The notes under the pieces were generated by a model. That model had not been told where the DNA came from. It was given only the letters and a program-made list of their open reading frames with translations, and ran no database searches. A DNA stretch of 64,000 nt, from the IMG/VR virus record IMGVR_UViG_3300028840_006907, positions 32,001-96,000 of that record. One strand, given 5' to 3'. The position numbers and the translations under genes are program-made. Origin of the DNA: a virus. This document shows positions 1-64,000 of this stretch, in pieces; within the stretch, counting starts at the first letter, position 1, and the number at the start of each line of letters is the position of its first letter.

Positions 1-240
1 TCATGGAAAGAAGGACAGGAAACTAAACAAGTACCTTCATCATTTGCGTAATAGTATCCGGTAAGAGAGGTGTCTTGTTTCTTAATATTAAAACCCTTCT
101 TTTTCGCCATAGCATCAAATTGAACTATGGGTATATTAGAAGCAATCACCTTAGCTTTATTTGTAACCAATGTATCATGATCAACTAAGACAACAGAGAT
201 ATTCATAATTAATAACCTTTCGATAAAAAACCTTTATAAT

Positions 241-570
241 CTATCGAATTAAATATAAAGATAGATTTCGTTCATCTATTTGTTTAAAACCTTGAGAGAT
301 ATACCATTTTTGAAGTTGTTCAAAGGATAAATCACTATCTAAAGGAGATGCATTTAATACTATTCCTGTATCGGGAAGGAGTGATTCAATAAATTGATTC
401 AATAATTTTCTCCCATTTTTTTGATACTTAATAGTAACTTGTATATTTTCAATCATTATCCAGGTATGGGTTTTATTCCAGAAGGGGCTGTCTTCTTCAT
501 CAAATTCATATCGGATGTCTTTAGTAACAAAATGATAAATTATATATCCTTCAAGTGTTTCAAATTGCAT
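241..570 (-). CDS. hypothetical protein (start moved to ATG at 570; track ORF 241..675)
   Basis: ORF track; internal ATG at 568-570 removes overlap with upstream gene; no secure motif. Confidence 0.4.
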   Translation of the reverse strand: MQFETLEGYIIYHFVTKDIRYEFDEEDSPFWNKTHTWIMIENIQVTIKYQKNGRKLLNQFIESLLPDTGIVLNASPLDSDLSFEQLQKWYISQGFKQIDERNLSLYLIR

Positions 571-595
571 AATTGATATACCCTCTCTTTTTTGA

Positions 596-943
596 TCAGA
601 CTTTTCTTCTGTCAATACAAGCTTCACATTGGCAATTCTTAGCAGCAATCTTATCCAGTTCACTACCAACAACATAAGAATCGATATTATAAATAAACCC
701 GTGACTTCTCACAGTTCTATCTTTCTTATTCCAAAATCCCTGTGCTTTCATTCCACTTACACTACCACTTGAATCGATATTAGCATGAGCACTATGCCCT
801 AAACCCGTAGTCCCATCTTTTATCCAGGCAATCCCGGTCTTTGGGCAACGATGTAACTCTACATAATCTCTGATATTTTTAATAAATGTATTATCCATGA
901 TCTTAATCTCCTTTATAATTAAATACAAAGCCATAGAGAGCAC
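596..943 (-). CDS. hypothetical protein
   Basis: ORF track; co-oriented block; weak peptidase-like HxxxD segment not sufficient for a call. Confidence 0.4.
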   Translation of the reverse strand: MLSMALYLIIKEIKIMDNTFIKNIRDYVELHRCPKTGIAWIKDGTTGLGHSAHANIDSSGSVSGMKAQGFWNKKDRTVRSHGFIYNIDSYVVGSELDKIAAKNCQCEACIDRRKV

Positions 944-1003
944 ATCTATGGTTCAGAGGTATCTTACTATCCCTGAACCATAGACAGGCTTAAACGGCCT
1001 TTA

Positions 1004-1318
1004 TTAACACCCCATCTGTTCCATAATACTTTTAACTTTACGCACAAACCATATAGGCAATCTTAATATTCCCCCTATACTATTGCCCTTGATATCTTCA
1101 TCTTCCTGTTTAATAGTTTTTAAATATGCTTCTGGTCGTATAAGTGTTCTACTATCCAAAGTAATTGAAGGATTGTTATTTGTATAAATAGAACTACCCG
1201 TAGTCGCTATAATAAACATGTCATCTTTAATCGGAATACCTAATTCCTCTGTAGGAATTATTGTAGTGATAATAGTCTTATCACCAACACATCGTAAGAA
1301 TACTGGATGCTGTATCAT
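1004..1318 (-). CDS. hypothetical protein
   Basis: ORF track; co-oriented tight gene block. Confidence 0.4.
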   Translation of the reverse strand: MIQHPVFLRCVGDKTIITTIIPTEELGIPIKDDMFIIATTGSSIYTNNNPSITLDSRTLIRPEAYLKTIKQEDEDIKGNSIGGILRLPIWFVRKVKSIMEQMGC

Positions 1319-1324
1319 AATTAT

Positions 1325-1561
1325 TTACTCCCATGATAAAATTGACATACCTAAACAAGTCTCAAGCTCCTCTTGAGAACTAGGTACATGATCAGGTCGA
1401 AACTTAATCCAAGTAGAAGTTTTAACTCCCCGTACATAGGGAGGATTACATTCGATGGTCACCGCAGGAACAAAAGAAACTATGCAGTTAATCAAACCAT
1501 TACTTTCAAATTCATTGTATCGGGTAAACTTAAATGTATCCATAAATATAACTTCTTCCAT
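1325..1561 (-). CDS. hypothetical protein
   Basis: ORF track; co-oriented tight gene block. Confidence 0.35.
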   Translation of the reverse strand: MEEVIFMDTFKFTRYNEFESNGLINCIVSFVPAVTIECNPPYVRGVKTSTWIKFRPDHVPSSQEELETCLGMSILSWE

Positions 1562-1689
1562 AAGTATTTCTGGTTTAATGGGTTACCATTGTCTACCGAC
1601 AAAATCCTCTTCATCTTCATCAGGATTGATCACATTATCCCATATGATCTTTTTAATTTTTACAAATAGCTGTATGATAAATTTCATAA

Positions 1690-1872
1690 TCAGTCCTCTG
1701 GCTGAAATGTTAAGATTAAATTCTCAATCTTTATTCCAAAGCTCCGTACCTTGTCCAATAAGGTCGGGAAATTATCCACTATAATAATTCTCGGTTTATC
1801 CTTAATAATCCCAAAAGCACTTATTGCCTTATCTGAATAATGAAGATTAATCTGTAATTCAATTTTATTCAT
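1690..1872 (-). CDS. small protein, paralog of 3047..3238 (shared DKPRIIIV..FP motif)
   Basis: Translated ORFs align by eye: L.N..YS.DK.SA.G.I.DKPRIIIV.FP.L...VR..GIK.E.L. Confidence 0.45.
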   Translation of the reverse strand: MNKIELQINLHYSDKAISAFGIIKDKPRIIIVDNFPTLLDKVRSFGIKIENLILTFQPED

Positions 1873-1873
1873 A

Positions 1874-2542
1874 TCAACATGCCCTCTCTGAATAAATATT
1901 ATAATTCTCAGGTAAGTTTATCGGAACCTCCTGAAACAACTCATCAATAGCCTTCTCCGCTGTAATAGTATCATAAAAGTAGATGTCCTCTACTTCCTGC
2001 TCTAAATCCTCAGCATCCATATCACTCTCCGATAAATCCTCCCTACGAGATACCCTAACTTTAAATAACTTCACTTCATATTTCGATACCAACAAATCCG
2101 GGAAATCATCAGGGTCACCCAATACAATAACAAAAACATTCTTTAAATCATATGCCTCATAATCTATCCAGATACACTCCTGATGAAGGTATCCCCGAAA
2201 CCGAATACCTTTTACAATTGCACCACACTCTATGTAAGGTGCCATCTTAACATCACTAACCTTCTCAAGACTCTCATCCATACGGGCACAACTATTTATA
2301 ATATTACCCTTGTAACCATCATTGTATCTTAATACAACCTCCATAGTACGATCAGGACTAATATCAGCATCAAAGTCAAAATGAAAATCCACCAACAAAC
2401 TTAAACGCTCATACTCAGTTCCCGATCTAAATTTAACCAACCTAATTTTATCAATCTCGGAACCAACAGGCAATGAATTTAATAAATCCTTATCACCTAT
2501 CTTATAGCCACGACTACCATCTGCACTTATATTAACTCTCAT
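1874..2542 (-). CDS. hypothetical protein
   Basis: ORF track; 222 aa; co-oriented block. Confidence 0.5.
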   Translation of the reverse strand: MRVNISADGSRGYKIGDKDLLNSLPVGSEIDKIRLVKFRSGTEYERLSLLVDFHFDFDADISPDRTMEVVLRYNDGYKGNIINSCARMDESLEKVSDVKMAPYIECGAIVKGIRFRGYLHQECIWIDYEAYDLKNVFVIVLGDPDDFPDLLVSKYEVKLFKVRVSRREDLSESDMDAEDLEQEVEDIYFYDTITAEKAIDELFQEVPINLPENYNIYSERAC

Positions 2543-2544
2543 AA

Positions 2545-2886
2545 TTACATTTCCTCCTCTATATATCTCCTTGCTTCATCTTCACTCTTAAAATAAAAAG
2601 TCGTTATATCCTTCAATTTTTTAATACGCCACTTCTTATCCTTATGATGAAATATCCTACCCTCTGAATCAACGATATAATAATAAGTCGAAGCAGCTCT
2701 ACCAAATCCATCAGGTAAATATTGATTACTAACTATCCAATAATCACCTACTCTCGGATACTTATCCAAATAGCCCAACCTCTCATAACAACTTTCACAT
2801 AATAACTCTTCAGAAGTAGCATCCTCCGGGACATCCGGGATACTAATCCCACAAACAATACATTTTATCTGATTTTCATATGCCAT
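2545..2886 (-). CDS. hypothetical zinc-ribbon protein (CxxC...CxxC)
   Basis: ORF track gives TTG start at 2901; first ATG at 2884-2886; N-terminal CIVCG ... CESC. Confidence 0.45.
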   Translation of the reverse strand: MAYENQIKCIVCGISIPDVPEDATSEELLCESCYERLGYLDKYPRVGDYWIVSNQYLPDGFGRAASTYYYIVDSEGRIFHHKDKKWRIKKLKDITTFYFKSEDEARRYIEEEM

Positions 2887-2888
2887 AA

Positions 2889-3044
2889 TTATTTCTTCCA
2901 ATCTTTTTCATAAAATTCACAGACTACATAATCAGCTTTTTTTTCTTTAAAATAAGAACAATAAATACAACCTTTTCCAACTTCAACTTCTTTGTCTTTA
3001 TAGAAAGGACATATTTTTACATTTTTATAATATATCTTCAACAT
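2889..3044 (-). CDS. small Cys-rich protein (51 aa), below ORF-track cutoff
   Basis: Hand-translated ORF MLKIYYKNVKICPFYKDKEVEVGKGCIYCSY...; fills gap between neighbours. Confidence 0.25.
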   Translation of the reverse strand: MLKIYYKNVKICPFYKDKEVEVGKGCIYCSYFKEKKADYVVCEFYEKDWKK

Positions 3045-3046
3045 GA

Positions 3047-3238
3047 TTATTTACTCCTTGTTAAATCCTCAAGCTTTATCCCCAATCCACGTACCTGTTT
3101 AAATAACTCCGGGAAATCTCTCACTATTATAATCCTCGGCTTATCCTCAATCAGCCCATAAGCACTTAGCTTATCTGAACTATATCCTAAATTAACCTGT
3201 AACGATACTTTATCCATATTCTTACCTCCATATAACAT
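3047..3238 (-). CDS. small protein, paralog of 1690..1872
   Basis: Shared DKPRIIIV motif with 1690..1872. Confidence 0.45.
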   Translation of the reverse strand: MLYGGKNMDKVSLQVNLGYSSDKLSAYGLIEDKPRIIIVRDFPELFKQVRGLGIKLEDLTRSK

Positions 3239-3740
3239 TATATATACCCAATTACCTTTTTTATCCAGTAATATAACATTTTAATACTATCAAATACCAA
3301 CGTCCTATATGGTGCGTCCGTATTAATCTCTATTAAATCAGTCGTCCTATATCTTTAAACTATGGTCTATATAGTAATAAACACGATCTATAAATCAAAT
3401 AACAATTTTAAGGTAATCCTCTTACTCATCAATATCCATATCTTTATAATAAAAAACCCACACATAGCACCTATAAAAATGTGGAACCCTTTAAGGCATT
3501 TCTTAAGTAACTATGTATGGGCACTGAAAGGGATTTATACAAATCCCATTATTATCTTAATATATTAACTTACTATATGTCTATACCTATAAACATATCC
3601 CCCTATATATTACTAATTAGTAATATGAATGTAATTATCCCTATCCCCTATATCTAATAACCTATAAACTATCCATTAAGTATATCTGTATCCTATCCAT
3701 ATAATAACTCTGTAAGAGAAAATTAATATGTATCAGTATG

Positions 3741-3888
3741 CCCATTACCTTGAATAGAATAATGAGTAAGTCAGTACCAGGAACTATACCATCATGAACT
3801 ATGAACTCGGAACTATGTCAGGGAAAACTTGAGTACTTACCCATTACCTTGAATAGAATAATGGGTAAGTCAATACCAGGAACTATGT
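3741..3888. repeat. direct repeat of about 48 bp (two copies, 99 bp apart) containing CCCATTA..TAATGGG hairpin and GAACTAT iterons
   Basis: cccattaccttgaatagaataatg(a/g)gtaagtca(g/a)taccaggaactat seen at 3741 and 3840. Confidence 0.7.
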
Positions 3889-4260
3889 CGGGAATTTCCA
3901 ACGAGTATTTTGAAAAAATTTATTCTCCCTGCAAAACCCGGAACCGATTTCCTAGTTCCTACAATCATATATTAATAATCTTTTGTTATCTGTATAAGTA
4001 AATTTACACAGGGTAATTGACTGATCAAAGTAAGTTAATGTCTTCCCAAACCGAGTCTTTGACTTGGGGAAATTGGTTGTTGACTGTAGAGAAGAATAAT
4101 TTCACTTGCTCATTTGGGTATTTGACTTGGGGAAACTGGTTCCCGACTATCAAAAGTGGGGTTAAAAACGAGGGGGGTTACCCCTAAATTTGATATTTCC
4201 AGACTGGGAACTCAGACAGGGGCGATTCCAGACTGTTTCTGGCCAGACTGGGGGAAAGAC

Positions 4261-4512
4261 CTAAGACGGTCTTAGTCCACTCATCCAAGACCATTGCCAT
4301 TTATCTGATCCGTAGCTCCAGACCTGGAATGACTTGGATAGAATTTTATATGTTACTGCCAGACAGAAAATGATCTTTGAGTCTCCACGTCCCAGGATTT
4401 CCTGGACACCGTGTAATCCACGGAACTCTAGGCTATCGGCTGATTTAATTTCGTTCTGAACTTCTATGGGAAGTTCATTCATGTTTATTTGATCTATACT
4501 TGTGATATGCAT
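4261..4512 (-). CDS. hypothetical protein
   Basis: ORF track; co-oriented. Confidence 0.35.
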   Translation of the reverse strand: MHITSIDQINMNELPIEVQNEIKSADSLEFRGLHGVQEILGRGDSKIIFCLAVTYKILSKSFQVWSYGSDKWQWSWMSGLRPS

Positions 4513-4703
4513 TAGTCTCTCAATGCCTCACAGGTAAGGGTAGCGGGAACTACTTCAAACTGAGTTCCAGGTTCAGTACCTTGTGTGAGTTCTACTGTAC
4601 GTATGCTGGCTATATTAAAGTCAGTATAGAACTCTGTGTTATCATCCCATGCGAATTTTTTATCTTTATTTATTATGATCCATCCTTGTAATTTCATAAT
4701 CAC
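4512..4703 (-). CDS. hypothetical protein
   Basis: ORF track; co-oriented. Confidence 0.35.
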   Translation of the reverse strand: MIMKLQGWIIINKDKKFAWDDNTEFYTDFNIASIRTVELTQGTEPGTQFEVVPATLTCEALRD

Positions 4704-4929
4704 CTCTCATTGTACGTTTAAATAGGTTTTCAGGCCATATCCAGACTGAAGAGGTATTCAGCTACCTCTCAGTTCCAGACAGGCTTAAAACAGGTTTATT
4801 CTTCTTCATCTTCGTGGTGTATGATTTCACCAGAAGTATATCCTTCTTTAATAAGTTCTGCTATGTGTTCTCTATCAAGATCGTTGAGTTCATCAACTCC
4901 AGAGAAGGTTAAATTCCACCATCCAGTCA

Positions 4930-5190
4930 TTAGTTTAACTCCTTGATACGTTTGTTAACGGTTATTACTGCTTGTTTATATGAACAGTTTGATTTATTCA
5001 TTTCCTGAGCATACCAGATAAGTCTGATAAAAGATACACAGGCGACTGCTCTGGCATGTTCACGTTCTTTCTTGGTTAATTCACCGGGATTGAAATGAAC
5101 TCCGGCAATAGTCGGGGTTGATAAGCTTCCAGGTGCACCAAATTGCTCAATCCCATACAATTGGTTATTGATTCTTTTGATTTCTGGCAT
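4930..5190 (-). CDS. hypothetical protein
   Basis: ORF track; co-oriented. Confidence 0.4.
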   Translation of the reverse strand: MPEIKRINNQLYGIEQFGAPGSLSTPTIAGVHFNPGELTKKEREHARAVACVSFIRLIWYAQEMNKSNCSYKQAVITVNKRIKELN

Positions 5191-5314
5191 AATTCTCTCC
5201 TTGATTGGGGGACACTGATTTAAGTTTTACCAGACAAGTCGATTCTGACTATTTTAGACTGAAATCCAGGCTGAATTTCCAGACTGATTTGGGGAACGGG
5301 ATTTCCAGACTGAA

Positions 5315-5482
5315 CTAGTCCGAATCTTCTAGGTTTGCAGATACTTCTCCATCGATTTCTTCAACATCGAAAGGATATTCAACAGAGATTTCGTCCTCAA
5401 GAGTTTCAATAGTACAGTTATCGGGTAAAGGATCTTGTACTTTAATTCTTCTATGAATAGTAATATTATAATAACGAGCCAT
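5315..5482 (-). CDS. hypothetical acidic protein (start moved to ATG 5482 with GGAGG SD)
   Basis: ATG at 5480-5482 preceded by GGAGG; track ORF 5315..5512 overlaps neighbour. Confidence 0.35.
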   Translation of the reverse strand: MARYYNITIHRRIKVQDPLPDNCTIETLEDEISVEYPFDVEEIDGEVSANLEDSD

Positions 5483-5496
5483 TGCTACCTCCAGGT

Positions 5497-5691
5497 TTAG
5501 GTTTGTTTCCAACCAAAGTTATATTTGCTACTCCAATTTTTATAAAGCAGTTTAATATTTAAGTGAGTATTTCGTTTGATAAATGTTTTTGCCTGTTTCA
5601 ATGCAGAGTTAAATGGTCGGTCTACAAAGAAAACTTTGGTTAATTTATTCTTGGAATCAGTATACTCAATTTTGTATTTCTGTTTATTCAT
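5497..5691 (-). CDS. hypothetical protein
   Basis: ORF track. Confidence 0.3.
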   Translation of the reverse strand: MNKQKYKIEYTDSKNKLTKVFFVDRPFNSALKQAKTFIKRNTHLNIKLLYKNWSSKYNFGWKQT

Positions 5692-6011
5692 TTTCTGATA
5701 TTATGTTGTTCTTTTTGATGAGTCACCCAGCTATCATAACCCAGACGGGTCTCCTCATTAGAGACAGCGAGTCTCCATTCTTTCATAGGAAAGTCGGGAT
5801 CTTCAGTTTCGAGTTTAGGATTTTGTTTGATGTAATCTGCTATGGATAATTCTTTTTCCAGTACACCTTCACACCCATCATTGGTAAGATTGACTTCGAC
5901 TATTTTATAACCATCTTCGTTTAATTGTTTATGTTTTATCATGATCTCTTTTAAGGATGAAGATGTGAAAGTAACTCTTTTAATGATTAAATCTTGGTTT
6001 TGGATCTTCAT
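5688..6011 (-). CDS. hypothetical protein
   Basis: ORF track. Confidence 0.4.
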   Translation of the reverse strand: MKIQNQDLIIKRVTFTSSSLKEIMIKHKQLNEDGYKIVEVNLTNDGCEGVLEKELSIADYIKQNPKLETEDPDFPMKEWRLAVSNEETRLGYDSWVTHQKEQHNIRK

Positions 6012-6017
6012 AAATTT

Positions 6018-6239
6018 TTACTCCTGGTTATTCTGTACGAGGAATGGGTGAAAACATCCATCTATGTATTGAAGTTTATACTCATCAGTTCCTTCTCTGA
6101 ATACAGTAGGTAAAGTTTCACCTTTATTATTCACATAAGCATTCCCTGTATAGTAATGATGCTTCTTATCAAATGTGAGACCGTATTTCTTACCTATGGC
6201 GGTCAGAGTCCTACGGGCTTTAACAATTTTATTATTCAT
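6018..6239 (-). CDS. hypothetical protein
   Basis: ORF track. Confidence 0.4.
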   Translation of the reverse strand: MNNKIVKARRTLTAIGKKYGLTFDKKHHYYTGNAYVNNKGETLPTVFREGTDEYKLQYIDGCFHPFLVQNNQE

Positions 6240-6525
6240 TTTCCTTTTTCTCCTTTAAGCTCTTTAATAATAATTCAGCTCTTACACTTTCTTTTAGGAT
6301 CTCTCCATAGTGTTCATGGCCTTCCGGGAATATGAAGTATTGGATAGCTTCTTTCTTGATTGGGCAATCGGCTTCGCCATCTTTTGTGGCTGAATAGAAG
6401 TGGGGATATTGACTATATCCGTTATCCCATTGCAGGGCATAGTATCGGTTAGTCTTTTTTGATTTATATATGTTCTTAAGGAATCCGGTATGACTATATA
6501 CAAATCTTAATTCTTGATAATCCAT
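6232..6525 (-). CDS. hypothetical protein; preceded by conserved upstream element
   Basis: ORF track; start codon directly follows repeated element at 6536-6557. Confidence 0.4.
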   Translation of the reverse strand: MDYQELRFVYSHTGFLKNIYKSKKTNRYYALQWDNGYSQYPHFYSATKDGEADCPIKKEAIQYFIFPEGHEHYGEILKESVRAELLLKSLKEKKENE

Positions 6526-6535
6526 ATTGGTTAAT

Positions 6536-6557
6536 CCTTTTTAAGAGATGTCAGATT
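6536..6557 (-). promoter_or_regulatory. conserved upstream element copy 1 (minus-strand reading AATCTGACATCTCTTAAAAAGG)
   Basis: Identical 22-mer at 6536, 6845 and 7252, each ending a few nt before a minus-strand start codon. Confidence 0.5.
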
Positions 6558-6579
6558 ATAACTTTTAGTTTCTTTTGAT

Positions 6580-6837
6580 TTATATGTTCTTAAGGATATC
6601 AATTAAGTCAGTTAATTCACATTCACAATAAATTGAATAATGTAGACCTTCTGCATCCAAAAAAGTTAATTTGGAATTAATTATTACTAGTTCCTCATAA
6701 TCAAATACATTTACTTTGATAGCGTTACTATCGATATGTTTTGATTTGGTCTTACTTTTATTGATCTCAGTTTTTAATGCTTCTTTAATTTCTTTTTCTA
6801 AATTATTGTATCGATTAAGTAAGTTTTGATATTTCAT
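6580..6837 (-). CDS. hypothetical protein; preceded by conserved upstream element
   Basis: ORF track. Confidence 0.4.
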   Translation of the reverse strand: MKYQNLLNRYNNLEKEIKEALKTEINKSKTKSKHIDSNAIKVNVFDYEELVIINSKLTFLDAEGLHYSIYCECELTDLIDILKNI

Positions 6838-6844
6838 AATATTT

Positions 6845-6866
6845 CCTTTTTAAGAGATGTCAGATT
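6845..6866 (-). promoter_or_regulatory. conserved upstream element copy 2
   Basis: Same 22-mer as 6536..6557. Confidence 0.5.
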
Positions 6867-6871
6867 GTCAT

Positions 6872-7243
6872 TTAATACTGGTTAGTTGTGATAGAGAAAG
6901 AATTATAACAACTACCAAAGACATTTTCGAATCCAGAATGACTAACTAGGTCACTGATTTTAACAGGGAGAGGTAACTTGTTAAATTCATTCTCTGTTAA
7001 TCCCAGGAAACTAAGTAGGTCATTTTTAGAGACCCAATCATATTCTTCCCAAAAATCTATATCAGCATTTACAGTGGCCCAATCAAATACACAATCGTTT
7101 GCTTTTTCTGCAACATTAACTTTATAGTAGAATCGATATTCATTTTCTTTCTTTATAAACTTCCATGCCAGACCGTATTCATAGAGAGATGTACCAAGAT
7201 CTGTATCTGTTCCTTCATATCCTTTGAGTTCTGATAAGTACAT
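6872..7243 (-). CDS. hypothetical protein; preceded by conserved upstream element
   Basis: ORF track. Confidence 0.4.
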   Translation of the reverse strand: MYLSELKGYEGTDTDLGTSLYEYGLAWKFIKKENEYRFYYKVNVAEKANDCVFDWATVNADIDFWEEYDWVSKNDLLSFLGLTENEFNKLPLPVKISDLVSHSGFENVFGSCYNSFSITTNQY

Positions 7244-7246
7244 AGT

Positions 7247-7498
7247 TTAATCCTTTTTAAGAGATGTCAGATTACAACTTTTAGTTTGTTTAAATTTAAT
7301 GATGAATTGATCAGGGTTATCGAGTCTTACTAGGACAGTACTGGATTCATATTCATATATGATAGCTCCAGACTGTCGTAGGTCGTTCAGTATTTCTGTC
7401 TCTGGGATATTAGTATCTTTAAAGTGATAGATACTATCATTCATACCGGTAGCTCTGGGGAATTTATTATTAGGGTTTTTTGTATATTTTACTGACAT
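7247..7498 (-). CDS. hypothetical protein
   Basis: ORF track. Confidence 0.4.
   Translation of the reverse strand: MSVKYTKNPNNKFPRATGMNDSIYHFKDTNIPETEILNDLRQSGAIIYEYESSTVLVRLDNPDQFIIKFKQTKSCNLTSLKKD
7252..7273 (-). promoter_or_regulatory. conserved upstream element copy 3
   Basis: Same 22-mer as 6536..6557. Confidence 0.5.
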
Positions 7499-7718
7499 TT
7501 TTTGTTAATCCTTTCTATTGGTTGTTATTTCATGTATACATAGAATTATGGCGGTAATAAAGCATATTCCCATAATTGGACCGATTGTCCATGACCATGA
7601 GAATGTTCCTATAGAACCTGCCATAATAGCCAGGATCATAATTATGCCTAGTGCGGTAGATATTTTTTCTTTCATGATGGGTATATCCTTTTTTATGAGT
7701 TACAAGATCTACTACAGT

Positions 7719-8375
7719 TTATTCCTCTTCTTTTTGTTTGAGTGAACAGAATTCACTTGCAGAAATAAGTTCTGTTACTGCATTGTATATTTCTAGGTCG
7801 TCATCACTTGGAACAAGTTCCTTTTCATACTCCAGAATAAATTCTAGGATACTTCCCATTTTATGTTCAATGTTTTCTATGTCTGGTAATCTTTTGATAT
7901 CTTCTAACCAGACATCTACATCATTACTATAGGATGAGATGAAACCGTCACAGCTAGTATAGATAGCTTTTAAGAAAGTAGAATAAGATTTAAGGACTTC
8001 TTTATTCTCAAAGAATTTTTTGATAGCTTCAAGATCAATTTCTACTTCAATATTTATCGAGTCGTTTTCATAGTTATACTGTTTAGGGGATGATACATTT
8101 TGTAGATTTATTTTAACAACATATGGTTTTAATTTCTTTTCTACAAATTCAACAAAGATTTTAGCGAGGGCTTTTTCATATCCTTCGTTATCGATTTCAA
8201 GATCATCATATTCGATTTCTTCATCCAGACTGTATCCTTTTTCTTTTCTTTCTTCATGATGCCAATCGTCATTTTCATTATAACCTTCTAATACTTTATC
8301 TGTATCCAGATCATACAGGGTATTATAGAACCCTGGAAAGAGAGGACACCAAGTTTCGATTTTAGTTGTTCTCAT
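7719..8375 (-). CDS. hypothetical acidic protein
   Basis: ORF track; 218 aa. Confidence 0.45.
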   Translation of the reverse strand: MRTTKIETWCPLFPGFYNTLYDLDTDKVLEGYNENDDWHHEERKEKGYSLDEEIEYDDLEIDNEGYEKALAKIFVEFVEKKLKPYVVKINLQNVSSPKQYNYENDSINIEVEIDLEAIKKFFENKEVLKSYSTFLKAIYTSCDGFISSYSNDVDVWLEDIKRLPDIENIEHKMGSILEFILEYEKELVPSDDDLEIYNAVTELISASEFCSLKQKEEE

Positions 8376-8677
8376 GATAATCCTCCAGACACTATAATTT
8401 CTCTTCTCTTTTCGAGATGGTGATATCTATGTCTTTTTATAATGGTTAGATCATAACCAATGCTTTCTAGTTCTTCTTTAAGATCTTTATATTCTTCGGG
8501 AGTAGCTAATCTACTTTCCTGAATGATCCCGTAAGGGTTACAGGCTCCGTGTTGGCCTATATGTTCATAAGACGAACAGGTCATAGGATTAGTATTTCCG
8601 GGTTCTTCGGGGAAGATAGCTATTACTTCGTTTGATATTTTCCAGAAACGGAAGATCACTTTAGTTTTGTTATTCAT
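8372..8677 (-). CDS. hypothetical protein
   Basis: ORF track. Confidence 0.4.
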   Translation of the reverse strand: MNNKTKVIFRFWKISNEVIAIFPEEPGNTNPMTCSSYEHIGQHGACNPYGIIQESRLATPEEYKDLKEELESIGYDLTIIKRHRYHHLEKRREIIVSGGLS

Positions 8678-8679
8678 AG

Positions 8680-8967
8680 TTAAGTCTCCTGTAGAGCGAT
8701 TTGAAATCTATTGGTATACTTCTGTATCTCTTTAGCGTATCTCTCATCACTCATAGTTTGGTTGTCGATTATTCTAATTTCTAGTACTTCTGAATCTTTA
8801 GTAAAAGTATTTATCATGGTAGTCTTGGTAATAGGGTAATATCCTTTCCAGTGTTTCACTATAAAGACTAAAGCCTCTTCTTTTATTACCCACTGTCTAC
8901 CGTACAATAAATCATGCTTTTTCATATCTTGGAGTATGTTTTCGAGTTTTATCCATGTTAATTTCAT
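8680..8967 (-). CDS. hypothetical protein
   Basis: ORF track. Confidence 0.4.
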   Translation of the reverse strand: MKLTWIKLENILQDMKKHDLLYGRQWVIKEEALVFIVKHWKGYYPITKTTMINTFTKDSEVLEIRIIDNQTMSDERYAKEIQKYTNRFQIALQET

Positions 8968-8968
8968 A

Positions 8969-9331
8969 TTATTTCACACACTTGTAACAGTGATTCATAA
9001 TAGTTGTGATGTTTGTATTAAAGAGTTTAACAAAGAAGTCTTTCTTATCATTATTAATAAGATATTCATAGACCGTATTAACTACATTGGCACTAAAGAG
9101 ATCCAGTAATACACCATCTACTAAAAGGCATTGTTTCTTTTTCAGTACCCATTTAATAGCGAGGATCTTTTTGATTTTACTACCATTAGTTTTACAGGTA
9201 TAATCTTTTACTGTATCGAGTATTTCTAATTTATCCTCACATGTACCATCATACCACCAATCCTTTATGATTTCAATTTCGTATTCTTTTAATTCGTTTT
9301 CGTTCATTGGATTTACTAATGTTGATGCCAT
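8969..9331 (-). CDS. hypothetical protein
   Basis: ORF track. Confidence 0.4.
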   Translation of the reverse strand: MASTLVNPMNENELKEYEIEIIKDWWYDGTCEDKLEILDTVKDYTCKTNGSKIKKILAIKWVLKKKQCLLVDGVLLDLFSANVVNTVYEYLINNDKKDFFVKLFNTNITTIMNHCYKCVK

Positions 9332-9427
9332 TATATGTTCTCCTTGTTATAATTACCTGGAACAGGTAGAGTTAAAAATATATATTACGTATTAGAAGTG
9401 CTTGAGTCGCGCTTTAAGGCATGGAGT

Positions 9428-9456
9428 AAGCCCGACCTTTACGGACAGTCGGGCTT
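9428..9456 (-). terminator. intergenic 9-bp-stem hairpin (AAGCCCGAC / GTCGGGCTT), terminator- or processing-site-like
   Basis: GC-rich inverted repeat directly downstream of minus-strand gene 9466..10086; no clear U-tract. Confidence 0.3.
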
Positions 9457-9465
9457 CTCTATGCA

Positions 9466-10086
9466 TTACCAGTCCCAGCACCGGGCACATTCCAAACATC
9501 CCGATACTTCATGCCAGACTGCAAGACAGTCCAGAGGATGTTTAGGAACGTTTTTAACTACTGAACCATGACAGTGGTAGGGAAATACTATAATGATTCG
9601 GGGATCATCTGGAACAGTATCTACGTCTCTCCTAGGGCCAAAACACATCTTACCTGGAAATTTACTCCAGACTTTCTTTGGAGTTGTAGCATCGATACTT
9701 AATAATAATCTGAGATTAGGTAATTGATCATTAATGACCTTTGCTATTTCAGGTTTCCTTGTCATGCCATAGAACATAGTTTTAGGGCATTCATTAGCGA
9801 GGTTAATAATATTATTCACGTGATCAGGTAATAGATCACCACATCCATTTAAACGTACTGCATGACAGTTTTTACATTCGACTATGACTTTGAGTAGATC
9901 ATTACCGGTGAAGTAATCAGAAACATAGTTCTGTTTTTTCACGGTATTGGGTAAAGCCATATGTCCGGATCGGGCATAGCAAAGTTTCTGACATAACTTA
10001 CTAGGTCTACAATGCCCTTTCATGGGAAAGTTTATTGAGACACCAGTTTTCTTGTTTTCAGAAATGATAGTTAATGGAGTATACAT
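9466..10086 (-). CDS. hypothetical Cys-rich protein
   Basis: ORF track; 206 aa; multiple Cys/His. Confidence 0.45.
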   Translation of the reverse strand: MYTPLTIISENKKTGVSINFPMKGHCRPSKLCQKLCYARSGHMALPNTVKKQNYVSDYFTGNDLLKVIVECKNCHAVRLNGCGDLLPDHVNNIINLANECPKTMFYGMTRKPEIAKVINDQLPNLRLLLSIDATTPKKVWSKFPGKMCFGPRRDVDTVPDDPRIIIVFPYHCHGSVVKNVPKHPLDCLAVWHEVSGCLECARCWDW

Positions 10087-10482
10087 ACTTATACCTCCTG
10101 TTAATATGTAACATTGTTCTTAATTTTATTCATATATTAAAGACTCTCTCGTATACTATCTTGAGAGAGGATTTTTCGAATTGATATTTATTTACTGAGC
10201 GAGTAATTGTTGTTGAATTTAATGAAATTTTAAGTACCCCAATGTGCGTGTAAGTAAATTTGAATTTTTCTGTGATAACAGACTGAAAACACTTAGGGAT
10301 GAAAACTGTAAGTACCGTCCCCCAAATAGGGCTAGGGAGGTTATTTTGTATCTGAGAAATCAGATTTGGAAAGTAAAAATAATAATATTTTTCTACTCTT
10401 TTTTGATCTTTTATAATAAATTATAAACGAGTCTCCAGGACATTCAGACCGTCTTGTGAGAAAATGATGAGTTAAATAGTTT

Positions 10483-10560
10483 GCGCCCCCTGGAAGCTGA
10501 AAACCGAGGGGGCGCATTAACACAAATAAAGGAACGCCCTCAAAAGAGGGTGTCACCCTT
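10483..10560 (-). terminator. GC-rich hairpins downstream of 10628..11926 (GCGCCCCCT..AGGGGGCGC; CCCTC-loop-GAGGG plus T-rich run)
   Basis: Inverted repeats seen in an otherwise AT-rich spacer. Confidence 0.3.
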
Positions 10561-10627
10561 TATCTACTTAATATATCCTGAATCAACCAAAAAGTCAACT
10601 TTAATATTTCCAACACTTTATAATAAA

Positions 10628-11926
10628 TTACACGTTATAGTTCTCATTAACTGTTTCAGTTTTCTCAAATTCCTTTTTTAATAATGAGATACCATACATG
10701 CCTACGTCTGGTTGAAAGATTAATAGACGTTCATATTTAGTTCTGCCTTTTGAGAATTTCACTTTATCTCTGACAGAATCGGGGATTTCAGAAATACCAA
10801 AGAGGAGCTTATTAAGAAATTCATATTCTGCATAGAATTGATTCTTTTCATTTTCTTTATAAGATCTTTCTTTCATAAGATTAAGGATAGATCTTTCATT
10901 ACCATCAAATTTCTTTAAGAAGTTAGCATTAACAGTAAACTTCTTAGGTGATTTATATTCTTTCCATTCAACACCTTTCATCCAGTGCGGGAAAGGTTTA
11001 TCAGGATTGGCATATCTAAAGTTGGCGTATTCTTCACCACGAATATAGAACTGTAATTGAGATTTGATCTTATATGTTAGCCATTTCTTTCTTTTAACGA
11101 CTTCTACTAGAGTATCTTGGTTAAGGGGCATCATAGCATATTCCCCGACCAAGGGAGGAATATCTACTTCATAGGTGACTGATTTAATTTTAATTTTTTT
11201 CTCGTTACCAAGTTTAGTAGTTTCAGGCCATTCCTTTTTCTCTTCGGGAGGTAAGACAATACCTTTATCGTTCATAAGTTTAATAAGTCCACCAAGATAT
11301 TGTATTTCATCTTCCAGACGGGCTAGGGCTATTTTAATTACAAAGTAATTAGAGGAGAAGATATTAAATCTTCTTTGAGGAGCTATAAAATTATTAAAGG
11401 TTATCTTTCCATTGGAAGCTAGTTTAATAAAGAACTCGTTCTCTTTTGCAGTGGGCATGAACTCTATACGTTCCCAACCTTCATACCATTCACCGTCTAC
11501 ACCTACAACATTAAAGACTCGGAAGTCTCCGGTATCATCGAACTTCATGATATTAACATCAACTATTCTCATACCAAAAGACCAAAGATCTTTAGCACAA
11601 GAAAGGCCAACGACTTTACCGTGTCTATTTTCTTTTGAGACAAGGTGCTGTCCATCTTTTAAGACTGTGCCTCTCATGGCATGGTACTTAGATATATTGA
11701 TCACGGCATTACGTGACATAAAGTTATACATTGCAGACTGAAGATCGAGAGTAGTTCCGGTATAATTACCTTCAGCATCACAGACTGTTGTAGGATTTTT
11801 ACTGAATATATCGGGAATAAGACTTTTAACTAAGGTCTCATAATCTACATCCTGAGACCTGTTAATAAGAGTTTTTACGAATGGTTCTTTTAATATGTTT
11901 TTTAGTTTTTCAGGTACTTTCTTCAT
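10628..11926 (-). CDS. hypothetical protein (432 aa)
   Basis: ORF track; a KDG tripeptide is present but a ligase call is not supported. Confidence 0.5.
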   Translation of the reverse strand: MKKVPEKLKNILKEPFVKTLINRSQDVDYETLVKSLIPDIFSKNPTTVCDAEGNYTGTTLDLQSAMYNFMSRNAVINISKYHAMRGTVLKDGQHLVSKENRHGKVVGLSCAKDLWSFGMRIVDVNIMKFDDTGDFRVFNVVGVDGEWYEGWERIEFMPTAKENEFFIKLASNGKITFNNFIAPQRRFNIFSSNYFVIKIALARLEDEIQYLGGLIKLMNDKGIVLPPEEKKEWPETTKLGNEKKIKIKSVTYEVDIPPLVGEYAMMPLNQDTLVEVVKRKKWLTYKIKSQLQFYIRGEEYANFRYANPDKPFPHWMKGVEWKEYKSPKKFTVNANFLKKFDGNERSILNLMKERSYKENEKNQFYAEYEFLNKLLFGISEIPDSVRDKVKFSKGRTKYERLLIFQPDVGMYGISLLKKEFEKTETVNENYNV

Positions 11927-12023
11927 AATGAATATCCTTTTAAAGATTACGGTTCGGTATCATATATTATACGAGATTTAGGAAAGAAAGTGATAAGAAA
12001 AAAATTTAATTATTTATTTAAGT

Positions 12024-12542
12024 CTAACCTTTCGAGGTATTTAAAGATTTAATATAATCCTTTCGTTTTGTATGATATTCTGTATAAACAAAAGGAATCT
12101 CAATAAATTGTTTCCCATACCAAGACTGGCCTTTAACATTACTTAATTGAACCTTAATATTCTGAGGAAACTCATAGTTATCCATCAACCACTTCCAGAC
12201 TTCTTCAGAGAAAAGGATATGTAGGTCAGAACAATAATTATTCATGTTCTCCTCTGGAATATTAAACATTTCTTGTAATAATTTTTTCCAGGTCATATCT
12301 AATTGATCCAAGATATCTTTCTTATCCTTTTTAGTAAGGATATAATCACACCCGTCCCCAAGGGGGACAAAGCCAGACTTAAGAGCGTGTATGGCTTTGC
12401 CTCCGGCATCGGTGGTTCCGTATAATTCAGAGGAGCATTGAAAATTAATTGATCCATCTTTATAAACTGTTATGGGAGTCTTTCTTTTAATAGTCATAAT
12501 AATCTCCAGGTTAATTGGTGAATAACCAGACTGTCGGTTCAT
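12024..12542 (-). CDS. hypothetical protein
   Basis: ORF track. Confidence 0.4.
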   Translation of the reverse strand: MNRQSGYSPINLEIIMTIKRKTPITVYKDGSINFQCSSELYGTTDAGGKAIHALKSGFVPLGDGCDYILTKKDKKDILDQLDMTWKKLLQEMFNIPEENMNNYCSDLHILFSEEVWKWLMDNYEFPQNIKVQLSNVKGQSWYGKQFIEIPFVYTEYHTKRKDYIKSLNTSKG

Positions 12543-12720
12543 AAGGTTTATTGTGGAGGTCTAACTTACCACGTAGATTCTTATGAAGGACTTTTACTGT
12601 TCGATAAGTTTTCTTATTAAGTTTAGCTTCTTTCAAAGCCTCTTCATAAGATTTACCAATTACTTTTCTTAATATCTTACCATTTACTTCTATTGATTCG
12701 GGTAGATTACATTGAATCAT
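12511..12720 (-). CDS. hypothetical protein
   Basis: ORF track. Confidence 0.35.
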   Translation of the reverse strand: MIQCNLPESIEVNGKILRKVIGKSYEEALKEAKLNKKTYRTVKVLHKNLRGKLDLHNKPYEPTVWLFTN

Positions 12721-12983
12721 AATCCCTCCTGTTCTTTATCTATCCATTCAGTTTCTATCTCAGTAAGAGCATTAATTAATTCTCTCATATGAGATATAGG
12801 AACTTCGATGAAACATTTTCCAGGTTGACCTTTACTTGTTATAGGTCTAATTTCTATGAAAGGTCTTTCACCTTCGAATGGACTTTCAAATTGCCCCAGA
12901 CTGAGACCGGAACATTTAAAAGAACCGTTACGTCCTAAGAACTTAGAATGATATCCGTCAAATTTAAAAGTTTTCTTTATCAT
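12717..12983 (-). CDS. hypothetical protein
   Basis: ORF track. Confidence 0.4.
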   Translation of the reverse strand: MIKKTFKFDGYHSKFLGRNGSFKCSGLSLGQFESPFEGERPFIEIRPITSKGQPGKCFIEVPISHMRELINALTEIETEWIDKEQEGL

Positions 12984-12997
12984 GATTTAATCTCCTG

Positions 12998-13567
12998 TTA
13001 GAGTTTTAATTCTTGTTGAATACCTTCAGTTTTTTCAATATGGTCTATATCGTGATCAATAATGCTTCGAGTATCGGGTAGTAACCCACTCTTTTCATGA
13101 TCATATCCAAAGAAGCCCCAGCAAGAGTGGATCTCTTCACCATCTTTATTTTTAACAATGTATCCGTAGACAGCATCTGTTAATAGACAGTCATAGGTCT
13201 CAACTTCAGACCGAAGAATATCTTTAATCTTTTCGATACGTTCTTCATTAAGTTCTGTCCAATTAAATTCAGACAGGGCTTTGCTTTTCTCTACGTAGAT
13301 CCAACCGACTTGACCACTGTCCCAAGGACAGTCAAAGCCAGTCGTATTCATGGTTAAACCACTGTGATCATATAGATACAGGGGTAGATAGATAACGTCC
13401 TCAAAGGGTATCGAATCGACGTCATATGGTGCGCCTTTATCATTGAAGTCGTAGCGTCTATGTTTAGATACCATTGATCCAAAATTATCCCATTCTGTTC
13501 TAGGGTTCAAGGGATCTTCATCAACATGAATTTCAATTGTGTAGTTTTTATATTTTATAGTTTCCAT
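12998..13567 (-). CDS. hypothetical protein
   Basis: ORF track. Confidence 0.45.
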   Translation of the reverse strand: METIKYKNYTIEIHVDEDPLNPRTEWDNFGSMVSKHRRYDFNDKGAPYDVDSIPFEDVIYLPLYLYDHSGLTMNTTGFDCPWDSGQVGWIYVEKSKALSEFNWTELNEERIEKIKDILRSEVETYDCLLTDAVYGYIVKNKDGEEIHSCWGFFGYDHEKSGLLPDTRSIIDHDIDHIEKTEGIQQELKL

Positions 13568-13722
13568 AATACCTCAATACCTCTCTTTTATTAAATATAA
13601 TTAACTGGAATGATTTGACTTAGATATATTTTATATATAATGGGGTGGTCATCCCCGGATTTACCGGGGCTGTCTCTGGGAGAATCGATACAAATGGCGG
13701 TGATTTAGACCACTCCATTTTA

Positions 13723-13980
13723 TTAGACATAGATATATTCTATAGCGGAATGTACAAGATAATAGCATCTTTGACCGTCATAAGTACTTTTATAGTACGC
13801 TACATGCCAGTCTTTTTTAATACTAGGGATGCACGTTCCTGTATATCCAAACTGTTCATTGACTTCTTGGAGGGAGACGTGTTTAAAGAAAGTATTGGCT
13901 GTTATCTTTCTTCCGTTATCAGTCATATCGTTAATAAGTTCTGCTGTGCTTGCAACACAGCATGTTAAATATTCATACAT
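13723..13980 (-). CDS. hypothetical protein
   Basis: ORF track; preferred over overlapping plus-strand ORF by strand-block consistency. Confidence 0.3.
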   Translation of the reverse strand: MYEYLTCCVASTAELINDMTDNGRKITANTFFKHVSLQEVNEQFGYTGTCIPSIKKDWHVAYYKSTYDGQRCYYLVHSAIEYIYV

Positions 13981-14198
13981 GATTTACCTCCAGACTGGGT
14001 ATAACAATTATCTTCACAAGTTCCACCACGTCCAAGTCTATCACAAGCAATGCCATAATCTACTGGGCATATTTCAAGGTTAGATTTAATCTTTCGGTAA
14101 TCGTGGTGTTCACAACTGCGACAAATTGAACCATTTTGAGTGGTATCATTTCCAAGTTTATTACATATACTACCATTAACCGGACATTCTCTAGGCAT
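13965..14198 (-). CDS. hypothetical Cys-rich small protein
   Basis: ORF track; many Cys. Confidence 0.35.
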   Translation of the reverse strand: MPRECPVNGSICNKLGNDTTQNGSICRSCEHHDYRKIKSNLEICPVDYGIACDRLGRGGTCEDNCYTQSGGKSCMNI

Positions 14199-14745
14199 TG
14201 TTACTTCTCCTTATCGTTATGATATTAGTTTTCTTCTTTTTCTTGACTCCAGACTTCTTTTGTCTCTGAAATTCATAGTAACTTTCCATATCACGAAGTT
14301 CAATCTCACCTTTCTTCACATACTTATGAAGCAGTGAAATAAATCCGGTAACCTGGAAGATTGCAGTCTTACTAGATAACTTATCTTTAATTTCCAGACA
14401 GGCATCTTCGTGTATCTCTCCATTAAGAGCGATAAACTCCTGTCTCATTAAATCTTTCTCCCAATCTTCCAGACTGCGTTTCTTTTCAATCTTGTGCCCG
14501 TTCTTAGATCCTTTAGGGATACGGGGGTCGAGTTCTTTATCTGTTTTCTCAGATACAGATTTAGTTGGAAGTTCCAAAGTGGTTTGTACTGGTGTTTTAA
14601 GTTCTTTCTGTTCAGGTTTAGAAGTATTCATCTTCTCTTGAACCATTGCAGGAATGATAACTTTTTTAACGAAGGTTAAAACGATAGTTCTATTTTCATC
14701 ATTGATTAAATCAAGTGTAGAATTTAAAAGATCATTAGTATTCAT
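14191..14745 (-). CDS. hypothetical protein
   Basis: ORF track. Confidence 0.4.
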   Translation of the reverse strand: MNTNDLLNSTLDLINDENRTIVLTFVKKVIIPAMVQEKMNTSKPEQKELKTPVQTTLELPTKSVSEKTDKELDPRIPKGSKNGHKIEKKRSLEDWEKDLMRQEFIALNGEIHEDACLEIKDKLSSKTAIFQVTGFISLLHKYVKKGEIELRDMESYYEFQRQKKSGVKKKKKTNIITIRRSNNA

Positions 14746-14877
14746 TGGATACCTCCATATTTATTATTTATGATATGTTATTTATTATCGATACTTTTTC
14801 GGGACTCTCAACTCTTATGGTATCGATAAGTCCCCCCAGTAGAGAGTTCCTATCTCTCTACCGGCCAGAGTTATATA

Positions 14878-16008
14878 TTAACCAACAAGATCTAAGATCT
14901 TATCAAGGGTTTCATTCTTTTCTTTCATTTGAACTGTAGGATTAGGATTATGTGAAGTCTCTTCAGGAGATTCAATTAATTCCAATACAGTTTCGAGAGC
15001 ATTGGATTTTAATTGAGCACCACTACCTACCCACGCACTATCGGCACGGGCTTGTTCTTGAGTAGTATATCCAGACGTAGATGTTACTCTACTAGGTCTT
15101 TTATGATCCACGTAATTAGTAACAGCATTCACCAAAGCCATACCCGTTCCAGCTTGTTCCGGGATAGCATTATCATCATTATCATTAAATAGTTTAGCTA
15201 TCTCAAGGGCTTTATCAGATTTCTTATCTGATTGTTCCCATTTCTCACCAAAGATACGAGTCATAGTCTGTGCAAAAAGTTCTTTGGTAACTTTATGAGT
15301 AATAATCTTTTCAAACTTTTCTTTAAGAGAATTTATATCCTGTTTTAATCCGGTTTGAATCTCAGTGGTTATTTTATTAAGTTTCTCTTTAGCACCTTTG
15401 GTATGTCTTACTTTAATCATTGCATCCTTAGTGCCTTTAGATAAGGCAAAATTCAAAGTGTTCTGACATACTACCCGTACATCGGTGAGCATAATTGTAT
15501 TACTCATAGTTCCATCATGAGCACTCATAAACATGATAAATGTTTCGTGTTTATCATTTCCGATGGAAGCGTTAAAGGGGACACGGGCCAAAGCCCAGAC
15601 ACGTTCTCCACGTCCTAAAACTCCGGCAGCTTCATAATGTGCACCATCAATCTGTTCTAAGACATTATCAATCCATCCACCGATTTCAATATTTTGCGTA
15701 GGTTCATAGGTATTACCTACGATACCAAGGGCGCTTTCCTTACCAGTTAAATCGGAACGAAAGATACCAAATTGATTCGGGAAAACATATCCTTTAGGTA
15801 CAGTGCTTCCAGGTTTCCATAAAGGATTCTTAAAGAATAACGGCCTTTTTTCGACCGTCCAATCTAATTGAGCCAGTTCATAAGCTTCTTTCCAGGTCAT
15901 TGCATGATTGACCATTTGTCCTAGTTCATGCCACGGTAAACCATGTTCATCTATGGCATATGCAGCCGATACTAAACCGTTTTTTGCTGTAAATAAATTA
16001 TGAGCCAT
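14878..16008 (-). CDS. phage/plasmid-like protein, possibly DUF932 family
   Basis: 376 aa; overall resemblance from memory to DUF932/TIGR03299 proteins; unverified. Confidence 0.45.
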   Translation of the reverse strand: MAHNLFTAKNGLVSAAYAIDEHGLPWHELGQMVNHAMTWKEAYELAQLDWTVEKRPLFFKNPLWKPGSTVPKGYVFPNQFGIFRSDLTGKESALGIVGNTYEPTQNIEIGGWIDNVLEQIDGAHYEAAGVLGRGERVWALARVPFNASIGNDKHETFIMFMSAHDGTMSNTIMLTDVRVVCQNTLNFALSKGTKDAMIKVRHTKGAKEKLNKITTEIQTGLKQDINSLKEKFEKIITHKVTKELFAQTMTRIFGEKWEQSDKKSDKALEIAKLFNDNDDNAIPEQAGTGMALVNAVTNYVDHKRPSRVTSTSGYTTQEQARADSAWVGSGAQLKSNALETVLELIESPEETSHNPNPTVQMKEKNETLDKILDLVG

Positions 16009-16274
16009 TGAAAGACTCCTTTCATGATAAGGGTTCCACTAACTTATTAAAGTCAGCTATTATAGTTATTTGGGTTTTTTATTTACTATGAGGGATTGAC
16101 CAGACTATAAAGAGCATTGCCTTTATTATCAGTCTGGCCTGTTTTCTTCCAGAGACCGAAAGAACTATTTATATATTCAGGTTCAGTCTCTACACCATGT
16201 AATCTGATATATTCAGACCATGAATATTCAGACCATGAAGTAGTGCAGACAGGGGGAGAAGGGAAAGCAATCAT

Positions 16275-16763
16275 TTATACAATGCTCCAGATTTCTTTAG
16301 TCTCACCGTCTTTAACTTCGTAAAAGGTCACGTTACCGTGATCATTCACTAAGAACAATTCACCGGTATAGTTATCAGGGACTTCAGACAAGTCTGAAAC
16401 TTTAATACCGTCGAAATCAATATCATCTAAGTCACACGGCCAGTAACCGTAATCGGAACCATCACCGGGATGGGCACCGAAGTAACAATATGGCGGAGCA
16501 AAAGAATCAAGTGCATTCCAAAGATCTTCATTGAGATATTCTGAAACGTTCTCACTGTCCCAGTCTAAATCTTTGTCCTCTGGAATATTAAGATCTTCTT
16601 TTTCTTCGTTATATTTAATGATCTTTTCACCTTCAGCAATAACTGAAGTATACTCGTTATTTTCATCCAGTTCTTTCAGAAGATCTAAGAAACACGGGAT
16701 AAGATCTTCTGGTTTCATTGTTGCATGACTAACTGTACCTAATGTTATTTTCATGTTATTCAC
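16275..16763 (-). CDS. hypothetical protein
   Basis: ORF track. Confidence 0.4.
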   Translation of the reverse strand: MNNMKITLGTVSHATMKPEDLIPCFLDLLKELDENNEYTSVIAEGEKIIKYNEEKEDLNIPEDKDLDWDSENVSEYLNEDLWNALDSFAPPYCYFGAHPGDGSDYGYWPCDLDDIDFDGIKVSDLSEVPDNYTGELFLVNDHGNVTFYEVKDGETKEIWSIV

Positions 16764-16770
16764 TCCTTCG

Positions 16771-17079
16771 TTATATTATATCTTCGATTGATTCATTATC
16801 AATGTGCCATTGTTCGCATTCATCAATTTCTTTTTCAATGGCTTCAGTAATTTCCTCATCCAGGTCGAGAACATTATTTAAATAATCTCTCCAGTTCTGG
16901 ATAGTATCATTATGAGTCACTCCCCACATACCGTTTTCGTTGTGTTCTTCCATAGTATCTACATCGGTATCGTATTGATTAGGATTAATGCAATGATCTT
17001 GTATACTGTGTACAGTTTCACTTGCATAAATCTGATATTCTTCAGAGTTAATTAAATCTTTCAATGTCTTTATAGTCAT
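16771..17079 (-). CDS. hypothetical acidic protein
   Basis: ORF track. Confidence 0.4.
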   Translation of the reverse strand: MTIKTLKDLINSEEYQIYASETVHSIQDHCINPNQYDTDVDTMEEHNENGMWGVTHNDTIQNWRDYLNNVLDLDEEITEAIEKEIDECEQWHIDNESIEDII

Positions 17080-17100
17080 AGTTAATTCCCCCGATAAGGT

Positions 17101-17613
17101 TTATATTTTATTTAATAGATCTTCAAAGCTTTCAGCAGTGTTCAAAGTAATGAGGAAATCCTTAATATCACTTTCTTTAATGATCTTCTCATGACTATTA
17201 TTGTTTCGAGTTATCTCTTCAGCTAAAAGAGAAACTTTGTTGCCATTTAAATAAATCTCAAATGTTTCGAAATAACCATCTTTATCAATTCTGTCTCTGA
17301 TATTGGCTATATCTTCGAGATATAAATTTATCTTACTTTCGACATTAATAATTACATGACGTTCCTTAGTATCAAAATTGACCTTACAGTTTATATCAAG
17401 ATGTTTAAACATGTTTTCGATTGCATCCAATGTACTTTCTTTTGGTGCTATCTGGTAAGTTATTTCTGTGTTCTCAGAAACGATTGCTTTAATCTTATCT
17501 TTGATAGAGTTATCTATCTCCTGTGAGCACGTGAGGATAATTTTATTATTGCCGTTTTTTGTGAGTTCAATGTTATTATCCTCACATACTCTTAATAGTT
17601 CATTGTTACTCAT
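17101..17613 (-). CDS. hypothetical protein
   Basis: ORF track. Confidence 0.4.
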   Translation of the reverse strand: MSNNELLRVCEDNNIELTKNGNNKIILTCSQEIDNSIKDKIKAIVSENTEITYQIAPKESTLDAIENMFKHLDINCKVNFDTKERHVIINVESKINLYLEDIANIRDRIDKDGYFETFEIYLNGNKVSLLAEEITRNNNSHEKIIKESDIKDFLITLNTAESFEDLLNKI

Positions 17614-17618
17614 AATAT

Positions 17619-18077
17619 CTATATCCTTTTGTGATGTTTAATCATTCTTGCAGAATTATCCCGACCTGTACTAACATGAATCAGGAAGTTATATTTAACT
17701 TTATCCTTCCTGATTATTTCAATGTACAAATGATCAGAAACAAAACCGTTTTCTTTAAGATCTTCAGTATCACCGGCACCTTGGTACCATACTAACTGTA
17801 TAGTATCATTCTCCCGTAATAAACTGATAACAGTCTTTAACGGGCAAAATTCGAAGTCATACATACTGTGATGACTGAAACAGTATGTCTTATTTTTGTA
17901 GCTATAATTTATATATCTTTGTTTCGATTCTACGTTAAATACATGATCACTATCGAACGGGTTATCGTCAGATTTCTTTTTATAGCACTCCACTGTACTA
18001 ATAGAGTTTTCAGTTCTAAAACATATTGTATCGGCTTGTTTCATTGCCTGTATATCGATCTTCTTAATGGTTTTCAT
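17619..18077 (-). CDS. hypothetical protein
   Basis: ORF track. Confidence 0.4.
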   Translation of the reverse strand: MKTIKKIDIQAMKQADTICFRTENSISTVECYKKKSDDNPFDSDHVFNVESKQRYINYSYKNKTYCFSHHSMYDFEFCPLKTVISLLRENDTIQLVWYQGAGDTEDLKENGFVSDHLYIEIIRKDKVKYNFLIHVSTGRDNSARMIKHHKRI

Positions 18078-18090
18078 AGTCTGTATCTCC

Positions 18091-18300
18091 TTATTTATTA
18101 TGTGCTGTTCTAATCATTGGATCATATGTCCCATTGTTCCAAGCTTGAATTTTATTAATAGCAGTCTCGAAAGACTGCAATTCTTCTGGTGATCTTTCTC
18201 TAATTTCTCTTTTTGCTTCAATCTTCATAGTAAGACTGAAAGCACCAAATAATATTATTACACCTATACATATACTTAAAAATAACATAATATATTCCAA
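18091..18300 (-). CDS. small membrane protein (one hydrophobic helix)
   Basis: ORF track; hydrophobic N-terminal segment. Confidence 0.35.
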   Translation of the reverse strand: MEYIMLFLSICIGVIILFGAFSLTMKIEAKREIRERSPEELQSFETAINKIQAWNNGTYDPMIRTAHNK

Positions 18301-18344
18301 TCATTAAAGTTATGGGGGAAGTTATTCCCCCGTTAATTATTTAA

Positions 18345-18650
18345 TTATTTAATAGGCATTCCCAAAGTTTTTGCTACATTGTTCCAAGTTTCTTTCTCTT
18401 TCCATCCAGTCTCAAGAGCATTGAGAGCGGTTACAGCATGATTATATTGCTCTGTTGTGCCCTTATTAACTATTCGACTGAGAAAAGGCTTTGCCTGATT
18501 AAAGAACATAAAATGATGACCGTCCTTAACGATTCGTTTATGTGCGAGTTCTCTGAGAGCGGTATAATTATCTTTCCGGTATTTCTTAGCTCTCATTACG
18601 ATTTTTTTGCCATTGGTTGAATTTTGCAGTGCGTCTTGAATAGAGTTCAT
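18345..18650 (-). CDS. hypothetical protein
   Basis: ORF track. Confidence 0.4.
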   Translation of the reverse strand: MNSIQDALQNSTNGKKIVMRAKKYRKDNYTALRELAHKRIVKDGHHFMFFNQAKPFLSRIVNKGTTEQYNHAVTALNALETGWKEKETWNNVAKTLGMPIK

Positions 18651-18908
18651 GGTTCCTCCATGTTAAGGTTTATGTTAGTTATTTAATTATTATCTTTGTT
18701 ACGTATTAGTCTACGTAGAGTATTAATAGTCCGGTGACTTGTTCTTTGGTCATTCCGCTTAAGGCTTTGATAAATTCTATCGTTGTCCTTTCACCTTGTG
18801 TTTTGAGAAGAGTATTTATACATGCTTTCATTTCGGGTATCATCTCTATTGTGTTCATTGGTGTTATAGTTACAGTCTCCATGTTTTTTCTCCTGTCTGG
18901 TTTAAGTT

Positions 18909-19517
18909 TTAGTTATAGCGAGTTATTCCGTCACTGGATTCAAAATCCATTGCGAGTATGGTATATAATTCCGTTTCCTGTGTATTAATTGTGTCTGGAT
19001 TGACTTGTCTGGAATATCCATCACTGCTTTCAAAATCCATTGCGAGTGAAGCAAATTCATTTGATATGGTTACAAGCGAGTTAACTGGTTGAATTTCAAC
19101 GATTTCAGTCTGGGTTTGGACTTCTTTAATACATTCATCCATTAAACTATTTAGAGTATCTAAGTCGGTAGTTTTTACGAAGGTTTCCCAGTCCTCTTTG
19201 GACATATTAAAATATTCTCGTACGACTTCGAGTTTATCTATATCTGTTATAGTTTTTACTTTGTTCCCGTTTTGCCAAATACTTTTAGCTTTATTAGTAT
19301 ATATAATCTCGCCTGTAAAGTTATGGTTGAAATTTAACCAGCGAGTCTCGTTATTTACTGACGGGTCAATGACTTCAGCGAGTTTATTACCAAAACGGTT
19401 TATACGATAACGGCCAGTACATTGAACGTTTATCCATTCACGAATTGTTTTTCTTGCGGTTTGGTTTGTGCCATTAATAACAGCACCAATTAATTTATCG
19501 TTCATTAGTATAGACAT
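18909..19517 (-). CDS. hypothetical protein with duplicated C-terminal ILAMDFESSDG segment
   Basis: ORF track; 22-bp direct repeat at about 18936 and 19024 inside the CDS. Confidence 0.45.
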   Translation of the reverse strand: MSILMNDKLIGAVINGTNQTARKTIREWINVQCTGRYRINRFGNKLAEVIDPSVNNETRWLNFNHNFTGEIIYTNKAKSIWQNGNKVKTITDIDKLEVVREYFNMSKEDWETFVKTTDLDTLNSLMDECIKEVQTQTEIVEIQPVNSLVTISNEFASLAMDFESSDGYSRQVNPDTINTQETELYTILAMDFESSDGITRYN

Positions 19518-19572
19518 AATATTTCCCCTTGTCTAATGTATATATTAACAGTCAATTATTTTTTTCTGTTGT

Positions 19573-19915
19573 CATGAATAATGAAAAAAGTTTAGTAACT
19601 TTCCGAAGTTTTAAGAAACTTTTTCTTTGACGTTTGTTTTTTGTGGCTTTCATGAGTAATGAAAAAAGTTTAGTAACTTTCCGAAGTTTTAAAAATTTTT
19701 TCTTTCATGTAAACTTTTCCTTGTCTACATGAGTAATGAAAAAAGTTTAGTAACTTTCCGAAGTTTTAAAAATTTTTTCTTTCATGTAAACTTTTCCTTG
19801 TCTACATGAGTAATGAAATTAGTTTGGTAACTTTCCGAAGTTTTAAAAATTTTTTCTTTCATGTAAACTTTTCCTTGTCTACATGAGTAATGAAATTAGT
19901 TTGGTAACTTTCCGG
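19573..19915. repeat. tandem repeat, 77-78 bp unit, about 4.4 copies
   Basis: Unit starts (catgag/catgaa) at 19573, 19651, 19728, 19805, 19882. Confidence 0.85.
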
Positions 19916-20311
19916 AAAAAATTGTAAAAACGCTATTTTCCTTTATATAGGGGAGAGCCAGAAATCGCCCGTTTGATGTGCGTGATATATACGCCCGAAA
20001 ATGTTCCCGGTTCTAACCCCCCAGTGAAATACCCTTTCCACAAAAGTGAAATACCCCAATACAACTATACCATACCCGACCATACCCCACCCCCGGGACC
20101 TGTCTTCGGGATCATCATCATGCGCTTGCTTTTCGTGCGCTCAATGCCATACCCACCCCCTTTTTGTAAAGATTTTTGGAAGTTGGAAATGGATGGAGTT
20201 AGATTGGATTTTTTGGATGGTAGAAAATTTTGGCTGGTGGGAGAGACCCCACAGTAAAGTACCCGGTTGGTTCAGGGAAGTACCAATATGGTTCAGTGGA
20301 GTGTCTTTTTT

Positions 20312-20371
20312 GTGGCGCATATCCTGTTATAGTGGCGCATATTCTATTATAATGGCGCATATTTCAGTTCA
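20312..20371. repeat. tandem repeat, 20 bp unit x3 (TGGCGCATAT core)
   Basis: tggcgcatat at 20313, 20333, 20353. Confidence 0.7.
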
Positions 20372-20397
20372 AAGCTCTCAGAACCCAGTTCAAAGAA

Positions 20398-20628
20398 CAG
20401 GGAACAGGGAACTGAGCACAGGGAACTGAGCACAGGGAACCGAGCACAGGGAACCGAGCACAGGGAACTGAGCACAGGGAACTGAGCACAGGGAACTGAG
20501 CACAGGGAACCGAGCACAGGGAACCGAGCACAGGGAACTGAGCACAGGGAACCGAGCACAGGGAACTGAGAACAGGGAACCGAGCACAGGGAACTGAGAA
20601 CAGGGAACTGAGAACAGGGAACCGAGCA
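20398..20628. repeat. tandem repeat, 14 bp unit (cacagggaac[t/c]gag), about 16-17 copies
   Basis: Direct reading; two unit variants differing at one T/C position. Confidence 0.85.
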
Positions 20629-20872
20629 CCTGTATCTGTGATCTCGGAAAAGTTTCGGGAAAAAAATCGGGAACGGCTCAGGGCTGAGAAATAGGTATGA
20701 ATTTTTTTGGGGTATAATTTTTGGAGTTAAACAGTTGGGGAAATTGGAGTTATCTTATGTGAGGTGATGGGATAGTTTATGGAGGGTGAAAATTTTTTGG
20801 TATAGTTTGATGGAGAAACAGGTATAATACTTATAGGACGGAAAAATTTAAGTCTAATGGTTCGAGGATCTT

Positions 20873-21064
20873 GTGAAGAAGAACACAAAGCGTAAATTAA
20901 ATAAATTGATAGCATTTTGCAAGGATGAGGGGATGGACATAAGTGCGGATGGTGGTTTAATTTATGTCACGGTAGGAAATGGTCGGATGAATGAGGAGGT
21001 TTGGTGTGAGAAGGCTATCAGTGGTTTTTCGGAGGTTGGTGATTTTGGTTTTAACGAGGATTAA
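20873..21064 (+). CDS. small protein, paralog of 23157..23354 (GTG start with GAGGA SD)
   Basis: KL.K...C...G...SA.G.I...V.G shared with 23157..23354. Confidence 0.35.
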   Translation: MKKNTKRKLNKLIAFCKDEGMDISADGGLIYVTVGNGRMNEEVWCEKAISGFSEVGDFGFNED

Positions 21065-21095
21065 AACCTATTAACATTAAACAATTGAGGTAGTT

Positions 21096-21815
21096 ATGAA
21101 CAATAAGATGTATTTAAACAGTTTTATAGATGCATTGAAGGTTTTATCAGTAGGGACTCTTGATAATTATAAGGAGGAGTTTACTGTGGGATTACCTTTG
21201 GACCCGGAGATATTTAAGGAGGTCATACGGAATGGAGTTATGGCTATTCGTGATGGGTCTCATTTTTTTCTTCGTGACATTAAGAAGGTTCGGATTAGGG
21301 ATATGCCGAATGAGTTGCATGAGATTCCAGATCTTTTCACGATATCTTATAAGGCTGATGTTTTTAATGATGAGTTAGTGAAGGAGGATGTTGAGGCTCA
21401 TACTTTGGTGGTTCGTAGATTATCAGATTTGGCATATTCTGTTGTATTGTGGGCATCTCAGGATTTGGAGGTATGGCAACCTATACCTATTTATAATGTT
21501 GTAAATTTTGATGCTGACTTTAATGTTGAAGATGGGGCGTTGCCTTATAGTTATTGGGCGCATGAGTGTTTTTTAAATGGTCAGGGTGATATGATGATTC
21601 GCCAATTACCGTTTGAGAAATTGAATGAAGATCAGGTTGAATATTTAAATCAAACTTATTTATTCCCGATTTTATTTGAGTTATTTCTTGGATTTTGGAA
21701 CAAGTATCCCAGGCTTAGCTTTAAGGATCAGGTTTTACGAAATCGGACGTTGGTACATGATGAGGAGGGTGATGTTTTTTCATTGGATTGGATAAAATAC
21801 AAGGAGATAGTATGA
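21096..21815 (+). CDS. hypothetical protein
   Basis: ORF track; GAGGT SD upstream. Confidence 0.5.
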   Translation: MNNKMYLNSFIDALKVLSVGTLDNYKEEFTVGLPLDPEIFKEVIRNGVMAIRDGSHFFLRDIKKVRIRDMPNELHEIPDLFTISYKADVFNDELVKEDVEAHTLVVRRLSDLAYSVVLWASQDLEVWQPIPIYNVVNFDADFNVEDGALPYSYWAHECFLNGQGDMMIRQLPFEKLNEDQVEYLNQTYLFPILFELFLGFWNKYPRLSFKDQVLRNRTLVHDEEGDVFSLDWIKYKEIV

Positions 21816-22702
21816 AAAATTTACGTGAGATGAAAGATATCCCGGAGGTCATGTATCGGAAGTCGCGTGAAGCGATTTGGTATGACATGAGTCAAGGGGG
21901 GGAATTATTTAATCGGTGTTATGTTTGTGGTCATCATAAGGATGATATGGAGACGTGTACTCATTTTATAAGGGGTATTGAGAATGAGATAGATATTAAG
22001 GAAGTGGCGTCTTGGTTTAATCAACCACCTGAGGTCATAGAGGACCGCGTGATTAATAACACGTTTATTTTACCGTATAATGCAACAAAGGGAGTTGAAT
22101 ATTTACCGGTGAAATATCATGGTGAAAATATAGCGGTATTTCCGATTTGTGGTGGGTGTCAGGCACTTATGCGTATACCTTTTGCAACTGAAGCAGATGT
22201 AATCAAAATGAAGGAGATGAACATGGATAGAGCGATAATAATGACAGGTAAGGCGGTAGAAACTGGTGATATAAACGAGAAGAAGTGTTGTTATTTATGT
22301 GGAAGGCCGGAGGGATCTGACAGTCTTTCGGTTCCTTATAATAAGAGGACTGAGGAGACGTTATTAGCGAAAATTACCTTACGGATGGTGACCTTTAATA
22401 CATCTGAAGAGATGAATATAAAATTTAAGTATTTGGTATGCCCGGAGTGTGAGATTTTATTGGGGGTATCTCCTCGGATCTTTATGAGTCATGATGGTGG
22501 TCATTTAAATGAAGATCATGATCCGTTTGATCTTACTGAATTAAACAATGGGATTCAGGCGATTTTAAATGGCAATATTTCTCCGACATTACAGGCAAAG
22601 GTTTTGGAATACATAAAGGCAGCGGGTCCTGAGTTTTTCATTAATGAGATTTTAACTATTACCAGTAAGAAGAGGAAGAGGAAGAAGAAAAATGGCAAAT
22701 AA
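21812..22702 (+). CDS. hypothetical multi-CxxC zinc-binding protein (start moved to ATG 21812)
   Basis: Track ORF starts on TTG at 21788; ATG 21812 has AAGGAG SD; several CxxC pairs. Confidence 0.5.
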   Translation: MKNLREMKDIPEVMYRKSREAIWYDMSQGGELFNRCYVCGHHKDDMETCTHFIRGIENEIDIKEVASWFNQPPEVIEDRVINNTFILPYNATKGVEYLPVKYHGENIAVFPICGGCQALMRIPFATEADVIKMKEMNMDRAIIMTGKAVETGDINEKKCCYLCGRPEGSDSLSVPYNKRTEETLLAKITLRMVTFNTSEEMNIKFKYLVCPECEILLGVSPRIFMSHDGGHLNEDHDPFDLTELNNGIQAILNGNISPTLQAKVLEYIKAAGPEFFINEILTITSKKRKRKKKNGK

Positions 22703-22919
22703 ATTACAATCGGAAGAGAACACGGTATCTTTTACAGATTGTATCAGGGTTGAAGTTCGTGGAGAGTTAGCGGGATCATTTATGGAGTATTGTTTAAAGA
22801 ATAAGATTTATTCGATGAGAGCTGGGATGTCTGGTCCTGGCATTCATATTGGATTTTATTTGTTGGAGCACCGGGCCAAGATAGAGTCATTTTTTGATGG
22901 AGTCATAGATGAAGAATGA
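22692..22919 (+). CDS. hypothetical protein
   Basis: ORF track. Confidence 0.35.
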   Translation: MANKLQSEENTVSFTDCIRVEVRGELAGSFMEYCLKNKIYSMRAGMSGPGIHIGFYLLEHRAKIESFFDGVIDEE

Positions 22920-23160
22920 GCGGACTCGTATACTTCTATTATATAAGCCTGAGCAGAAGCTTCTTAAGACGGTTTTGCGGACGATACATGAGATTCGGGA
23001 GGTTTACGGGTATTATTATGTGGGCTGGTTTGTTTATGATCGTTTTGATCATTTTTGTTTTCGTTCAAAGAATGCGACTACGTGGATTGAGCTTTATGGC
23101 TGGAGTCCTTTGATCGTGGCTTGGAAGCGATACAACTTTAACAAGCGGAGGTACTTATGA
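22909..23160 (+). CDS. hypothetical protein
   Basis: ORF track. Confidence 0.35.
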   Translation: MKNERTRILLLYKPEQKLLKTVLRTIHEIREVYGYYYVGWFVYDRFDHFCFRSKNATTWIELYGWSPLIVAWKRYNFNKRRYL

Positions 23161-23354
23161 ACGCATCAACATCTATTAAATTGGATAAATTTTTAGAATA
23201 TTGTCGTGAGAATGGGATTCGGTTGAGTGCAGTTGGTCAGATTTTTCTCAATGTTGATGGTGATATCATTTTTACTCCCTATGGCAAGATCACCGAAGAG
23301 ACAGTGGTGGATGATTTTCAGAATGAGAAGTTTATTGGTAATTATACAATATAG
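23157..23354 (+). CDS. small protein, paralog of 20873..21064
   Basis: Shared motif with 20873..21064. Confidence 0.4.
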   Translation: MNASTSIKLDKFLEYCRENGIRLSAVGQIFLNVDGDIIFTPYGKITEETVVDDFQNEKFIGNYTI

Positions 23355-23363
23355 GAGATTTTT

Positions 23364-23780
23364 ATGGTACCCAATACATTCACAGACGAAGAAGTTGATA
23401 TAGCCCGAAAATATGTTTTATCTCAGATTAGGAGATATAGTCGGTTTAAGAACGGGAAGAAGTTAGGGAACCCGTTTGTCTTTTATAAGGACGTTTTGGC
23501 TCAGATAGGGTATTATATAGAATCTGAGCATGACGGGGATCGTGCTGGTATACTTGCTGCGCGTATTTCAGAGGCAGAATTTTCTGAGCATGGAGTGCTT
23601 ATAGGTGCGGTTATAGTGAGTCAGGAGTATCGTCGTCCTGGTCCTGGTTTTTATGTATTTGCCGAGGAGAATGGGTTATTTAATTGTCATGGTAATGCCG
23701 ATCCGGACGGGGCTCGGGAGTTGAATTTTTGGGATCAGCATGTTACTGAAATTGTAAGACATTATGGGAGGCAGAGATAA
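23364..23780 (+). CDS. hypothetical protein
   Basis: ORF track; AGGAG SD. Confidence 0.45.
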   Translation: MVPNTFTDEEVDIARKYVLSQIRRYSRFKNGKKLGNPFVFYKDVLAQIGYYIESEHDGDRAGILAARISEAEFSEHGVLIGAVIVSQEYRRPGPGFYVFAEENGLFNCHGNADPDGARELNFWDQHVTEIVRHYGRQR

Positions 23781-23933
23781 TGATACATTCTTATCAGGTT
23801 GGGGAGATATGTAATGATCCTTTATATGTGGACTATGCAATGAGAGGTGATATTGTTGAAGTCAGTCTTGATGAGGTAGAACTTGTACAAGCCTCTGATT
23901 CAGATGCTTTTTTATCAGAAGAGGATTTAATAA

Positions 23934-24359
23934 ATGAAAAGAGTTAAATGTCGTTCAGATAAAGTGACTGTTTTTCCTGTTACTGGAGGTCATTATCAAC
24001 AAAGGATTGAGGAAGTAACAATTGGAAATGTTTATGAAGTGATTAGGGTTGTTCGTGATGATTATTATGAAATCCTTCCTGATGAGGGATTCCAAACCAA
24101 AGTGCTTCCTGATTACATGTTTGAGTCAACCAATGAACCGGTTACCATTAACCCGGATCGGGAGAAGAATGAAAAGAAGAGACAGGAACGATTAGAGAAG
24201 GAGCGAAAGGAACGGGAAGCTCAGAGAATTCGCGAGGAGATTCAAGATAGAGCATTAGCATATTATAATCCGGTTGCATGGTATAAAAAACAGAAAGCGA
24301 AAAAGCGCTTATCAGATGCTCTTTCTCAGATTTTTACCTCTGGTTTACCTTATGGATAA
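23934..24359 (+). CDS. hypothetical protein with KR/E-rich helical segment
   Basis: ORF track. Confidence 0.45.
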   Translation: MKRVKCRSDKVTVFPVTGGHYQQRIEEVTIGNVYEVIRVVRDDYYEILPDEGFQTKVLPDYMFESTNEPVTINPDREKNEKKRQERLEKERKEREAQRIREEIQDRALAYYNPVAWYKKQKAKKRLSDALSQIFTSGLPYG

Positions 24360-24370
24360 AGGAGATAAGC

Positions 24371-24694
24371 ATGGTTGAAAAATCATGGGAAGAAATAGAA
24401 GGAAGAGACTGGACTGCTATACAGATAAAAGATGCTCAAAAAAAGCATAATGATGGCATAATAGAAAACATAGTTATGAAATTTGATAAGCCAGAGACAG
24501 CGAATGGTTTCAATAGATGGTTACAATTTTGCGGGGAATTTAAAATAACTGTAGAAGACATTACTCCTGCAGATGTCCGTCTTGTATGGTATGGCCCGAA
24601 TTTGAATAACATCACATTTATGACTGAGAAGAATTCTCAAAAGTACATTAATGAAAAGACGAGATTGATTTTAATAAAGGATATTGAAAGATGA
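24371..24694 (+). CDS. hypothetical protein
   Basis: ORF track; AGGAG SD. Confidence 0.45.
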   Translation: MVEKSWEEIEGRDWTAIQIKDAQKKHNDGIIENIVMKFDKPETANGFNRWLQFCGEFKITVEDITPADVRLVWYGPNLNNITFMTEKNSQKYINEKTRLILIKDIER

Positions 24695-24939
24695 TCACAC
24701 GCATTGGATTGGATGCTGCGATCAGCATGATCGATAAGGATATCCCCGAGGCCCTGGAGCCTTACTGGGCTACTGTGAAGCAATTTATAGATGAGTTGCC
24801 AGAAGATACCTTAATCCAGTTGCTTCAATCTATTGCTAATCAGATAAATACTAGGGGTAATTGTCTGATAATTCAGCAGGAAGAAGATTTACGAGTAGTA
24901 AAAGATATTGATTTAGTATTATTTAAAGATTTAAAATAG
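24691..24939 (+). CDS. small protein, tandem paralog of 24950..25195
   Basis: D..IP..LE.YW.TV....D.LPE.TL..L..SIA......N.CL.I shared between the two adjacent ORFs. Confidence 0.45.
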   Translation: MITRIGLDAAISMIDKDIPEALEPYWATVKQFIDELPEDTLIQLLQSIANQINTRGNCLIIQQEEDLRVVKDIDLVLFKDLK

Positions 24940-24949
24940 GAGCGGTAGT

Positions 24950-25195
24950 ATGAAAGTTAAACGTTCTGATTTAACAAAAGCTATACGTGAACTTGATGAA
25001 AAAATACCTAGTGAATTAGAATCTTATTGGAAAACAGTCAGATTAGCCCTAGATGATTTACCAGAAGAAACTTTATGTAATTTGTTTGGATCTATTGCCA
25101 GAGAACTGGGTTTAAAAAATCAATGTCTTCTGATTCGTAAAGGGGATGATATTGGTATAGTTACAAAATTTAAAGCGATAAGGATACCTGATTAA
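24950..25195 (+). CDS. small protein, tandem paralog of 24691..24939
   Basis: As above. Confidence 0.45.
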   Translation: MKVKRSDLTKAIRELDEKIPSELESYWKTVRLALDDLPEETLCNLFGSIARELGLKNQCLLIRKGDDIGIVTKFKAIRIPD

Positions 25196-25197
25196 TT

Positions 25198-25545
25198 ATG
25201 AGACAGATAAAATTGGCTTCAAATGATAATGATATTACAGCTAAATTAAAAATGACTATAAATTCTAAAATACACCAATTACATGTATTATTGAGTAAAA
25301 ATATAGAACTTGGTAATCTCTTGGAATTAAAAGATGAAGCCTCCGATAATGATTATATCGAATTCGGTGATATAATGTTGAGACAAAGGTTACTCTTGGC
25401 AGAAATAGATTCTTTAATGATTTCTTTAAAACAGATGATTATGATGATTTCAAAAAATAAAAGAGTACAAATAGAGTGGGATGAAATTTCAGAGGAAGAT
25501 TTAAAAGCTGTACGAGATAGTTATTTCCATAAAATAATGGAGTAA
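25198..25545 (+). CDS. hypothetical protein
   Basis: ORF track. Confidence 0.4.
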   Translation: MRQIKLASNDNDITAKLKMTINSKIHQLHVLLSKNIELGNLLELKDEASDNDYIEFGDIMLRQRLLLAEIDSLMISLKQMIMMISKNKRVQIEWDEISEEDLKAVRDSYFHKIME

Positions 25546-25547
25546 TA

Positions 25548-25829
25548 ATGAATCAAGAGTTTTCAGAGACACCAGTTTCCATTGAGATAGAATTTGATTT
25601 GGATAGATTCAAAATTGATCCGGAAAAAAGTGTGAGGTATACTTTTCATTTTAAAGGCAGTGATGAGTTAAATTCGATAGAAGAAGCTGATATAAAAAGT
25701 TTACATAGTCTATACGCATGTTCTAGTGCTGTTACTATTATGCTTAAAAAATGTATAGATTCTTATTATCATTATATGAATAAAGCTGGAGAAGAAATTA
25801 ACACAATAGTAGAAGAGGGAAAAAAGTGA
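25548..25829 (+). CDS. hypothetical protein
   Basis: ORF track. Confidence 0.4.
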   Translation: MNQEFSETPVSIEIEFDLDRFKIDPEKSVRYTFHFKGSDELNSIEEADIKSLHSLYACSSAVTIMLKKCIDSYYHYMNKAGEEINTIVEEGKK

Positions 25830-26215
25830 AACAATTAATCCTAAATGAAGGAGATGGTGTAACAACGGTAATTCTAAAAGCAATGATAAATTCATCAATG
25901 GCTGAACTGGATTATTATGAAAACACTGCTTCGAAGATGAATATAGAGAATTGGGATGTTACCGTAGATGTTGAGAGAATCCAAGTTAAAATTGATTCTT
26001 TGGTTAGAATGTTACAAGTACATTTAAAGAAGATCTATTTGACATGGGAAGAAATTGATACTAAAGATCTGGTTATAAAAGATTGGAAAGTATGGAGTTC
26101 AAAGAATAATAAAAATACTTGTTTTGGATCAAAACCAGGTTCCCAGGCTCAGGCAGAGAATGGTTGTGAAAATTGTTGGGATCAGAATGAATGCTTTTCT
26201 AATATAGAAAAATAA
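25826..26215 (+). CDS. hypothetical protein (LKAMIN N-terminal motif shared with 26390..26833)
   Basis: ORF track; short shared motif. Confidence 0.4.
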   Translation: MKQLILNEGDGVTTVILKAMINSSMAELDYYENTASKMNIENWDVTVDVERIQVKIDSLVRMLQVHLKKIYLTWEEIDTKDLVIKDWKVWSSKNNKNTCFGSKPGSQAQAENGCENCWDQNECFSNIEK

Positions 26216-26389
26216 TATGATTTCAAGATGGAATGTGTTTTTTAACGTGATACTCATCCAGATAATTATGTTATTTGTTACTGAGGCAAAGGAAGGTTTA
26301 CATTTAGTTCGATATTTATCATTTGCCGTTATAGATGTGTTACTTCTCATCTACGCATTAATAGGTTATAGGAAATCAAAAGAAAAATA

Positions 26390-26833
26390 GTGAGGGAAAG
26401 AATGTCATTTTTAGAACCTGAAGATGTTGTTGATCAATTAAAGATTTATAAAAGAGATAGTAGTGATATAGTTCTTTTAAAAGCCATGATAAATAAAGAA
26501 GTGGCTAAATTATTTGTTTTAAATCAAACAAGTGAAGTTATTTTGGAAGATATTCTGAAAATGGATTCAGGATCTGTTCCTGTTTTTTCAATTGAAAAAG
26601 TCACTGAGATGGGACTTGATTATTGTATCTCGGTTGCAAAGATAATTTCTTTAATAAATTCTTTGATACAATCTGGTCATGATGTTCTGGAGTGGGAAGA
26701 AGTGAGTCTATATAAGATAGGTAAAATAGACGGTTTAAAAATATTGGAAAAATTAAGCAATAATATGGACAAATTAAATGAAGCAATGAAAAGTTTTAAG
26801 ATGGATGAGGATTCTTCCGAGGATATAAATTGA
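26390..26833 (+). CDS. hypothetical protein
   Basis: ORF track. Confidence 0.4.
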   Translation: MRERMSFLEPEDVVDQLKIYKRDSSDIVLLKAMINKEVAKLFVLNQTSEVILEDILKMDSGSVPVFSIEKVTEMGLDYCISVAKIISLINSLIQSGHDVLEWEEVSLYKIGKIDGLKILEKLSNNMDKLNEAMKSFKMDEDSSEDIN

Positions 26834-27198
26834 TGGATTTTTTATTCGAAAAATCAAGGAAAGTCCCTAAGCATAGATGCACGAAATGTTTTAAAGAGAT
26901 GGATCATCTGACAGGAGATGGTATACCTACTGTTGGAAGTCTTATTGCCTGTATAAATTGTGGCCATATTATGATGATTGGAGAATCTTTTAAAATGCTT
27001 GAGGTAGATATACCTCAATTAGCAAGAGAATCAGATATCAAAGATTATTGTAAAATATGTCTTGCTAGTAAAGTTCTTGCTAATGTATTTCACAAAAGAA
27101 ATGGATATTATGCTTCTACCATTTTTGAGGATATTGAAAAACATTGTCCAGGAGGTTGCCATTGGATTGAAGGTACTGGCCAAGGTTTGTATAATTGA
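26830..27198 (+). CDS. hypothetical zinc-ribbon protein
   Basis: CTKC ... CINCG pairs. Confidence 0.45.
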   Translation: MMDFLFEKSRKVPKHRCTKCFKEMDHLTGDGIPTVGSLIACINCGHIMMIGESFKMLEVDIPQLARESDIKDYCKICLASKVLANVFHKRNGYYASTIFEDIEKHCPGGCHWIEGTGQGLYN

Positions 27199-27250
27199 TT
27201 TTTAGAAATAACTATTGAAGAAATAAAAGATATTTTAGAAAAATTATAAT

Positions 27251-27757
27251 ATGGATCAAATAATAACAGAAATAGCAGAAGTAGCCAAGCAGAATTTAAT
27301 TAAACATGGAAGTTTGGCTCCGGTAGTATTACCTCATAAAAATGGTGTGATTGTACCACAATTAGTAATGAATCTGAGATTTGAAAATGATGAACAGAAA
27401 TACAAAGCATTTGTAATGATTGGAATAACTGCTCAGAAATTTTTTAAAAATGGCTTTATTGACAGAATAGTTCTTGTAATAGAAGGTGCTATGAAAGCTT
27501 ATGATGAGCATACAAGCGAATTGGTAAAAAGAAATCCTGAGCTTTATGCCCCTTTAACATATCCAGAGAGTCAGCGCCAAGAAATCATAATTATTAATGA
27601 CTTTGATTTGATAAAAAAGACGGATTGTTTTTATAGTATAGAATTCAAGAAAAACGGGACTAGCTTTACATTTAAACAATTAGAAAAATATGGATCGATG
27701 CCAGGAGGCATGCGGGATAAATTTTACCTTGGATTAAATTATGAAAAAAATCTATAA
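27251..27757 (+). CDS. hypothetical protein
   Basis: ORF track. Confidence 0.45.
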   Translation: MDQIITEIAEVAKQNLIKHGSLAPVVLPHKNGVIVPQLVMNLRFENDEQKYKAFVMIGITAQKFFKNGFIDRIVLVIEGAMKAYDEHTSELVKRNPELYAPLTYPESQRQEIIIINDFDLIKKTDCFYSIEFKKNGTSFTFKQLEKYGSMPGGMRDKFYLGLNYEKNL

Positions 27758-28082
27758 ATATTTTATATCTTTTTTTGTTGTGTTATCAACAATATCTATC
27801 GTAATATTGTATATCATTGTTTTTAATTGCTTGAAACATGAAAGATATTATCCTTATAGTTATTTCCATTCCCTAAAACATTATCGTTATAAACCTTTTG
27901 ATTATAATAAATATTATGCCATAACATTTACAGGTTCTCTGGAAAATCAAGATAGTTGCTATGTTTTAAAGAATAACAATCTTATAAAAGCTCGTTTTTA
28001 TAATTCGCCACAATTAGATCTATTAAATATAAAAGACAGTTCAAAAGTAGAAGTAATTATACAAGGAGTAATGGAAGAATGA
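27741..28082 (+). CDS. hypothetical membrane protein
   Basis: Hydrophobic N-terminal helix. Confidence 0.4.
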   Translation: MKKIYKYFISFFVVLSTISIVILYIIVFNCLKHERYYPYSYFHSLKHYRYKPFDYNKYYAITFTGSLENQDSCYVLKNNNLIKARFYNSPQLDLLNIKDSSKVEVIIQGVMEE

Positions 28083-28351
28083 AAGACAAAGAATATAATT
28101 TAAATCTTAAAGCTGGGTTCAAAATAGGTAATAATAAAATATGTGGCAAAAGAACTAAATATAGATCTGAAGAAACAGCTCGTAAGGCACTTTTCATGAG
28201 ATTAGAGAGGAAAAAAAGTCAAAATTTTTTAGGATATTACCCATGTGTATTCTGTGGAGGATGGCATATCGGTTTGAAAATGTTTATGAAATCATTAATA
28301 AAATATGAGAAGATAGAACTTCCAAAAGAAAAAGTAGATATGTTGAGATAA
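28079..28351 (+). CDS. hypothetical protein
   Basis: ORF track. Confidence 0.4.
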   Translation: MKDKEYNLNLKAGFKIGNNKICGKRTKYRSEETARKALFMRLERKKSQNFLGYYPCVFCGGWHIGLKMFMKSLIKYEKIELPKEKVDMLR

Positions 28352-28747
28352 AGTTTTTTAGAGGTATTTAATATGGCATTAGAAGTATTATCTATACCGG
28401 AAGAACAATTACTTGAAGTAGTTATGGTCATTCGTGCAGGCTTGCAAGTCGTTGATGTTTCACGTGAAACATCAGATTACTTAATAAATTGGTGTAAAGA
28501 AGAAGAGGAGTATCTAAATGGGTGATTTGAAAGGAAAAGTAGAATGCCCCGTTTGCGGAGAAGAAGTGGATTTAGATGATTCGGAAAAAGCAGTAGCCCA
28601 TATGTCAAAAAGATGAAGCTCATAAAAATCATTTGGATAGGGCTCGAATTAATCATCTGATGGAGATGTTTACTGGATCTGGAATTATAAGGAAGGTCTG
28701 AATAGTTATAAAAATTATTAATTTAGTTAAAAAGAAGGAGTAAAAAA

Positions 28748-29041
28748 GTGCAGACAGATAATTTATTCTGTGATTTAAGAGAAGATGATGAATACTTTCC
28801 TATTGGATGTAATACAAGTCCGATAGCTCTAATATGGATAGAGAAAGGGGAAATTCAAACAAAGTATATGCAAGGTTGGTGTAAAAGTCGTTCCCGAATG
28901 GTAGCTGAAAATATAAGAGAATTACGAGATAAAAAGATCCCTTTTAAAATTATAGGTACATGGAGTGGTGAGTATAGCTCGAATATGTTTAATCTTAATC
29001 CTGAGAGAATTGAAAAGCTTTTGGAACTTCATGGTAATTAA
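28748..29041 (+). CDS. hypothetical protein
   Basis: ORF track. Confidence 0.4.
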   Translation: MQTDNLFCDLREDDEYFPIGCNTSPIALIWIEKGEIQTKYMQGWCKSRSRMVAENIRELRDKKIPFKIIGTWSGEYSSNMFNLNPERIEKLLELHGN

Positions 29042-29045
29042 TACA

Positions 29046-29498
29046 ATGCTTGTTGAAGAAAAAATCATAGAGGTTTTGGATTTAGATGAATGTCATGTTC
29101 TTTTGGAGAATTTCAAGAGTGAGATTTTTTGCCATTATAATGTGCCAGAAGATTTCAGTACCAGAATTTTAGTAAATGTCCTTAAGAAGATCGGGTTTGA
29201 AAATCAAGTTAACCGTCTCGATGCTACTCTTGATATGTGTCATTTAGAATATTCTGAGGATGGGGATTTCTATAAGAAAATTGTAAAGCATGCAGTTTAT
29301 TTATTTCAATTGTTTATAATTTGGGATAGGCAAGAAGAATTATGTGAAATAGAAATACCTACCCAAAGCCTGATCGATGATCTGCCCGAATTACCGCTGG
29401 TGAAATTTAAAGAAGATGGAAATGCAGAATGTCAGATTGAGTTAATGGTTCAAGTTAGGGAATTTATGAGATCGATGGTAATTAAGGATTGGGTATAA
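29046..29498 (+). CDS. hypothetical protein (start moved to ATG about 29046; track ORF 28965..29498 overlaps neighbour)
   Basis: Internal Met MLVEEKII directly after upstream stop. Confidence 0.4.
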   Translation: MLVEEKIIEVLDLDECHVLLENFKSEIFCHYNVPEDFSTRILVNVLKKIGFENQVNRLDATLDMCHLEYSEDGDFYKKIVKHAVYLFQLFIIWDRQEELCEIEIPTQSLIDDLPELPLVKFKEDGNAECQIELMVQVREFMRSMVIKDWV

Positions 29499-29510
29499 GG
29501 TTCCGTTTTT

Positions 29511-29732
29511 ATGGGTAGTTGTAGGTATAAATATGTTTTAGATCCAGATATTACCCAAATGAATATTTGGGATGATATAAAAAGGCGCATTGAGAGAGAA
29601 AAATTGGTACAGGCTTTAAAAAATGGTGATGATAAAACTATACAAAGATTGATGCCTGATAAAGACCTACAGGAAATGCTGAAACAATTTCATGATGCTT
29701 GGATAAGCAGATTCCCGGAAGATGACATCTGA
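29511..29732 (+). CDS. hypothetical protein
   Basis: ORF track. Confidence 0.35.
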   Translation: MGSCRYKYVLDPDITQMNIWDDIKRRIEREKLVQALKNGDDKTIQRLMPDKDLQEMLKQFHDAWISRFPEDDI

Positions 29733-30109
29733 TGGCGAGTAGATACGAAATATTATTAAGACAAGAGGATCCCTTTTATGGGAAATGCCCTAAGGGTGGG
29801 AACCATGAATGGGGAACTGATGGACAGCATTCAAATCAATATTGTAAGAAATGTTTTTTAAATAGACCAGAACCACCGAAACTTGAGGATAAATACATAA
29901 CTGAAAATAATAAGACTATAAGTTTATTTAGTGAAAAAAAGTGCTTTGATGGCCAGGATCATGTGTGGGGTATTGATGGTGCTCATTCAAATGTTTATTG
30001 TAAAAAATGCTTTATGAGTAAACCTGAAGATACCCCTGCAGATCCGTATGAAGATGAAGTTGATTTAAAGAAGAAAAAGGAGTTTGATATAACAGATTTG
30101 AATGGCTAA
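29732..30109 (+). CDS. hypothetical protein with internally duplicated Cys/His module (W.DG.HSN.YCKKCF)
   Basis: Two copies of the module seen in translation. Confidence 0.45.
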   Translation: MASRYEILLRQEDPFYGKCPKGGNHEWGTDGQHSNQYCKKCFLNRPEPPKLEDKYITENNKTISLFSEKKCFDGQDHVWGIDGAHSNVYCKKCFMSKPEDTPADPYEDEVDLKKKKEFDITDLNG

Positions 30110-30812
30110 TGGAGGGAAAGTGACTAAAGATAAAAATGTTTCAAAATATAAAATAACCGATCCAGAATTTTGGATTAATGAAAAAGGGGATCATCCGACT
30201 CCTAGAACGATGATAACTGTTAATCATGTACAAAGAGGTATTTGGAAACCTGCTGATAGTATTATCAGTGTAGAAAGTGTTTTAAAATATCTGAAAAGTT
30301 TAGCAGAAGTGAAAGATGAAATCCCTATGGAGGATGACGGATCTGATAGAATTTCTGTAGCATTGACATGTTCAAGAATGTTAAATTTTGAGAATAATTC
30401 CAAAGAAGAAGTTGAACCTTTTCTTAGATTAGATCTCCCAATAGTTTCAGTTAAAGCACCCTTGGCTCTTTTTGGAAACATTGAATATGAAGAACATAAA
30501 CTTTCTAAAATGATTATAGAAATGGCTCAGAAAGTTCATATCGATGTTGAAAAAAAATATGTGGAGATTGGGGGTTTAAAAGGGCTTTATGGTAACATGA
30601 ATTTGGTAGAATATACTCAAAATAATGAAAATGAATTATCAGAAGTTTTTTTTGGAAGATGGCTTGAATGTCAATCTATAATTTTTGAATTCAGTATTCT
30701 TAATTTTAATGATGATAATTTATTTACTATTCGAGGTCTTTGGTTAGTAGACCATTGGGATTTTATAGACGTTTTTACTTCTCCAATATTTAATATCATG
30801 ATAAAAGAGTAA
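30102..30812 (+). CDS. hypothetical protein
   Basis: ORF track. Confidence 0.45.
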   Translation: MANGGKVTKDKNVSKYKITDPEFWINEKGDHPTPRTMITVNHVQRGIWKPADSIISVESVLKYLKSLAEVKDEIPMEDDGSDRISVALTCSRMLNFENNSKEEVEPFLRLDLPIVSVKAPLALFGNIEYEEHKLSKMIIEMAQKVHIDVEKKYVEIGGLKGLYGNMNLVEYTQNNENELSEVFFGRWLECQSIIFEFSILNFNDDNLFTIRGLWLVDHWDFIDVFTSPIFNIMIKE

Positions 30813-30816
30813 TAGA

Positions 30817-31362
30817 ATGGTGAAAAAAGAAGAAGTAGTTAAGTTACTTGAAGAACGGGGCTATGGAAGATTTAATGAAGAGTCCTGGATATTGGGATTT
30901 GCAGAACTTCGATCAATATGTGAGATCCAAGCGCATCTAACTGAAACCAAATATGCTGGTACCGATGAATCCGATTCTTGGAGAATACAAATAATGTATG
31001 AATTTGAGAAGGGGATCTTCGTTATGAGCCAGCGCAATATAGTTGAAAACGGAGTCCTTTTACGTGATGAATTTATAGAATGGGATACCAATTTAAGGCT
31101 TTTTATCGAGAGGTTCAGAATACTATCTCCCAATCAATTAATATTTGTGGGACCTGAGAAGGAACCTATGATCCTAAATCCAGGAGAACATGTTAATGAT
31201 ATTCATCCAATAACCGGTTTATGCACTAAGTTAACTCCTCTTTATGGTAGTTGGTTGAAATTGTTAAGGAGTGATTTGGATGAACTGGAAGAATTAGTCA
31301 AATTGTTAAAAAAAGCTAAGATAGAATTAAAACCATTAGTAGAAGATCTTACCAATGAATAA
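30817..31362 (+). CDS. hypothetical protein
   Basis: ORF track. Confidence 0.45.
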   Translation: MVKKEEVVKLLEERGYGRFNEESWILGFAELRSICEIQAHLTETKYAGTDESDSWRIQIMYEFEKGIFVMSQRNIVENGVLLRDEFIEWDTNLRLFIERFRILSPNQLIFVGPEKEPMILNPGEHVNDIHPITGLCTKLTPLYGSWLKLLRSDLDELEELVKLLKKAKIELKPLVEDLTNE

Positions 31363-31371
31363 GGAGTATGT

Positions 31372-31533
31372 ATGGATGAAATGATTAGTTGCCCACGCTG
31401 TGATGGGGATCCTGGAGCAATTTTGGATGGTGGTCATCCATGTTTTATGTGTAATGGTACTGGAAAAGTCAGAGGTAAGGATTTTACTTTTCATCCTGAT
31501 TACAGAGAACCTGAAAGAGACAAAGAAGAATGA
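31372..31533 (+). CDS. small zinc-ribbon protein (53 aa), below ORF-track cutoff
   Basis: AAGGAG SD at 31361-31366; CPRC...CFMC; ATGA overlap with next gene. Confidence 0.3.
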   Translation: MDEMISCPRCDGDPGAILDGGHPCFMCNGTGKVRGKDFTFHPDYREPERDKEE

Positions 31534-31712
31534 TATTCAGATTTATACGTAAATCGTTTTGGACGTTTATTATGATTATAGCCTTTCCAATTGATTACGT
31601 TGGATGGAATTTAATATATGGTGGCACATTTGGCTATAGACCATTAAAACAATGTGTCAAAGATGGATTAAAACAATTAGAAGAATATAAAAGAAAGATA
31701 GATAAATTTTGA
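31530..31712 (+). CDS. small membrane protein
   Basis: ORF track; hydrophobic. Confidence 0.3.
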   Translation: MIFRFIRKSFWTFIMIIAFPIDYVGWNLIYGGTFGYRPLKQCVKDGLKQLEEYKRKIDKF

Positions 31713-31838
31713 AAGAATTTTGGTTAAAAGTACTAGCTGCTTTCATAGGTAATGCTATTGGTGCCCCTTTAGCAATTTTATTTATTTGGCTAATTATAAA
31801 ATTCACAAATTTATAATCATAGAGAAGGAACCCTTATA

Positions 31839-32441
31839 ATGGAACAAGAGATGTTACATGGAATTAATATCATGGAATTCGGGAATACTATTCAGATAGC
31901 TGGTATTATCATGAATAGCGATAGTATGTCTTATTTGATCCCGTTGCCCGATGATGATATCTTGGAAGCAAAGAATTTCCCACTTGATACTGATCAGTGG
32001 AAGAAATTTCTCCGGCAAACAGATCTACTCGAAACGGAAGTTCTTGCCCAAGACGGGGATGGCTTTAAAAAGGCCATACTTCGTAAGAGTGCCCGTCAAG
32101 TTGATTCAAAGATATCTTGGGTAGTCTTTAAACGGGATGGCTATATGTGCCGTTACTGTGGCCGTGATGACGTACCACTTACTGTTGACCATTTGGTGCT
32201 CTGGGAAGATGGTGGTCCAACCATTGAAGAGAATTTGCTTTCAAGTTGTAAAAATTGCAATAAGAAGCGTGGAAGTATGCAGTATGCTGATTGGTTGAAA
32301 TCACAGCGATACAGAAATGTATCGGAAAATCTGTCTGAGGAAATAAAGAGAGCAAATGAAGCTCTTATCTCAACATTAGATGCTATTCCTCGAAAGTTAC
32401 ATATTCCATCACGTGGAGGGAAGAAAAAGAAAAAAAGATAA
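31839..32441 (+). CDS. HNH endonuclease
   Basis: CRYCG ... TVDHLV ... N ... CKNCN arrangement typical of HNH nucleases. Confidence 0.7.
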   Translation: MEQEMLHGINIMEFGNTIQIAGIIMNSDSMSYLIPLPDDDILEAKNFPLDTDQWKKFLRQTDLLETEVLAQDGDGFKKAILRKSARQVDSKISWVVFKRDGYMCRYCGRDDVPLTVDHLVLWEDGGPTIEENLLSSCKNCNKKRGSMQYADWLKSQRYRNVSENLSEEIKRANEALISTLDAIPRKLHIPSRGGKKKKKR

Positions 32442-32469
32442 TATATAACAAATAAAGAAGGAGCTTTAT

Positions 32470-32751
32470 ATGAATTATGGTAATTCTGCTAGAAAAGCAT
32501 TATTTGGTAAAATTTATGGATCTCCTGGTGCAGATTGGGGTAAAGTACATGCTATATTAAAAAACAAAGAAGCATCAGAACGAAGATCGTCGTCATCTAG
32601 TAGTGGGGGTTGTACAGGAGGATATACCCCAACATTTACTCCTCGTGGACCTCGTACAGAGTTCGAAGAAGGGTTTAAAGGTAAATGCAAACATTGTAAT
32701 TATACAATTAATTTTCATACCCCTAAAAAGAAATGGTGCCCTCTATATTAA
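32470..32751 (+). CDS. hypothetical protein
   Basis: ORF track. Confidence 0.35.
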   Translation: MNYGNSARKALFGKIYGSPGADWGKVHAILKNKEASERRSSSSSSGGCTGGYTPTFTPRGPRTEFEEGFKGKCKHCNYTINFHTPKKKWCPLY

Positions 32752-32759
32752 AATAAGGA

Positions 32760-33410
32760 ATGTTAAAAATGTTATTAGAAACTGAATATTTATCATGTAT
32801 TTCTGAAATAAATCCTAATTTCGAAAAGATAATAGCTTTCCATAATTTAAAGGAATTAATAAATTTATATTCTGAGAGTTTCCGCATTTATCATAATTTG
32901 GATCACATCGAACATGGTTATACATTACTTGAAGAAGTAAAAAATTTGTGTGATGATTATTTTCTGGTTTTATATGCTTGGTTTTACCATGATTGTATAT
33001 ATGTGCCCAATGCTAAAAATATTAATGAAATAATCAGTGCTGATAGAGCTGTATTTGATGGATCTCGGTTAGGTTTTGGTATTGATGCAGTGAGGAAAAT
33101 TCGGAATTTAGTTATGGCAACGGAACATGTTAAACCCATGGTTAATACTAATGATGAGAAAATTATACATGATGTTGATCTAGCAATACTTGGAGCAAAT
33201 CCAGATGATTATGATAGTTATTCAAGTGATATTAGAAAAGAATACTGCATCTTTCCGTGGAATCAATATCGAGATGGGCGACTTTTTGCAATGAATACTT
33301 TTTTGAAATTAGATCAGATTTATTTTACTGATTATTTTAAAGACCTTTTTGAGAAGAGAGCCCGAGCGAACATAAAACGTGAGATGAAAGCAATAAGGGA
33401 AATAGGGTAA
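32760..33410 (+). CDS. putative HD-superfamily phosphohydrolase
   Basis: YHNLDH ... WFYHD ... HDVDLAILG pattern (His, HD, Asp) typical of small HD-domain proteins; from memory. Confidence 0.45.
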   Translation: MLKMLLETEYLSCISEINPNFEKIIAFHNLKELINLYSESFRIYHNLDHIEHGYTLLEEVKNLCDDYFLVLYAWFYHDCIYVPNAKNINEIISADRAVFDGSRLGFGIDAVRKIRNLVMATEHVKPMVNTNDEKIIHDVDLAILGANPDDYDSYSSDIRKEYCIFPWNQYRDGRLFAMNTFLKLDQIYFTDYFKDLFEKRARANIKREMKAIREIG

Positions 33411-33656
33411 ATTTTTATATAAAGTTTGGGGACTGCAGGTGCGTGGGATATATGTCTGCGAAACTTTATCTTACCTTGGTGAGCCTTGCAGTCCCTCTTT
33501 CTATTTAATATGTCAATTTTAATACTTGTAATTTTTACTCTTTGTGCATTTATAGTGTGGTGGTTTATTACCCATACCATTTATTCAGCTAAGTGGTATC
33601 TTTTAAGTTTAATAGGTAAACTCAGAAAAAAATTTAAGAAATGGAACCGGTTTTAA

Positions 33657-34097
33657 ATGGGATCATTATTAACATTAATTATAAGTGGTAAAGTTAAAGA
33701 AAGAATTAAAGAGATTGTAAAATATGCTGAAGCGCATCGGGTAGATTTTGAAACTCTGATGAGTATGAAAGATTATGGTAATCCAGGTTACACCGGTCCC
33801 ATTCCTGCCGGACTGAATCAAAACAATACGATGAAGATCTATGATATTAAGGGTTACCATTATTATAAAATTGCTTATACTATTGAGCAGATGGAACAAC
33901 TTTGGGTTAGACATTTCTCTGCTTCAGTAAGTACGAATGAAATGCCTAATTTGAAAATGCTTATGATGTGTCTTCCTGATTTCGGTTTTAAAGAATGTAA
34001 TATAAACAAACTTTATGTTGAGCCTCTTCCACCTGCATTACATATATTAGAGCCACTTGATATGACCTGGGAAGAGTTCACAAAGAAATATAAATGA
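33657..34097 (+). CDS. hypothetical protein
   Basis: ORF track. Confidence 0.4.
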   Translation: MGSLLTLIISGKVKERIKEIVKYAEAHRVDFETLMSMKDYGNPGYTGPIPAGLNQNNTMKIYDIKGYHYYKIAYTIEQMEQLWVRHFSASVSTNEMPNLKMLMMCLPDFGFKECNINKLYVEPLPPALHILEPLDMTWEEFTKKYK

Positions 34098-34340
34098 AAA
34101 AGAAGTACCAATTGATAGTGGCCCAATCAGTGGATCGTGAAAATGATATTCATACCTTATTTATGTACTATGTAAGCTGGTGGAGAGCCAAATTAAACCA
34201 GTTTACCCATTATATCTTCAATAAGAAGTGCTCCTCAACAACATTAAGAAGAATACCTTTCGTTTAATTTACCTTAATTTCCGAGTAATTTTCTATTAAT
34301 ATTTGTTGCAATATCTAAACCAATTTGGAAGGATATTGCA

Positions 34341-37300
34341 ATGTACTCTATTGATGATTTTATTCAAACTGTTTTTTCATATACTCTTCAGAAACAGAAA
34401 TTCTTCGCAGCAGCAGAACGTGCTTTAAAGAAAAATCTCCAATCCTATATACGCCCCGACTTTTTCGGAACTAGTTCGGGAGATGTCCGACTAGATAATT
34501 TACTTGTATCTCTCGCCAATAGATTGGGTGAAGCTGATGTTGAAGATAAAAGAATTTTTCTTGAAGATGCAGTAAGTGATTTTGTCTCAGAAGAGAAGGC
34601 TGACGAGTTAAGAGCAATCCTTGAAACCAAATTGGAAAGAAAACATAAAATCCCTGAAGAACTAGCTGATAAATTTATCAGTAAATCAGGTTTACTTGTT
34701 GATGAAGAGAAAAAAGAATTTGATCGTGTGAAGAAAGATATGGTCAAATTGATCTCAGGTTTTATTTACGGTTTCTTCGAAAATAAATTTAAAGAATTTG
34801 TACGAGCAAAAAAGAAAAAAGAAGATATCGGTAGAGAAGTAGCCCCGGATCTAGAAGTCCTGCCTGATAGTGAATTAATTGATCAAGCTGAAAAAGAACA
34901 AGAATGGCAAGAAGGTTTAACTAAAGATCTGTTTGGATATATCAATAAAAATGTTCCGGAAAAAAGGCGCTATGCTTATAAAATGATCTTGTTAAAAAGA
35001 TTTATGGTAGCACCAGCTAGTAGGATGGGTTTTGTTGAAATGGCAGAAAAGACAGGAATACCCAAATCATCTCTGGAAGAATGGGAAAAAGATTTGGGCC
35101 GTAGACTTGCTGAATATCTCTCTGCAGGTGGCCTTGGCCCTAAATTCGTTAGTGAGGGTGGCCTTTATAAAAAAGATGTTAAAGTTCCCGATTATAAAGA
35201 TGTTTTTAAAAACAAAGAGAATTCGAATGATTTCAAAGATTTCATGGAAGGCAAACAACCAAAAACCGGTAAACCCATGAGTGAGAAGGTAAAAAAAATA
35301 TTAGAGTTGTTTGCTGAAGGTAAAGATACCAAGGAAATCGAATCACAGACTGATGCGAGTATTGGTCAGATAAAAAAATTAAAAAGTACTCATTTCTCTC
35401 CCTGGTATAAAGAGTGGTATGCTGAAATGCTTAAGGATGTCAGAGAAGCTACAGAACGTATAAAGAAAGCTCTTATGATAATTAATGGTGAGACACCTCC
35501 TCCAGCTTCTCATGAGAAATATGTGAATATGGCAATAGCTAAAAAATACCCTCTTGAACTTACTGTAACTTTTAGTGCCAATTATGATAACCAGGATTTA
35601 ATAAAGGAAAGTGATCGAGTTGATCCGGAAAAAGACCCGGTTGATTTTAAATACAAACATTACCAGGTAAAATTAGAAAGGACCAGTAGACCCCGAATTG
35701 AATATACTTTTGATCAAAAATTAACCGATAAAGGTGATTTTGAAGGTAGCCCTCGATCATCATTGGTCATTGAAGGAAATCCTGGTCATGAAGGTTTGAG
35801 AAGAAGGCTCGATGAATATGTCGAGCAAGAAATGAAACCAGAGGGTATCCTTCCTTACGGTCCTTCGGTAAAGGGTAGAAAACCTGTCCAGATCCCTGTT
35901 GAATATGTAAATGAATCTCTTGATAGTACTAAGACCTATGATGGGTCTAAAAAAAGAAGATATCGTGGATTTATTGATTTCGCTGACAAGTACAAAGGTT
36001 TCATGGTAAAAGACCAACCTCATTTAACCCGGGTTCAGGAAGAAAGTAAAAGGGAAGAGAAGAAATTGTTACCTAAGGGTGGAAAAAATGAAATTCGAAA
36101 ATTGATCCAGCATTTAAAAGAAAATATTGGTGATGAAATGGAAGAGACTACACCCGATAAGAAAAAAGTTGAGGTGTGGAAAAAACAGATTAAAGAATTA
36201 CAGGATCATTTGAAGAAAGATTCTGAAAAAGAAATAGTGGATTTTGTCTCAAAACATAAAGAGAGGTTTAAATTCGCTGTCTCTGAAGAGCGCATGAAAA
36301 ATGTTCGTGAATTGATGAAACTCAGAGAACTAGTAGAAAACCAAGAACAACGATTGTTACAAAGAAAAATGAAAGGTGATCCTAAAGATAAGGATACAGT
36401 TAAACTTAAAGAAGATATAGCAACAAATAAAGATAAAATCACTAAGCTCGAAAAAATCCTTGAAGAAACAAAAGAGCCATTTCCTCCACCAGAATCGGCT
36501 AAAGTTCAAAAGTTATTAAAGGAACTTTCTGATCTCGGTATTAAAGACAGAAAATTAGAAGAATTCCTGACTTCAACTGATCTCCAATTTTTTGTTAACC
36601 AGGTACAAGGTGCTCTGGCCAAGGAAGCACAAGATAATATCGCAGGTGTTAAGAAAAACAAAAATATGAGTGATGAGGAAAAGAAACAGGAATATGAAGC
36701 TATTGAGAGAAAACGTGGTGTAAAGCTGAATAAATTTATCGAGTTGTTTGAAGCTGTACCTGAAGACATGAAAAAACGTCTGGAGAAATATAAAAAGGCT
36801 GATCCCAGTGGGTATAAAAAATTAGAAAAGAAGCATGGGGCTCTTTTAAACTGGGTAAATAATCCTGAAAAAGCCCTCTCTAAAGTAAAACAGAATCTTT
36901 CTACACCGAAAACTCTTGAGGCTCCAAAAGGTAAACAGGAATCAGTGGTACCTATGGAGGAAGAGGATGCTAAATACATGCTCAATTGGCTTGAGGCCCA
37001 GTTACAGGGTTTCGATGTTATAGGAGAAAGATTTGGTCAGGCAGCTTTAAAAGCAGAAGGTTTAAGTCCACAAGAGAGAGTTAAGGTAGAAAAACAATTA
37101 AAAGATACAGAAAAAGAGTTTCAGGATTTACGAAATAGAATAGGTGAAATGGAAGGTAAAGGGAAGGCTACCACTAGTGAAATCAAAGATCTGAAAAAAG
37201 ACATACCGACTTATATGAGAACAATAGAAGGTTTAAAAAGTTCTCTTTCTGATTCAAAAGAATCTCCTGCTATGATTATGGCACAAGTTTTAACTGATCG

Positions 37301-38885
37301 ACTTTCTGATTTCACTAAAATGTACAATCCGTTATCAAAGACTTTATGGTTTAGCCCAAAAACCTATGAGAAGAGAGCAGAAATTGTTACCAGTGAAGAT
37401 GATCCAGCTTTAGCTTCATTGCAAAAGAACATTGCTAAGGATACAGTTTCATTTTCAAAACTCAGCATCTTCGATAAAGAATCCATTAGATCTCTGGCAA
37501 GTACCATCCGGTCAGGTTTATCAAAATTCAAAAAGGAGTTACCAAGAATGGCCTCTTTTAATCCAATCTATTTAACAGTAGAAGAAAAAGCCCTTATGGA
37601 TAAACAAGCTAAGGAAGAAGATCACTTTGAAAAACGTGTTAAATTTGTTTTTCCTGAAGGTGAATTGAATGATGCCAAAAATATGGTAACTCAGCTCAAA
37701 GAGAAGAAATTAGATGATGCATCGAAAAAAGCTCAGAAAGAATTATCAGAATTAATTAAAAATGTCACAAGTGCCTATGATGATTTCGATATAGGTAAAA
37801 TTAAAGCATTGGCAGAAAAAGAGGAGATTTCTGAATCAAAAGCTGCTGTTCGTTTAAAAAGAATAAAAGACTCATTGGCTAAATATGCTCTAAGTCAATT
37901 CATTCTTAAGTGGCAAGATGTCATAGACATGGGATTTAAAGATACTCCAAGAAAGAAAGGACCTTTGGGAGGACCGGAATCCCAAAAATATGATAAAATT
38001 TTGGAAATAATTGAAGAGGATGTACCTGAGTTATTTAAAGAGGCTCCTCCTGAGAAAGAAATAAAAGAAGCTCCTAAAGGCTTACCTACTCCTAAGGAAA
38101 TCAGAGAACGTATCGAAATGGAATTTGAAGAAGGATTTCCAGCACAAAAAGAAAGAGAATACAGAACTCTGAAGGACAAAGGTCATAAATTATTCAAAGA
38201 TCCTTCTGGGGCTGGTGGTGGCGGTGGCGGAAAAGGTAAAAGTCGCCCAAAACCTATAAAGAAACATCCTCCTGCCCATACATATGAAACACTTAAGAGT
38301 AATTTCAAAGAAGCTCTGAAAACAAAATCAGTTCATGACATAGTACTTAGTGAAATAGGCAGGTATTTACATAATGTGAGAAATTATGTGAAAGGTGGCT
38401 CTTATTTCGATGTGGATGATGTTGTTGCTGGAGTTGTCGATGTATTGAAAAATTTTAAAAAAGTCATCAAATCATTAAGAGTAACCATGGATCCAGGAGC
38501 TACTGCAGATATAAAACTGAAAGATGAAAAAGAGGCAAAACAACTTTTTAATAAATTATCAGATATTTACAAATTAATAGATATGATTGCTGCTGATGAA
38601 AGTGGGAAACCTGTTATAAAAATAGGTCCTATACCAGGTGATCTGAGTAAGATAAAAACTCAACGTGGTGAACCCGATACCTGGTTCCCGAAAGGTCTTA
38701 TGGAAGCTGTTCAAGTAAAAAAACGAGAAGAGATTGAAGAAGGAGCAAAAGAGAAAGCTCCTGAAAAGTCAGTTTCAGCAAAAAAAGTATCAGCACAATT
38801 TTTGGCTTTTAAATTAGCACATAAGTTTTCCTTTTCAGATTTACAAAAGATTGAAGGTCTGAAAGAAGATATAGATAAAAAATAA
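34341..38885 (+). CDS. giant K/E-rich protein (1514 aa), function unknown
   Basis: Single uninterrupted ORF; highly charged, probably largely helical; poly-Gly near C-terminus. Confidence 0.6.
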   Translation: MYSIDDFIQTVFSYTLQKQKFFAAAERALKKNLQSYIRPDFFGTSSGDVRLDNLLVSLANRLGEADVEDKRIFLEDAVSDFVSEEKADELRAILETKLERKHKIPEELADKFISKSGLLVDEEKKEFDRVKKDMVKLISGFIYGFFENKFKEFVRAKKKKEDIGREVAPDLEVLPDSELIDQAEKEQEWQEGLTKDLFGYINKNVPEKRRYAYKMILLKRFMVAPASRMGFVEMAEKTGIPKSSLEEWEKDLGRRLAEYLSAGGLGPKFVSEGGLYKKDVKVPDYKDVFKNKENSNDFKDFMEGKQPKTGKPMSEKVKKILELFAEGKDTKEIESQTDASIGQIKKLKSTHFSPWYKEWYAEMLKDVREATERIKKALMIINGETPPPASHEKYVNMAIAKKYPLELTVTFSANYDNQDLIKESDRVDPEKDPVDFKYKHYQVKLERTSRPRIEYTFDQKLTDKGDFEGSPRSSLVIEGNPGHEGLRRRLDEYVEQEMKPEGILPYGPSVKGRKPVQIPVEYVNESLDSTKTYDGSKKRRYRGFIDFADKYKGFMVKDQPHLTRVQEESKREEKKLLPKGGKNEIRKLIQHLKENIGDEMEETTPDKKKVEVWKKQIKELQDHLKKDSEKEIVDFVSKHKERFKFAVSEERMKNVRELMKLRELVENQEQRLLQRKMKGDPKDKDTVKLKEDIATNKDKITKLEKILEETKEPFPPPESAKVQKLLKELSDLGIKDRKLEEFLTSTDLQFFVNQVQGALAKEAQDNIAGVKKNKNMSDEEKKQEYEAIERKRGVKLNKFIELFEAVPEDMKKRLEKYKKADPSGYKKLEKKHGALLNWVNNPEKALSKVKQNLSTPKTLEAPKGKQESVVPMEEEDAKYMLNWLEAQLQGFDVIGERFGQAALKAEGLSPQERVKVEKQLKDTEKEFQDLRNRIGEMEGKGKATTSEIKDLKKDIPTYMRTIEGLKSSLSDSKESPAMIMAQVLTDRLSDFTKMYNPLSKTLWFSPKTYEKRAEIVTSEDDPALASLQKNIAKDTVSFSKLSIFDKESIRSLASTIRSGLSKFKKELPRMASFNPIYLTVEEKALMDKQAKEEDHFEKRVKFVFPEGELNDAKNMVTQLKEKKLDDASKKAQKELSELIKNVTSAYDDFDIGKIKALAEKEEISESKAAVRLKRIKDSLAKYALSQFILKWQDVIDMGFKDTPRKKGPLGGPESQKYDKILEIIEEDVPELFKEAPPEKEIKEAPKGLPTPKEIRERIEMEFEEGFPAQKEREYRTLKDKGHKLFKDPSGAGGGGGGKGKSRPKPIKKHPPAHTYETLKSNFKEALKTKSVHDIVLSEIGRYLHNVRNYVKGGSYFDVDDVVAGVVDVLKNFKKVIKSLRVTMDPGATADIKLKDEKEAKQLFNKLSDIYKLIDMIAADESGKPVIKIGPIPGDLSKIKTQRGEPDTWFPKGLMEAVQVKKREEIEEGAKEKAPEKSVSAKKVSAQFLAFKLAHKFSFSDLQKIEGLKEDIDKK

Positions 38886-38923
38886 AAATAAAATAAGAGC
38901 CCTCTTAGAAGGCTTGTAAAGGC

Positions 38924-39682
38924 TTGGAGACATCTGTGAAGTATAGCGTACTTGTACCCTACTATAAACGCCTAGGGCACCTACATAATACCTTTATTTC
39001 CTTTCTACACCATTATTCAGATAGAAATGATTATGAGGTTGTCATAGCAGAAGATTATAAAAATGTCCAGAATAAAAAAGACCATGACGGTCTATCAGAA
39101 ACCATTGAGAAATTCCGTGAAAAAATACCGATAATTCATTTAACTCTTTCTATGGAAACCTGGAATCCAGCTCATGGTTTTAATGAAGCTGCAAAGTGGG
39201 CTTCTGGTGAATATTTCGTTGTAACCAATCCAGAATGTTTCCATCAAGTGAACATACTGGCTGGACTCGATAAAGAATTTGAAGAAGACCCCAATGTCTA
39301 TGTTGTATGTGGTTGTATGAATTATGTCCGTTGTAATTTTTTTATTAAAAACTTTAATGATCTAAATGGAAAATTTCAGAGATGGTACCAACACTCAATA
39401 CATAGAGCAGCCCACTATCATTTCTGTTCAGCTATTTCAAAACAGAATTGGGTAAAAATAGGAGGATTCGATGAAGACTTTGCTATGGGTATAGCCTATG
39501 ATGATGTCGATTTTAAATTAAGCATTCAAAAAGCCAAGATACCCTTTCATATCCGGGATGACCTTCTTACTATACATATTGACCATGGTTCCTTCCCATC
39601 TCCTCCAAATGCTCAGAAATTAGTTAATCGAAATAGAATCACCTATCAAAGAAAATGGGAAGGAAGTAATGAATCTTACTAG
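38924..39682 (+). CDS. putative family-2 (GT-A) glycosyltransferase
   Basis: N-terminal YSVLVPYY and GGFDEDFAMGIAYDDVDF segments resemble GT2 signatures; start codon uncertain (TTG 38924 or GTG 38936). Confidence 0.5.
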   Translation: METSVKYSVLVPYYKRLGHLHNTFISFLHHYSDRNDYEVVIAEDYKNVQNKKDHDGLSETIEKFREKIPIIHLTLSMETWNPAHGFNEAAKWASGEYFVVTNPECFHQVNILAGLDKEFEEDPNVYVVCGCMNYVRCNFFIKNFNDLNGKFQRWYQHSIHRAAHYHFCSAISKQNWVKIGGFDEDFAMGIAYDDVDFKLSIQKAKIPFHIRDDLLTIHIDHGSFPSPPNAQKLVNRNRITYQRKWEGSNESY

Positions 39683-41762
39683 TTATACCGCAGCCGACAG
39701 TATCCCGATAAAATTGATTAAGAACTTTAAATTGTTAAAGTCCATGACAACAAAAGGAGTCATCTTACCAATCCATGTCCAGTTCATACCCACAAATAGA
39801 TGTAACATGAAATGTGGATTTTGTAGCTGTGCTGAAGATGACAGAAAAACAGAAATGTCCCTTAAAAATGCTAAGAAGATCATCAGAAAATTAAAAAAAC
39901 TCGGTACTCAATCCGTAACCATCACCGGAGGAGGAGAACCACTCCTTTATCCTCATCTCCAAGAATTGTTTTCTCTGTTTAAAGATGCCGGGATAAAAAT
40001 CGGTTTTGTTACCAATGGCCTCTTATTAGGTAAATGTACCTATGAAGATGTAACCTGGTGTCGGATTTCTAATTCTGATGAAAGAAAAATGGACATGGAC
40101 TATTATCACACAATAGCTTATGCTGTTGAAGATAACCCAAACGTGGACTGGGCCTTTAGTCATGTCGTTTCTCCAAAACCAAATATCTCCGAAATAAAAC
40201 GGATCATAGAATTTGCCAATCTCCATGATTTTACCCATGTCCGATTAGTAGCTGATCTATTGAATTATAAAGAAGTAGATTTAATGCAGTTAAAAATCAC
40301 TCTTCGAGATGAAAATGTCGATGATGATAAAGTCATCTATCAAAGTAGAAATACCCCGCTCAGAGGCGGAGACTGTTATATATGCTATCTTAAACCCATG
40401 ATAGGGGCTGACTGTAATGTGTACGCTTGTTGTTTAGAGGCTAATGAACCTGTATTAATCCAGAGAAATAACGAAAGGATGTATTTATCTATAAAGGATG
40501 TTGTTCCAGGGGATTATGCTTGTGAATATGGAAAGATTTTAAATGTGTTTCATAAAGAGGGTGAAGAAGGCTTGGAAATAGTTTTGCAAAATAATAGGAC
40601 TATTTATGTTTCGAAAGATCATCTTATGCTTAAATTGACAAACCCTGAAATTAGACATAAGAGAAAGAAGTTATTATCTGACTATGAATTAGATACAATA
40701 GAATCTTCTGAATTAAGAATTGGAGATTTACTTCCGGTCAAATATAAATATGATATTAGTGAAATAAAAGAAGATACTATATCTGAAGAAGAAGCAGAAT
40801 TAATAGGATATTATGTAGCTGAAGGTTGGTCCAATGAACGAACTTGTATAGTTGATAAAAAATATCCTACTAGAACTACCACTATAGGATTTATGCTAGG
40901 GAAAGAGTCAAGAGAATATATAAGAAGATTTGAAGAAATTTGTGATATTTTGAATCTAAATTTTTCTATGACTGAACGTAGAACTGGTATGCAGTATCAG
41001 ATAGGTGCACATAAACCCTACGATGACTTAATTGTACACTGTGGTAATAAAGCAGAATTAAAAAAGATCCCTCCTTTTATTTTAAACGGCTCTGATAAAA
41101 TAAAGTGGAAATTTATTCAAGGCTATTTTGGAGGTGACGGGAATTTTCAAACTCCTTCTAAAAGCTATGATGGTTTTAAAATGAGAATGAGTACTGTCAG
41201 TAGACAACTAGCTAATGATATAATTTATCTCTTTTGTACTTTAAATATTCATGCTTCTATGAGAGTTGAGAGACGTGAAGGAAAAATGATAATAGAAGGA
41301 AGAGAGGTAAATGCTAAAGATCGGTATCATATAAATATAGGGGGAGCCTATAATTTAGAAAAAGCCCCATTCCTAAATGTAATTCAAACAAAAGAAAGAA
41401 GTCCTAAAAGAGCCCTCGGTTTTTTGAAAGATGAGGATAAGGGCATTATGTTTGTACCAGTTAAAGAGATCAGAGAGAAAAAGTTAGGAAAATTAGTAGA
41501 CATTCAAGTGGAAGGTTCAAATAAATTTATATCTTCATTTGGTATAATAGTTCATAATTGTGGCGTCCAGTATGCTCTTAAAAAGCCTTCAAAGAATCTT
41601 CCTAAGAAACTGAGCCTAGGAAGTGCTTTTGATCTTGAGAAGATAATTGAGAACAGTAATAAGCCCCTGGACGGGAGCATGTGTTATCGATGCTATTATA
41701 GTAATTATAACAAGATACTAGGATCCATCCTGGATGATACCGATCATATGGAGTTTGTATGA
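39669..41762 (+). CDS. radical SAM enzyme interrupted by an intein
   Basis: CNMKCGFC (CxxxCxxC) and TGGGEPLL in N-extein; intein blocks described separately. Confidence 0.65.
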   Translation: MNLTSYTAADSIPIKLIKNFKLLKSMTTKGVILPIHVQFIPTNRCNMKCGFCSCAEDDRKTEMSLKNAKKIIRKLKKLGTQSVTITGGGEPLLYPHLQELFSLFKDAGIKIGFVTNGLLLGKCTYEDVTWCRISNSDERKMDMDYYHTIAYAVEDNPNVDWAFSHVVSPKPNISEIKRIIEFANLHDFTHVRLVADLLNYKEVDLMQLKITLRDENVDDDKVIYQSRNTPLRGGDCYICYLKPMIGADCNVYACCLEANEPVLIQRNNERMYLSIKDVVPGDYACEYGKILNVFHKEGEEGLEIVLQNNRTIYVSKDHLMLKLTNPEIRHKRKKLLSDYELDTIESSELRIGDLLPVKYKYDISEIKEDTISEEEAELIGYYVAEGWSNERTCIVDKKYPTRTTTIGFMLGKESREYIRRFEEICDILNLNFSMTERRTGMQYQIGAHKPYDDLIVHCGNKAELKKIPPFILNGSDKIKWKFIQGYFGGDGNFQTPSKSYDGFKMRMSTVSRQLANDIIYLFCTLNIHASMRVERREGKMIIEGREVNAKDRYHINIGGAYNLEKAPFLNVIQTKERSPKRALGFLKDEDKGIMFVPVKEIREKKLGKLVDIQVEGSNKFISSFGIIVHNCGVQYALKKPSKNLPKKLSLGSAFDLEKIIENSNKPLDGSMCYRCYYSNYNKILGSILDDTDHMEFV
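40431..41558 (+). mobile_element. intein with LAGLIDADG-type homing endonuclease domain (boundaries approximate; N-terminal Cys at 40428 or 40431)
   Basis: Starts CLEANEPVLI, ends GIIVHN followed by Cys; internal IGYYVAEGW and IQGYFGGDGNF motifs. Confidence 0.6.
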
Positions 41763-42310
41763 TCCGTTATAAAGAGATCTATGAACGAGTATTTGACATA
41801 CCTCATTATTCCAGAAACCAAGACCGAAAGATTACCTGTTCCCAAGTACATAACTATTTAATAGGAACTGAAAAATCTATCATTGATATAGGATCGGGGC
41901 GTGGGCCTGTTCTTATAGAACTGCTGAATCATTTTCAGAGATCTCAGATATTGTCTTGTGATTTAAAAAAGTTCCATGATATTGAAGTCCCGTTCCTGAA
42001 ACTGGATTTAACTGAGTTCAAGGATCGGGAAGCAATATTGAGGGTCTTTCCACAGTTTGATTTCTTAACCTGTTTTGATGTCCTGGAACATATCGAGCGA
42101 CAGGAATTGCACGCTATTCTCAGATTCTTTAAAGAGCTATCTAAAAAACATCTAATTATTGTAGCAAATCACTCTGATAACTGGGGCCAGGAATTACATT
42201 TAATACAGGAGCCCATGGACTGGTGGGAGGAAAGTTTTGGTGAATATTTTAAGATATTGGATAAAAAGAGTATTCATAATGATAGAGCGTATGTATTCCA
42301 TTTAGAATGA
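41759..42310 (+). CDS. class I SAM-dependent methyltransferase
   Basis: IIDIGSGRG (motif I) and FDVLEHIE. Confidence 0.6.
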   Translation: MIRYKEIYERVFDIPHYSRNQDRKITCSQVHNYLIGTEKSIIDIGSGRGPVLIELLNHFQRSQILSCDLKKFHDIEVPFLKLDLTEFKDREAILRVFPQFDFLTCFDVLEHIERQELHAILRFFKELSKKHLIIVANHSDNWGQELHLIQEPMDWWEESFGEYFKILDKKSIHNDRAYVFHLE

Positions 42311-42320
42311 GAGGTATAGG

Positions 42321-42572
42321 ATGTTTAAAGGACTGATCAATTCGATTAAGGAAGATAACGGTAATGCTTCTTCTACCAGATTTATTATGTATGGTACTGG
42401 AGCTGTTGTCTTAGGGACATATCTTTTTCATAACATACTTTCTGCAGTAAGAGGAGGAGAATTTATTGATTTCCCAGTAAACAGTGTCGTTGTTCTTGGT
42501 ATCGTTCTGACGGGTAAAGTTACACAGAAATTCGCTGAGTTTAAAGGTAGCAATGGGAAGACAGATGCTTAA
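42321..42572 (+). CDS. small membrane protein
   Basis: ORF track; two hydrophobic segments. Confidence 0.35.
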   Translation: MFKGLINSIKEDNGNASSTRFIMYGTGAVVLGTYLFHNILSAVRGGEFIDFPVNSVVVLGIVLTGKVTQKFAEFKGSNGKTDA

Positions 42573-42976
42573 GTTTCTTCGTGCTTTAAAGGAAAAAATA
42601 AAACCAGCAAATCCTACTCGTAGAAGTACTGTGATTAAATATTTAATGAGTCACCCTTTTGATAAACACACAAAATTAATCCCATTTGATAAATATTTAA
42701 AAAATATCCGGAAAAAGCATTCATGAAATGTCCCTTTATATAGAAGGAGATTGTCATGAATGTAATAAAACTAGAAGACTGCAGGAAATATTTCAAAGAT
42801 GAAGGAAATTTTAGGAAATTTGTGGAAACTTTTGGAAATTTTTTTAAAAAAGTTTCTCTTATCTTATCCTTGGTGATGATATTATAGGCACAACTTTAAC
42901 TCCTGAGTCCACCAAGGAATATATTATCGAAAGAATTTTAAAGAGGGAAGATATCCTGATAAAGGTTATAGAGGAG

Positions 42977-43540
42977 TTATAGGGATTTATTTGCGTGTGG
43001 AAAAGGTTTAACCACAATTTCTCGATCCAGGAACTTGCACAATGTTGCATATTTATTTTTATCTTCAATATCTATGAGTAGGAATCGGGGTTTGTCTTTG
43101 AAGAACTCTATGATTTCTTCATTCCTCTTATGGTATCGATCTATTATTTCAGCTTTGTTCTCTGGAATAAATTCAATCTTCCATATCCAGTTATACATGA
43201 CTTGTGCATTTTTTAATTGAATCCAATTTAAAACTGAGTTAAACCATTTCTCGGGATCCCGGGTCAAATGAATGAAGTAGGCATCGGGGAACATATCATA
43301 GAGCATTTCATGACTCCCTTCTAAATTGAAAGGGATATCACAAAATAAATTGGCTGTATATTTTCTTAATCGAAAAGCTTTAAAAAGTTGAATCATATTT
43401 TCTTTGGAATGTTTAAGTCCACCTCCAAGATAGAGTCCATATGCTTTAGTAGAGGGAATAGGGTTGAAACCAAGCTTTTTTATGGCTTGTTCCATAGAGG
43501 TTGTACCGGTTTTATTTGAGCCTATACAAAAGACTTTCAT
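42977..43540 (-). CDS. putative sulfotransferase
   Basis: GSNKTGTTS (PAPS 5-prime phosphate loop-like) and LTRDPEKWFNS (RDP motif). Confidence 0.55.
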   Translation of the reverse strand: MKVFCIGSNKTGTTSMEQAIKKLGFNPIPSTKAYGLYLGGGLKHSKENMIQLFKAFRLRKYTANLFCDIPFNLEGSHEMLYDMFPDAYFIHLTRDPEKWFNSVLNWIQLKNAQVMYNWIWKIEFIPENKAEIIDRYHKRNEEIIEFFKDKPRFLLIDIEDKNKYATLCKFLDREIVVKPFPHANKSL

Positions 43541-43617
43541 TTATGTATGATCTTTTTCCCATCTTGCTCTGAACGATTCACTTTCTTCTTCTATCCATTT
43601 ATGGATTGTGTCATCAT

Positions 43618-43983
43618 TCACGTGGTTACCGGCTTCTCTTTCTTTTTTAAGGTGCTTCTCAATTTCCTTGATCTGGTCTTGCATAAATTCTTTTTGTCGT
43701 CCCATTCTTCCAGACCTCCCTTATTGAGAGTATCATTTTTAAGCGTTAAGTTCAAGTCTCTTAATGACATACATGGAACATCCCGTACTCGTTTGGAGTT
43801 CCATATAGGGCATACAGTATGATTACACCTATTAGGACCTAACCTACACTCGACATTAAAATGTCCAGGTTCTCCGGCATAGAGGAAATTTCGTTCTATG
43901 CAGTGCGCCTGGAATACCTGAAAAGGCATTATCTTTTCGACACTTACCCCGTTTTTATGTGATTTATTATTCATATTTTTCAT
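43618..43983 (-). CDS. hypothetical Cys/His-rich protein (start moved out of CRISPR array)
   Basis: Track ORF 43618..44127 runs into array; ATG at 43981-43983. Confidence 0.3.
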   Translation of the reverse strand: MKNMNNKSHKNGVSVEKIMPFQVFQAHCIERNFLYAGEPGHFNVECRLGPNRCNHTVCPIWNSKRVRDVPCMSLRDLNLTLKNDTLNKGGLEEWDDKKNLCKTRSRKLRSTLKKKEKPVTT

Positions 43984-44019
43984 TCTAGGAATGTAAAGTA
44001 TTAGAGGATTATTAAGGGG

Positions 44020-47018
44020 AGGGAAACCCCGCTCAGATGCAGGGAAGAAGATTTCATTAAGAAGTTTTAGGAAGAGCCCCGCAGAGGAGGAACCTCGCAA
44101 GATGCGGGGAAAAGGAACTTCAGGCAATTGGCTGGGATTAGCCCCGCGAAGGTGCGGGGAAAACAGTTTCCATGAACTATATTAGGGAGAGCCCCGTTGA
44201 CACGGGGAAAAACCCGTCTTTACTTAGTGAGATCGAGGAAGGAACAGCCCCGTTGATACGGGGATAAAATAATATGACTTTTACGAATCCTCTAGGGACA
44301 GCCCTGCAGAGTGCAGGGAAAAGTAACGTCTGGGAATTGTTTAGGATTAGCCCCGCGAAGGTGCGGGGAAAGCCATAGATTTTATATTGACACAGGAAAA
44401 ACCCCGGTATAGTCCGGGGAAAAGTACGTAATCAAGATGTAAGAGGATTAGACCCGGCGAGTCCGGGAAAAGATTGGCCCAATCACTATTAAGTAGGGTG
44501 GGATAGCCCCGCAGAATGCAGGGAATAGATGCCTCACTTCATACCACTGCGTCAACCCCAGTAGAGTCCGGGGAACATGAGTGTAAATCTCTGTCGTAGG
44601 TTCAACCCCGGAGAGATCCAGGGGAAATGGGTACAACTTTGTGTACAAGGGGTAGCCCCGGAGAAATCCGAGGAAAATGAGTGTAAATCTGTGTTGAGGG
44701 TCCAGCCCCGCTCAGTGCAGGGAATATTAAGGGTCAAAACCGGTTGCCCCTGCGTCAACCCCGGTGAAGTCCGGGGAACATGAGTGTAAATCTCTGTGGT
44801 AGGATCAACCCCGCAGAGTGCAGGGAAAAATTGAACTTTTTAATCAACCCTGTAACAGCCCCGGAGTCAGTTTTGACAAGTCCGGGGGAATATCACTTCG
44901 TAAAGGAGTGGCTGTCAAGGGGGCAACCCCACAGAGATGTGGGGGAAAGTAAGCCAACGTTCCGGCATAGGCATAGCCCCTGAATTTACAGAGGGCAATT
45001 TTTCCAGTGTCCAGAAGAAGATGCAGGGAGAACCCCGGAAAGTCCAGGGGAAAATGTGTCACAGAACAACTCTTTGTGATCTCCAGGGTGAACCTCGCAG
45101 AGGTGCGGGGGAAAAGTGTCAATGAATACCAGTATGAGTCAGCCCCGGTATAGCCCGGGAATAATTACTTCTAGTCTGATAGAAGGTGCAACCCCGGGAA
45201 GTCCGGGGAAATCGGTCATAGCCATCTGGACCAGGAAGAACCCCGGTGAGATCCGGGGAAAAGGACGTTTAAATCCTGACATAGTAGCTAACTGAGGCGT
45301 AGCTCCGGTCGGGTCAGCCCTGCAGAGAGCAGGGAACAAACATAGGTAATAAATCGGCACGTGACAGCCCCGCAGAGAGGCGGGGATATATAGCGTGAGT
45401 TGCAGGGTAAGGTTCAACCCTTGTTTACCAAGGGAAAAATACCGGCAGATAAGAATTTAGGATGACCCCCGGTGAAAGTCCGGGGAAAATAATTAATACG
45501 CAAAACAGCAGGGCCAGTCCCGCGAGATGCAGGGAATGTTCAGCCAGTTTGTGTAATATTTCAGGAGACGGTGGTGCAACCCTGTCAAGGACAGGGATAT
45601 GCAACATCTGTGGCTCTACGAGGATCAGCCCCGGCAAGTCCGGGGAATTATCTTTTTATAAATGCCAAAAATAACAGTTGGGAGGGGCCAATTCCGCTGA
45701 TGCAGAAAGACATTTCATAATTAATATATTTATGGAAGAGCCCCGGTGAAATCCGGGGAAGTCAAGTAATTACAGCTCGCTGACCACTGGGGGTAGCCCC
45801 GGTAAGATCCGGGGAAAAGTTTGTTTTGAAACAAACGCTAGGAACAGCCCCGCTCAGGTGCGGGAGAATCACTGCATATTTGGTTAATGGCCCCCCTGAG
45901 TCAATCCCGCTCAGGTGCGGGGAAAATAAAGAGATAGACTAATTCAATATGCAGGAAGAACCCCGCTATATGCAGGAAAATTTAAAAAGTATGGATATCT
46001 CCTTGAGTCAACCCCGGAGATCCAGGGAAATGTAGGCACTCGTTGTCCTTTGTCGAAGTGTGAAGGGCAAACCTCGTTGATACGAGGAACAAATTTAGTT
46101 TTACTTTTGAATAAAAGTGGTCAAGCCCCGCTCAGGTGCAGGGAATAGATAAGTATACCGACGATAGCCAGGACAGCACCTGTGGTTTAGCCCTGCATGT
46201 GCAGGGAATAGTTGAGTTGAAGATTGAAGAAAAAGATAAAGTAGGGTCAGCTCTGCATGTGCAGAGAATAGCCTTTCTTCAAGCGTTGACTTGGGAGTAG
46301 GTGGGGATCAGCCCTGCACATGCAGGGAATAGAATGGTGAATCAAATTCCATTTTGTCAAAGAACGGCGACAGCCCTGCCAGTGCAGGGAATATGATTTT
46401 AACGATGGTAAAATTGGGAAGGGGTCAGCCCTGCACATGCAGGGAATAGTCGCTAGTTCAAATCCAATCGCCCCGACAGGATCAGCCCTGCATACGCAGG
46501 GAATAGAAAATACTGACGATAAACTAGCGATATGGGATCAGCCCTGCATACGCAGGGATATAGCTTGACGAATGGCCGTTTTAATGCCAGGAGTAACCCC
46601 GCTGCGAGGAATAGTCATTTCAAATATATAGGTAAAGCCCCGCGAAAGAGCGGGGGTATAATATGGCGGATTTTGTTCTATTGGTGGAATCCGGGCCATC
46701 CCCGTAGATTGACACGGGGAGATCTTTTAGAAATCTACCAAGGTGCCTTTCCGGAGTCATCCCCGTATATACGGGGGAGATTTCAATTCAGGGAATTTCG
46801 GTACAAAATTGGTCGGTTTATCCCCGTATACACGGGGAATATTGTTTCAATAGGGCATAGCAGATCTAGGATCGGGGAATCCCCGCAGGGGCGGGGAACA
46901 TCTCGGATTTATTAATCAAATTCAAACGTTTTTCGGGGAATCCCCGCAGGGGCGGGGAACATTGTTTTAAGAGGTGGTAGTTACCTCGTAGGGGAATCCC
47001 CGCAGGGGCGGGGAACAT
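44020..47018 (-). CRISPR. CRISPR array 1, roughly 50 repeat-like units, strongly heterogeneous; leader-proximal repeat ggggaatccccgcaggggcggggaacat (28 nt, 3 identical copies)
   Basis: Periodic hairpin repeats with 23-33 nt spacers; leader-proximal copies at 46874, 46935, 46991; minus-strand reading matches the I-E TTCCCCGC-N4-GCGGGGAT form. Confidence 0.8.
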
Positions 47019-47127
47019 ACTAAGTCATAATGCCATTCAAATCAAAGGTTTATAGGAACCCTAATTTTCTACCAAAGAAAAATGTACTTGTCATGTATAA
47101 ATGTCAAAGAGCGTCAGAGAGAAATCC
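47019..47127 (-). promoter_or_regulatory. CRISPR leader 1, with a ~55-bp core shared with leader 2
   Basis: accctaattttctaccaaa...tataaatgtcaaagagc shared with 54587..54683; contains TTGACA on minus strand. Confidence 0.5.
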
Positions 47128-49359
47128 CTAGTGGATATACCGAATCCATTCATATCGAATTTTCATCGTTTTATAAGGAGCTTTTTTTCTCCCTGGAAAT
47201 ATGTTTCCTTCAAAAAGGAAAAATTTTTGAACAATTTTAAATTCAGCGTTTGATGGTGTCAAGCTCTGTGGTGCATAATCCGAACGCCAGTAATTATTAC
47301 AATATATAAATTTTTCTTCTCTGTCTTTTTGTATAAGGCCCGGAAACACCACTAAAACTATCTTTTCGTTTTCAATAACAATATCCCCTTGATAAATAGC
47401 TATTTCTAAATCCAGACCATCCTGCTCTATCACACGAGCATATTTCGAGAGTTTCCCATCAATCTTTACTTTAGCTTTAGGGGGAATATCAAAAGTTATC
47501 CATTCACCTTTTATGTCCTTAATGCTTTGAATAGGTTTTTTAACTGGAATTTCTTGAAAGACATGATCTTGGTATTCTGCTTTTTTAAGGATTTCTCCAT
47601 CTTTTTCCATATTAAGCAATAAAGCCTTTTCCATGATGTCTTTAAGTTCATAGAGATCTTTTTCAGTTAAGGGCTCTTTTGTTCCGAATACGATGGAACC
47701 TACATTCTCTAATCGAGCGATTTTATCAAAACCCTGTTTCCGGACAAAGTCTATGGTAATATGTTCTATTTTTCTATTTCTTGAAAGTCTTATGATTCTT
47801 ACAAATTCAGTTTTAATTGTGTCTTTGAAATTATCAAAACTTAAATGATCTTCTACGTAGGGATGATACAAATCCGCTATAAGACTTAATAAAATTTCTA
47901 TGTCTTCAGGTTTATCCTGTTTACGGTTGTAATCATAAGCTTTAATAATTTCTTGTCTCATTTCCATTAATATATCAGGAGCCATTATTTCACTTAAACT
48001 GGTAGATCCTTTTTTGTCCCGATAAAAGGGAGCTGTTGGAAGTAAGGGAATCCTGATAGCAGCACAAAGTTCTGACATTACAATTGAGGTTAAGAACAAA
48101 TTCAATCTGTCTGAATATAATGCCCTGATATTATTACGTTCTTCTTTTTTAATAGGTGGAACATAAATGTATAACCATATTTTATCTTTTTTAGGGTAAC
48201 ATCTGAAAATACGAAACATTATTTGAGAGAAGGTCACCTGACTCTTTCCATAACTTGTATTATGTAAAACAGCAGCAGGAGGCCAATCATACCCTTCATA
48301 GAATATTCTGCAAGATACGGCGACCCAGTATTTTTTATGATTACGTCTCAATAACTCTCTATTTTTTTTCTGAGTTTCCGGTGTGACTAAATCCAGTACT
48401 TTGGACGCAGGATATATTTCGTGAATAGCTTTTAAATATTTTTTAAGGGTTCCTTCCTCTCTGAACCGGTTCCCCATGTCAGGTAATATGACAATGTGTC
48501 TTTGATCTTTGTGCTCTTTCATATATCTAATGATCTGAGTAAGGGGATCTTTCCTATAGTGAGTGAAACGGAAATTGAATTCTTTGATTTTTATGATTGA
48601 GAGATAGTCATTTAATGGGATAACCCATTTTTCAAAATGATGTTTATAAGCATTGGGGACTATTTCTCCTCTGTCTGTGCGGTGGTAAGTAGCTGTATAA
48701 AAATTTACGTTACAAGTAGGTTCATGGATGGTACATACATCTCTGACAAAATCACCCAAATGAGTGGAATCTAGTGGGGTTGATTTTGAATGATGGCATT
48801 CATCTACATGTACAGTTAAATTTCTAAGGGCTTTCTTTTTTTCATAGTTGGTTAATTTTTCCCAGGTCATGACAAACCCTCTATGGGTAGCTGTAGCAAT
48901 AGGGCCTGTTATATGTTTTTCATTGTACGGGTATTTTCGAGGATCTGCTAAAAGGAATTCTTTAAGTCCTTTAATGGATTGAGGGTTTTCACTATTGAAT
49001 TTATGTTCTTTTGGTACTTCCCACAATCTTACCATACCTTTATATTTGATTTTTATTTGTCTATTTTGGGATCTGCAGAAATTTTCACCTATTTCTATTG
49101 TTGGTGCGATAAAGATATGTTTTCGAGTATTTTTAGATATTATGATTTCATCCAGGGATATGCATACTGCTAAAAAAGTTTTGCCGACTCCCCCTGGTGC
49201 ATCAAAGATCATGTATCTGAATTTTTTCCCATATTCTTTTGCATTGCATTGCCAGCCAGAGGGTATCATGATCCCTGATTCAAGTTTTTTATTATAGGTA
49301 CCAAGGTCAACCGGTTCTATTTTAATAGATTGCTGGAAAAGCGGTAATAGCTTTTTCAT
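47128..49359 (-). CDS. cas3: SF2 DExH helicase, Cas3-like, without HD nuclease domain
   Basis: Motif I FDAPGGVGKT, motif II VDECHH, motif III TAT, motif VI-like QIMFRIFR; sits between cas6e and leader 1; GAGAGGA SD. Confidence 0.5.
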   Translation of the reverse strand: MKKLLPLFQQSIKIEPVDLGTYNKKLESGIMIPSGWQCNAKEYGKKFRYMIFDAPGGVGKTFLAVCISLDEIIISKNTRKHIFIAPTIEIGENFCRSQNRQIKIKYKGMVRLWEVPKEHKFNSENPQSIKGLKEFLLADPRKYPYNEKHITGPIATATHRGFVMTWEKLTNYEKKKALRNLTVHVDECHHSKSTPLDSTHLGDFVRDVCTIHEPTCNVNFYTATYHRTDRGEIVPNAYKHHFEKWVIPLNDYLSIIKIKEFNFRFTHYRKDPLTQIIRYMKEHKDQRHIVILPDMGNRFREEGTLKKYLKAIHEIYPASKVLDLVTPETQKKNRELLRRNHKKYWVAVSCRIFYEGYDWPPAAVLHNTSYGKSQVTFSQIMFRIFRCYPKKDKIWLYIYVPPIKKEERNNIRALYSDRLNLFLTSIVMSELCAAIRIPLLPTAPFYRDKKGSTSLSEIMAPDILMEMRQEIIKAYDYNRKQDKPEDIEILLSLIADLYHPYVEDHLSFDNFKDTIKTEFVRIIRLSRNRKIEHITIDFVRKQGFDKIARLENVGSIVFGTKEPLTEKDLYELKDIMEKALLLNMEKDGEILKKAEYQDHVFQEIPVKKPIQSIKDIKGEWITFDIPPKAKVKIDGKLSKYARVIEQDGLDLEIAIYQGDIVIENEKIVLVVFPGLIQKDREEKFIYCNNYWRSDYAPQSLTPSNAEFKIVQKFFLFEGNIFPGRKKAPYKTMKIRYEWIRYIH

Positions 49360-49444
49360 TGTCTTTTTCCTCTCAAATAAGTCCTGGAAAGCCTTTTCAG
49401 GGGCTTTCCAGGATTAATGTACTGTGTATTCTATATCAACACTT

Positions 49445-49600
49445 TCAATCGTTTTTATCAATCTCCGTGGCTAATACCGACATAAATGACATTCCGGTTC
49501 CTCCTGGTAATTCAATAATAGAAGGTCTTTTGATGTTCTCTTCTAAATTCCTAGAAGCGAGTTGCCAAGAATAGGCTTTTATAGTTTTTGTATTATTCAT
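49445..49600 (-). CDS. small ORF (51 aa) between cas6e and helicase, unknown
   Basis: ATG at 49598-49600 with TGGAGA SD; no motif. Confidence 0.25.
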   Translation of the reverse strand: MNNTKTIKAYSWQLASRNLEENIKRPSIIELPGGTGMSFMSVLATEIDKND

Positions 49601-49628
49601 TTTAAAATCTCCATATAAAAGGTTTATT

Positions 49629-50273
49629 TTAATAAGATTTATACGGTGCAATAAGCATCATACCACATCCGAAACCTTTACTCTTACCAATTCCATTATA
49701 AATAGTATTCACAAAAAGATTTTTATTGACTACCTGAAGGACTCCTCGTAAATCAATACTGAAAAAAGATACAACTTTACCATCTTTTTTTTTGAATTTA
49801 CAGAATTGAAAAGATTGAACGGAATGCTTTTGAATCATATTTTTAAAACCGTAACTTTGGCCACGTTTCTGAAGCCAATTCTTTGAGGATTCGTGAGCAA
49901 TGAAATTCCAATTATAGGGTTCATCAAGAACTTTCATTTCATTTGCCAGATCCGTCATGATTGAAACCTTTTTCCTGGTTTTCAATTTACAAACTTCGGC
50001 ATTGAGTCTGAGATCGTATTGAAGAAATATTCCAGATTTTAAATTATTTAAATCGAATACTTTTGTTTGTGTAGTGTATTCGTCCTCTGGAGGATTTGGT
50101 TTCTTTTTTGATATGATATAAAGTTCACCATTATAGAGATAATAAAGGAAATCTCTTACCCTGTTAGATCTTTGATCACCAAAAAATTCCCAGACTTTTT
50201 GATGAAGCTCATATATACCTTCGGTGGGAGAATATCTTCTCAAGCTGTCACTGTAAATTTTACTCAGAAACAT
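49629..50273 (-). CDS. cas6e: Cas6e (CasE) crRNA endoribonuclease
   Basis: MFLSKIYSD..YELHQKVWEFF..RDFLYY and C-terminal GIGKSKGFGCGMM match recollected E. coli CasE; start moved to ATG 50273. Confidence 0.75.
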   Translation of the reverse strand: MFLSKIYSDSLRRYSPTEGIYELHQKVWEFFGDQRSNRVRDFLYYLYNGELYIISKKKPNPPEDEYTTQTKVFDLNNLKSGIFLQYDLRLNAEVCKLKTRKKVSIMTDLANEMKVLDEPYNWNFIAHESSKNWLQKRGQSYGFKNMIQKHSVQSFQFCKFKKKDGKVVSFFSIDLRGVLQVVNKNLFVNTIYNGIGKSKGFGCGMMLIAPYKSY

Positions 50274-50910
50274 TCGATACCTCCTTCCATCCCATATACT
50301 CAATTCGGGATCGGTATTGTTTGGGACCGGTTACCTGATCAAAACGTTGATTGCTTTTTACTATTTTGATACTGGTATCGGTACCTTCCCAAAATATTCG
50401 GTTCTTTTCACGCCCTTTAAGACTACCATTAAGAAATTCAGGAAGAGAGTACTGTTCAAACGCCTCTGAGAGGCTCTCAGCCTTAACGATCTTAGGATCG
50501 GGTGGTATGTCATAGGAACAGCATTTCCTTCCAAGAAAGGGGGTATAGATGGGCCTATTAAGGGCTTCCATTATTTTCTTCAAAGTATAGGGACAGTTTT
50601 CATTCTCCCATATACATACGGTAAAGATGGCATTGACTAGGTAAAATCTATTCGAGACAATTCCTGGTCCGACTCTGACAATATGGAAATCTTTTAGAAT
50701 AGTACCAGGATTATCTTCCCTACAGGCAAATCCTAGTTGGGCAATCTGAGTTAATTCTTTCACCATTTCTCTTGAGACTCCAAGAGAAGCAGCGATTAAC
50801 CCGCTTACGCCAGATTTGGTAGGGTGATCATCTGTCTTTCGGGTATTACCCTGAAGGGGGAGACCCCAGGCGGATAGAGTACCCGAAAGAAGGAATAATA
50901 AATAATTCAT
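50260..50910 (-). CDS. cas5e: Cas5e (CasD)
   Basis: LSGTLSAWGLP, PTKSGVSGLIAASLG, YTPFLGRKCC match recollected E. coli CasD; AGGAG SD. Confidence 0.75.
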   Translation of the reverse strand: MNYLLFLLSGTLSAWGLPLQGNTRKTDDHPTKSGVSGLIAASLGVSREMVKELTQIAQLGFACREDNPGTILKDFHIVRVGPGIVSNRFYLVNAIFTVCIWENENCPYTLKKIMEALNRPIYTPFLGRKCCSYDIPPDPKIVKAESLSEAFEQYSLPEFLNGSLKGREKNRIFWEGTDTSIKIVKSNQRFDQVTGPKQYRSRIEYMGWKEVSNVSE

Positions 50911-50933
50911 AATATTATAACTCCTGGTAACAA

Positions 50934-52019
50934 TTAGAAATCGATGAATTTAATAAGTTCGTTAAGTGATCCTTCTTTTGTGAGTACATTCAAGATCCTA
51001 TAATCCATTTCATGGTAACATGAATCAAAACTACTTTTCATGTCAAGAAGGGCTTTGACAGCATTTTCCATAACCGCAGGACCTTTAATAGGAGTATGGA
51101 AGGCTTGACAGAGACTTCGTGGGGCAGTTGGAGCTTTTTCGATCATAACGAATGCTGGCCATGTTTGACTATCAGCACATCTGTTTTTATTAGCTGAGGG
51201 GGATGAAGTGGTTAATACTTCGACTATCTGTCGGATGGTTTTGATAGCTAGTTCTTTATTACCTTGAAGATTTTTCGTTAAGAGCTTGGAATTGATTACA
51301 AAGAAACTATAATAGACACCCTGGGTAAAATAGAAATTATCTAGGTGACCTGAACCTTTGGTTCCTTCTAATCCAAGGTTATCGGTAGCTGTAAAATAGT
51401 CGGTTTGGACAGATCCTATATCATTGACAGTAAAAGCGAAATTTGAGGACAGTGAAGCTTCAACATCATATTGGGGCAGTTTTGCAATCATGCGACCGGT
51501 AAGGGCTGTTCTGATTCCTGTATTTTCTTTTAAAAAGAAGAATTCTTGATCAGTGGGTTTATGCCCCTCAATAATTTTGTCAATCAGTTCTTCAATATGT
51601 TGTCTTTCGCTCGGTTGAATTTTAATGGTTTCGGTTTTAAGAAGATCAACCTTTTTTTTCTTTTTCTTTGTATTTTTATCATCTTCTTTTTCAGTGTGCT
51701 TTTTGATATCAACAAAAGTACCAATAAATTTAAATGCGTATTCTTCAGCTTTTTTAGGTGATATTCCACCATCAATTAATCTTTTCTCGACATATTTTCC
51801 AATAAGAGGAGTCTGAAGACCTATATCGATTTCGCACCTTTCAAATAGAGCCTTGTTTAAATCATATTTTCGATTTTGTGAAGACGAATAACCTCGGTTG
51901 GTATCATTAAGTTTCATTGTTTTAGGACGTCCGTCCTGGCCTCGGTTTATGCTAGATACAGCTACACCAGTGAGAAGGTGAATTAACCAGTAGGGGTCTT
52001 TAATAATAGTTTTAGACAT
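50934..52019 (-). CDS. cas7e: Cas7e (CasC) backbone subunit
   Basis: SINRGQDG, SSSQNRK, ALTGRM, FTATDNLGLEGTKGSGHLD match recollected E. coli CasC. Confidence 0.8.
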   Translation of the reverse strand: MSKTIIKDPYWLIHLLTGVAVSSINRGQDGRPKTMKLNDTNRGYSSSQNRKYDLNKALFERCEIDIGLQTPLIGKYVEKRLIDGGISPKKAEEYAFKFIGTFVDIKKHTEKEDDKNTKKKKKKVDLLKTETIKIQPSERQHIEELIDKIIEGHKPTDQEFFFLKENTGIRTALTGRMIAKLPQYDVEASLSSNFAFTVNDIGSVQTDYFTATDNLGLEGTKGSGHLDNFYFTQGVYYSFFVINSKLLTKNLQGNKELAIKTIRQIVEVLTTSSPSANKNRCADSQTWPAFVMIEKAPTAPRSLCQAFHTPIKGPAVMENAVKALLDMKSSFDSCYHEMDYRILNVLTKEGSLNELIKFIDF

Positions 52020-52045
52020 AAATACTCCTTGATATTTATTATTTA

Positions 52046-53989
52046 TTATATGTTATTTGAATATTCTCTTTCCCAGTAGAACTTGACATCTTTGCTCCAG
52101 TGGGCATACCCTTCCATGAAACTGATGATGTTAAATCCTTCCATTCGAGAAACAACATCAGCAAATACTTTCCAGTTTTTTTGTATATCCGTTTTATTGA
52201 AACTCATCATTTCGTCAACATGTCGGCGGTTAATTTTTTGAGAACCCATTTGGGCACCGAAAGATTGAGAAAAATCCAGATCCTTAGCTTTAAAAACAAT
52301 TAGTAGAAGAGGTACGAAAAGAGTCTTCATATCTTCTGATCTTAAAGCAGGGAAATGCATAGACATTTCTAAAATAAAATTCAAATAAAGGTCTTCATGT
52401 TTTAAGATATCGATGTCAAAACATCGGGTAAATACCCTATGTTTTTCTGTATTTCTAATAGTCCCGTACCAGGACAGGAATGGTTTGGTAAAGACCTGGT
52501 TAAAATGAGGTAGGTTTAATTTCCTGTATTCGATATGGGCGAAATTCTCATATTCTAATGGTTGTAGTTTAAGAGGTTTAACAACTTTTTTATTTAAGGT
52601 TTCGATAAATTGTTCCTTAAAATATTTCTGTAAACCTCTCTTTTCAGTACCTACATTTTTTTCAAATGTATCGAAAGCTTTAACTACCATCTTTTCCAAC
52701 CATTTTTCGATATTATGATTCTTGAGAACTTCATAGAAGTATTCTTCAGTTTCTGTCAGAAATTCGTGAAATATTAAAGGTTCGGTTTTATCAGTTCCCC
52801 AGAACTTTCTTATATAATTACAGGTATACCATCCTATAAGATATGAGTGTTCTCTGATATTTAAAGTAAACGCACTATCTTTATAGAGTTCTTCTGGGAT
52901 ATCGAATTTATTTTCCTCCCATCCAAAGAGTTTGGCTTTAGCCATATTATAACCGAAAGTCCATAATCCGAAATCAGTTATTCCAAGATATTCTCGGTTC
53001 TCCATGAAATGACTCACCACTAAAGCTGGAGTTAATTTTTTAGCTGGTAGTAGATAGGTCACAAGATCGAGATGGCTGGTAAAGTCCAGGGGTTTCCGGA
53101 AACCTGTTTCTTTGCCTTTTATAATGGGTGAAAGGATATGACGTGGTTTGACATAACAGTTACCATAATTCCTCGTTTTTATCTTTCTAACCATTAATTT
53201 GGAATGATTGCCACAGATAGTACATGATTCATCAAATTTATCAAAGATAAGATGAATACGTAGAGGCATTTCCCAGAGCGGGTAATAAGGATTCATCTCA
53301 TCCAGGGAAACAGTAGCTTTGTTTTTACTATCAACGGTATCACTAAGCCATGGGAGTGTTACACCTTTTGGATTTCCTCCGAATTCAAACATGGTCTTTT
53401 TAATAATAACATTAGACCATATTGTTTCCCATAACGTGGAACCGGTAATAATAGTGGTAAGAGAACCATTGGCACCGGCTGTTATCGAAGTACGGTATCC
53501 TTGGCCTCCCATAATGGCACTGAGTTGATTAAGATAAAGGGCAATTGTAGCACAGGATTGGCAAAAAGTATGTATCTTTGCTTTTTGGAAGAAATCTTTA
53601 CCAGCTTTAATTGTCGCTGTCCCTGGAGTATCAAAGAGGAGATTACCAACATTTACGATTCTTTCAAGGTCCTGTGGCCGTTTATCCTGTAAAAAACGAG
53701 GACCTTTGCCATCTAGTTCAAAGAGTTTTGGTTTAAGTTTTTCTAGGATGGCTTTTTGGTTTGGTGCTTTTTTGAATAGTTTTTTCCATTCTTTCTTACT
53801 TGTAGGAGCAAGATAAGTGTTGAAAAAACCTATGAGAAGCCGTACACCTACAGCATTGAAATCGGGTCTACCGAAATCGAGAGCTATTATAGGGTTATTA
53901 GGTTTTGAAGTTATTTTGTAGGGTGGAATGTTTTCCCTGGTACCGTCTTTTCGGATGACGGGGATCCAAGGGTCCTTAATTACATTCAT
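52046..53989 (-). CDS. cas8e: Cas8e (Cse1/CasA) large subunit with C-terminal extension, possibly fused Cse2/Cas11
   Basis: N-terminal MNVIKDPWIPV, CQSCATIALYLNQ, ESCTICG match recollected E. coli CasA; 647 aa vs about 500 in CasA; GGAGGT SD. Confidence 0.8.
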   Translation of the reverse strand: MNVIKDPWIPVIRKDGTRENIPPYKITSKPNNPIIALDFGRPDFNAVGVRLLIGFFNTYLAPTSKKEWKKLFKKAPNQKAILEKLKPKLFELDGKGPRFLQDKRPQDLERIVNVGNLLFDTPGTATIKAGKDFFQKAKIHTFCQSCATIALYLNQLSAIMGGQGYRTSITAGANGSLTTIITGSTLWETIWSNVIIKKTMFEFGGNPKGVTLPWLSDTVDSKNKATVSLDEMNPYYPLWEMPLRIHLIFDKFDESCTICGNHSKLMVRKIKTRNYGNCYVKPRHILSPIIKGKETGFRKPLDFTSHLDLVTYLLPAKKLTPALVVSHFMENREYLGITDFGLWTFGYNMAKAKLFGWEENKFDIPEELYKDSAFTLNIREHSYLIGWYTCNYIRKFWGTDKTEPLIFHEFLTETEEYFYEVLKNHNIEKWLEKMVVKAFDTFEKNVGTEKRGLQKYFKEQFIETLNKKVVKPLKLQPLEYENFAHIEYRKLNLPHFNQVFTKPFLSWYGTIRNTEKHRVFTRCFDIDILKHEDLYLNFILEMSMHFPALRSEDMKTLFVPLLLIVFKAKDLDFSQSFGAQMGSQKINRRHVDEMMSFNKTDIQKNWKVFADVVSRMEGFNIISFMEGYAHWSKDVKFYWEREYSNNI

Positions 53990-54210
53990 ATGATACCTCC
54001 GCGATTTATGAATGGTTGCGGAAATTTAATTATTTATGTTTTTACTCAACTTATTTATGTTTTTTTGCTTAGCTGAGACTTTGATTTAATTTTTTAATTA
54101 ACCCATTAGTTATAAAGTTAATTATAATCTAAAATAAATATAAATGCAACATTTTTTCAAGTACTTTATATATAACTATAATATTTCGAATTGTTTATAG
54201 CATGAGAAAT

Positions 54211-54240
54211 ATTTCCTCCGTTTACACGGAGGAAATTTAG
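54211..54240 (-). terminator. hairpin CCTCCG-loop-CGGAGG at distal end of array 2
   Basis: Inverted repeat; followed on minus strand by A/T-rich sequence rather than a clean U-tract. Confidence 0.25.
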
Positions 54241-54264
54241 GATTATATCAGAGATGGGCTCTGA

Positions 54265-54586
54265 GACAGCCCCGGTAAAGTCCAGGGAAATAAAAATTAG
54301 TGATAATTCGGGAATCAGCAGGAGGAGAGCATCAGCCCTGCGTATGCGGGGAATAGTGTTATCGTCTTACAGGATGTAAAGCAGAGACAGCCCCGCGTAT
54401 GCGGGGAATAGAAATTAATACATCTCATAAAATCTAGCATCAGCCCCGCGTATGCGGGGAATAGTTATTTATCTATACTTCCTACAACTCCCATAACGCA
54501 TCAGCCCCGCGTATGCGGGGAATAGCTCGTTGGTTTTCCCATTCCACAAAAGTTCAACGCATCAGCCCCGCGTATGCGGGGAATAG
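54265..54586 (-). CRISPR. CRISPR array 2: 6 repeats (distal one degenerate), repeat gcatcagccccgcgtatgcggggaatag, spacers 25-33 nt
   Basis: Repeat copies at about 54265, 54329, 54385, 54437, 54498, 54559; 61-bp period for the three leader-proximal units. Confidence 0.85.
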
Positions 54587-54683
54587 ACTATAATATAATT
54601 AGTTGAAAATCAGAGAGTTACAAAGACCCTAATTTTCTACCAAAAAAAGTACTTGCCGTTTATAAATGTCAAAGAGCTTATCT
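54587..54683 (-). promoter_or_regulatory. CRISPR leader 2 with the conserved core
   Basis: Shares ~55-bp core with 47019..47127. Confidence 0.5.
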
Positions 54684-54857
54684 TTAAAGGTATAAATCCT
54701 CTTCATCCTCAGGAGCCAGATCTATATCTGAAAGAGTTCTGCTCCCACCGAAATCTAATTCTAATACTTCATCTTCTCCACCTGTATTAAAAAAATCATC
54801 TTCTTCACTTGGCTCTTTAAGAATCTCATCAGCATCGTATTCTTCGATTGGTAACAT
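54684..54857 (-). CDS. small highly acidic protein (57 aa), below ORF-track cutoff
   Basis: Hand-translated MLPIEEYDADEILKEPSEEDDFFNTGGEDEVLELDFGGSRTLSDIDLAPEDEEDLYL; immediately upstream of leader 2. Confidence 0.3.
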   Translation of the reverse strand: MLPIEEYDADEILKEPSEEDDFFNTGGEDEVLELDFGGSRTLSDIDLAPEDEEDLYL

Positions 54858-54872
54858 AACATTTCCCCTCTT

Positions 54873-55316
54873 TTAATTGTTTCCTTCATTGATATAAAGA
54901 AATCCAGTTCTTTCCAATGTTAAATCTAAATCATTCTCTTTAAGTTTAAAGTTTTTTATTGTGTCTTGCACATCTTTTTTTCCATTCATACATACCCATA
55001 ATGCGTGTTGAAAGAATTCATCATTATCAGGTAACTTTGAGATGTACTTATGTGTAGGTGGAGGACAGTTTTCAGGTTTAATATCCTTTTTTAAAGCCAG
55101 TGCGGTTTTACCGCTATTAAATACATGTAATGGTAATCCTAAGAGATATACCCGACTTTTCATCTCTCTCAATGTCTGTTCTGCCTGGGATAATGTCATT
55201 TCATTGTTTTTCATTAATTCCATGATAGTTTGAGCCACAACCATTGCATTGTTATATTGTGGTTGATCTATAATTTTATTCATCTTTTTTAATACTTCTT
55301 TTATTATATCTGGCAT
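54873..55316 (-). CDS. hypothetical protein
   Basis: ORF track. Confidence 0.4.
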   Translation of the reverse strand: MPDIIKEVLKKMNKIIDQPQYNNAMVVAQTIMELMKNNEMTLSQAEQTLREMKSRVYLLGLPLHVFNSGKTALALKKDIKPENCPPPTHKYISKLPDNDEFFQHALWVCMNGKKDVQDTIKNFKLKENDLDLTLERTGFLYINEGNN

Positions 55317-55317
55317 G

Positions 55318-55812
55318 TTAAATATTCTCTCCTTGTCCGGCTACAGTAATGCCTATTACTTCTTCTGGTTTTATGGTGAATTTAGTAAGGCTTTTAACAA
55401 CACCACTTGCTTTTGGATAATCTTTTAAGAAGATAAAGTTTATACATGTTTTAAGGGCTGTATAATTAATGGACTTTTCATTTAATAGAAGGACATATTT
55501 TAATCGGGGGTAATATTGACTGATTGTTTTTGTCCTTTCCTCAAAAGAAATAATATGAGAGATGGGAAATTGGTATCTTATCATTTTTATAATTAAGTTA
55601 TTACGTAGGTTAGATCCTGTAAGTAAAAATTCATTTCCTTCTAGAATAGGACGAAATTCATTATAATTATAATCAAGTCTTCCGAATACAGATAAGGTGC
55701 GATTAACTTGTTCATCATCTATGATATGGGTAAAAGAAAATTTTAAATACTTGAATAGTATTTTCTGCTTTTCTTCAAAAGACCCATGAGCCCATTTCCA
55801 GTTCTCAGTCAT
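55318..55812 (-). CDS. hypothetical protein
   Basis: ORF track. Confidence 0.4.
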   Translation of the reverse strand: MTENWKWAHGSFEEKQKILFKYLKFSFTHIIDDEQVNRTLSVFGRLDYNYNEFRPILEGNEFLLTGSNLRNNLIIKMIRYQFPISHIISFEERTKTISQYYPRLKYVLLLNEKSINYTALKTCINFIFLKDYPKASGVVKSLTKFTIKPEEVIGITVAGQGENI

Positions 55813-55815
55813 TTT

Positions 55816-56100
55816 TCACTCTTCCTCTTCTTCCGTAGCTTCTTCATACAAATTTATCATCCCGTCAACTTGGGTCTTGTGAGATCTTAATCTTTCCAAT
55901 AGGATTCTTTGGAGATCCTTTTTACTATTTATTTCTTCTTCATCATTGGTCCAGTACAGGCTATCACTGAAAAATATATAGATATCATTTCCATTGGTTT
56001 GTAGAGAAATAGTTTCGATAGTACTTAAATTATCAATACCGGTTTCAATCTCTTTATTTAGCTCTTTTATTATTTTCAGTAGTTCGGGAATATCCAACAT
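55816..56100 (-). CDS. hypothetical acidic protein
   Basis: ORF track. Confidence 0.35.
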   Translation of the reverse strand: MLDIPELLKIIKELNKEIETGIDNLSTIETISLQTNGNDIYIFFSDSLYWTNDEEEINSKKDLQRILLERLRSHKTQVDGMINLYEEATEEEEE

Positions 56101-56111
56101 TTATAATGCTC

Positions 56112-56444
56112 CTATAATTCAGTTACTTTAATTCCAAGATGTTTATAAAACCATTCTGCGACGATATGTCTATGGCAGAATTTTGTTTTATTTTCCCAGC
56201 ACAGGAGAATGGCATTCTCACCAAGTCGTTCATAAATTCTTTTAGGATCTAATTTATCCAGTACGTTTTCATAATAAAGTTTAATGTATTCTTTGGTATT
56301 GAGATCTTTTTTAAATTTATTTATGAGCCATCTTGGTGGAGCTAAAAGAGTAAAGTGTCTTCCTTTGAAACTGGGAGGATTTTTATATGCTATCGATACT
56401 GCATTTGGATTTTTACCTGATTTAGAGAAGTAGGATGTATTCAT
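56112..56444 (-). CDS. DUF488-like protein
   Basis: AILLCWENKTKFCHRHIVAEW resembles the LLC.E....CHR signature of DUF488; from memory. Confidence 0.45.
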   Translation of the reverse strand: MNTSYFSKSGKNPNAVSIAYKNPPSFKGRHFTLLAPPRWLINKFKKDLNTKEYIKLYYENVLDKLDPKRIYERLGENAILLCWENKTKFCHRHIVAEWFYKHLGIKVTEL

Positions 56445-56896
56445 TATGTGTCACCGTCCATGGGTTTTGCTACTTGTACAAATATTTCATTTTCATATTT
56501 TATCCAATCCCATTTATCTTTAATCCATCTTCCTCTCATACTACAGGTATATTCGTTATTGTAATAGCAATTAAAAATAAGGTACAGCTCTTGTGTTTCG
56601 GTCCATCTCTTAAAGAATTCATCTATTCGAACACTGTTATTTAAATCTTTTGCATCAACTATTGAATCTACCTCAGTTCCAATAAGAATGGTCCTTTTTT
56701 CAGGATCAATGTGTACATCTTTGTTCAATCCATCTAAAGCTATTTCTAATTGTTGTGCTGTGTAGAGTCTGGGTAAGCCATCCGCTGTAACACAAAGTAC
56801 AGGGATTTCATCTTCAACAAATTCTCGTTCTGTTTTTTCGTCCATAGTAGAGGTGATCGTGTGTTTACTTGTAGTTGGTGAAACTATAATATTCAA
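56444..56896 (-). CDS. hypothetical protein
   Basis: ORF track. Confidence 0.4.
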   Translation of the reverse strand: MNIIVSPTTSKHTITSTMDEKTEREFVEDEIPVLCVTADGLPRLYTAQQLEIALDGLNKDVHIDPEKRTILIGTEVDSIVDAKDLNNSVRIDEFFKRWTETQELYLIFNCYYNNEYTCSMRGRWIKDKWDWIKYENEIFVQVAKPMDGDT

Positions 56897-56952
56897 AATT
56901 TATTATCCTTTCTTTATGGTAAAGTATATAAATATATCATTTCATAATATTA

Positions 56953-57150
56953 CTATTTTCTTTTATCGGGAAGATACCAGGAGGTCATAATAGCATACAT
57001 TCCCCCGATGATTAGAAGTACTTCTTTTATACCTATTTGTTCACCGTTAAGGAAAATTGATACTCCGTAACAAAAGAGTAAAAAAAGACCAATGATTAGA
57101 TAAGTTAATCGATTTATTTTAAGCATTTTTTCTGTCTCGCAATTTGACAT
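56953..57150 (-). CDS. small membrane protein
   Basis: Two hydrophobic segments. Confidence 0.3.
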   Translation of the reverse strand: MSNCETEKMLKINRLTYLIIGLFLLFCYGVSIFLNGEQIGIKEVLLIIGGMYAIMTSWYLPDKRK

Positions 57151-57203
57151 AACAAAGTGAAAAGAACAGTTGAAACAATCTTTTTAATACTTTCAATCAT
57201 AAT

Positions 57204-57404
57204 TTACCAATCTTCAGAATCGGTTAAATTAATTTCCTCTCCACATAAACATTCGACATGAATCAAAGGACCCATGCCGGTAGGGGTAAATACGAATGAA
57301 AGTCTACCTCCAATGGCTCCAGCATCACTGTCGCATTTTTCACGATGTTTTTTATCCCACTCTTTGAATTTCCTGACTTGTTCTTCATCTAATTCAAATT
57401 TCAT
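57204..57404 (-). CDS. hypothetical protein
   Basis: ORF track. Confidence 0.3.
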   Translation of the reverse strand: MKFELDEEQVRKFKEWDKKHREKCDSDAGAIGGRLSFVFTPTGMGPLIHVECLCGEEINLTDSEDW

Positions 57405-57467
57405 AATTTACCCTTTTAATTATGTCCATGGATCAGGGAGATGTTCCCTGATCCATAATTAACATAA

Positions 57468-58352
57468 TTATTTTTTGAGTCCTTTTGCTAATTTTAAATC
57501 TTCAAGCCCAAAAACCCAAGTGGCCTGTTGTCCTGATTCAGAAATTTTATTAACCATCTCTTGTGTCTTGTTTATTTGATAATATGTTGCAAATGGGATG
57601 CCATTTCTTTTACAAGCTTTACCCATTGAATCAATTTTAGCTACTTCAAGTTTCACACTAACCAATTGAGCAGTTTCTTGGACTATTTTTTTATCTTGTT
57701 GAATATTTGATGCAGTTACATTTGTTAAAGTTAATGGCACTGAATTTCGTTGAAATATGGTATCTGCCATTGCATATAATTGGTTATTCAATACTTCTTT
57801 ATTCTTTTTAGTATTAAGTGTTTCAAAATTTTTAAATCCGGCAAAAACTATTCTGGCACTGGGTCTGCAATCCATTCCGGCATAAGTATCATAAACTGAC
57901 ATTAAGCTTATAATCTCTGTATTAGGGGTAGTACCTGGTTTAGATTTCATTTCACCTAATATTTTTGTGAGGTACTCAGTATTATTTCGAGAGAGGTTTA
58001 CTTTGTACCTGACATCTACAGTTAAGGGCGCTTGGTCTCCAAGAGTTATTCGATGGTCTTTGTCAGGGCTCTCTTTTACAAAGGGCTCTTTCTTGGTATA
58101 TACTCCAATTTCTACGAGAATTAGCTTGTTATGAAATTTAGTCTTTCTGTCTACTTTCCCTAGATTAACTAATTGTCCGGAGGTGTAAATTTTTAATTTG
58201 CCTCCACCGTCCATTTCAAATCCAGTGCTTATTTGTTTTACCCCAATATATTTTCGCGGTACTTCGACATATGTATCTCTAGCACAGCCTATCATCATGA
58301 GTAGGAATGAGGTAATTATTATGGTCGATAGAAGTTTTATGTACAGTTTCAT
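57468..58352 (-). CDS. putative lipoprotein
   Basis: Hydrophobic signal-like N-terminus ending LMMIGC (lipobox-like). Confidence 0.45.
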   Translation of the reverse strand: MKLYIKLLSTIIITSFLLMMIGCARDTYVEVPRKYIGVKQISTGFEMDGGGKLKIYTSGQLVNLGKVDRKTKFHNKLILVEIGVYTKKEPFVKESPDKDHRITLGDQAPLTVDVRYKVNLSRNNTEYLTKILGEMKSKPGTTPNTEIISLMSVYDTYAGMDCRPSARIVFAGFKNFETLNTKKNKEVLNNQLYAMADTIFQRNSVPLTLTNVTASNIQQDKKIVQETAQLVSVKLEVAKIDSMGKACKRNGIPFATYYQINKTQEMVNKISESGQQATWVFGLEDLKLAKGLKK

Positions 58353-58384
58353 TTAAAGTGGTCTCCTTTTTTATAGTTAAATGG

Positions 58385-58693
58385 TTATTTGGTTGTATCT
58401 TGATAAACGGCTTCCCGTTTTTTCCCAACATCAGTTTCAAAAGTACTCTCTGGCATTTCCTGTGGTGGTATTAATCTTTCCTGATATCTTTTAGCGGTTG
58501 TAAATATCTGTAAAGCGATAATAACGATATTTAAAAGAATCCAAGTTTTTCCAAAATGCTTTTGAATTCCTTTGGGTAAAGATTTCTTTTTGAAACTGAT
58601 TATAGCTATCACAACATTTAAAATCAATAGAGTGGTTATTAAACCAGTCCACATTCTAAGATCTGATCTAAAAAGTTGTTCTATGAGATCCAT
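58385..58693 (-). CDS. membrane protein
   Basis: Two hydrophobic helices. Confidence 0.35.
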   Translation of the reverse strand: MDLIEQLFRSDLRMWTGLITTLLILNVVIAIISFKKKSLPKGIQKHFGKTWILLNIVIIALQIFTTAKRYQERLIPPQEMPESTFETDVGKKREAVYQDTTK

Positions 58694-58714
58694 TATTTTT
58701 CATCACCTCCTTTT

Positions 58715-59032
58715 TTATTTCAGTGTTATAAACTTCCCATTAGGATTTGGCTTTTTTTCACATTTAGGACAGTACGGCATTTGTTCTTGTTTGACTTGTC
58801 CTGAACCTGACAAAGCAAAAAGTCCGTCATGAACAGGATGGGCTATTAAACCTACCAATATTTCATTACCACATTCAGTACAAATGAAATCATTATTTGT
58901 GCATTTGTAGGCATGTTTTTGGGAGAGCTTCTTATGGTAGACAGTATTGCATATAACGCATTTAGCTATATGTATCTCTTCTTCGATACCCCCTCCACGT
59001 GTAAATTTAAGTTCAACATCGCAACATTTCAT
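58715..59032 (-). CDS. Cys-rich zinc-finger-like protein
   Basis: Multiple CxxC pairs. Confidence 0.4.
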   Translation of the reverse strand: MKCCDVELKFTRGGGIEEEIHIAKCVICNTVYHKKLSQKHAYKCTNNDFICTECGNEILVGLIAHPVHDGLFALSGSGQVKQEQMPYCPKCEKKPNPNGKFITLK

Positions 59033-59322
59033 AATGCCTTCTTTCTTCTTTTTCGTCTATGTTCTAAAAGTATTTTTCCCATTTCATAATTTGTGATTTC
59101 TTTGGCACCCATTTCAATAGCTCTTTTTCTTCGGCTTTCTACCAAATCGAAATGAATAAAACCGGTTCTACTTTTTTGTATCCAGTTTTTTTTCATTCCA
59201 ATCTTTTCTGCAAATTCGAGTAATTCTTTAATACTAATATCAGAAAACATGTGACAGTTTTTCACATATCTTCCACGAAGTTTCCAAAGGTTATCTTTTA
59301 ATTCATCTACATATATTGTCAT
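59029..59322 (-). CDS. DUF4031-like protein
   Basis: MTIYVD...CHMFSD...HFDL pattern recalled from DUF4031; unverified. Confidence 0.4.
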   Translation of the reverse strand: MTIYVDELKDNLWKLRGRYVKNCHMFSDISIKELLEFAEKIGMKKNWIQKSRTGFIHFDLVESRRKRAIEMGAKEITNYEMGKILLEHRRKRRKKAL

Positions 59323-59849
59323 GGTAATGTTAATCCGAATTTGTCAAAAATTCCTATGATTGCTTCAGCATTACCCATAGCATCATCTAGTGGATTATGG
59401 GTATGTTTTGTTTTTCGAAACTTCTTTTTCCAGTTCCTTTGAGCGTTGAATTTTTTTACAAGCCCACTATATAGATCCCCGATTCTCCTGGCACTATGTC
59501 CAAAAGGATTGTTATTACAAAAATGCCATAGATAATAATTTATGAATTGCCAGTCGAAAACGGGGTTATCCGAAATGAATACAATTCCTTGTTCTTTTTC
59601 ATTTATATTTTTTAACCATTGGTGAAATTTTTCTATTACTTTTTTGGGTGGAGGGAATTTTTTAACTTCTTTATATGAGAATCCTGAGACAACTAGAGCT
59701 GATTCGATAAATTTATTTGTTATAGGGCGTAATTGACTATAAAAAGTCCTGTTTAATTCTGGCTCTACAACTACCGCTCCGAAACAGACCATGGAATAAT
59801 CGCCGGGGCATGGACCGTCAGCTTCAATATCTACTGAGATAAGTTTCAT
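59319..59849 (-). CDS. DEDDh-family 3-prime to 5-prime exonuclease (DnaQ/RNase T-like)
   Basis: Exo I VDIEADG, Exo II NPVFDWQF, Exo III HNPLDDA. Confidence 0.6.
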   Translation of the reverse strand: MKLISVDIEADGPCPGDYSMVCFGAVVVEPELNRTFYSQLRPITNKFIESALVVSGFSYKEVKKFPPPKKVIEKFHQWLKNINEKEQGIVFISDNPVFDWQFINYYLWHFCNNNPFGHSARRIGDLYSGLVKKFNAQRNWKKKFRKTKHTHNPLDDAMGNAEAIIGIFDKFGLTLP

Positions 59850-60031
59850 TGGTTTAACCTTTCATGTATTGTCTATTTATGTGTTTTTCATTTAGACCTA
59901 ATTTTTCAAGTGCTGAGGTAACCATATAATCCACTATTGTGATGTCAATTTCTTCTTCAAGATTTTCTTTAACAAGATTACCCGTTCTAATAATTTCTTG
60001 CACCATGTTTTCTTTTATAGTTTTTTTCATT

Positions 60032-60346
60032 TTAATTGGGATTTATAAATTTAAAAATTTCTTTTATAGCATCATCACAAGTATTATTTTTTGGAGAAGA
60101 TTTTAATATAGAATCAATTGCTGTAGCATAAAGCGCTCTGAGTTCAAATATAAATCGAATCTTTTCTTCTTTTGAAAGAGCTATATACATATCTCCTACA
60201 TTCTTGTCATGATTCATTATTTTTTCTTGGCAACTCGGACAAACAACTTGATTTAAAGGGCATCCTTTTTTACTATTACATGCTAAACATTTGGTTGGCA
60301 ATTTATCCTCTGTAATAAAACTGTGGCACAATTTACATCTATCCAT
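60032..60346 (-). CDS. Cys-rich protein, paralog of 60363..60863
   Basis: Shared N-terminal multi-Cys region and C-terminal helical motif. Confidence 0.4.
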   Translation of the reverse strand: MDRCKLCHSFITEDKLPTKCLACNSKKGCPLNQVVCPSCQEKIMNHDKNVGDMYIALSKEEKIRFIFELRALYATAIDSILKSSPKNNTCDDAIKEIFKFINPN

Positions 60347-60362
60347 TTATTATCCTTAATTT

Positions 60363-60863
60363 TTAAAATTTCATAAAAGGTGGTAAATCTTCATCTGAAC
60401 CTCTTCTGAAAAAATCAGATAACATTTCAGATAACATATCAAGTATTCTTTCTACTCTTTTATTAGTAAATAGTTCCATAAATTTTTCTGAAAATTCCCT
60501 TCTCTGAATTGGATTAAGATCTATTAAAAGGTCTTTAATACTTTCTTTATTGGTATGTACTTTGTTAATACAGTCACTACAGAATATTTCCAGTAACATA
60601 CAGCTTTTTTGGCCATAGCAATCATGGCATCTCTCAATTTTGTTTTCTCCTTTTTTATATGTCTTTTTGCATAAGAGACATGATTCCTTTTTTTCTTTTT
60701 TATTGAAGTCAGTTTTGCAGGAATCTACTTTTTCTAGGCATGCTGTACATAAAGTATTCGGTCCAATACAATCTTTTTTATATTCGCATATTTCACATTT
60801 ACCACATTTTCTTATATCTTCTATAAGAGGTTTTTCACACTTTTTACATAATACTATTTTCAT
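60363..60863 (-). CDS. Cys-rich protein, paralog of 60032..60346
   Basis: As above. Confidence 0.4.
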   Translation of the reverse strand: MKIVLCKKCEKPLIEDIRKCGKCEICEYKKDCIGPNTLCTACLEKVDSCKTDFNKKEKKESCLLCKKTYKKGENKIERCHDCYGQKSCMLLEIFCSDCINKVHTNKESIKDLLIDLNPIQRREFSEKFMELFTNKRVERILDMLSEMLSDFFRRGSDEDLPPFMKF

Positions 60864-60895
60864 TATTTTCTACTCTTTTTTATATATAATTTTAA

Positions 60896-61093
60896 TTAAA
60901 GGGTTTCGAATTTTTCTTTTTCATCGTATTCATGTATAATTTTTCGCATTTGTTCAATCCGTTTTTTGAAATCGGGCATAGTTCTAATTATTTCAGAAAG
61001 AGGCATCCCCATTTTAATGACATATGTTGCTGTAGCATATCCTAATTGAAAAGCTTCAAATGCAAGATCTACCCGTGATTTATAATGATCCAT
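60896..61093 (-). CDS. hypothetical protein
   Basis: ORF track. Confidence 0.3.
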   Translation of the reverse strand: MDHYKSRVDLAFEAFQLGYATATYVIKMGMPLSEIIRTMPDFKKRIEQMRKIIHEYDEKEKFETL

Positions 61094-61102
61094 ATACCTC
61101 CC

Positions 61103-61312
61103 CTATTTCAACATTTTAAAATGCTTAAAGGTATCCCAAAAGAAATTTATTGTACATATGATAAAATAGCCAGGTATCAATTTTAATAAGAGTTCTTTTT
61201 TTGTTTTATATTCTCCTAACCATAAATGCCCAAGAACAACAGTCCATTGCATTAATAAAAAATTCGCTATTACAAATAATACCCATACTAATCCTATAGA
61301 CATACTTACCAC
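61103..61312 (-). CDS. small membrane protein
   Basis: Hydrophobic. Confidence 0.3.
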   Translation of the reverse strand: MVSMSIGLVWVLFVIANFLLMQWTVVLGHLWLGEYKTKKELLLKLIPGYFIICTINFFWDTFKHFKMLK

Positions 61313-62025
61313 ATTTCCCCAATGGCCTTTTTCTGTTTATTGGTTAATTTATAAACCAGCTTGCAATTAATACATTTCATTCTAGTTATATTCCCAAATA
61401 TATCATAAAGATCATCAGTTACCTTTCCAATCTTGTGACAAGAGTTTTGCTCACCTGCAGAAATGGTCCCATCGATATTAACTGATGGAGTGCACATTTT
61501 ACCCATCATTGCAAGACCCATCATAACTTGTGAAAGAGAGTTCGCCCCTGAATTTCGGCATAAGGATCTAAGGTTAAAACAATTAGGTGCTTTAGAGGTT
61601 ATTGGAAGTTCATTTTTAATGGCTCTTCCAAAGGGTGTTATCACTCTAAGCTGATGCTCATATGTAATATTAGGATGTTGTATAATAGGTACTTCTTTTG
61701 GATAGTACCGAGGATCATTGGTAATTTGAATATTTATTCCAATTTGAATGATTTCTTTTTTTAATGTTTCATCTTCAAGAAAAGTACCATTCGATAAAAG
61801 TGCTGGCATCAAACCTATATTTTTGGCTCTATTAATCATTTCAATAATGTCTGGATGTGAAGTTGGCTCTCCGCCTGTAAGCATTATTATAGGCATTTCA
61901 AGATTTTTTAAATATCGCAATGTCTGGTCATATGTTTTAAGATCCATATGTTCACCTTCCGGACATGCATTCACTGAACAATGAATGCAATTCATATGGC
62001 ATTTTTCAGTGACTCTTACGAGCAT
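61306..62025 (-). CDS. radical SAM domain protein
   Basis: CHMNCIHC (CxxxCxxC) and TGGEPTSHPD. Confidence 0.65.
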   Translation of the reverse strand: MLVRVTEKCHMNCIHCSVNACPEGEHMDLKTYDQTLRYLKNLEMPIIMLTGGEPTSHPDIIEMINRAKNIGLMPALLSNGTFLEDETLKKEIIQIGINIQITNDPRYYPKEVPIIQHPNITYEHQLRVITPFGRAIKNELPITSKAPNCFNLRSLCRNSGANSLSQVMMGLAMMGKMCTPSVNIDGTISAGEQNSCHKIGKVTDDLYDIFGNITRMKCINCKLVYKLTNKQKKAIGEMW

Positions 62026-62183
62026 TTCACTTATCCTTTCAAATATAATACTTACTTCTCCTCTATACTATATATACCAGATTTAAAGGCCAATTATCCC
62101 AAAATAATTTTAAATAATTTTGGGTATACTATATAACTCTATATTTATGAATGTATTATATAAGAAAAAAGTTGAGGGGAGAT

Positions 62184-62873
62184 TTAGTGTTTTCTATGTT
62201 TTCCAGTATTTAGAGATTTCTCATAATTCTTAGTGAGATGGTCATACATCTTTAAAAACCAACGATGCCATCGAGGTTTTTCTAACCAGCAGTCTTTTCC
62301 TACATGCCGAAATCCCATTTTAGAAGGAGGAGCACCTGTTACAAGATCATAGCCATTTTCTACGCGAGTTGTATCTATTGGAAGTTTATTATATTCATCT
62401 CTAAATGTCTTGTTTCCAATACGAGGACAACCATATACTATACAGGATAGGCCATTGATTCCTCTATTTTTGGCAAGGTGGCGTGCACATAAAACAGCCA
62501 GGGCTGCTCCACGAGAATGGCCTGTGGTATATATAGGCTTTTCATCATATGATTTTATGTATTTATCGATCATTTCTTTAAAGACAATCCAGCCATCATA
62601 GAAACCCTGGTGTATGGTCTTCGCCTCTTGGAGGGGGTAGATTTCAAAATCTGAGAGCCATCCTTTAATATTATCGGTACCACGAAAGGTCATGATAATA
62701 CGATTGGGATATTCAGCTATGAAAGCATAGTCAGTATTGTCTATTTTATGTATGAACTTGTCAGGTTCTTGGATATTATATCTATTTTTAGAAAGAGAGA
62801 CTAATTGTCCAGCATTGGTTGGTTCTTGGTATGCAATATTAGCAAAACCCCAGATATCTCTAAGTATCTTCAT
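62184..62873 (-). CDS. class 3 lipase / alpha-beta hydrolase
   Basis: FRGTD and GHSRGAALA (GxSxG nucleophile elbow). Confidence 0.65.
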   Translation of the reverse strand: MKILRDIWGFANIAYQEPTNAGQLVSLSKNRYNIQEPDKFIHKIDNTDYAFIAEYPNRIIMTFRGTDNIKGWLSDFEIYPLQEAKTIHQGFYDGWIVFKEMIDKYIKSYDEKPIYTTGHSRGAALAVLCARHLAKNRGINGLSCIVYGCPRIGNKTFRDEYNKLPIDTTRVENGYDLVTGAPPSKMGFRHVGKDCWLEKPRWHRWFLKMYDHLTKNYEKSLNTGKHRKH

Positions 62874-62906
62874 ATCAAAGCCTTATAACTATATTTTTGA
62901 TTATTT

Positions 62907-63197
62907 CTATTTAAGAGTGGATTGATACCCCGATACCTTAACATACTTTTTTGTGAGCGCTTTTCTCAATGATTTTATTTTTGGGATAATCTTTCTAAAT
63001 ATTAAAATTGCTTTCTCTGCATGAATACTAAAATCGGTTATAGCCTTATCCAGCCGAATCTTATTTAATTGGTATTCATCAAGTTTCACATGTTTGAAAC
63101 AATTGGCTATTGATTGGTTAATTTGGTGTAATCTTTTAAGTTCCTTTTCATTAATTTTAAGTATCATTTTTGGAATCGGTTTCATCTTCTTCCTCAC
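62907..63197 (-). CDS. hypothetical protein
   Basis: ORF track. Confidence 0.35.
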   Translation of the reverse strand: MRKKMKPIPKMILKINEKELKRLHQINQSIANCFKHVKLDEYQLNKIRLDKAITDFSIHAEKAILIFRKIIPKIKSLRKALTKKYVKVSGYQSTLK

Positions 63198-63316
63198 GAG
63201 GTTTTCTATTTAAATTACACCTTTCTGAATCTCGCTCTACGTTACATCCTTCAGGAGACATGTACCAAGCGCAATCAGAACAATTACCATAACCTAATTT
63301 TTTATCTGACATAATT

Positions 63317-64000
63317 TTATTCCTTAAAATAAAATTTAGATTTTAAATTATCGTAAGCACTCCAATTACCTTCAATAATACGATTAGTATATATAGTACT
63401 TAGATTGTATTCAGAGTCGATTATATCAGCTTTAGATAAAAGTATAGCTTCAGGAGTCATCGGGACTACTGCAGCCCCTAAATCCAGAGAACCGTGATGA
63501 CTTAATATTAAATGACCTAATATTTTTTTCATTCGGTTTCTTTCTTCCGGAGGAGCTTCTAATGCGTTTATGATTGGTATAATATTAGTATAACTTAAAT
63601 TGAGATGACTATGCAATCGTCCTATATCAGTCATTTCAATAGTCAAGTCATATGTATAGGAAAACATTTTTCCGTGATCATGAAGAAAAGCTCCCATGCA
63701 AATGATAGAAGGATCTATTGGATAAATATAACAGAAAGAGGAACAGATCTTCGTTACACATAAAGTATGCTCTAATAGACCGTGTAGATAAGCGTGATGG
63801 ACGTTACCCTTTCCTCCAGGGCACATTTTAAATTTATGCACAAATGTTTCATTATTTTTAAATTTATCCCAGAGATCTCTCATATATTTATTTTTAACTT
63901 TATCATCCATTATTTGAACTAGTTCAACCCACATTTCATCGGGATCATGTGGTGAAGTAGGAAGGAAATCTACAGGATTATAAGGATTTGTTTCTTCAAT
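63317..64000 (-). CDS. HD-domain protein, 5-prime end outside window
   Basis: NVHHAYLH, AFLHDHGK, LSHHG, KADIID; reading frame stays open upstream of the track start at 63934 to the window edge. Confidence 0.55.
   Translation of the reverse strand: MEETNPYNPVDFLPTSPHDPDEMWVELVQIMDDKVKNKYMRDLWDKFKNNETFVHKFKMCPGGKGNVHHAYLHGLLEHTLCVTKICSSFCYIYPIDPSIICMGAFLHDHGKMFSYTYDLTIEMTDIGRLHSHLNLSYTNIIPIINALEAPPEERNRMKKILGHLILSHHGSLDLGAAVVPMTPEAILLSKADIIDSEYNLSTIYTNRIIEGNWSAYDNLKSKFYFKE

What the first reader, a model, noticed from the sequence alone, without database searches (positions are those of the whole stretch)
47128..49359. Cas3-position helicase lacks an HD nuclease domain
The 743-aa protein has SF2 motifs starting about 50 residues from the N-terminus, so there is no N-terminal HD domain and I see no HD-like His/Asp motif pairs elsewhere in it. 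It occupies the slot where I-E loci normally carry cas1-cas2. The system may bind targets without degrading them, or the nuclease is supplied in trans; an HD protein sits at 63317 to the window edge but about 14 kb away.
Basis: partly seen in the sequence, partly recalled or inferred. Interest (0 to 1): 0.6.

Follow-up and report, generated by a model that had tools for sequence, protein, structure and literature searches.

The report
Non-Cas3 helicase wired to phage Cascade
A huge-phage CRISPR locus has the DNA-recognition complex of a type I-E system, but the usual Cas3 shredder is replaced by an unrelated, nuclease-free motor protein, so it probably silences its targets rather than cutting them.

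Summary
The ORF is real: minus strand, 49359..47128, 743 aa. It has intact SF2 ATPase motifs (Walker A aa 54-61, DECHH 186-190) and no HD or other nuclease domain.

It belongs to a jumbo-phage "DNA helicase" family of about 416 cluster representatives. One clade of that family sits directly after cas8e-cas7e-cas5e-cas6e and before a CRISPR array in all 11 distinct metagenomic loci I could inspect (27-59% identity). The nine members closest to the window protein also carry a C-terminal SH3/KOW-like domain with no conserved catalytic residues.

No cas1, cas2, cas3 or cas11 was detected among the window ORFs I scanned.

The HD protein at 63317..63934 is a YhaM-type HD domain. It has no homologue near any related locus, so the "Cas3'' in trans" idea is unsupported.

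Best reading: a Cas3-less, I-E-derived effector of huge phages whose motor gives nuclease-independent interference, convergent with type IV-A CasDinG. A nuclease supplied in trans remains possible.

This is a new variant of a known kind. I found no description of it in the literature I could search.

The parts
47128..49359 (-). 743-aa SF2 'DECH-box' helicase/translocase without a nuclease domain. Layout: RecA-like core about aa 35-400, helical domain about aa 400-600, SH3/KOW-like beta domain about aa 600-743.
49177..49200 (-). Walker A / motif I, APGGVGKT (aa 54-61)
   Evidence: G57, G59 and K60 are invariant in 60 family members.
48790..48804 (-). Motif II, DECHH (aa 186-190)
   Evidence: D186, E187 and H189 are invariant in 60 family members. 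C188 and H190 are also invariant in the 9-member sub-clade.
47131..47562 (-). C-terminal beta-rich domain (aa 600-743). Among the 155 family proteins it is found only in the nine closest to the window protein. Probably a docking or nucleic-acid-binding adaptor, not a catalytic domain.
49382..49413 (-). 12-bp stem-loop just upstream of the helicase RBS and start codon. Possibly an attenuator or processing site between the Cascade genes and the helicase.
49445..49600 (-). 51-aa ORF that looks like a relic of a helicase N-terminus with a degenerate Walker A (LPGGTGMS). It occupies the place of the ~200-aa partner gene seen in sister loci.
   Evidence: 39% identity to the N-terminus of family member P0008, E 2.7e-4 in a small local database. 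No Pfam hit.
49629..50303 (-). cas6e (casE/cse3)
   Evidence: TIGR01907 3.9e-34, above cut-off. PF08798 5.9e-32.
50260..50910 (-). cas5e (casD)
   Evidence: TIGR01868 1.7e-35, above cut-off. PADLOC Cas5e 6e-39.
50934..52019 (-). cas7e (casC)
   Evidence: PF09344 1.1e-52. PADLOC Cas7e 2.5e-53.
52046..53989 (-). cas8e (casA/cse1), 647 aa. About 250 C-terminal residues are not covered by Cse1 profiles. No separate cas11 gene follows.
   Evidence: PF09481 4.6e-48 over aa 2-375. PDB profile search hits E. coli CasA residues 1-397. hhalign to E. coli CasB shows no similarity.
54328..54590 (-). Mini-array of about 5 repeats (CTATTCCCCGCATACGCGGGGCTG) upstream of cas8e
47234..47262 (-). Promoter-like site (TTGACA-17-TAAAAT, 11 of 12 matches) inside the 3' end of the helicase gene, facing the array leader
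   Evidence: This is a consensus match only. The total number of such sites in the region equals the chance expectation.
43990..47019 (-). CRISPR array of type I-E-like hairpin repeats on the same strand as the cas genes. At least 34 perfect hairpins plus further imperfect ones. The repeat sequence changes along the array with compensatory stem changes. Unit spacing is 48-62 nt.
   Evidence: Orientation was fixed by comparison with the regular array in L026 and the E. coli I-E repeat as I recall it.

Best explanation
The gene encodes an ATP-dependent SF2 motor of the DECH-box / XPB-Hef-RIG-I-like kind. It is not Cas3.

It descends from a helicase family common in jumbo phages. One clade of that family was captured, probably once, by a type I-E Cascade operon that lacks cas3, cas1, cas2 and cas11. 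The members closest to the window protein also carry an SH3/KOW-like C-terminal domain.

Proposed mechanism:
1. Cas6e cuts the array transcript (inferred).
2. Cas8e-Cas7e-Cas5e-Cas6e plus crRNA form an R-loop on matching DNA (inferred from family membership).
3. The helicase is recruited to the bound complex, plausibly through its clade-specific C-terminal domain and the extended Cas8e C-terminus (inferred).
4. The helicase translocates along the target DNA using ATP (inferred from intact motifs).

Because neither the helicase nor the locus carries a nuclease, the expected outcome is nuclease-independent interference. That means blocking or stripping RNA polymerase or replisomes on host or rival-phage DNA. 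This would be a functional convergence with type IV-A CasDinG.

Shown: gene identity, intact motifs, absence of a nuclease domain, non-Cas3 ancestry, and conserved linkage to Cascade and an array. Inferred: recruitment, translocation, and silencing rather than cleavage.
For: Identity:
- Pfam ResIII 8.9e-7 and PHROG 16 'DNA helicase' 3.3e-8.
- 416 cluster representatives at E<=1e-3, which are jumbo-phage proteins where context is known.
- The family profile hits XPB/Rad25 at 4e-13, Hef at 4e-11 and XPBII at 1e-10. Cas3 scores 8e-5 and only over the P-loop.
- Foldseek likewise gives no Cas3 in the top 50.

Activity: all ATPase motifs are invariant.

No nuclease:
- No domain hit in four libraries.
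- The C-terminal domain has no invariant D, E or H, and its fold is SH3/KOW-like.

Linkage:
- In 11 distinct loci the helicase follows cas6e directly or after one ~200-aa gene. These are the window (=L001/L002), L003, L035, L004, L005, L006, L036, L025, L026, L027 and L030 (=L031).
- Start and stop codons often overlap.
- An array follows on the same strand.
- Cascade proteins and the helicase have diverged in step: Cas8e 37-42%, Cas7e 40-44%, helicase 33-37% identity.
- Seventeen family members outside this clade have no Cascade genes within about 10 kb.
- In a rough NJ tree all Cascade-linked members fall in one clade and all unlinked ones fall outside it.

No adaptation or Cas3 genes: none within 10 kb (precomputed Pfam) and none among the other large ORFs of the window.

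Precedent:
- Type IV-A uses CasDinG for nuclease-independent repression (PMC11519345, PMC10450177).
- Helicases have been acquired repeatedly by CRISPR systems (PMC11656645).
- Huge phages carry a type I-C variant with 'a helicase protein instead of Cas3' (PMC7162821).
Against: - No experiment and no complex model links the helicase physically to Cascade.
- Several of these phages share wider synteny. For example, a DUF488 gene lies upstream of cas8e in both the window and L006. Part of the conserved adjacency could therefore be inherited genome order.
- A stem-loop separates the helicase from the Cascade genes in the window.
- Only 64 kb of a roughly 390-470 kb genome was visible. A cas3, or a nuclease that works with the locus, could lie elsewhere.
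- No spacer target was found, so the biological target is unknown.
- Cascade without Cas11 is unusual. Whether this complex forms a stable R-loop is untested.
- The whole-protein model is only moderate (pLDDT 67).
Confidence: 0.5

Rival explanations
1. Helicase plus a nuclease in trans. The motor unwinds or reels the target DNA and hands it to a nuclease encoded elsewhere. Candidates are a phage nuclease, the ~200-aa partner protein of sister loci, or host enzymes such as RecBCD or a host Cas3. The outcome would be target degradation, as with Cas3.
For: - Most sister loci (L004, L005, L006, L027, L030, L036) carry a conserved ~200-aa gene of unknown fold between cas6e and the helicase, overlapping it.
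- A homologue of that gene lies near a distant, Cascade-free family member in L028, so it may be an ancestral partner of the helicase.
- The window encodes an RNase T/DEDD-type exonuclease at 59319..59849 and a YhaM-type HD protein at 63317..63934.
- A type IV-A variant and type I variants regained cleavage by adding HNH domains (PMC10910872).
Against: - The ~200-aa gene is absent from the window, L003 and L035, and is reduced to a roughly 30-codon remnant in L025 and L026. It is therefore dispensable.
- It has no Pfam or PDB match.
- Its conserved core looks Rossmann-like rather than nuclease-like. This is my reading, not a test.
- No nuclease gene is conserved next to the locus across relatives.
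- No GTDB species-representative genome carries the phage's 7-copy repeat, so no host I-E system could be tied to it.
Confidence: 0.28
2. The protein is a Cas3' helicase that has lost its HD domain, and the HD protein 14 kb away acts as a split Cas3''.
For: - Weak sub-threshold hits: Cas3 core E 0.023 for the helicase, and cas3_HD E 0.004 and PADLOC Cas3 E 3e-4 for the HD protein.
- Split Cas3'/Cas3'' arrangements exist in some type I subtypes (established knowledge).
Against: - The helicase scores 13.8 bits against a cut-off of 102.45.
- The HD protein scores 17.1 bits against a cut-off of 43.45. It matches YhaM far better: NCBIfam 1.5e-17 and PDB YhaM/Cbf1 1e-15.
- The solved structures nearest the helicase are XPB, Hef and RIG-I-like proteins.
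- hhalign to E. coli Cas3 covers only 39 columns.
- No HD homologue occurs in any of the related loci.
- Its phage homologues occur in small Firmicutes-phage and gut-virome records.
Confidence: 0.04
3. The helicase is an ordinary phage replication or recombination helicase that merely lies next to the CRISPR locus. Alternatively it services the locus itself, for example by removing R-loops and recycling Cascade in a Hef/FANCM-like way, or by maintaining the array, rather than acting on targets.
For: - The wider family is a jumbo-phage 'DNA helicase' found among replication genes such as ligase and thymidylate kinase in phage Tunturi_5.
- Its structural neighbours Hef and FANCM are branch-point and R-loop translocases (their function is established knowledge).
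- Some flanking synteny is shared between phages.
Against: - Adjacency holds in 11 of 11 inspected loci, down to 27% identity and with differing flanks.
- Genes overlap within the operon.
- The members closest to the window protein carry an extra domain that the rest of the family lacks.
- Linked members are monophyletic in a rough tree.
Confidence: 0.12

Closest known systems
Type IV-A CRISPR-Cas with CasDinG (PMC11519345, PMC10450177)
   Same: A class 1 crRNA complex, with no adaptation genes and no nuclease, pairs with a dedicated non-Cas3 SF2 helicase. It is carried by a mobile element. Its interference is nuclease-independent.
Canonical type I-E (E. coli cas3-casABCDE-cas1-cas2)
   Same: Cas8e, Cas7e, Cas5e and Cas6e in the same order. 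Repeats of about 29 nt with the I-E hairpin layout. The array lies downstream.
   Different: No cas3, cas11 (casB), cas1 or cas2. An unrelated helicase sits in the cas1-cas2 slot. Cas8e is about 150 aa longer. The array repeats are heterogeneous.
Huge-phage type I-C variant 'with a helicase protein instead of Cas3' (Al-Shayeb et al. 2020, PMC7162821)
   Same: A huge phage carries a type I effector lacking Cas1, Cas2 and Cas3, with an unidentified helicase in the locus.
   Different: That system is I-C-like (no Cas6; a Cas5d-type protein). This one is I-E with Cas6e. I could not test whether the two helicases are homologous. Motif searches of the stored supplementary GenBank files found no member of this clade.
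Cas3-less type I variants I-E2 (Cas5-HNH) and I-F4 (Cas8-HNH), and I-E3 (Cas11-PD-(D/E)xK) (PMC10910872, PMC12669027)
   Same: They are I-E- or I-F-derived, and I-E2 and I-F4 typically lack Cas3. They are rare variants found in metagenomes.
   Different: Those variants replace or supplement Cas3 with a nuclease fused to a Cascade subunit and have no replacement helicase. This one keeps a motor and has no nuclease.
Hef/FANCM, XPB/Rad25 and RIG-I-like 'DECH/DExH' duplex translocases
   Same: They are the best sequence-profile and structural matches to the two RecA-like domains. Motif II is DECH.
   Different: Identity is only 12-16%. None of their accessory domains was detected (Hef nuclease, XPB damage-recognition domain, RIG-I CTD/CARDs). 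This protein instead has its own helical middle domain and an SH3-like C-terminal domain.

Membership tests
Cas3 / Cas3' helicase | Match to the Cas3 helicase core profile (TIGR01587) at or above its curated cut-off | tested here: not met
   13.8 bits against a cut-off of 102.45, E 0.023, covering only aa 50-191. PADLOC Cas3 gives the same 13.8 bits.
Cas3 / Cas3' helicase | HD nuclease domain, either fused or as an adjacent Cas3'' gene | tested here: not met
   No HD hit in the protein. No HD gene within 10 kb. The HD ORF 14 kb away is YhaM-type and is absent from related loci.
Cas3 / Cas3' helicase | Closer to Cas3 than to other SF2 helicases in sequence profile and structure | tested here: not met
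Cas3 / Cas3' helicase | SF2 DExH ATPase motifs | tested here: met
   Walker A and DECHH are invariant. This feature is generic to SF2 and not diagnostic.
Type I-E CRISPR-Cas | Cas8e, Cas7e, Cas5e and Cas6e present | tested here: met
   Pfam, NCBIfam and PADLOC hits from E 1e-26 to 1e-55. Cas7e is below the strict NCBIfam 'exception' cut-off (155.9 against 178) but well above the Pfam cut-off.
Type I-E CRISPR-Cas | Cas11 (Cse2/CasB) small subunit | tested here: not met
   There is no gene between cas8e and cas7e in the window or in any relative. The Cas8e C-terminus shows no similarity to E. coli CasB by hhalign. A structural Cas11-like fusion or an internal translation product is not excluded.
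Type I-E CRISPR-Cas | Cas3 effector and Cas1-Cas2 adaptation module | tested here: not met
   None within 10 kb and none among the large ORFs of the 64-kb window. The rest of the roughly 390-470 kb genome was not visible.
Type I-E CRISPR-Cas | Array of ~29-nt repeats with a 3' stem-loop of the I-E type | tested here: met
   Repeats such as ATATTCCCCGTGTATACGGGGATAAACC, at least 34 perfect hairpins, spacing 48-62 nt. Relatives have regular 61-nt arrays.
Type IV-A (CasDinG systems) | DinG/XPD-type helicase and Csf1-Csf2-Csf3 effector | tested here: not met
Type IV-A (CasDinG systems) | Nuclease-independent, helicase-dependent interference | not testable with these tools
   This needs in vivo repression or plasmid-loss assays and in vitro cleavage assays.
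DECH-box / XPB-Hef-RIG-I-like SF2 translocases | Two RecA-like domains with a DECH motif II, and best profile and structure matches to this group | tested here: met
DECH-box / XPB-Hef-RIG-I-like SF2 translocases | Family-specific accessory domains and duplex translocation activity | tested here: inconclusive
   No such accessory domain was detected. Activity cannot be tested in silico.
Jumbo-phage 'DNA helicase' family (PHROG 16-like) | Significant full-core similarity to phage helicases of this family | tested here: met
   416 cluster representatives at E<=1e-3 and 79 at E<=1e-30. PHROG 16 is matched by 53 of 60 members. Tunturi_5 gp100 matches at 8e-35.

The most novel reading that the evidence does not exclude
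This is an undescribed CRISPR-associated helicase family that defines a distinct I-E-derived variant confined to huge phages.
- Composition: Cascade without Cas11, plus a DECH-box translocase (with an SH3-like adaptor domain in the closest members), plus an optional ~200-aa partner.
- Missing parts: Cas1, Cas2, Cas3 and any nuclease.
- Proposed action: motor-driven silencing of host or rival-phage DNA rather than cleavage.
- It would be another independent recruitment of a helicase by a class 1 system, after Cas3, DinG and RecD.
- Several loci also have unusually long arrays whose repeats have drifted while keeping the Cas6e hairpin through compensatory changes.
Probability: 0.35. Interest if true: 0.75.

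Novelty: new variant of a known kind. Interest (0 to 1): 0.62.

Why it matters
- **Evolution.** It would show that type I Cascade, like type IV complexes, can swap Cas3 for an unrelated motor. That extends the pattern of convergent helicase recruitment in CRISPR evolution to the best-studied subtype.
- **Huge-phage biology.** It offers a concrete, testable system for asking how huge phages use CRISPR without cutting DNA, for example to silence host genes or competing phages.
- **Tools.** It provides a Cascade-docking translocase with no nuclease. This could be useful as a programmable DNA motor or a stronger CRISPRi tool.
- **Classification.** The variant is not listed in the 2025 classification text I could search (PMC12669027).

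Tried and rejected
- **Cas3 identity.** Rejected by profile, hhalign and structure comparisons.
- **Hidden nuclease in the C-terminal third.** Rejected. The conserved residues include no D, E or H, and the separate AF2 model looks SH3/KOW-like.
- **HD protein as a trans Cas3''.** Rejected. It is YhaM-type and does not co-occur with the locus.
- **~200-aa partner of sister loci as the missing nuclease or Cas11.** No Pfam or PDB match. It is absent from the window. Unresolved.
- **Cas8e C-terminal extension as a fused Cas11.** No sequence support.
- **Spacer targets.** Two spacers searched against IMG/VR, the whole array against GenBank phages, and all spacers against the window and fetched loci. 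No protospacer found.
- **Host identification via the repeat.** No match in GTDB genomes. The helicase clade is also absent from GTDB genomes.
- **Close relatives in IMG/VR.** Only distant, Cascade-free relatives were found.
- **Provenance in the Al-Shayeb 2020 data set.** The '469617' hit was a coincidence in an unrelated 57%-GC phage file. Motif searches found no clade member.
- **Array orientation.** I first read the array on the plus strand. I corrected it to the minus strand after comparing with the regular array of L026.
Full report
**1. Observation**

The window carries a minus-strand operon:
- cas8e, 53989..52046, 647 aa
- cas7e, 52019..50934, 361 aa
- cas5e, 50910..50260, 216 aa
- cas6e, 50303..49629
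- a 51-aa ORF, 49600..49445
- the flagged ORF, 49359..47128, 743 aa

The four Cascade genes are identified without ambiguity as type I-E by Pfam, NCBIfam and PADLOC, with E-values from 1e-26 to 1e-55.

The 743-aa protein has a complete set of SF2 ATPase motifs. These are a conserved Q37, Walker A APGGVGKT at 54-61, DECHH at 186-190, TAT..R at 222-227, EGYDWPPA at 355-362, and Q379/R383/R386. All are invariant in its homologues.

Only about 35 residues precede the helicase core. No library reports an HD or any other nuclease domain.
- The gene lies in the E. coli cas1-cas2 slot, between casE and the array, not in the cas3 position.
- Everything is on the minus strand.
- The HD ORF at 63317..63934 is complete and not truncated by the window edge.

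**2. The protein is not Cas3**

- It scores 13.8 bits on the Cas3 core model against a curated cut-off of 102.45. Its only above-threshold Pfam hit is ResIII at 8.9e-7.
- An exhaustive HMMER search of 1.84 billion cluster representatives found 416 relatives at E<=1e-3 and 79 at E<=1e-30. Most are 600-800 aa and align over residues about 35-590.
- Where context is known, these relatives are jumbo-phage proteins. One is gp100 'DNA helicase' of the 309-kb Tunturiibacter phage Tunturi_5, which sits among ligase and thymidylate kinase genes. Others lie on 34-467-kb IMG/VR contigs. 53 of 60 members match PHROG 16 'DNA helicase'.
- A profile of 60 members searched against all PDB sequences ranks archaeal XPB/Rad25 first (4e-13), then Hef (4e-11), XPBII, RadD and RIG-I-like helicases. 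Cas3 appears at 8e-5, and only over the P-loop.
- hhalign of the clade profile against E. coli Cas3 aligns 39 columns around motifs II-III. That is no better than RadD (82 columns) or HsdR (125 columns).

The protein is a DECH-box SF2 motor whose nearest characterised relatives are duplex or branch-point translocases.

**3. No hidden nuclease**

- The region after the RecA-like core is a helical domain (about aa 400-600) shared with part of the wider family.
- It is followed by a beta-rich C-terminal domain (about aa 600-743). This domain is found in only nine of the 155 family proteins retrieved, all of them the closest relatives of the window protein.
- The invariant residues of that domain are W, F, V, Y, L, P, I and K. 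None is D, E or H.
- I read it as an adaptor domain, for protein docking or nucleic-acid binding.

**4. Linkage to Cascade**

- Every member of the clade whose neighbourhood I could read follows cas6e, either directly or after one ~200-aa gene. The 11 distinct loci are:
  - window = L001/L002
  - L003, 59% identity
  - L035, 55%
  - L004, L005, L006 and L036, 33-37%
  - L025, L026 and L027
  - L030 = L031, 27%
- Start and stop codons often overlap.
- A CRISPR array follows on the same strand wherever the contig continues.
- Cascade proteins and the helicase have diverged in parallel.
- The flanking genes differ between several loci: a CCA-adding enzyme and wHTH regulators in L004/L005, and an integrase, radical SAM and UbiA genes in L030. 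The window and L006 share some flanking synteny (a DUF488 gene), which is a caveat.
- By contrast, 17 family members outside the clade (L007-L024, L028) have no Cascade gene within about 10 kb.
- In a rough NJ tree without support values, all Cascade-linked members form one clade of about 25 representatives. All unlinked members fall outside it. This suggests a single capture event.
- The clade is absent from 185,579 GTDB species genomes. Source contigs reach 388-512 kb. The system therefore appears specific to huge phages.

**5. What is missing from the locus**

- No cas1, cas2, cas3, cas4 or cas11 is detectable within 10 kb (precomputed Pfam) or among the larger ORFs of the window.
- Cas8e matches Cse1/CasA only over its first roughly 400 residues.
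- Its conserved C-terminal 250 residues show no sequence similarity to E. coli CasB.
- Whether Cas11 function is supplied by this extension is open.

**6. The HD protein**

- The 205-aa ORF at 63317..63934 matches the HD domain of the 3'-5' exoribonuclease YhaM (NCBIfam 1.5e-17; PDB YhaM/Cbf1 1e-15).
- It matches the Cas3'' HD model only weakly: 17.1 bits against a cut-off of 43.45.
- It has no homologue in any related locus.
- Its GenBank phage homologues are in small Firmicutes-phage and gut-virome records.
- Nothing ties it to the CRISPR locus.

**7. Accessory genes in relatives**

- Six sister loci carry a conserved ~200-aa gene between cas6e and the helicase. The family has 16 members in the word-indexed 5.8-billion-sequence search and no Pfam or PDB match.
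- A homologue of this gene lies close to a distant, Cascade-free helicase in L028. It may therefore be an ancestral helicase partner.
- It is reduced to a remnant in L025/L026 and is absent from the window, L003 and L035.
- In its place the window has a 51-aa ORF that resembles a helicase N-terminus with a degenerate Walker A.
- L004-L006 and L036 also have a ~105-110-aa ORF after the helicase. In L004-L006 it reads as two tandem HTH-like halves.

**8. Mechanism**

Shown:
- an intact I-E recognition module with a Cas6e-type array
- an intact ATPase motor that is not Cas3 and has no nuclease domain
- conserved, clade-specific linkage of the two

Inferred:
- Cascade forms an R-loop.
- The helicase docks, plausibly through its C-terminal domain and the extended Cas8e.
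- The helicase translocates on the target.
- With no nuclease in the locus, interference works by obstruction or stripping of polymerases. This is the mode established for type IV-A CasDinG (PMC11519345, PMC10450177).

Reviews already note repeated, convergent helicase acquisition by CRISPR systems, with DinG and RecD as examples (PMC11656645). Al-Shayeb et al. reported a huge-phage type I-C variant 'with a helicase protein instead of Cas3' (PMC7162821).

The main rival is that a nuclease acts in trans. The candidates are a phage-encoded enzyme, the ~200-aa partner, or host enzymes. I cannot exclude this, because only 64 kb of the genome was visible and no spacer target was found.

**9. Novelty**

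- The 2025 classification text lists I-E2 (Cas5-HNH), I-E3 (Cas11-PD-(D/E)xK) and I-E5 (a CAST). It mentions a RecD-associated type IV variant but no I-E system with a non-Cas3 helicase.
- Full-text searches found no description of this system.
- The general idea, a Cas3-less class 1 system with an alternative helicase on a mobile element, is known.
- This particular helicase family, the C-terminal adaptor domain of its closest members, and its partnership with I-E Cascade appear to be new.
- I therefore rate it a new variant of a known kind, of moderate to high interest.

**10. Side observation: the arrays**

- The array downstream of the helicase (47019..~43990, minus strand) is about 3 kb long. 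It has at least 34 perfect hairpins plus further imperfect ones.
- The repeat sequence changes along the array. The stems vary (CCCCGC/GCGGGG, CCCTGC/GCAGGG, CCCCGG/CCGGGG, CCCCGT/ACGGGG) while pairing is preserved. Spacers are roughly 20-33 nt.
- The same pattern is seen in L035 and L030. L025, L026 and L006 have regular 61-nt arrays.
- This may reflect long evolution without Cas1-Cas2 under selection for Cas6e processing. It deserves its own study.

Noticed in passing
window 43990-47019 (minus strand); also L035:5017-7440 and L030:13110-16061: A very long (~3 kb) CRISPR array whose repeats differ from one another, while the Cas6e-type hairpin is kept through compensatory stem changes. Unit spacing is 48-62 nt, so spacers are only about 20-33 nt. 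The pattern recurs in two distant relatives, whereas other relatives have regular 61-nt arrays. This is unusual for a phage locus without cas1-cas2.
   Followed up: partly
window 54328-54590 (minus strand): A second mini-array of about 5 repeats (CTATTCCCCGCATACGCGGGGCTG) lies immediately upstream of cas8e. Its repeat variant differs from those at the start of the main array.
   Followed up: partly
window 49445-49600 (minus strand): A 51-aa ORF between cas6e and the helicase resembles the N-terminus of the same helicase family, with a degenerate Walker A (LPGGTGMS). It is probably a relic of a rearrangement that removed the ~200-aa partner gene found in sister loci.
   Followed up: partly
window 49382-49413 (minus strand): A perfect 12-bp stem-loop (TCCTGGAAAGCC...GGCTTTCCAGGA) lies directly upstream of the helicase ribosome-binding site. 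It may be an attenuator or RNA-processing site that uncouples helicase expression from Cascade expression.
   Followed up: no
window 52046-52850 (C-terminal ~250 aa of Cas8e): Cas8e is about 150 aa longer than E. coli CasA, and its C-terminus is conserved but unassigned. No cas11 gene exists in this or any related locus. A fused or internally translated small subunit is possible but untested.
   Followed up: partly
L004:9396-10004, L005:9405-10004, L006:9399-10004, L027:~2182-2784, L030:10001-10612, L036:770-1396; distant homologue at L028:4370-4771: A conserved ~200-aa protein of unknown fold (motifs YLTLCG.Q, SEINQL, YYGVDRD, IYLDTT, FVNVMLNNP) is translationally coupled to the Cascade-linked helicase in most relatives. 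A homologue also lies near a Cascade-free family member. It is absent from the window.
   Followed up: partly
L004:12289-12618, L005:12274-12606, L006:12307-12639: A ~110-aa ORF made of two tandem HTH-like halves (...SHQQIAALRAH.TM...) follows the helicase in several relatives but not in the window. L036 has a 105-aa ORF in the same position that I did not compare.
   Followed up: no
window 39669-41762 (plus strand): A radical SAM protein of 697 aa carries an intein with a LAGLIDADG domain, according to precomputed Pfam. The orthologue in L003 is only 322 aa, which suggests it lacks the intein.
   Followed up: no
window 59319-59849 and 63317-63934 (minus strand): Two stand-alone nuclease-type genes lie upstream of the CRISPR locus: an RNase T/DEDD-type exonuclease and a YhaM-type HD protein. 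Neither is conserved near related loci.
   Followed up: partly
L030:17985-18839: An AcrVA2-like gene (Pfam PF26125) lies about 5 kb downstream of the Cascade-helicase-array locus in a distant relative.
   Followed up: no

What the first reader, a model, noticed from the sequence alone, without database searches (positions are those of the whole stretch)
52046..53989. No separate cse2/cas11: Cas8e is about 145 aa longer than E. coli CasA and its tail looks Cse2-like
cas7e starts 26 bp after cas8e ends, leaving no room for a cse2 gene. The C-terminal segment SFGAQMGSQKINRRHVDEMM ... WSKDVKFYWERE loosely parallels the SLGRALANSGRINERR ... WWGKRERQQ region I recall from E. coli Cse2. A fused or internally initiated small subunit would change Cascade stoichiometry.
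Basis: inference. Interest (0 to 1): 0.6.

Follow-up and report, generated by a model that had tools for sequence, protein, structure and literature searches.

The report
Cas8e fused to its Cse2 partner
In this CRISPR locus the large Cascade subunit (Cas8e) carries the normally separate small subunit (Cse2/Cas11) as a built-in C-terminal domain; this is a conserved natural gene fusion and a modest variation on a well-known system.

Summary
On the minus strand, cas8e (53989..52046, 647 aa) ends 26 nt before cas7e. It is 145 aa longer than E. coli CasA (502 aa), and there is no cse2 gene between them.

The tail, about residues 498-647, is a genuine Cse2/Cas11e domain.
- Curated HMMs (Pfam, NCBIfam, PADLOC) miss it.
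- A profile of the tail matches a profile of true Cse2 proteins over almost their full length (hhalign 97.5%, E 5e-12).

It is a true fusion, not an internally translated Cas11. The gene has no in-frame ATG/GTG/TTG between codons 435 and 535. Relatives show no conserved internal start or Shine-Dalgarno site.

The fusion is conserved in six or seven divergent relatives (27-57% identity). In every relative whose locus was read, cas7e follows directly. The closest shorter Cas8e proteins keep a separate cse2. An unrelated bacterial lineage (P0082) made the same fusion independently, and the literature mentions cas8-cas11 fusions in Cas3-less I-E variants.

The locus has no cas1, cas2 or cas3 within 64 kb, and carries an SF2 helicase. 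The stoichiometry consequence, one tethered Cse2 per complex, is inferred and not shown.

The parts
52046..53989 (-). cas8e-cas11e fusion gene (647 aa plus stop), preceded by the SD GGAGGT
   Evidence: ORF and translation. Cse1 HMM hits. SD. AF2 model with pLDDT 92.
52895..53989 (-). Cas8e N-terminal globular domain, about aa 1-365, including a near-invariant 4-Cys motif (C143, C146, C256, C259)
   Evidence: Pfam PF09481 over aa 2-375. Foldseek to E. coli, T. thermophilus and T. fusca Cse1. Conserved columns.
52580..52894 (-). Cas8e C-terminal four-helix bundle, about aa 366-470 (helices 372-397, 404-424, 427-446, 451-470)
   Evidence: AF2 secondary structure. The alignment to full-length Cse1 chains spans about 500 columns. 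Shorter Cas8e relatives end just after this region.
52499..52579 (-). Linker, about aa 471-497. It has the lowest model confidence, and the motif HIEYRKLNLPHF is conserved among close relatives.
   Evidence: pLDDT 64-71 in this block. Alignments.
52049..52498 (-). Cse2/Cas11e-like domain, about aa 498-647
52020..52045 (-). 26-nt cas8e-cas7e spacer holding the cas7e SD (AAGGAG); there is no room for a gene
   Evidence: Sequence. ORF list.
50934..52019 (-). cas7e (361 aa)
   Evidence: PF09344 E 1e-52, TIGR01869 and PADLOC Cas7e.
50260..50910 (-). cas5e (216 aa, with no extra domain)
   Evidence: TIGR01868 E 2e-35 and PF09704.
49629..50303 (-). cas6e (224 aa from TTG; the gene called in the public record starts at 50273, giving 214 aa)
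   Evidence: TIGR01907 E 4e-34 and PF08798. Called genes.
47128..49359 (-). SF2 helicase-like protein (743 aa) in the position where cas3 would be expected; no HD nuclease domain was detected
   Evidence: ResIII/DEAD matches over the N-terminal part only, and cas3_core only at E 0.02. phrog_16 DNA helicase. A 745-aa counterpart sits in relative L007.
54264..54587 (-). Short CRISPR array upstream of cas8e. Read on the minus strand the repeat is CTATTCCCCGCATACGCGGGGCTGATGC; periods are 53-66 bp.
   Evidence: Orientation was inferred by comparison with the arrays of relatives.
44070..47018 (-). Long region of I-E-like hairpin repeats with very heterogeneous repeat sequences, downstream of the helicase gene
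   Evidence: GC is 0.50 here against about 0.33 in the flanks.

Best explanation
The gene encodes one polypeptide in which a complete, divergent Cse2/Cas11e small-subunit domain (about aa 498-647) is joined by a linker of about 27 residues to the end of a complete Cas8e (N-terminal domain plus four-helix bundle). The likely origin is loss of the stop and frame boundary between the overlapping, translationally coupled cse1 and cse2 genes of an ordinary type I-E operon. In the effector complex, Cas6e would cap the crRNA 3' hairpin, Cas5e the 5' handle, and Cas7e would form the backbone. Cas8e would sit at the PAM end, and its own tail would supply the 'belly' subunit that stabilises the R-loop, in cis. 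That fixes Cas8e and Cse2 at 1:1 instead of 1:2. Shown here: the domain identity, the absence of a separate gene in the window, the absence of an internal start, and conservation of the fusion. Inferred: the assembly, the single-Cse2 stoichiometry, and the idea that the complex works without Cas3, either by binding or silencing or together with the neighbouring SF2 helicase.
Against: Pfam PF09485, NCBIfam and PADLOC Cse2/Cas11 models do not recognise the tail, and HMMER against PDB sequences finds nothing. Homology therefore rests on profile-profile comparison and on a predicted structure. There are no protein-level data, so a separately made or cleaved small subunit cannot be excluded experimentally. 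ATG434 is conserved in the four closest relatives, although it lies inside helix 3 of the four-helix bundle and has no good SD. Relatives with the same fusion have ordinary arrays of 61-bp period, implying 32-nt spacers. In E. coli such spacers go with two Cse2 copies, so a one-Cse2 complex would have an unfilled position. The tail is less basic than stand-alone Cse2 (pI 8.0 here and 5.5-5.8 in two relatives, against 8.1-9.8). Only 64 kb of a contig of at least 389 kb could be searched for another cse2.
Confidence: 0.8

Rival explanations
1. The small subunit is made separately from an internal in-frame start inside cas8e. This is established for Cas11 of types I-B, I-C and I-D, and would allow two or more free Cas11 copies per Cascade.
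For: This is the known solution in subtypes that lack a cas11 gene (my knowledge of McBride et al. 2020; Cas11b example PMC11899642, listed). ATG434 is conserved in the four closest relatives.
Against: There is no ATG/GTG/TTG at all between codons 435 and 535, so no start lies at or near the domain boundary at about aa 498. ATG434 sits inside the four-helix bundle, lacks an SD comparable to the operon's real starts, and is absent in P0005 and P0008. Starts seen in individual relatives (M505, M513, M516) are not conserved in position and lack SDs.
Confidence: 0.07
2. The fusion protein is cleaved in the linker after translation, releasing a free Cse2 that can load in more than one copy.
For: The linker (aa 471-497) has the lowest confidence in the model. 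Relatives use 32-nt spacers, which in E. coli go with two Cse2 copies.
Against: No protease or self-cleavage motif was identified. Cleavage would still give only one Cse2 per Cas8e made. The linker motif HIEYRKLNLPHF is conserved among close relatives, which suggests a structural contact and not a disposable tether.
Confidence: 0.05
3. The tail is a decaying remnant of Cse2 with no small-subunit role. The complex works without Cas11 function, which is possible in I-E systems for some activities.
For: The tail diverges faster than the rest of the protein: 13-46% identity against 27-57% for the full length. Its basic character is lost in some relatives. Published work reports that Cas11 is dispensable for some I-E activities (title of PMC12235044; Cas5-HNH system in PMC10910872).
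Against: The full-length Cse2 fold is predicted with pLDDT above 90. The domain is kept intact, without stops or truncation, across relatives down to 27% identity. Signature positions are retained: the SW(W/Y) helix, SF.xQ, and the C-terminal W...W..(Y).
Confidence: 0.07
4. The fusion is an assembly or sequencing artefact: a frameshift error joined two genes.
For: Adjacent cse1 and cse2 genes overlap, so a single indel could join them.
Against: The identical protein occurs on contigs from independent sources (JGI, Logan, ENA, NCBI). Six divergent relatives from other samples have the same continuous reading frame.
Confidence: 0.01

Closest known systems
Canonical type I-E Cascade (E. coli CasA-CasB-CasC-CasD-CasE; T. 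thermophilus, T. fusca)
   Same: It has Cas8e, Cas7e, Cas5e and Cas6e homologues in the same gene order. The Cas8e fold, including the C-terminal four-helix bundle, is the same. The tail has the Cse2 fold. The repeats are I-E-like hairpin repeats.
   Different: Cse2 is a domain of Cas8e here and not a separate gene. No cas3, cas1 or cas2 lies in the 64-kb window; an SF2 helicase without a detected HD domain follows cas6e. Curated Cse2 HMMs do not recognise the domain.
Cas8e-Cse2 fusions in bacterial I-E loci (P0082, P0111, P0120; Pfam PF09481+PF09485) and the cas8-cas11 fusions noted in Cas5-HNH I-E variants (Altae-Tran et al. 2023, PMC10910872)
   Same: The architecture is the same: Cse1 followed by Cse2 in one ORF, then cas7e-cas5e-cas6e, with no cas3 next to it.
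   Different: The origin is independent. P0082's closest relatives, at 81% identity, are unfused, and its Cse2 part is still recognised by Pfam. The window's clade is an old, diverged fusion. Cas5e here has no HNH insertion: it is 216 aa and matches Cas5e over its full length.
Cas8b / Cas8c / Cas10d genes with an embedded Cas11 (types I-B, I-C, I-D)
   Same: The large-subunit gene carries the small-subunit sequence at its 3' end and there is no separate cas11 gene, as predicted by Makarova et al. 2011 (PMC3150331).
   Different: In those systems Cas11 is translated independently from an internal start (my knowledge of McBride et al. 2020; PMC11899642). Here no internal start is available at the domain boundary.
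Huge-phage type I-C variant lacking Cas1/Cas2, with a helicase in place of Cas3 (Al-Shayeb et al. 2020, PMC7162821)
   Same: It is a type I system without an adaptation module, with an unidentified helicase where Cas3 should be, on a very large AT-rich contig made mostly of ORFans.
   Different: The subtype differs: I-E proteins with Cas6e here. Phage identity of this contig is not shown: no hallmark phage gene was found in the window, and the IMG/VR scan found only an unrelated I-E locus.

Membership tests
Cse2 / Cas11e small subunit (Pfam PF09485) | Significant match to the curated family HMMs | tested here: not met
   No PF09485, NCBIfam or PADLOC Cse2 hit for the whole protein, the last 160 aa, or the six tail segments, even at E up to 10.
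Cse2 / Cas11e small subunit (Pfam PF09485) | Homology to bona fide Cse2 over the whole domain | tested here: met
   hhalign of tail profile A3 against profile A6 (ten PF09485 proteins, including those encoded next to the nearest unfused Cas8e): 97.5%, E 5.3e-12, 148 columns. A single E. coli CasB sequence alone gave no signal.
Cse2 / Cas11e small subunit (Pfam PF09485) | Cse2 all-alpha fold | tested here: met
Cse2 / Cas11e small subunit (Pfam PF09485) | Encoded between cas8e and cas7e | tested here: met
   The domain occupies exactly that position, as the 3' end of cas8e, 26 nt before cas7e.
Cse2 / Cas11e small subunit (Pfam PF09485) | Separate polypeptide present in two copies per Cascade | not testable with these tools
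   The sequence argues for a fused single copy. Copy number needs protein biochemistry.
Type I-E CRISPR-Cas | Signature cas8e (cse1) together with cas7e, cas5e and cas6e | tested here: met
Type I-E CRISPR-Cas | Separate cse2 gene | tested here: not met
   None between cas8e and cas7e, and none elsewhere in the window.
Type I-E CRISPR-Cas | Cas3 helicase-nuclease with an HD domain | tested here: not met
   No Cas3_HD in the genes within 10 kb either side. tblastn with a relative's Cas3 finds nothing in the window. The 743-aa helicase matches cas3_core only at E 0.02. The rest of the contig was not available.
Type I-E CRISPR-Cas | cas1e-cas2e adaptation genes | tested here: not met
   No hit in the window by tblastn or in the precomputed Pfam annotations of the locus.
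Type I-E CRISPR-Cas | Hairpin repeat of about 29 nt with 32-nt spacers (61-bp period) | tested here: inconclusive
   Relatives L006 and L007 have clean arrays of 61-bp period. In the window, periods scatter around 50, 56 and 61 bp and the repeat sequences are heterogeneous.
Cas8 genes with internally translated Cas11 (I-B/I-C/I-D mode) | Conserved in-frame start codon with a ribosome-binding site at the start of the Cas11 part | tested here: not met
   No ATG/GTG/TTG between codons 435 and 535, and no conserved start or SD in five related genes.
Cas5-HNH type I-E variant (Altae-Tran 2023) | HNH nuclease domain inserted in Cas5 | tested here: not met
   Cas5e is 216 aa, matches TIGR01868 end to end, and shows no further Pfam domain.

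The most novel reading that the evidence does not exclude
This clade may be a streamlined, Cas3-less and adaptation-less type I-E derivative of a huge phage or a similar giant element. Its Cascade would be built from four proteins, with an obligatorily tethered single Cas11 domain. It would act through a dedicated SF2 helicase or by simple binding, in a type IV-like, nuclease-free way. In this genome it would be loaded from arrays whose repeat periods step by about 6 nt (about 50, 56 and 61 bp). One locus would then produce Cascades of different backbone lengths.
Probability: 0.2. Interest if true: 0.65.

Novelty: new variant of a known kind. Interest (0 to 1): 0.4.

Why it matters
The result shows that the type I-E small subunit can be permanently fused to the large subunit and kept that way over long evolutionary distances. 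This contrasts with types I-B, I-C and I-D, where the embedded Cas11 is translated separately so that it can be present in several copies. If the complex really carries one tethered Cse2 with 32-nt spacers, it bears on how many small subunits Cascade needs to lock an R-loop. It would also offer a four-gene I-E effector for engineering. A practical point follows for annotation: pipelines that rely on HMMs will score such loci as lacking cas11.

Tried and rejected
**Searches on the tail that found nothing**
- HMM searches of the tail against Pfam, NCBIfam and PADLOC found no Cse2.
- phmmer and hmmsearch of the protein and of the tail profile against PDB sequences gave only noise.
- hhalign of the tail profile against the single E. 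coli CasB sequence was not significant. Homology appeared only with a profile of Cse2 proteins taken from the nearest unfused relatives.

**Hypothesis that one fused Cse2 is co-adapted to short spacers**
- E. coli Cascade with spacers 12 nt shorter contains one Cse2 and four Cas7 (PMC5159557).
- Many repeat periods in the window are about 50 bp.
- This idea is weakened because relatives with the same fusion (L006, L007) have regular arrays of 61-bp period.

**Array orientation**
- I first read the arrays on the plus strand.
- Comparison with the relatives' repeats (CTATTTCCCGCG..GGGGATAAACC) indicates the minus strand, the same as the cas genes.

**Phage identity of the element**
- PHROGs and Pfam scans of the larger ORFs gave no hallmark phage gene.
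- There are no tRNAs in the window.
- The INPHARED protein search found only Salmonella-labelled records (H1 is a S. enterica contig annotated Cse1 family).
- The IMG/VR scan returned only an unrelated I-E locus.

Full report
**1. Observation**

The interval 52046-53989 is a single ORF on the minus strand. It starts at ATG 53989, encodes 647 aa, and has its stop codon at 52046-52048. Pfam (PF09481, E 5e-48), NCBIfam (TIGR02547) and PADLOC (Cas8e) identify it as Cse1/Cas8e. All of these matches end near residue 375-380 and leave about 270 residues unassigned.

The downstream genes on the same strand are:
- cas7e, 52019..50934
- cas5e, 50910..50260
- cas6e, 50303/50273..49629
- a 743-aa SF2 helicase-like gene, 49359..47128

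The cas8e-cas7e gap is 26 nt and holds the cas7e Shine-Dalgarno site AAGGAG. E. coli K-12 casA encodes 502 aa, so the excess is 145 aa.

**2. What the tail is**

HMMER-level searches did not recognise the tail. There was no Cse2 hit in Pfam, NCBIfam or PADLOC, and no hit to PDB sequences.

A database search gave 99 Cas8e relatives. Five of them (P0002-P0005 and P0008, 647-664 aa, 27-57% identity) share the extension. Most of the others are 490-590 aa and end at about query residue 500. One distant hit, P0082 (674 aa), carries both the Pfam Cse1 and the Pfam Cse2 domain. Its Cse2 part aligns with the window's tail.

I built a profile of the six tails (A3). I also built a profile of ten bona fide Cse2 proteins (A6). 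That set includes the cse2 genes that lie next to the two nearest unfused Cas8e relatives. Profile-profile comparison gave 97.5% probability and E 5.3e-12 over 148 aligned columns, covering Cse2 positions 12-171 of 175. Shared landmarks include the N-terminal LxxWW/SWY helix, the (R)C motif, SF(A/G)xQM(A/G), and the C-terminal W...W..(E)Y.

AlphaFold2 models are confident. The full protein has pLDDT 92.1 and pTM 0.80. The tail alone has pLDDT 90.5. The full model resolves into:
- an N-terminal domain, about aa 1-365
- a four-helix bundle, aa 372-470
- a lower-confidence linker, aa 471-497, with pLDDT 64-71
- a helical C-terminal domain, aa 498-646

**3. Fusion or internal start**

The real starts in this operon have strong SDs: GGAGGT for cas8e, AAGGAG for cas7e, AGGAG for cas5e and GAGGAA for the helicase. 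Inside cas8e, only two in-frame starts have an SD-like match of 4 nt or more. They are at codons 329 and 581, and neither would give a Cse2-sized product.

Between codons 435 and 535 there is no ATG, GTG or TTG at all. The only candidate upstream is ATG434. It lies within helix 3 of the four-helix bundle, has no comparable SD, and is missing in P0005 and P0008. Starts in individual relatives (M505 in L004, M513 in L006, M516 in L007) are not conserved in position and lack SDs.

A phmmer search of 1.84 billion representative proteins with the tail alone returned only C-terminal matches in proteins of about 650-660 aa. No stand-alone small protein was found. I conclude that this is a translational fusion. 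It is not the internal-initiation arrangement known from types I-B, I-C and I-D.

**4. Distribution and origin**

In every long relative whose locus was read (P0003's contig holds only the gene and was not read), cas8e is followed directly by cas7e-cas5e-cas6e. The nearest shorter relatives, P0012 and P0006, have a separate cse2 that overlaps the end of cse1 by 4 nt and 1 nt respectively. P0012 also has cas3, cas1 and cas2. E. coli casA and casB overlap by 8 nt. Overlapping, coupled genes of this kind can be joined by a small indel.

The P0082 group (P0082, P0111, P0120) is a second fusion. Its closest relatives, at 81% identity, are unfused 492-495 aa proteins. Fusion has therefore happened at least twice. 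The event in the window's clade is old: it is retained down to 27% identity. An assembly artefact is excluded by these independent, divergent copies and by the identical protein occurring on contigs from several sources.

**5. Context**

The protein is found on contigs of 389-470 kb. The window has GC of about 0.33 and no tRNAs. It consists mostly of ORFs without family assignment. A huge phage or another giant extrachromosomal element is plausible. This is not shown, because no hallmark phage gene was found and the IMG/VR scan returned only an unrelated I-E locus.

No cas1, cas2 or cas3 is detectable in the window. The 743-aa protein has only an SF2 helicase core and no detected HD domain. 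A 745-aa counterpart follows cas6e in relative L007, but none does in L004 or L005. This resembles the huge-phage type I-C variant described as lacking Cas1/Cas2 with a helicase instead of Cas3 (PMC7162821).

Arrays flank the operon. A short one lies at 54264-54587. A long region at 44070-47018 has unusually heterogeneous hairpin repeats.

**6. Mechanism and stoichiometry (inference)**

Canonical E. coli Cascade has two Cse2 copies per Cas8e. A fusion fixes the ratio at 1:1. E. coli Cascade assembled on spacers 12 nt shorter contains one Cse2 and four Cas7 (PMC5159557). In the window, repeat periods cluster at 49-51 bp (13 cases), 53-57 bp (12 cases) and 60-62 bp (5 cases). This suggested that the fusion might be co-adapted to short spacers.

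Relatives with the same fusion, however, have regular arrays of 61-bp period, meaning 29-nt repeats and 32-nt spacers. The fusion is therefore not tied to short spacers. A six-Cas7 complex would then have only one Cse2 domain plus the Cas8e four-helix bundle along its belly. Published work indicates that I-E complexes tolerate loss of Cas11 for some activities (PMC10910872; title of PMC12235044).

The fused domains are also less uniformly basic than stand-alone Cse2: pI 5.5-9.6 against 8.1-9.8. This is compatible with tethering relaxing the need for electrostatic recruitment. None of this is demonstrated.

**7. Comparison and novelty**

Large-small subunit fusion was predicted long ago for subtypes I-B, I-C, I-D and I-F (PMC3150331; PMC5965380). 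A cas8-cas11 fusion in Cas3-less I-E-related (Cas5-HNH) systems is mentioned in passing in PMC10910872. My literature searches found no description of this clade, nor of an obligate Cas8e-Cse2 fusion as such.

I rate it a new variant of a known kind. The components and the logic are familiar. The specific points are that the fusion is conserved, ancient and invisible to HMMs, that it sits in an I-E derivative lacking adaptation genes and Cas3, and that it lacks the internal start used by other subtypes. Interest is moderate.

Noticed in passing
window 44070-47018 (minus strand): About 3 kb of I-E-like hairpin repeats sit in a region with GC 0.50 against a 0.33 background. The repeat sequences differ strongly from unit to unit (stems CCCCGC, CCCCGG, CCCTGC, CCCCGT, TCCCCG). 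Repeat periods cluster near 50, 56 and 61 bp, that is in steps of about 6 nt, the Cas7 repeat length. Some repeat-spacer blocks are duplicated, for example 44544-44628 and 44747-44831 at 85% identity.
   Followed up: partly
window 54264-54587 (minus strand): A second, cleaner mini-array of 5-6 repeats lies immediately upstream of cas8e. Read on the minus strand the repeat is CTATTCCCCGCATACGCGGGGCTGATGC; periods are 53-66 bp.
   Followed up: partly
window 47128-49359 (minus strand): A 743-aa SF2 helicase-like protein occupies the place of cas3. Only the N-terminal part matches helicase families (best Pfam match residues 45-225; phrog_16 residues 36-397). No HD nuclease was detected, and the C-terminal half has no assignment. 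A 745-aa counterpart follows cas6e in relative L007 but is absent in L004/L005.
   Followed up: partly
window 49445-49600 (minus strand): A small 51-aa gene is called between cas6e and the helicase in the public records of this contig (L001, L002). It has no family hit, and no equivalent gene is called in relative L007.
   Followed up: no
window 13651-13676: A solitary repeat-like hairpin (GAGACAGCCCCGGTAAATCCGGGGAT, nhmmer E 0.013) lies about 30 kb from the arrays and in the opposite orientation to them.
   Followed up: no
window 53989-52895 (Cas8e residues C143, C146, C256, C259): Four cysteines in two CxxC pairs are nearly invariant among the closer Cas8e relatives, which suggests a zinc site. 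They are absent in P0082.
   Followed up: no
window 39669-41762 (plus strand): A radical-SAM protein is interrupted by an intein with a LAGLIDADG homing-endonuclease domain. A similar intein-bearing radical-SAM gene sits near the cas locus of relative L004.
   Followed up: no
window ~20000: GC skew switches from negative to strongly positive at about 20 kb, together with a switch of the predominant coding strand.
   Followed up: no
L003 8001-12487: An independent bacterial Cse1-Cse2 fusion (P0082, recognisable by Pfam) is followed by cas7e-cas5e-cas6e without an adjacent cas3, cas1 or cas2. It is flanked by IS605/TnpB-type genes. Its nearest relatives, at 81% identity, are unfused.
   Followed up: partly
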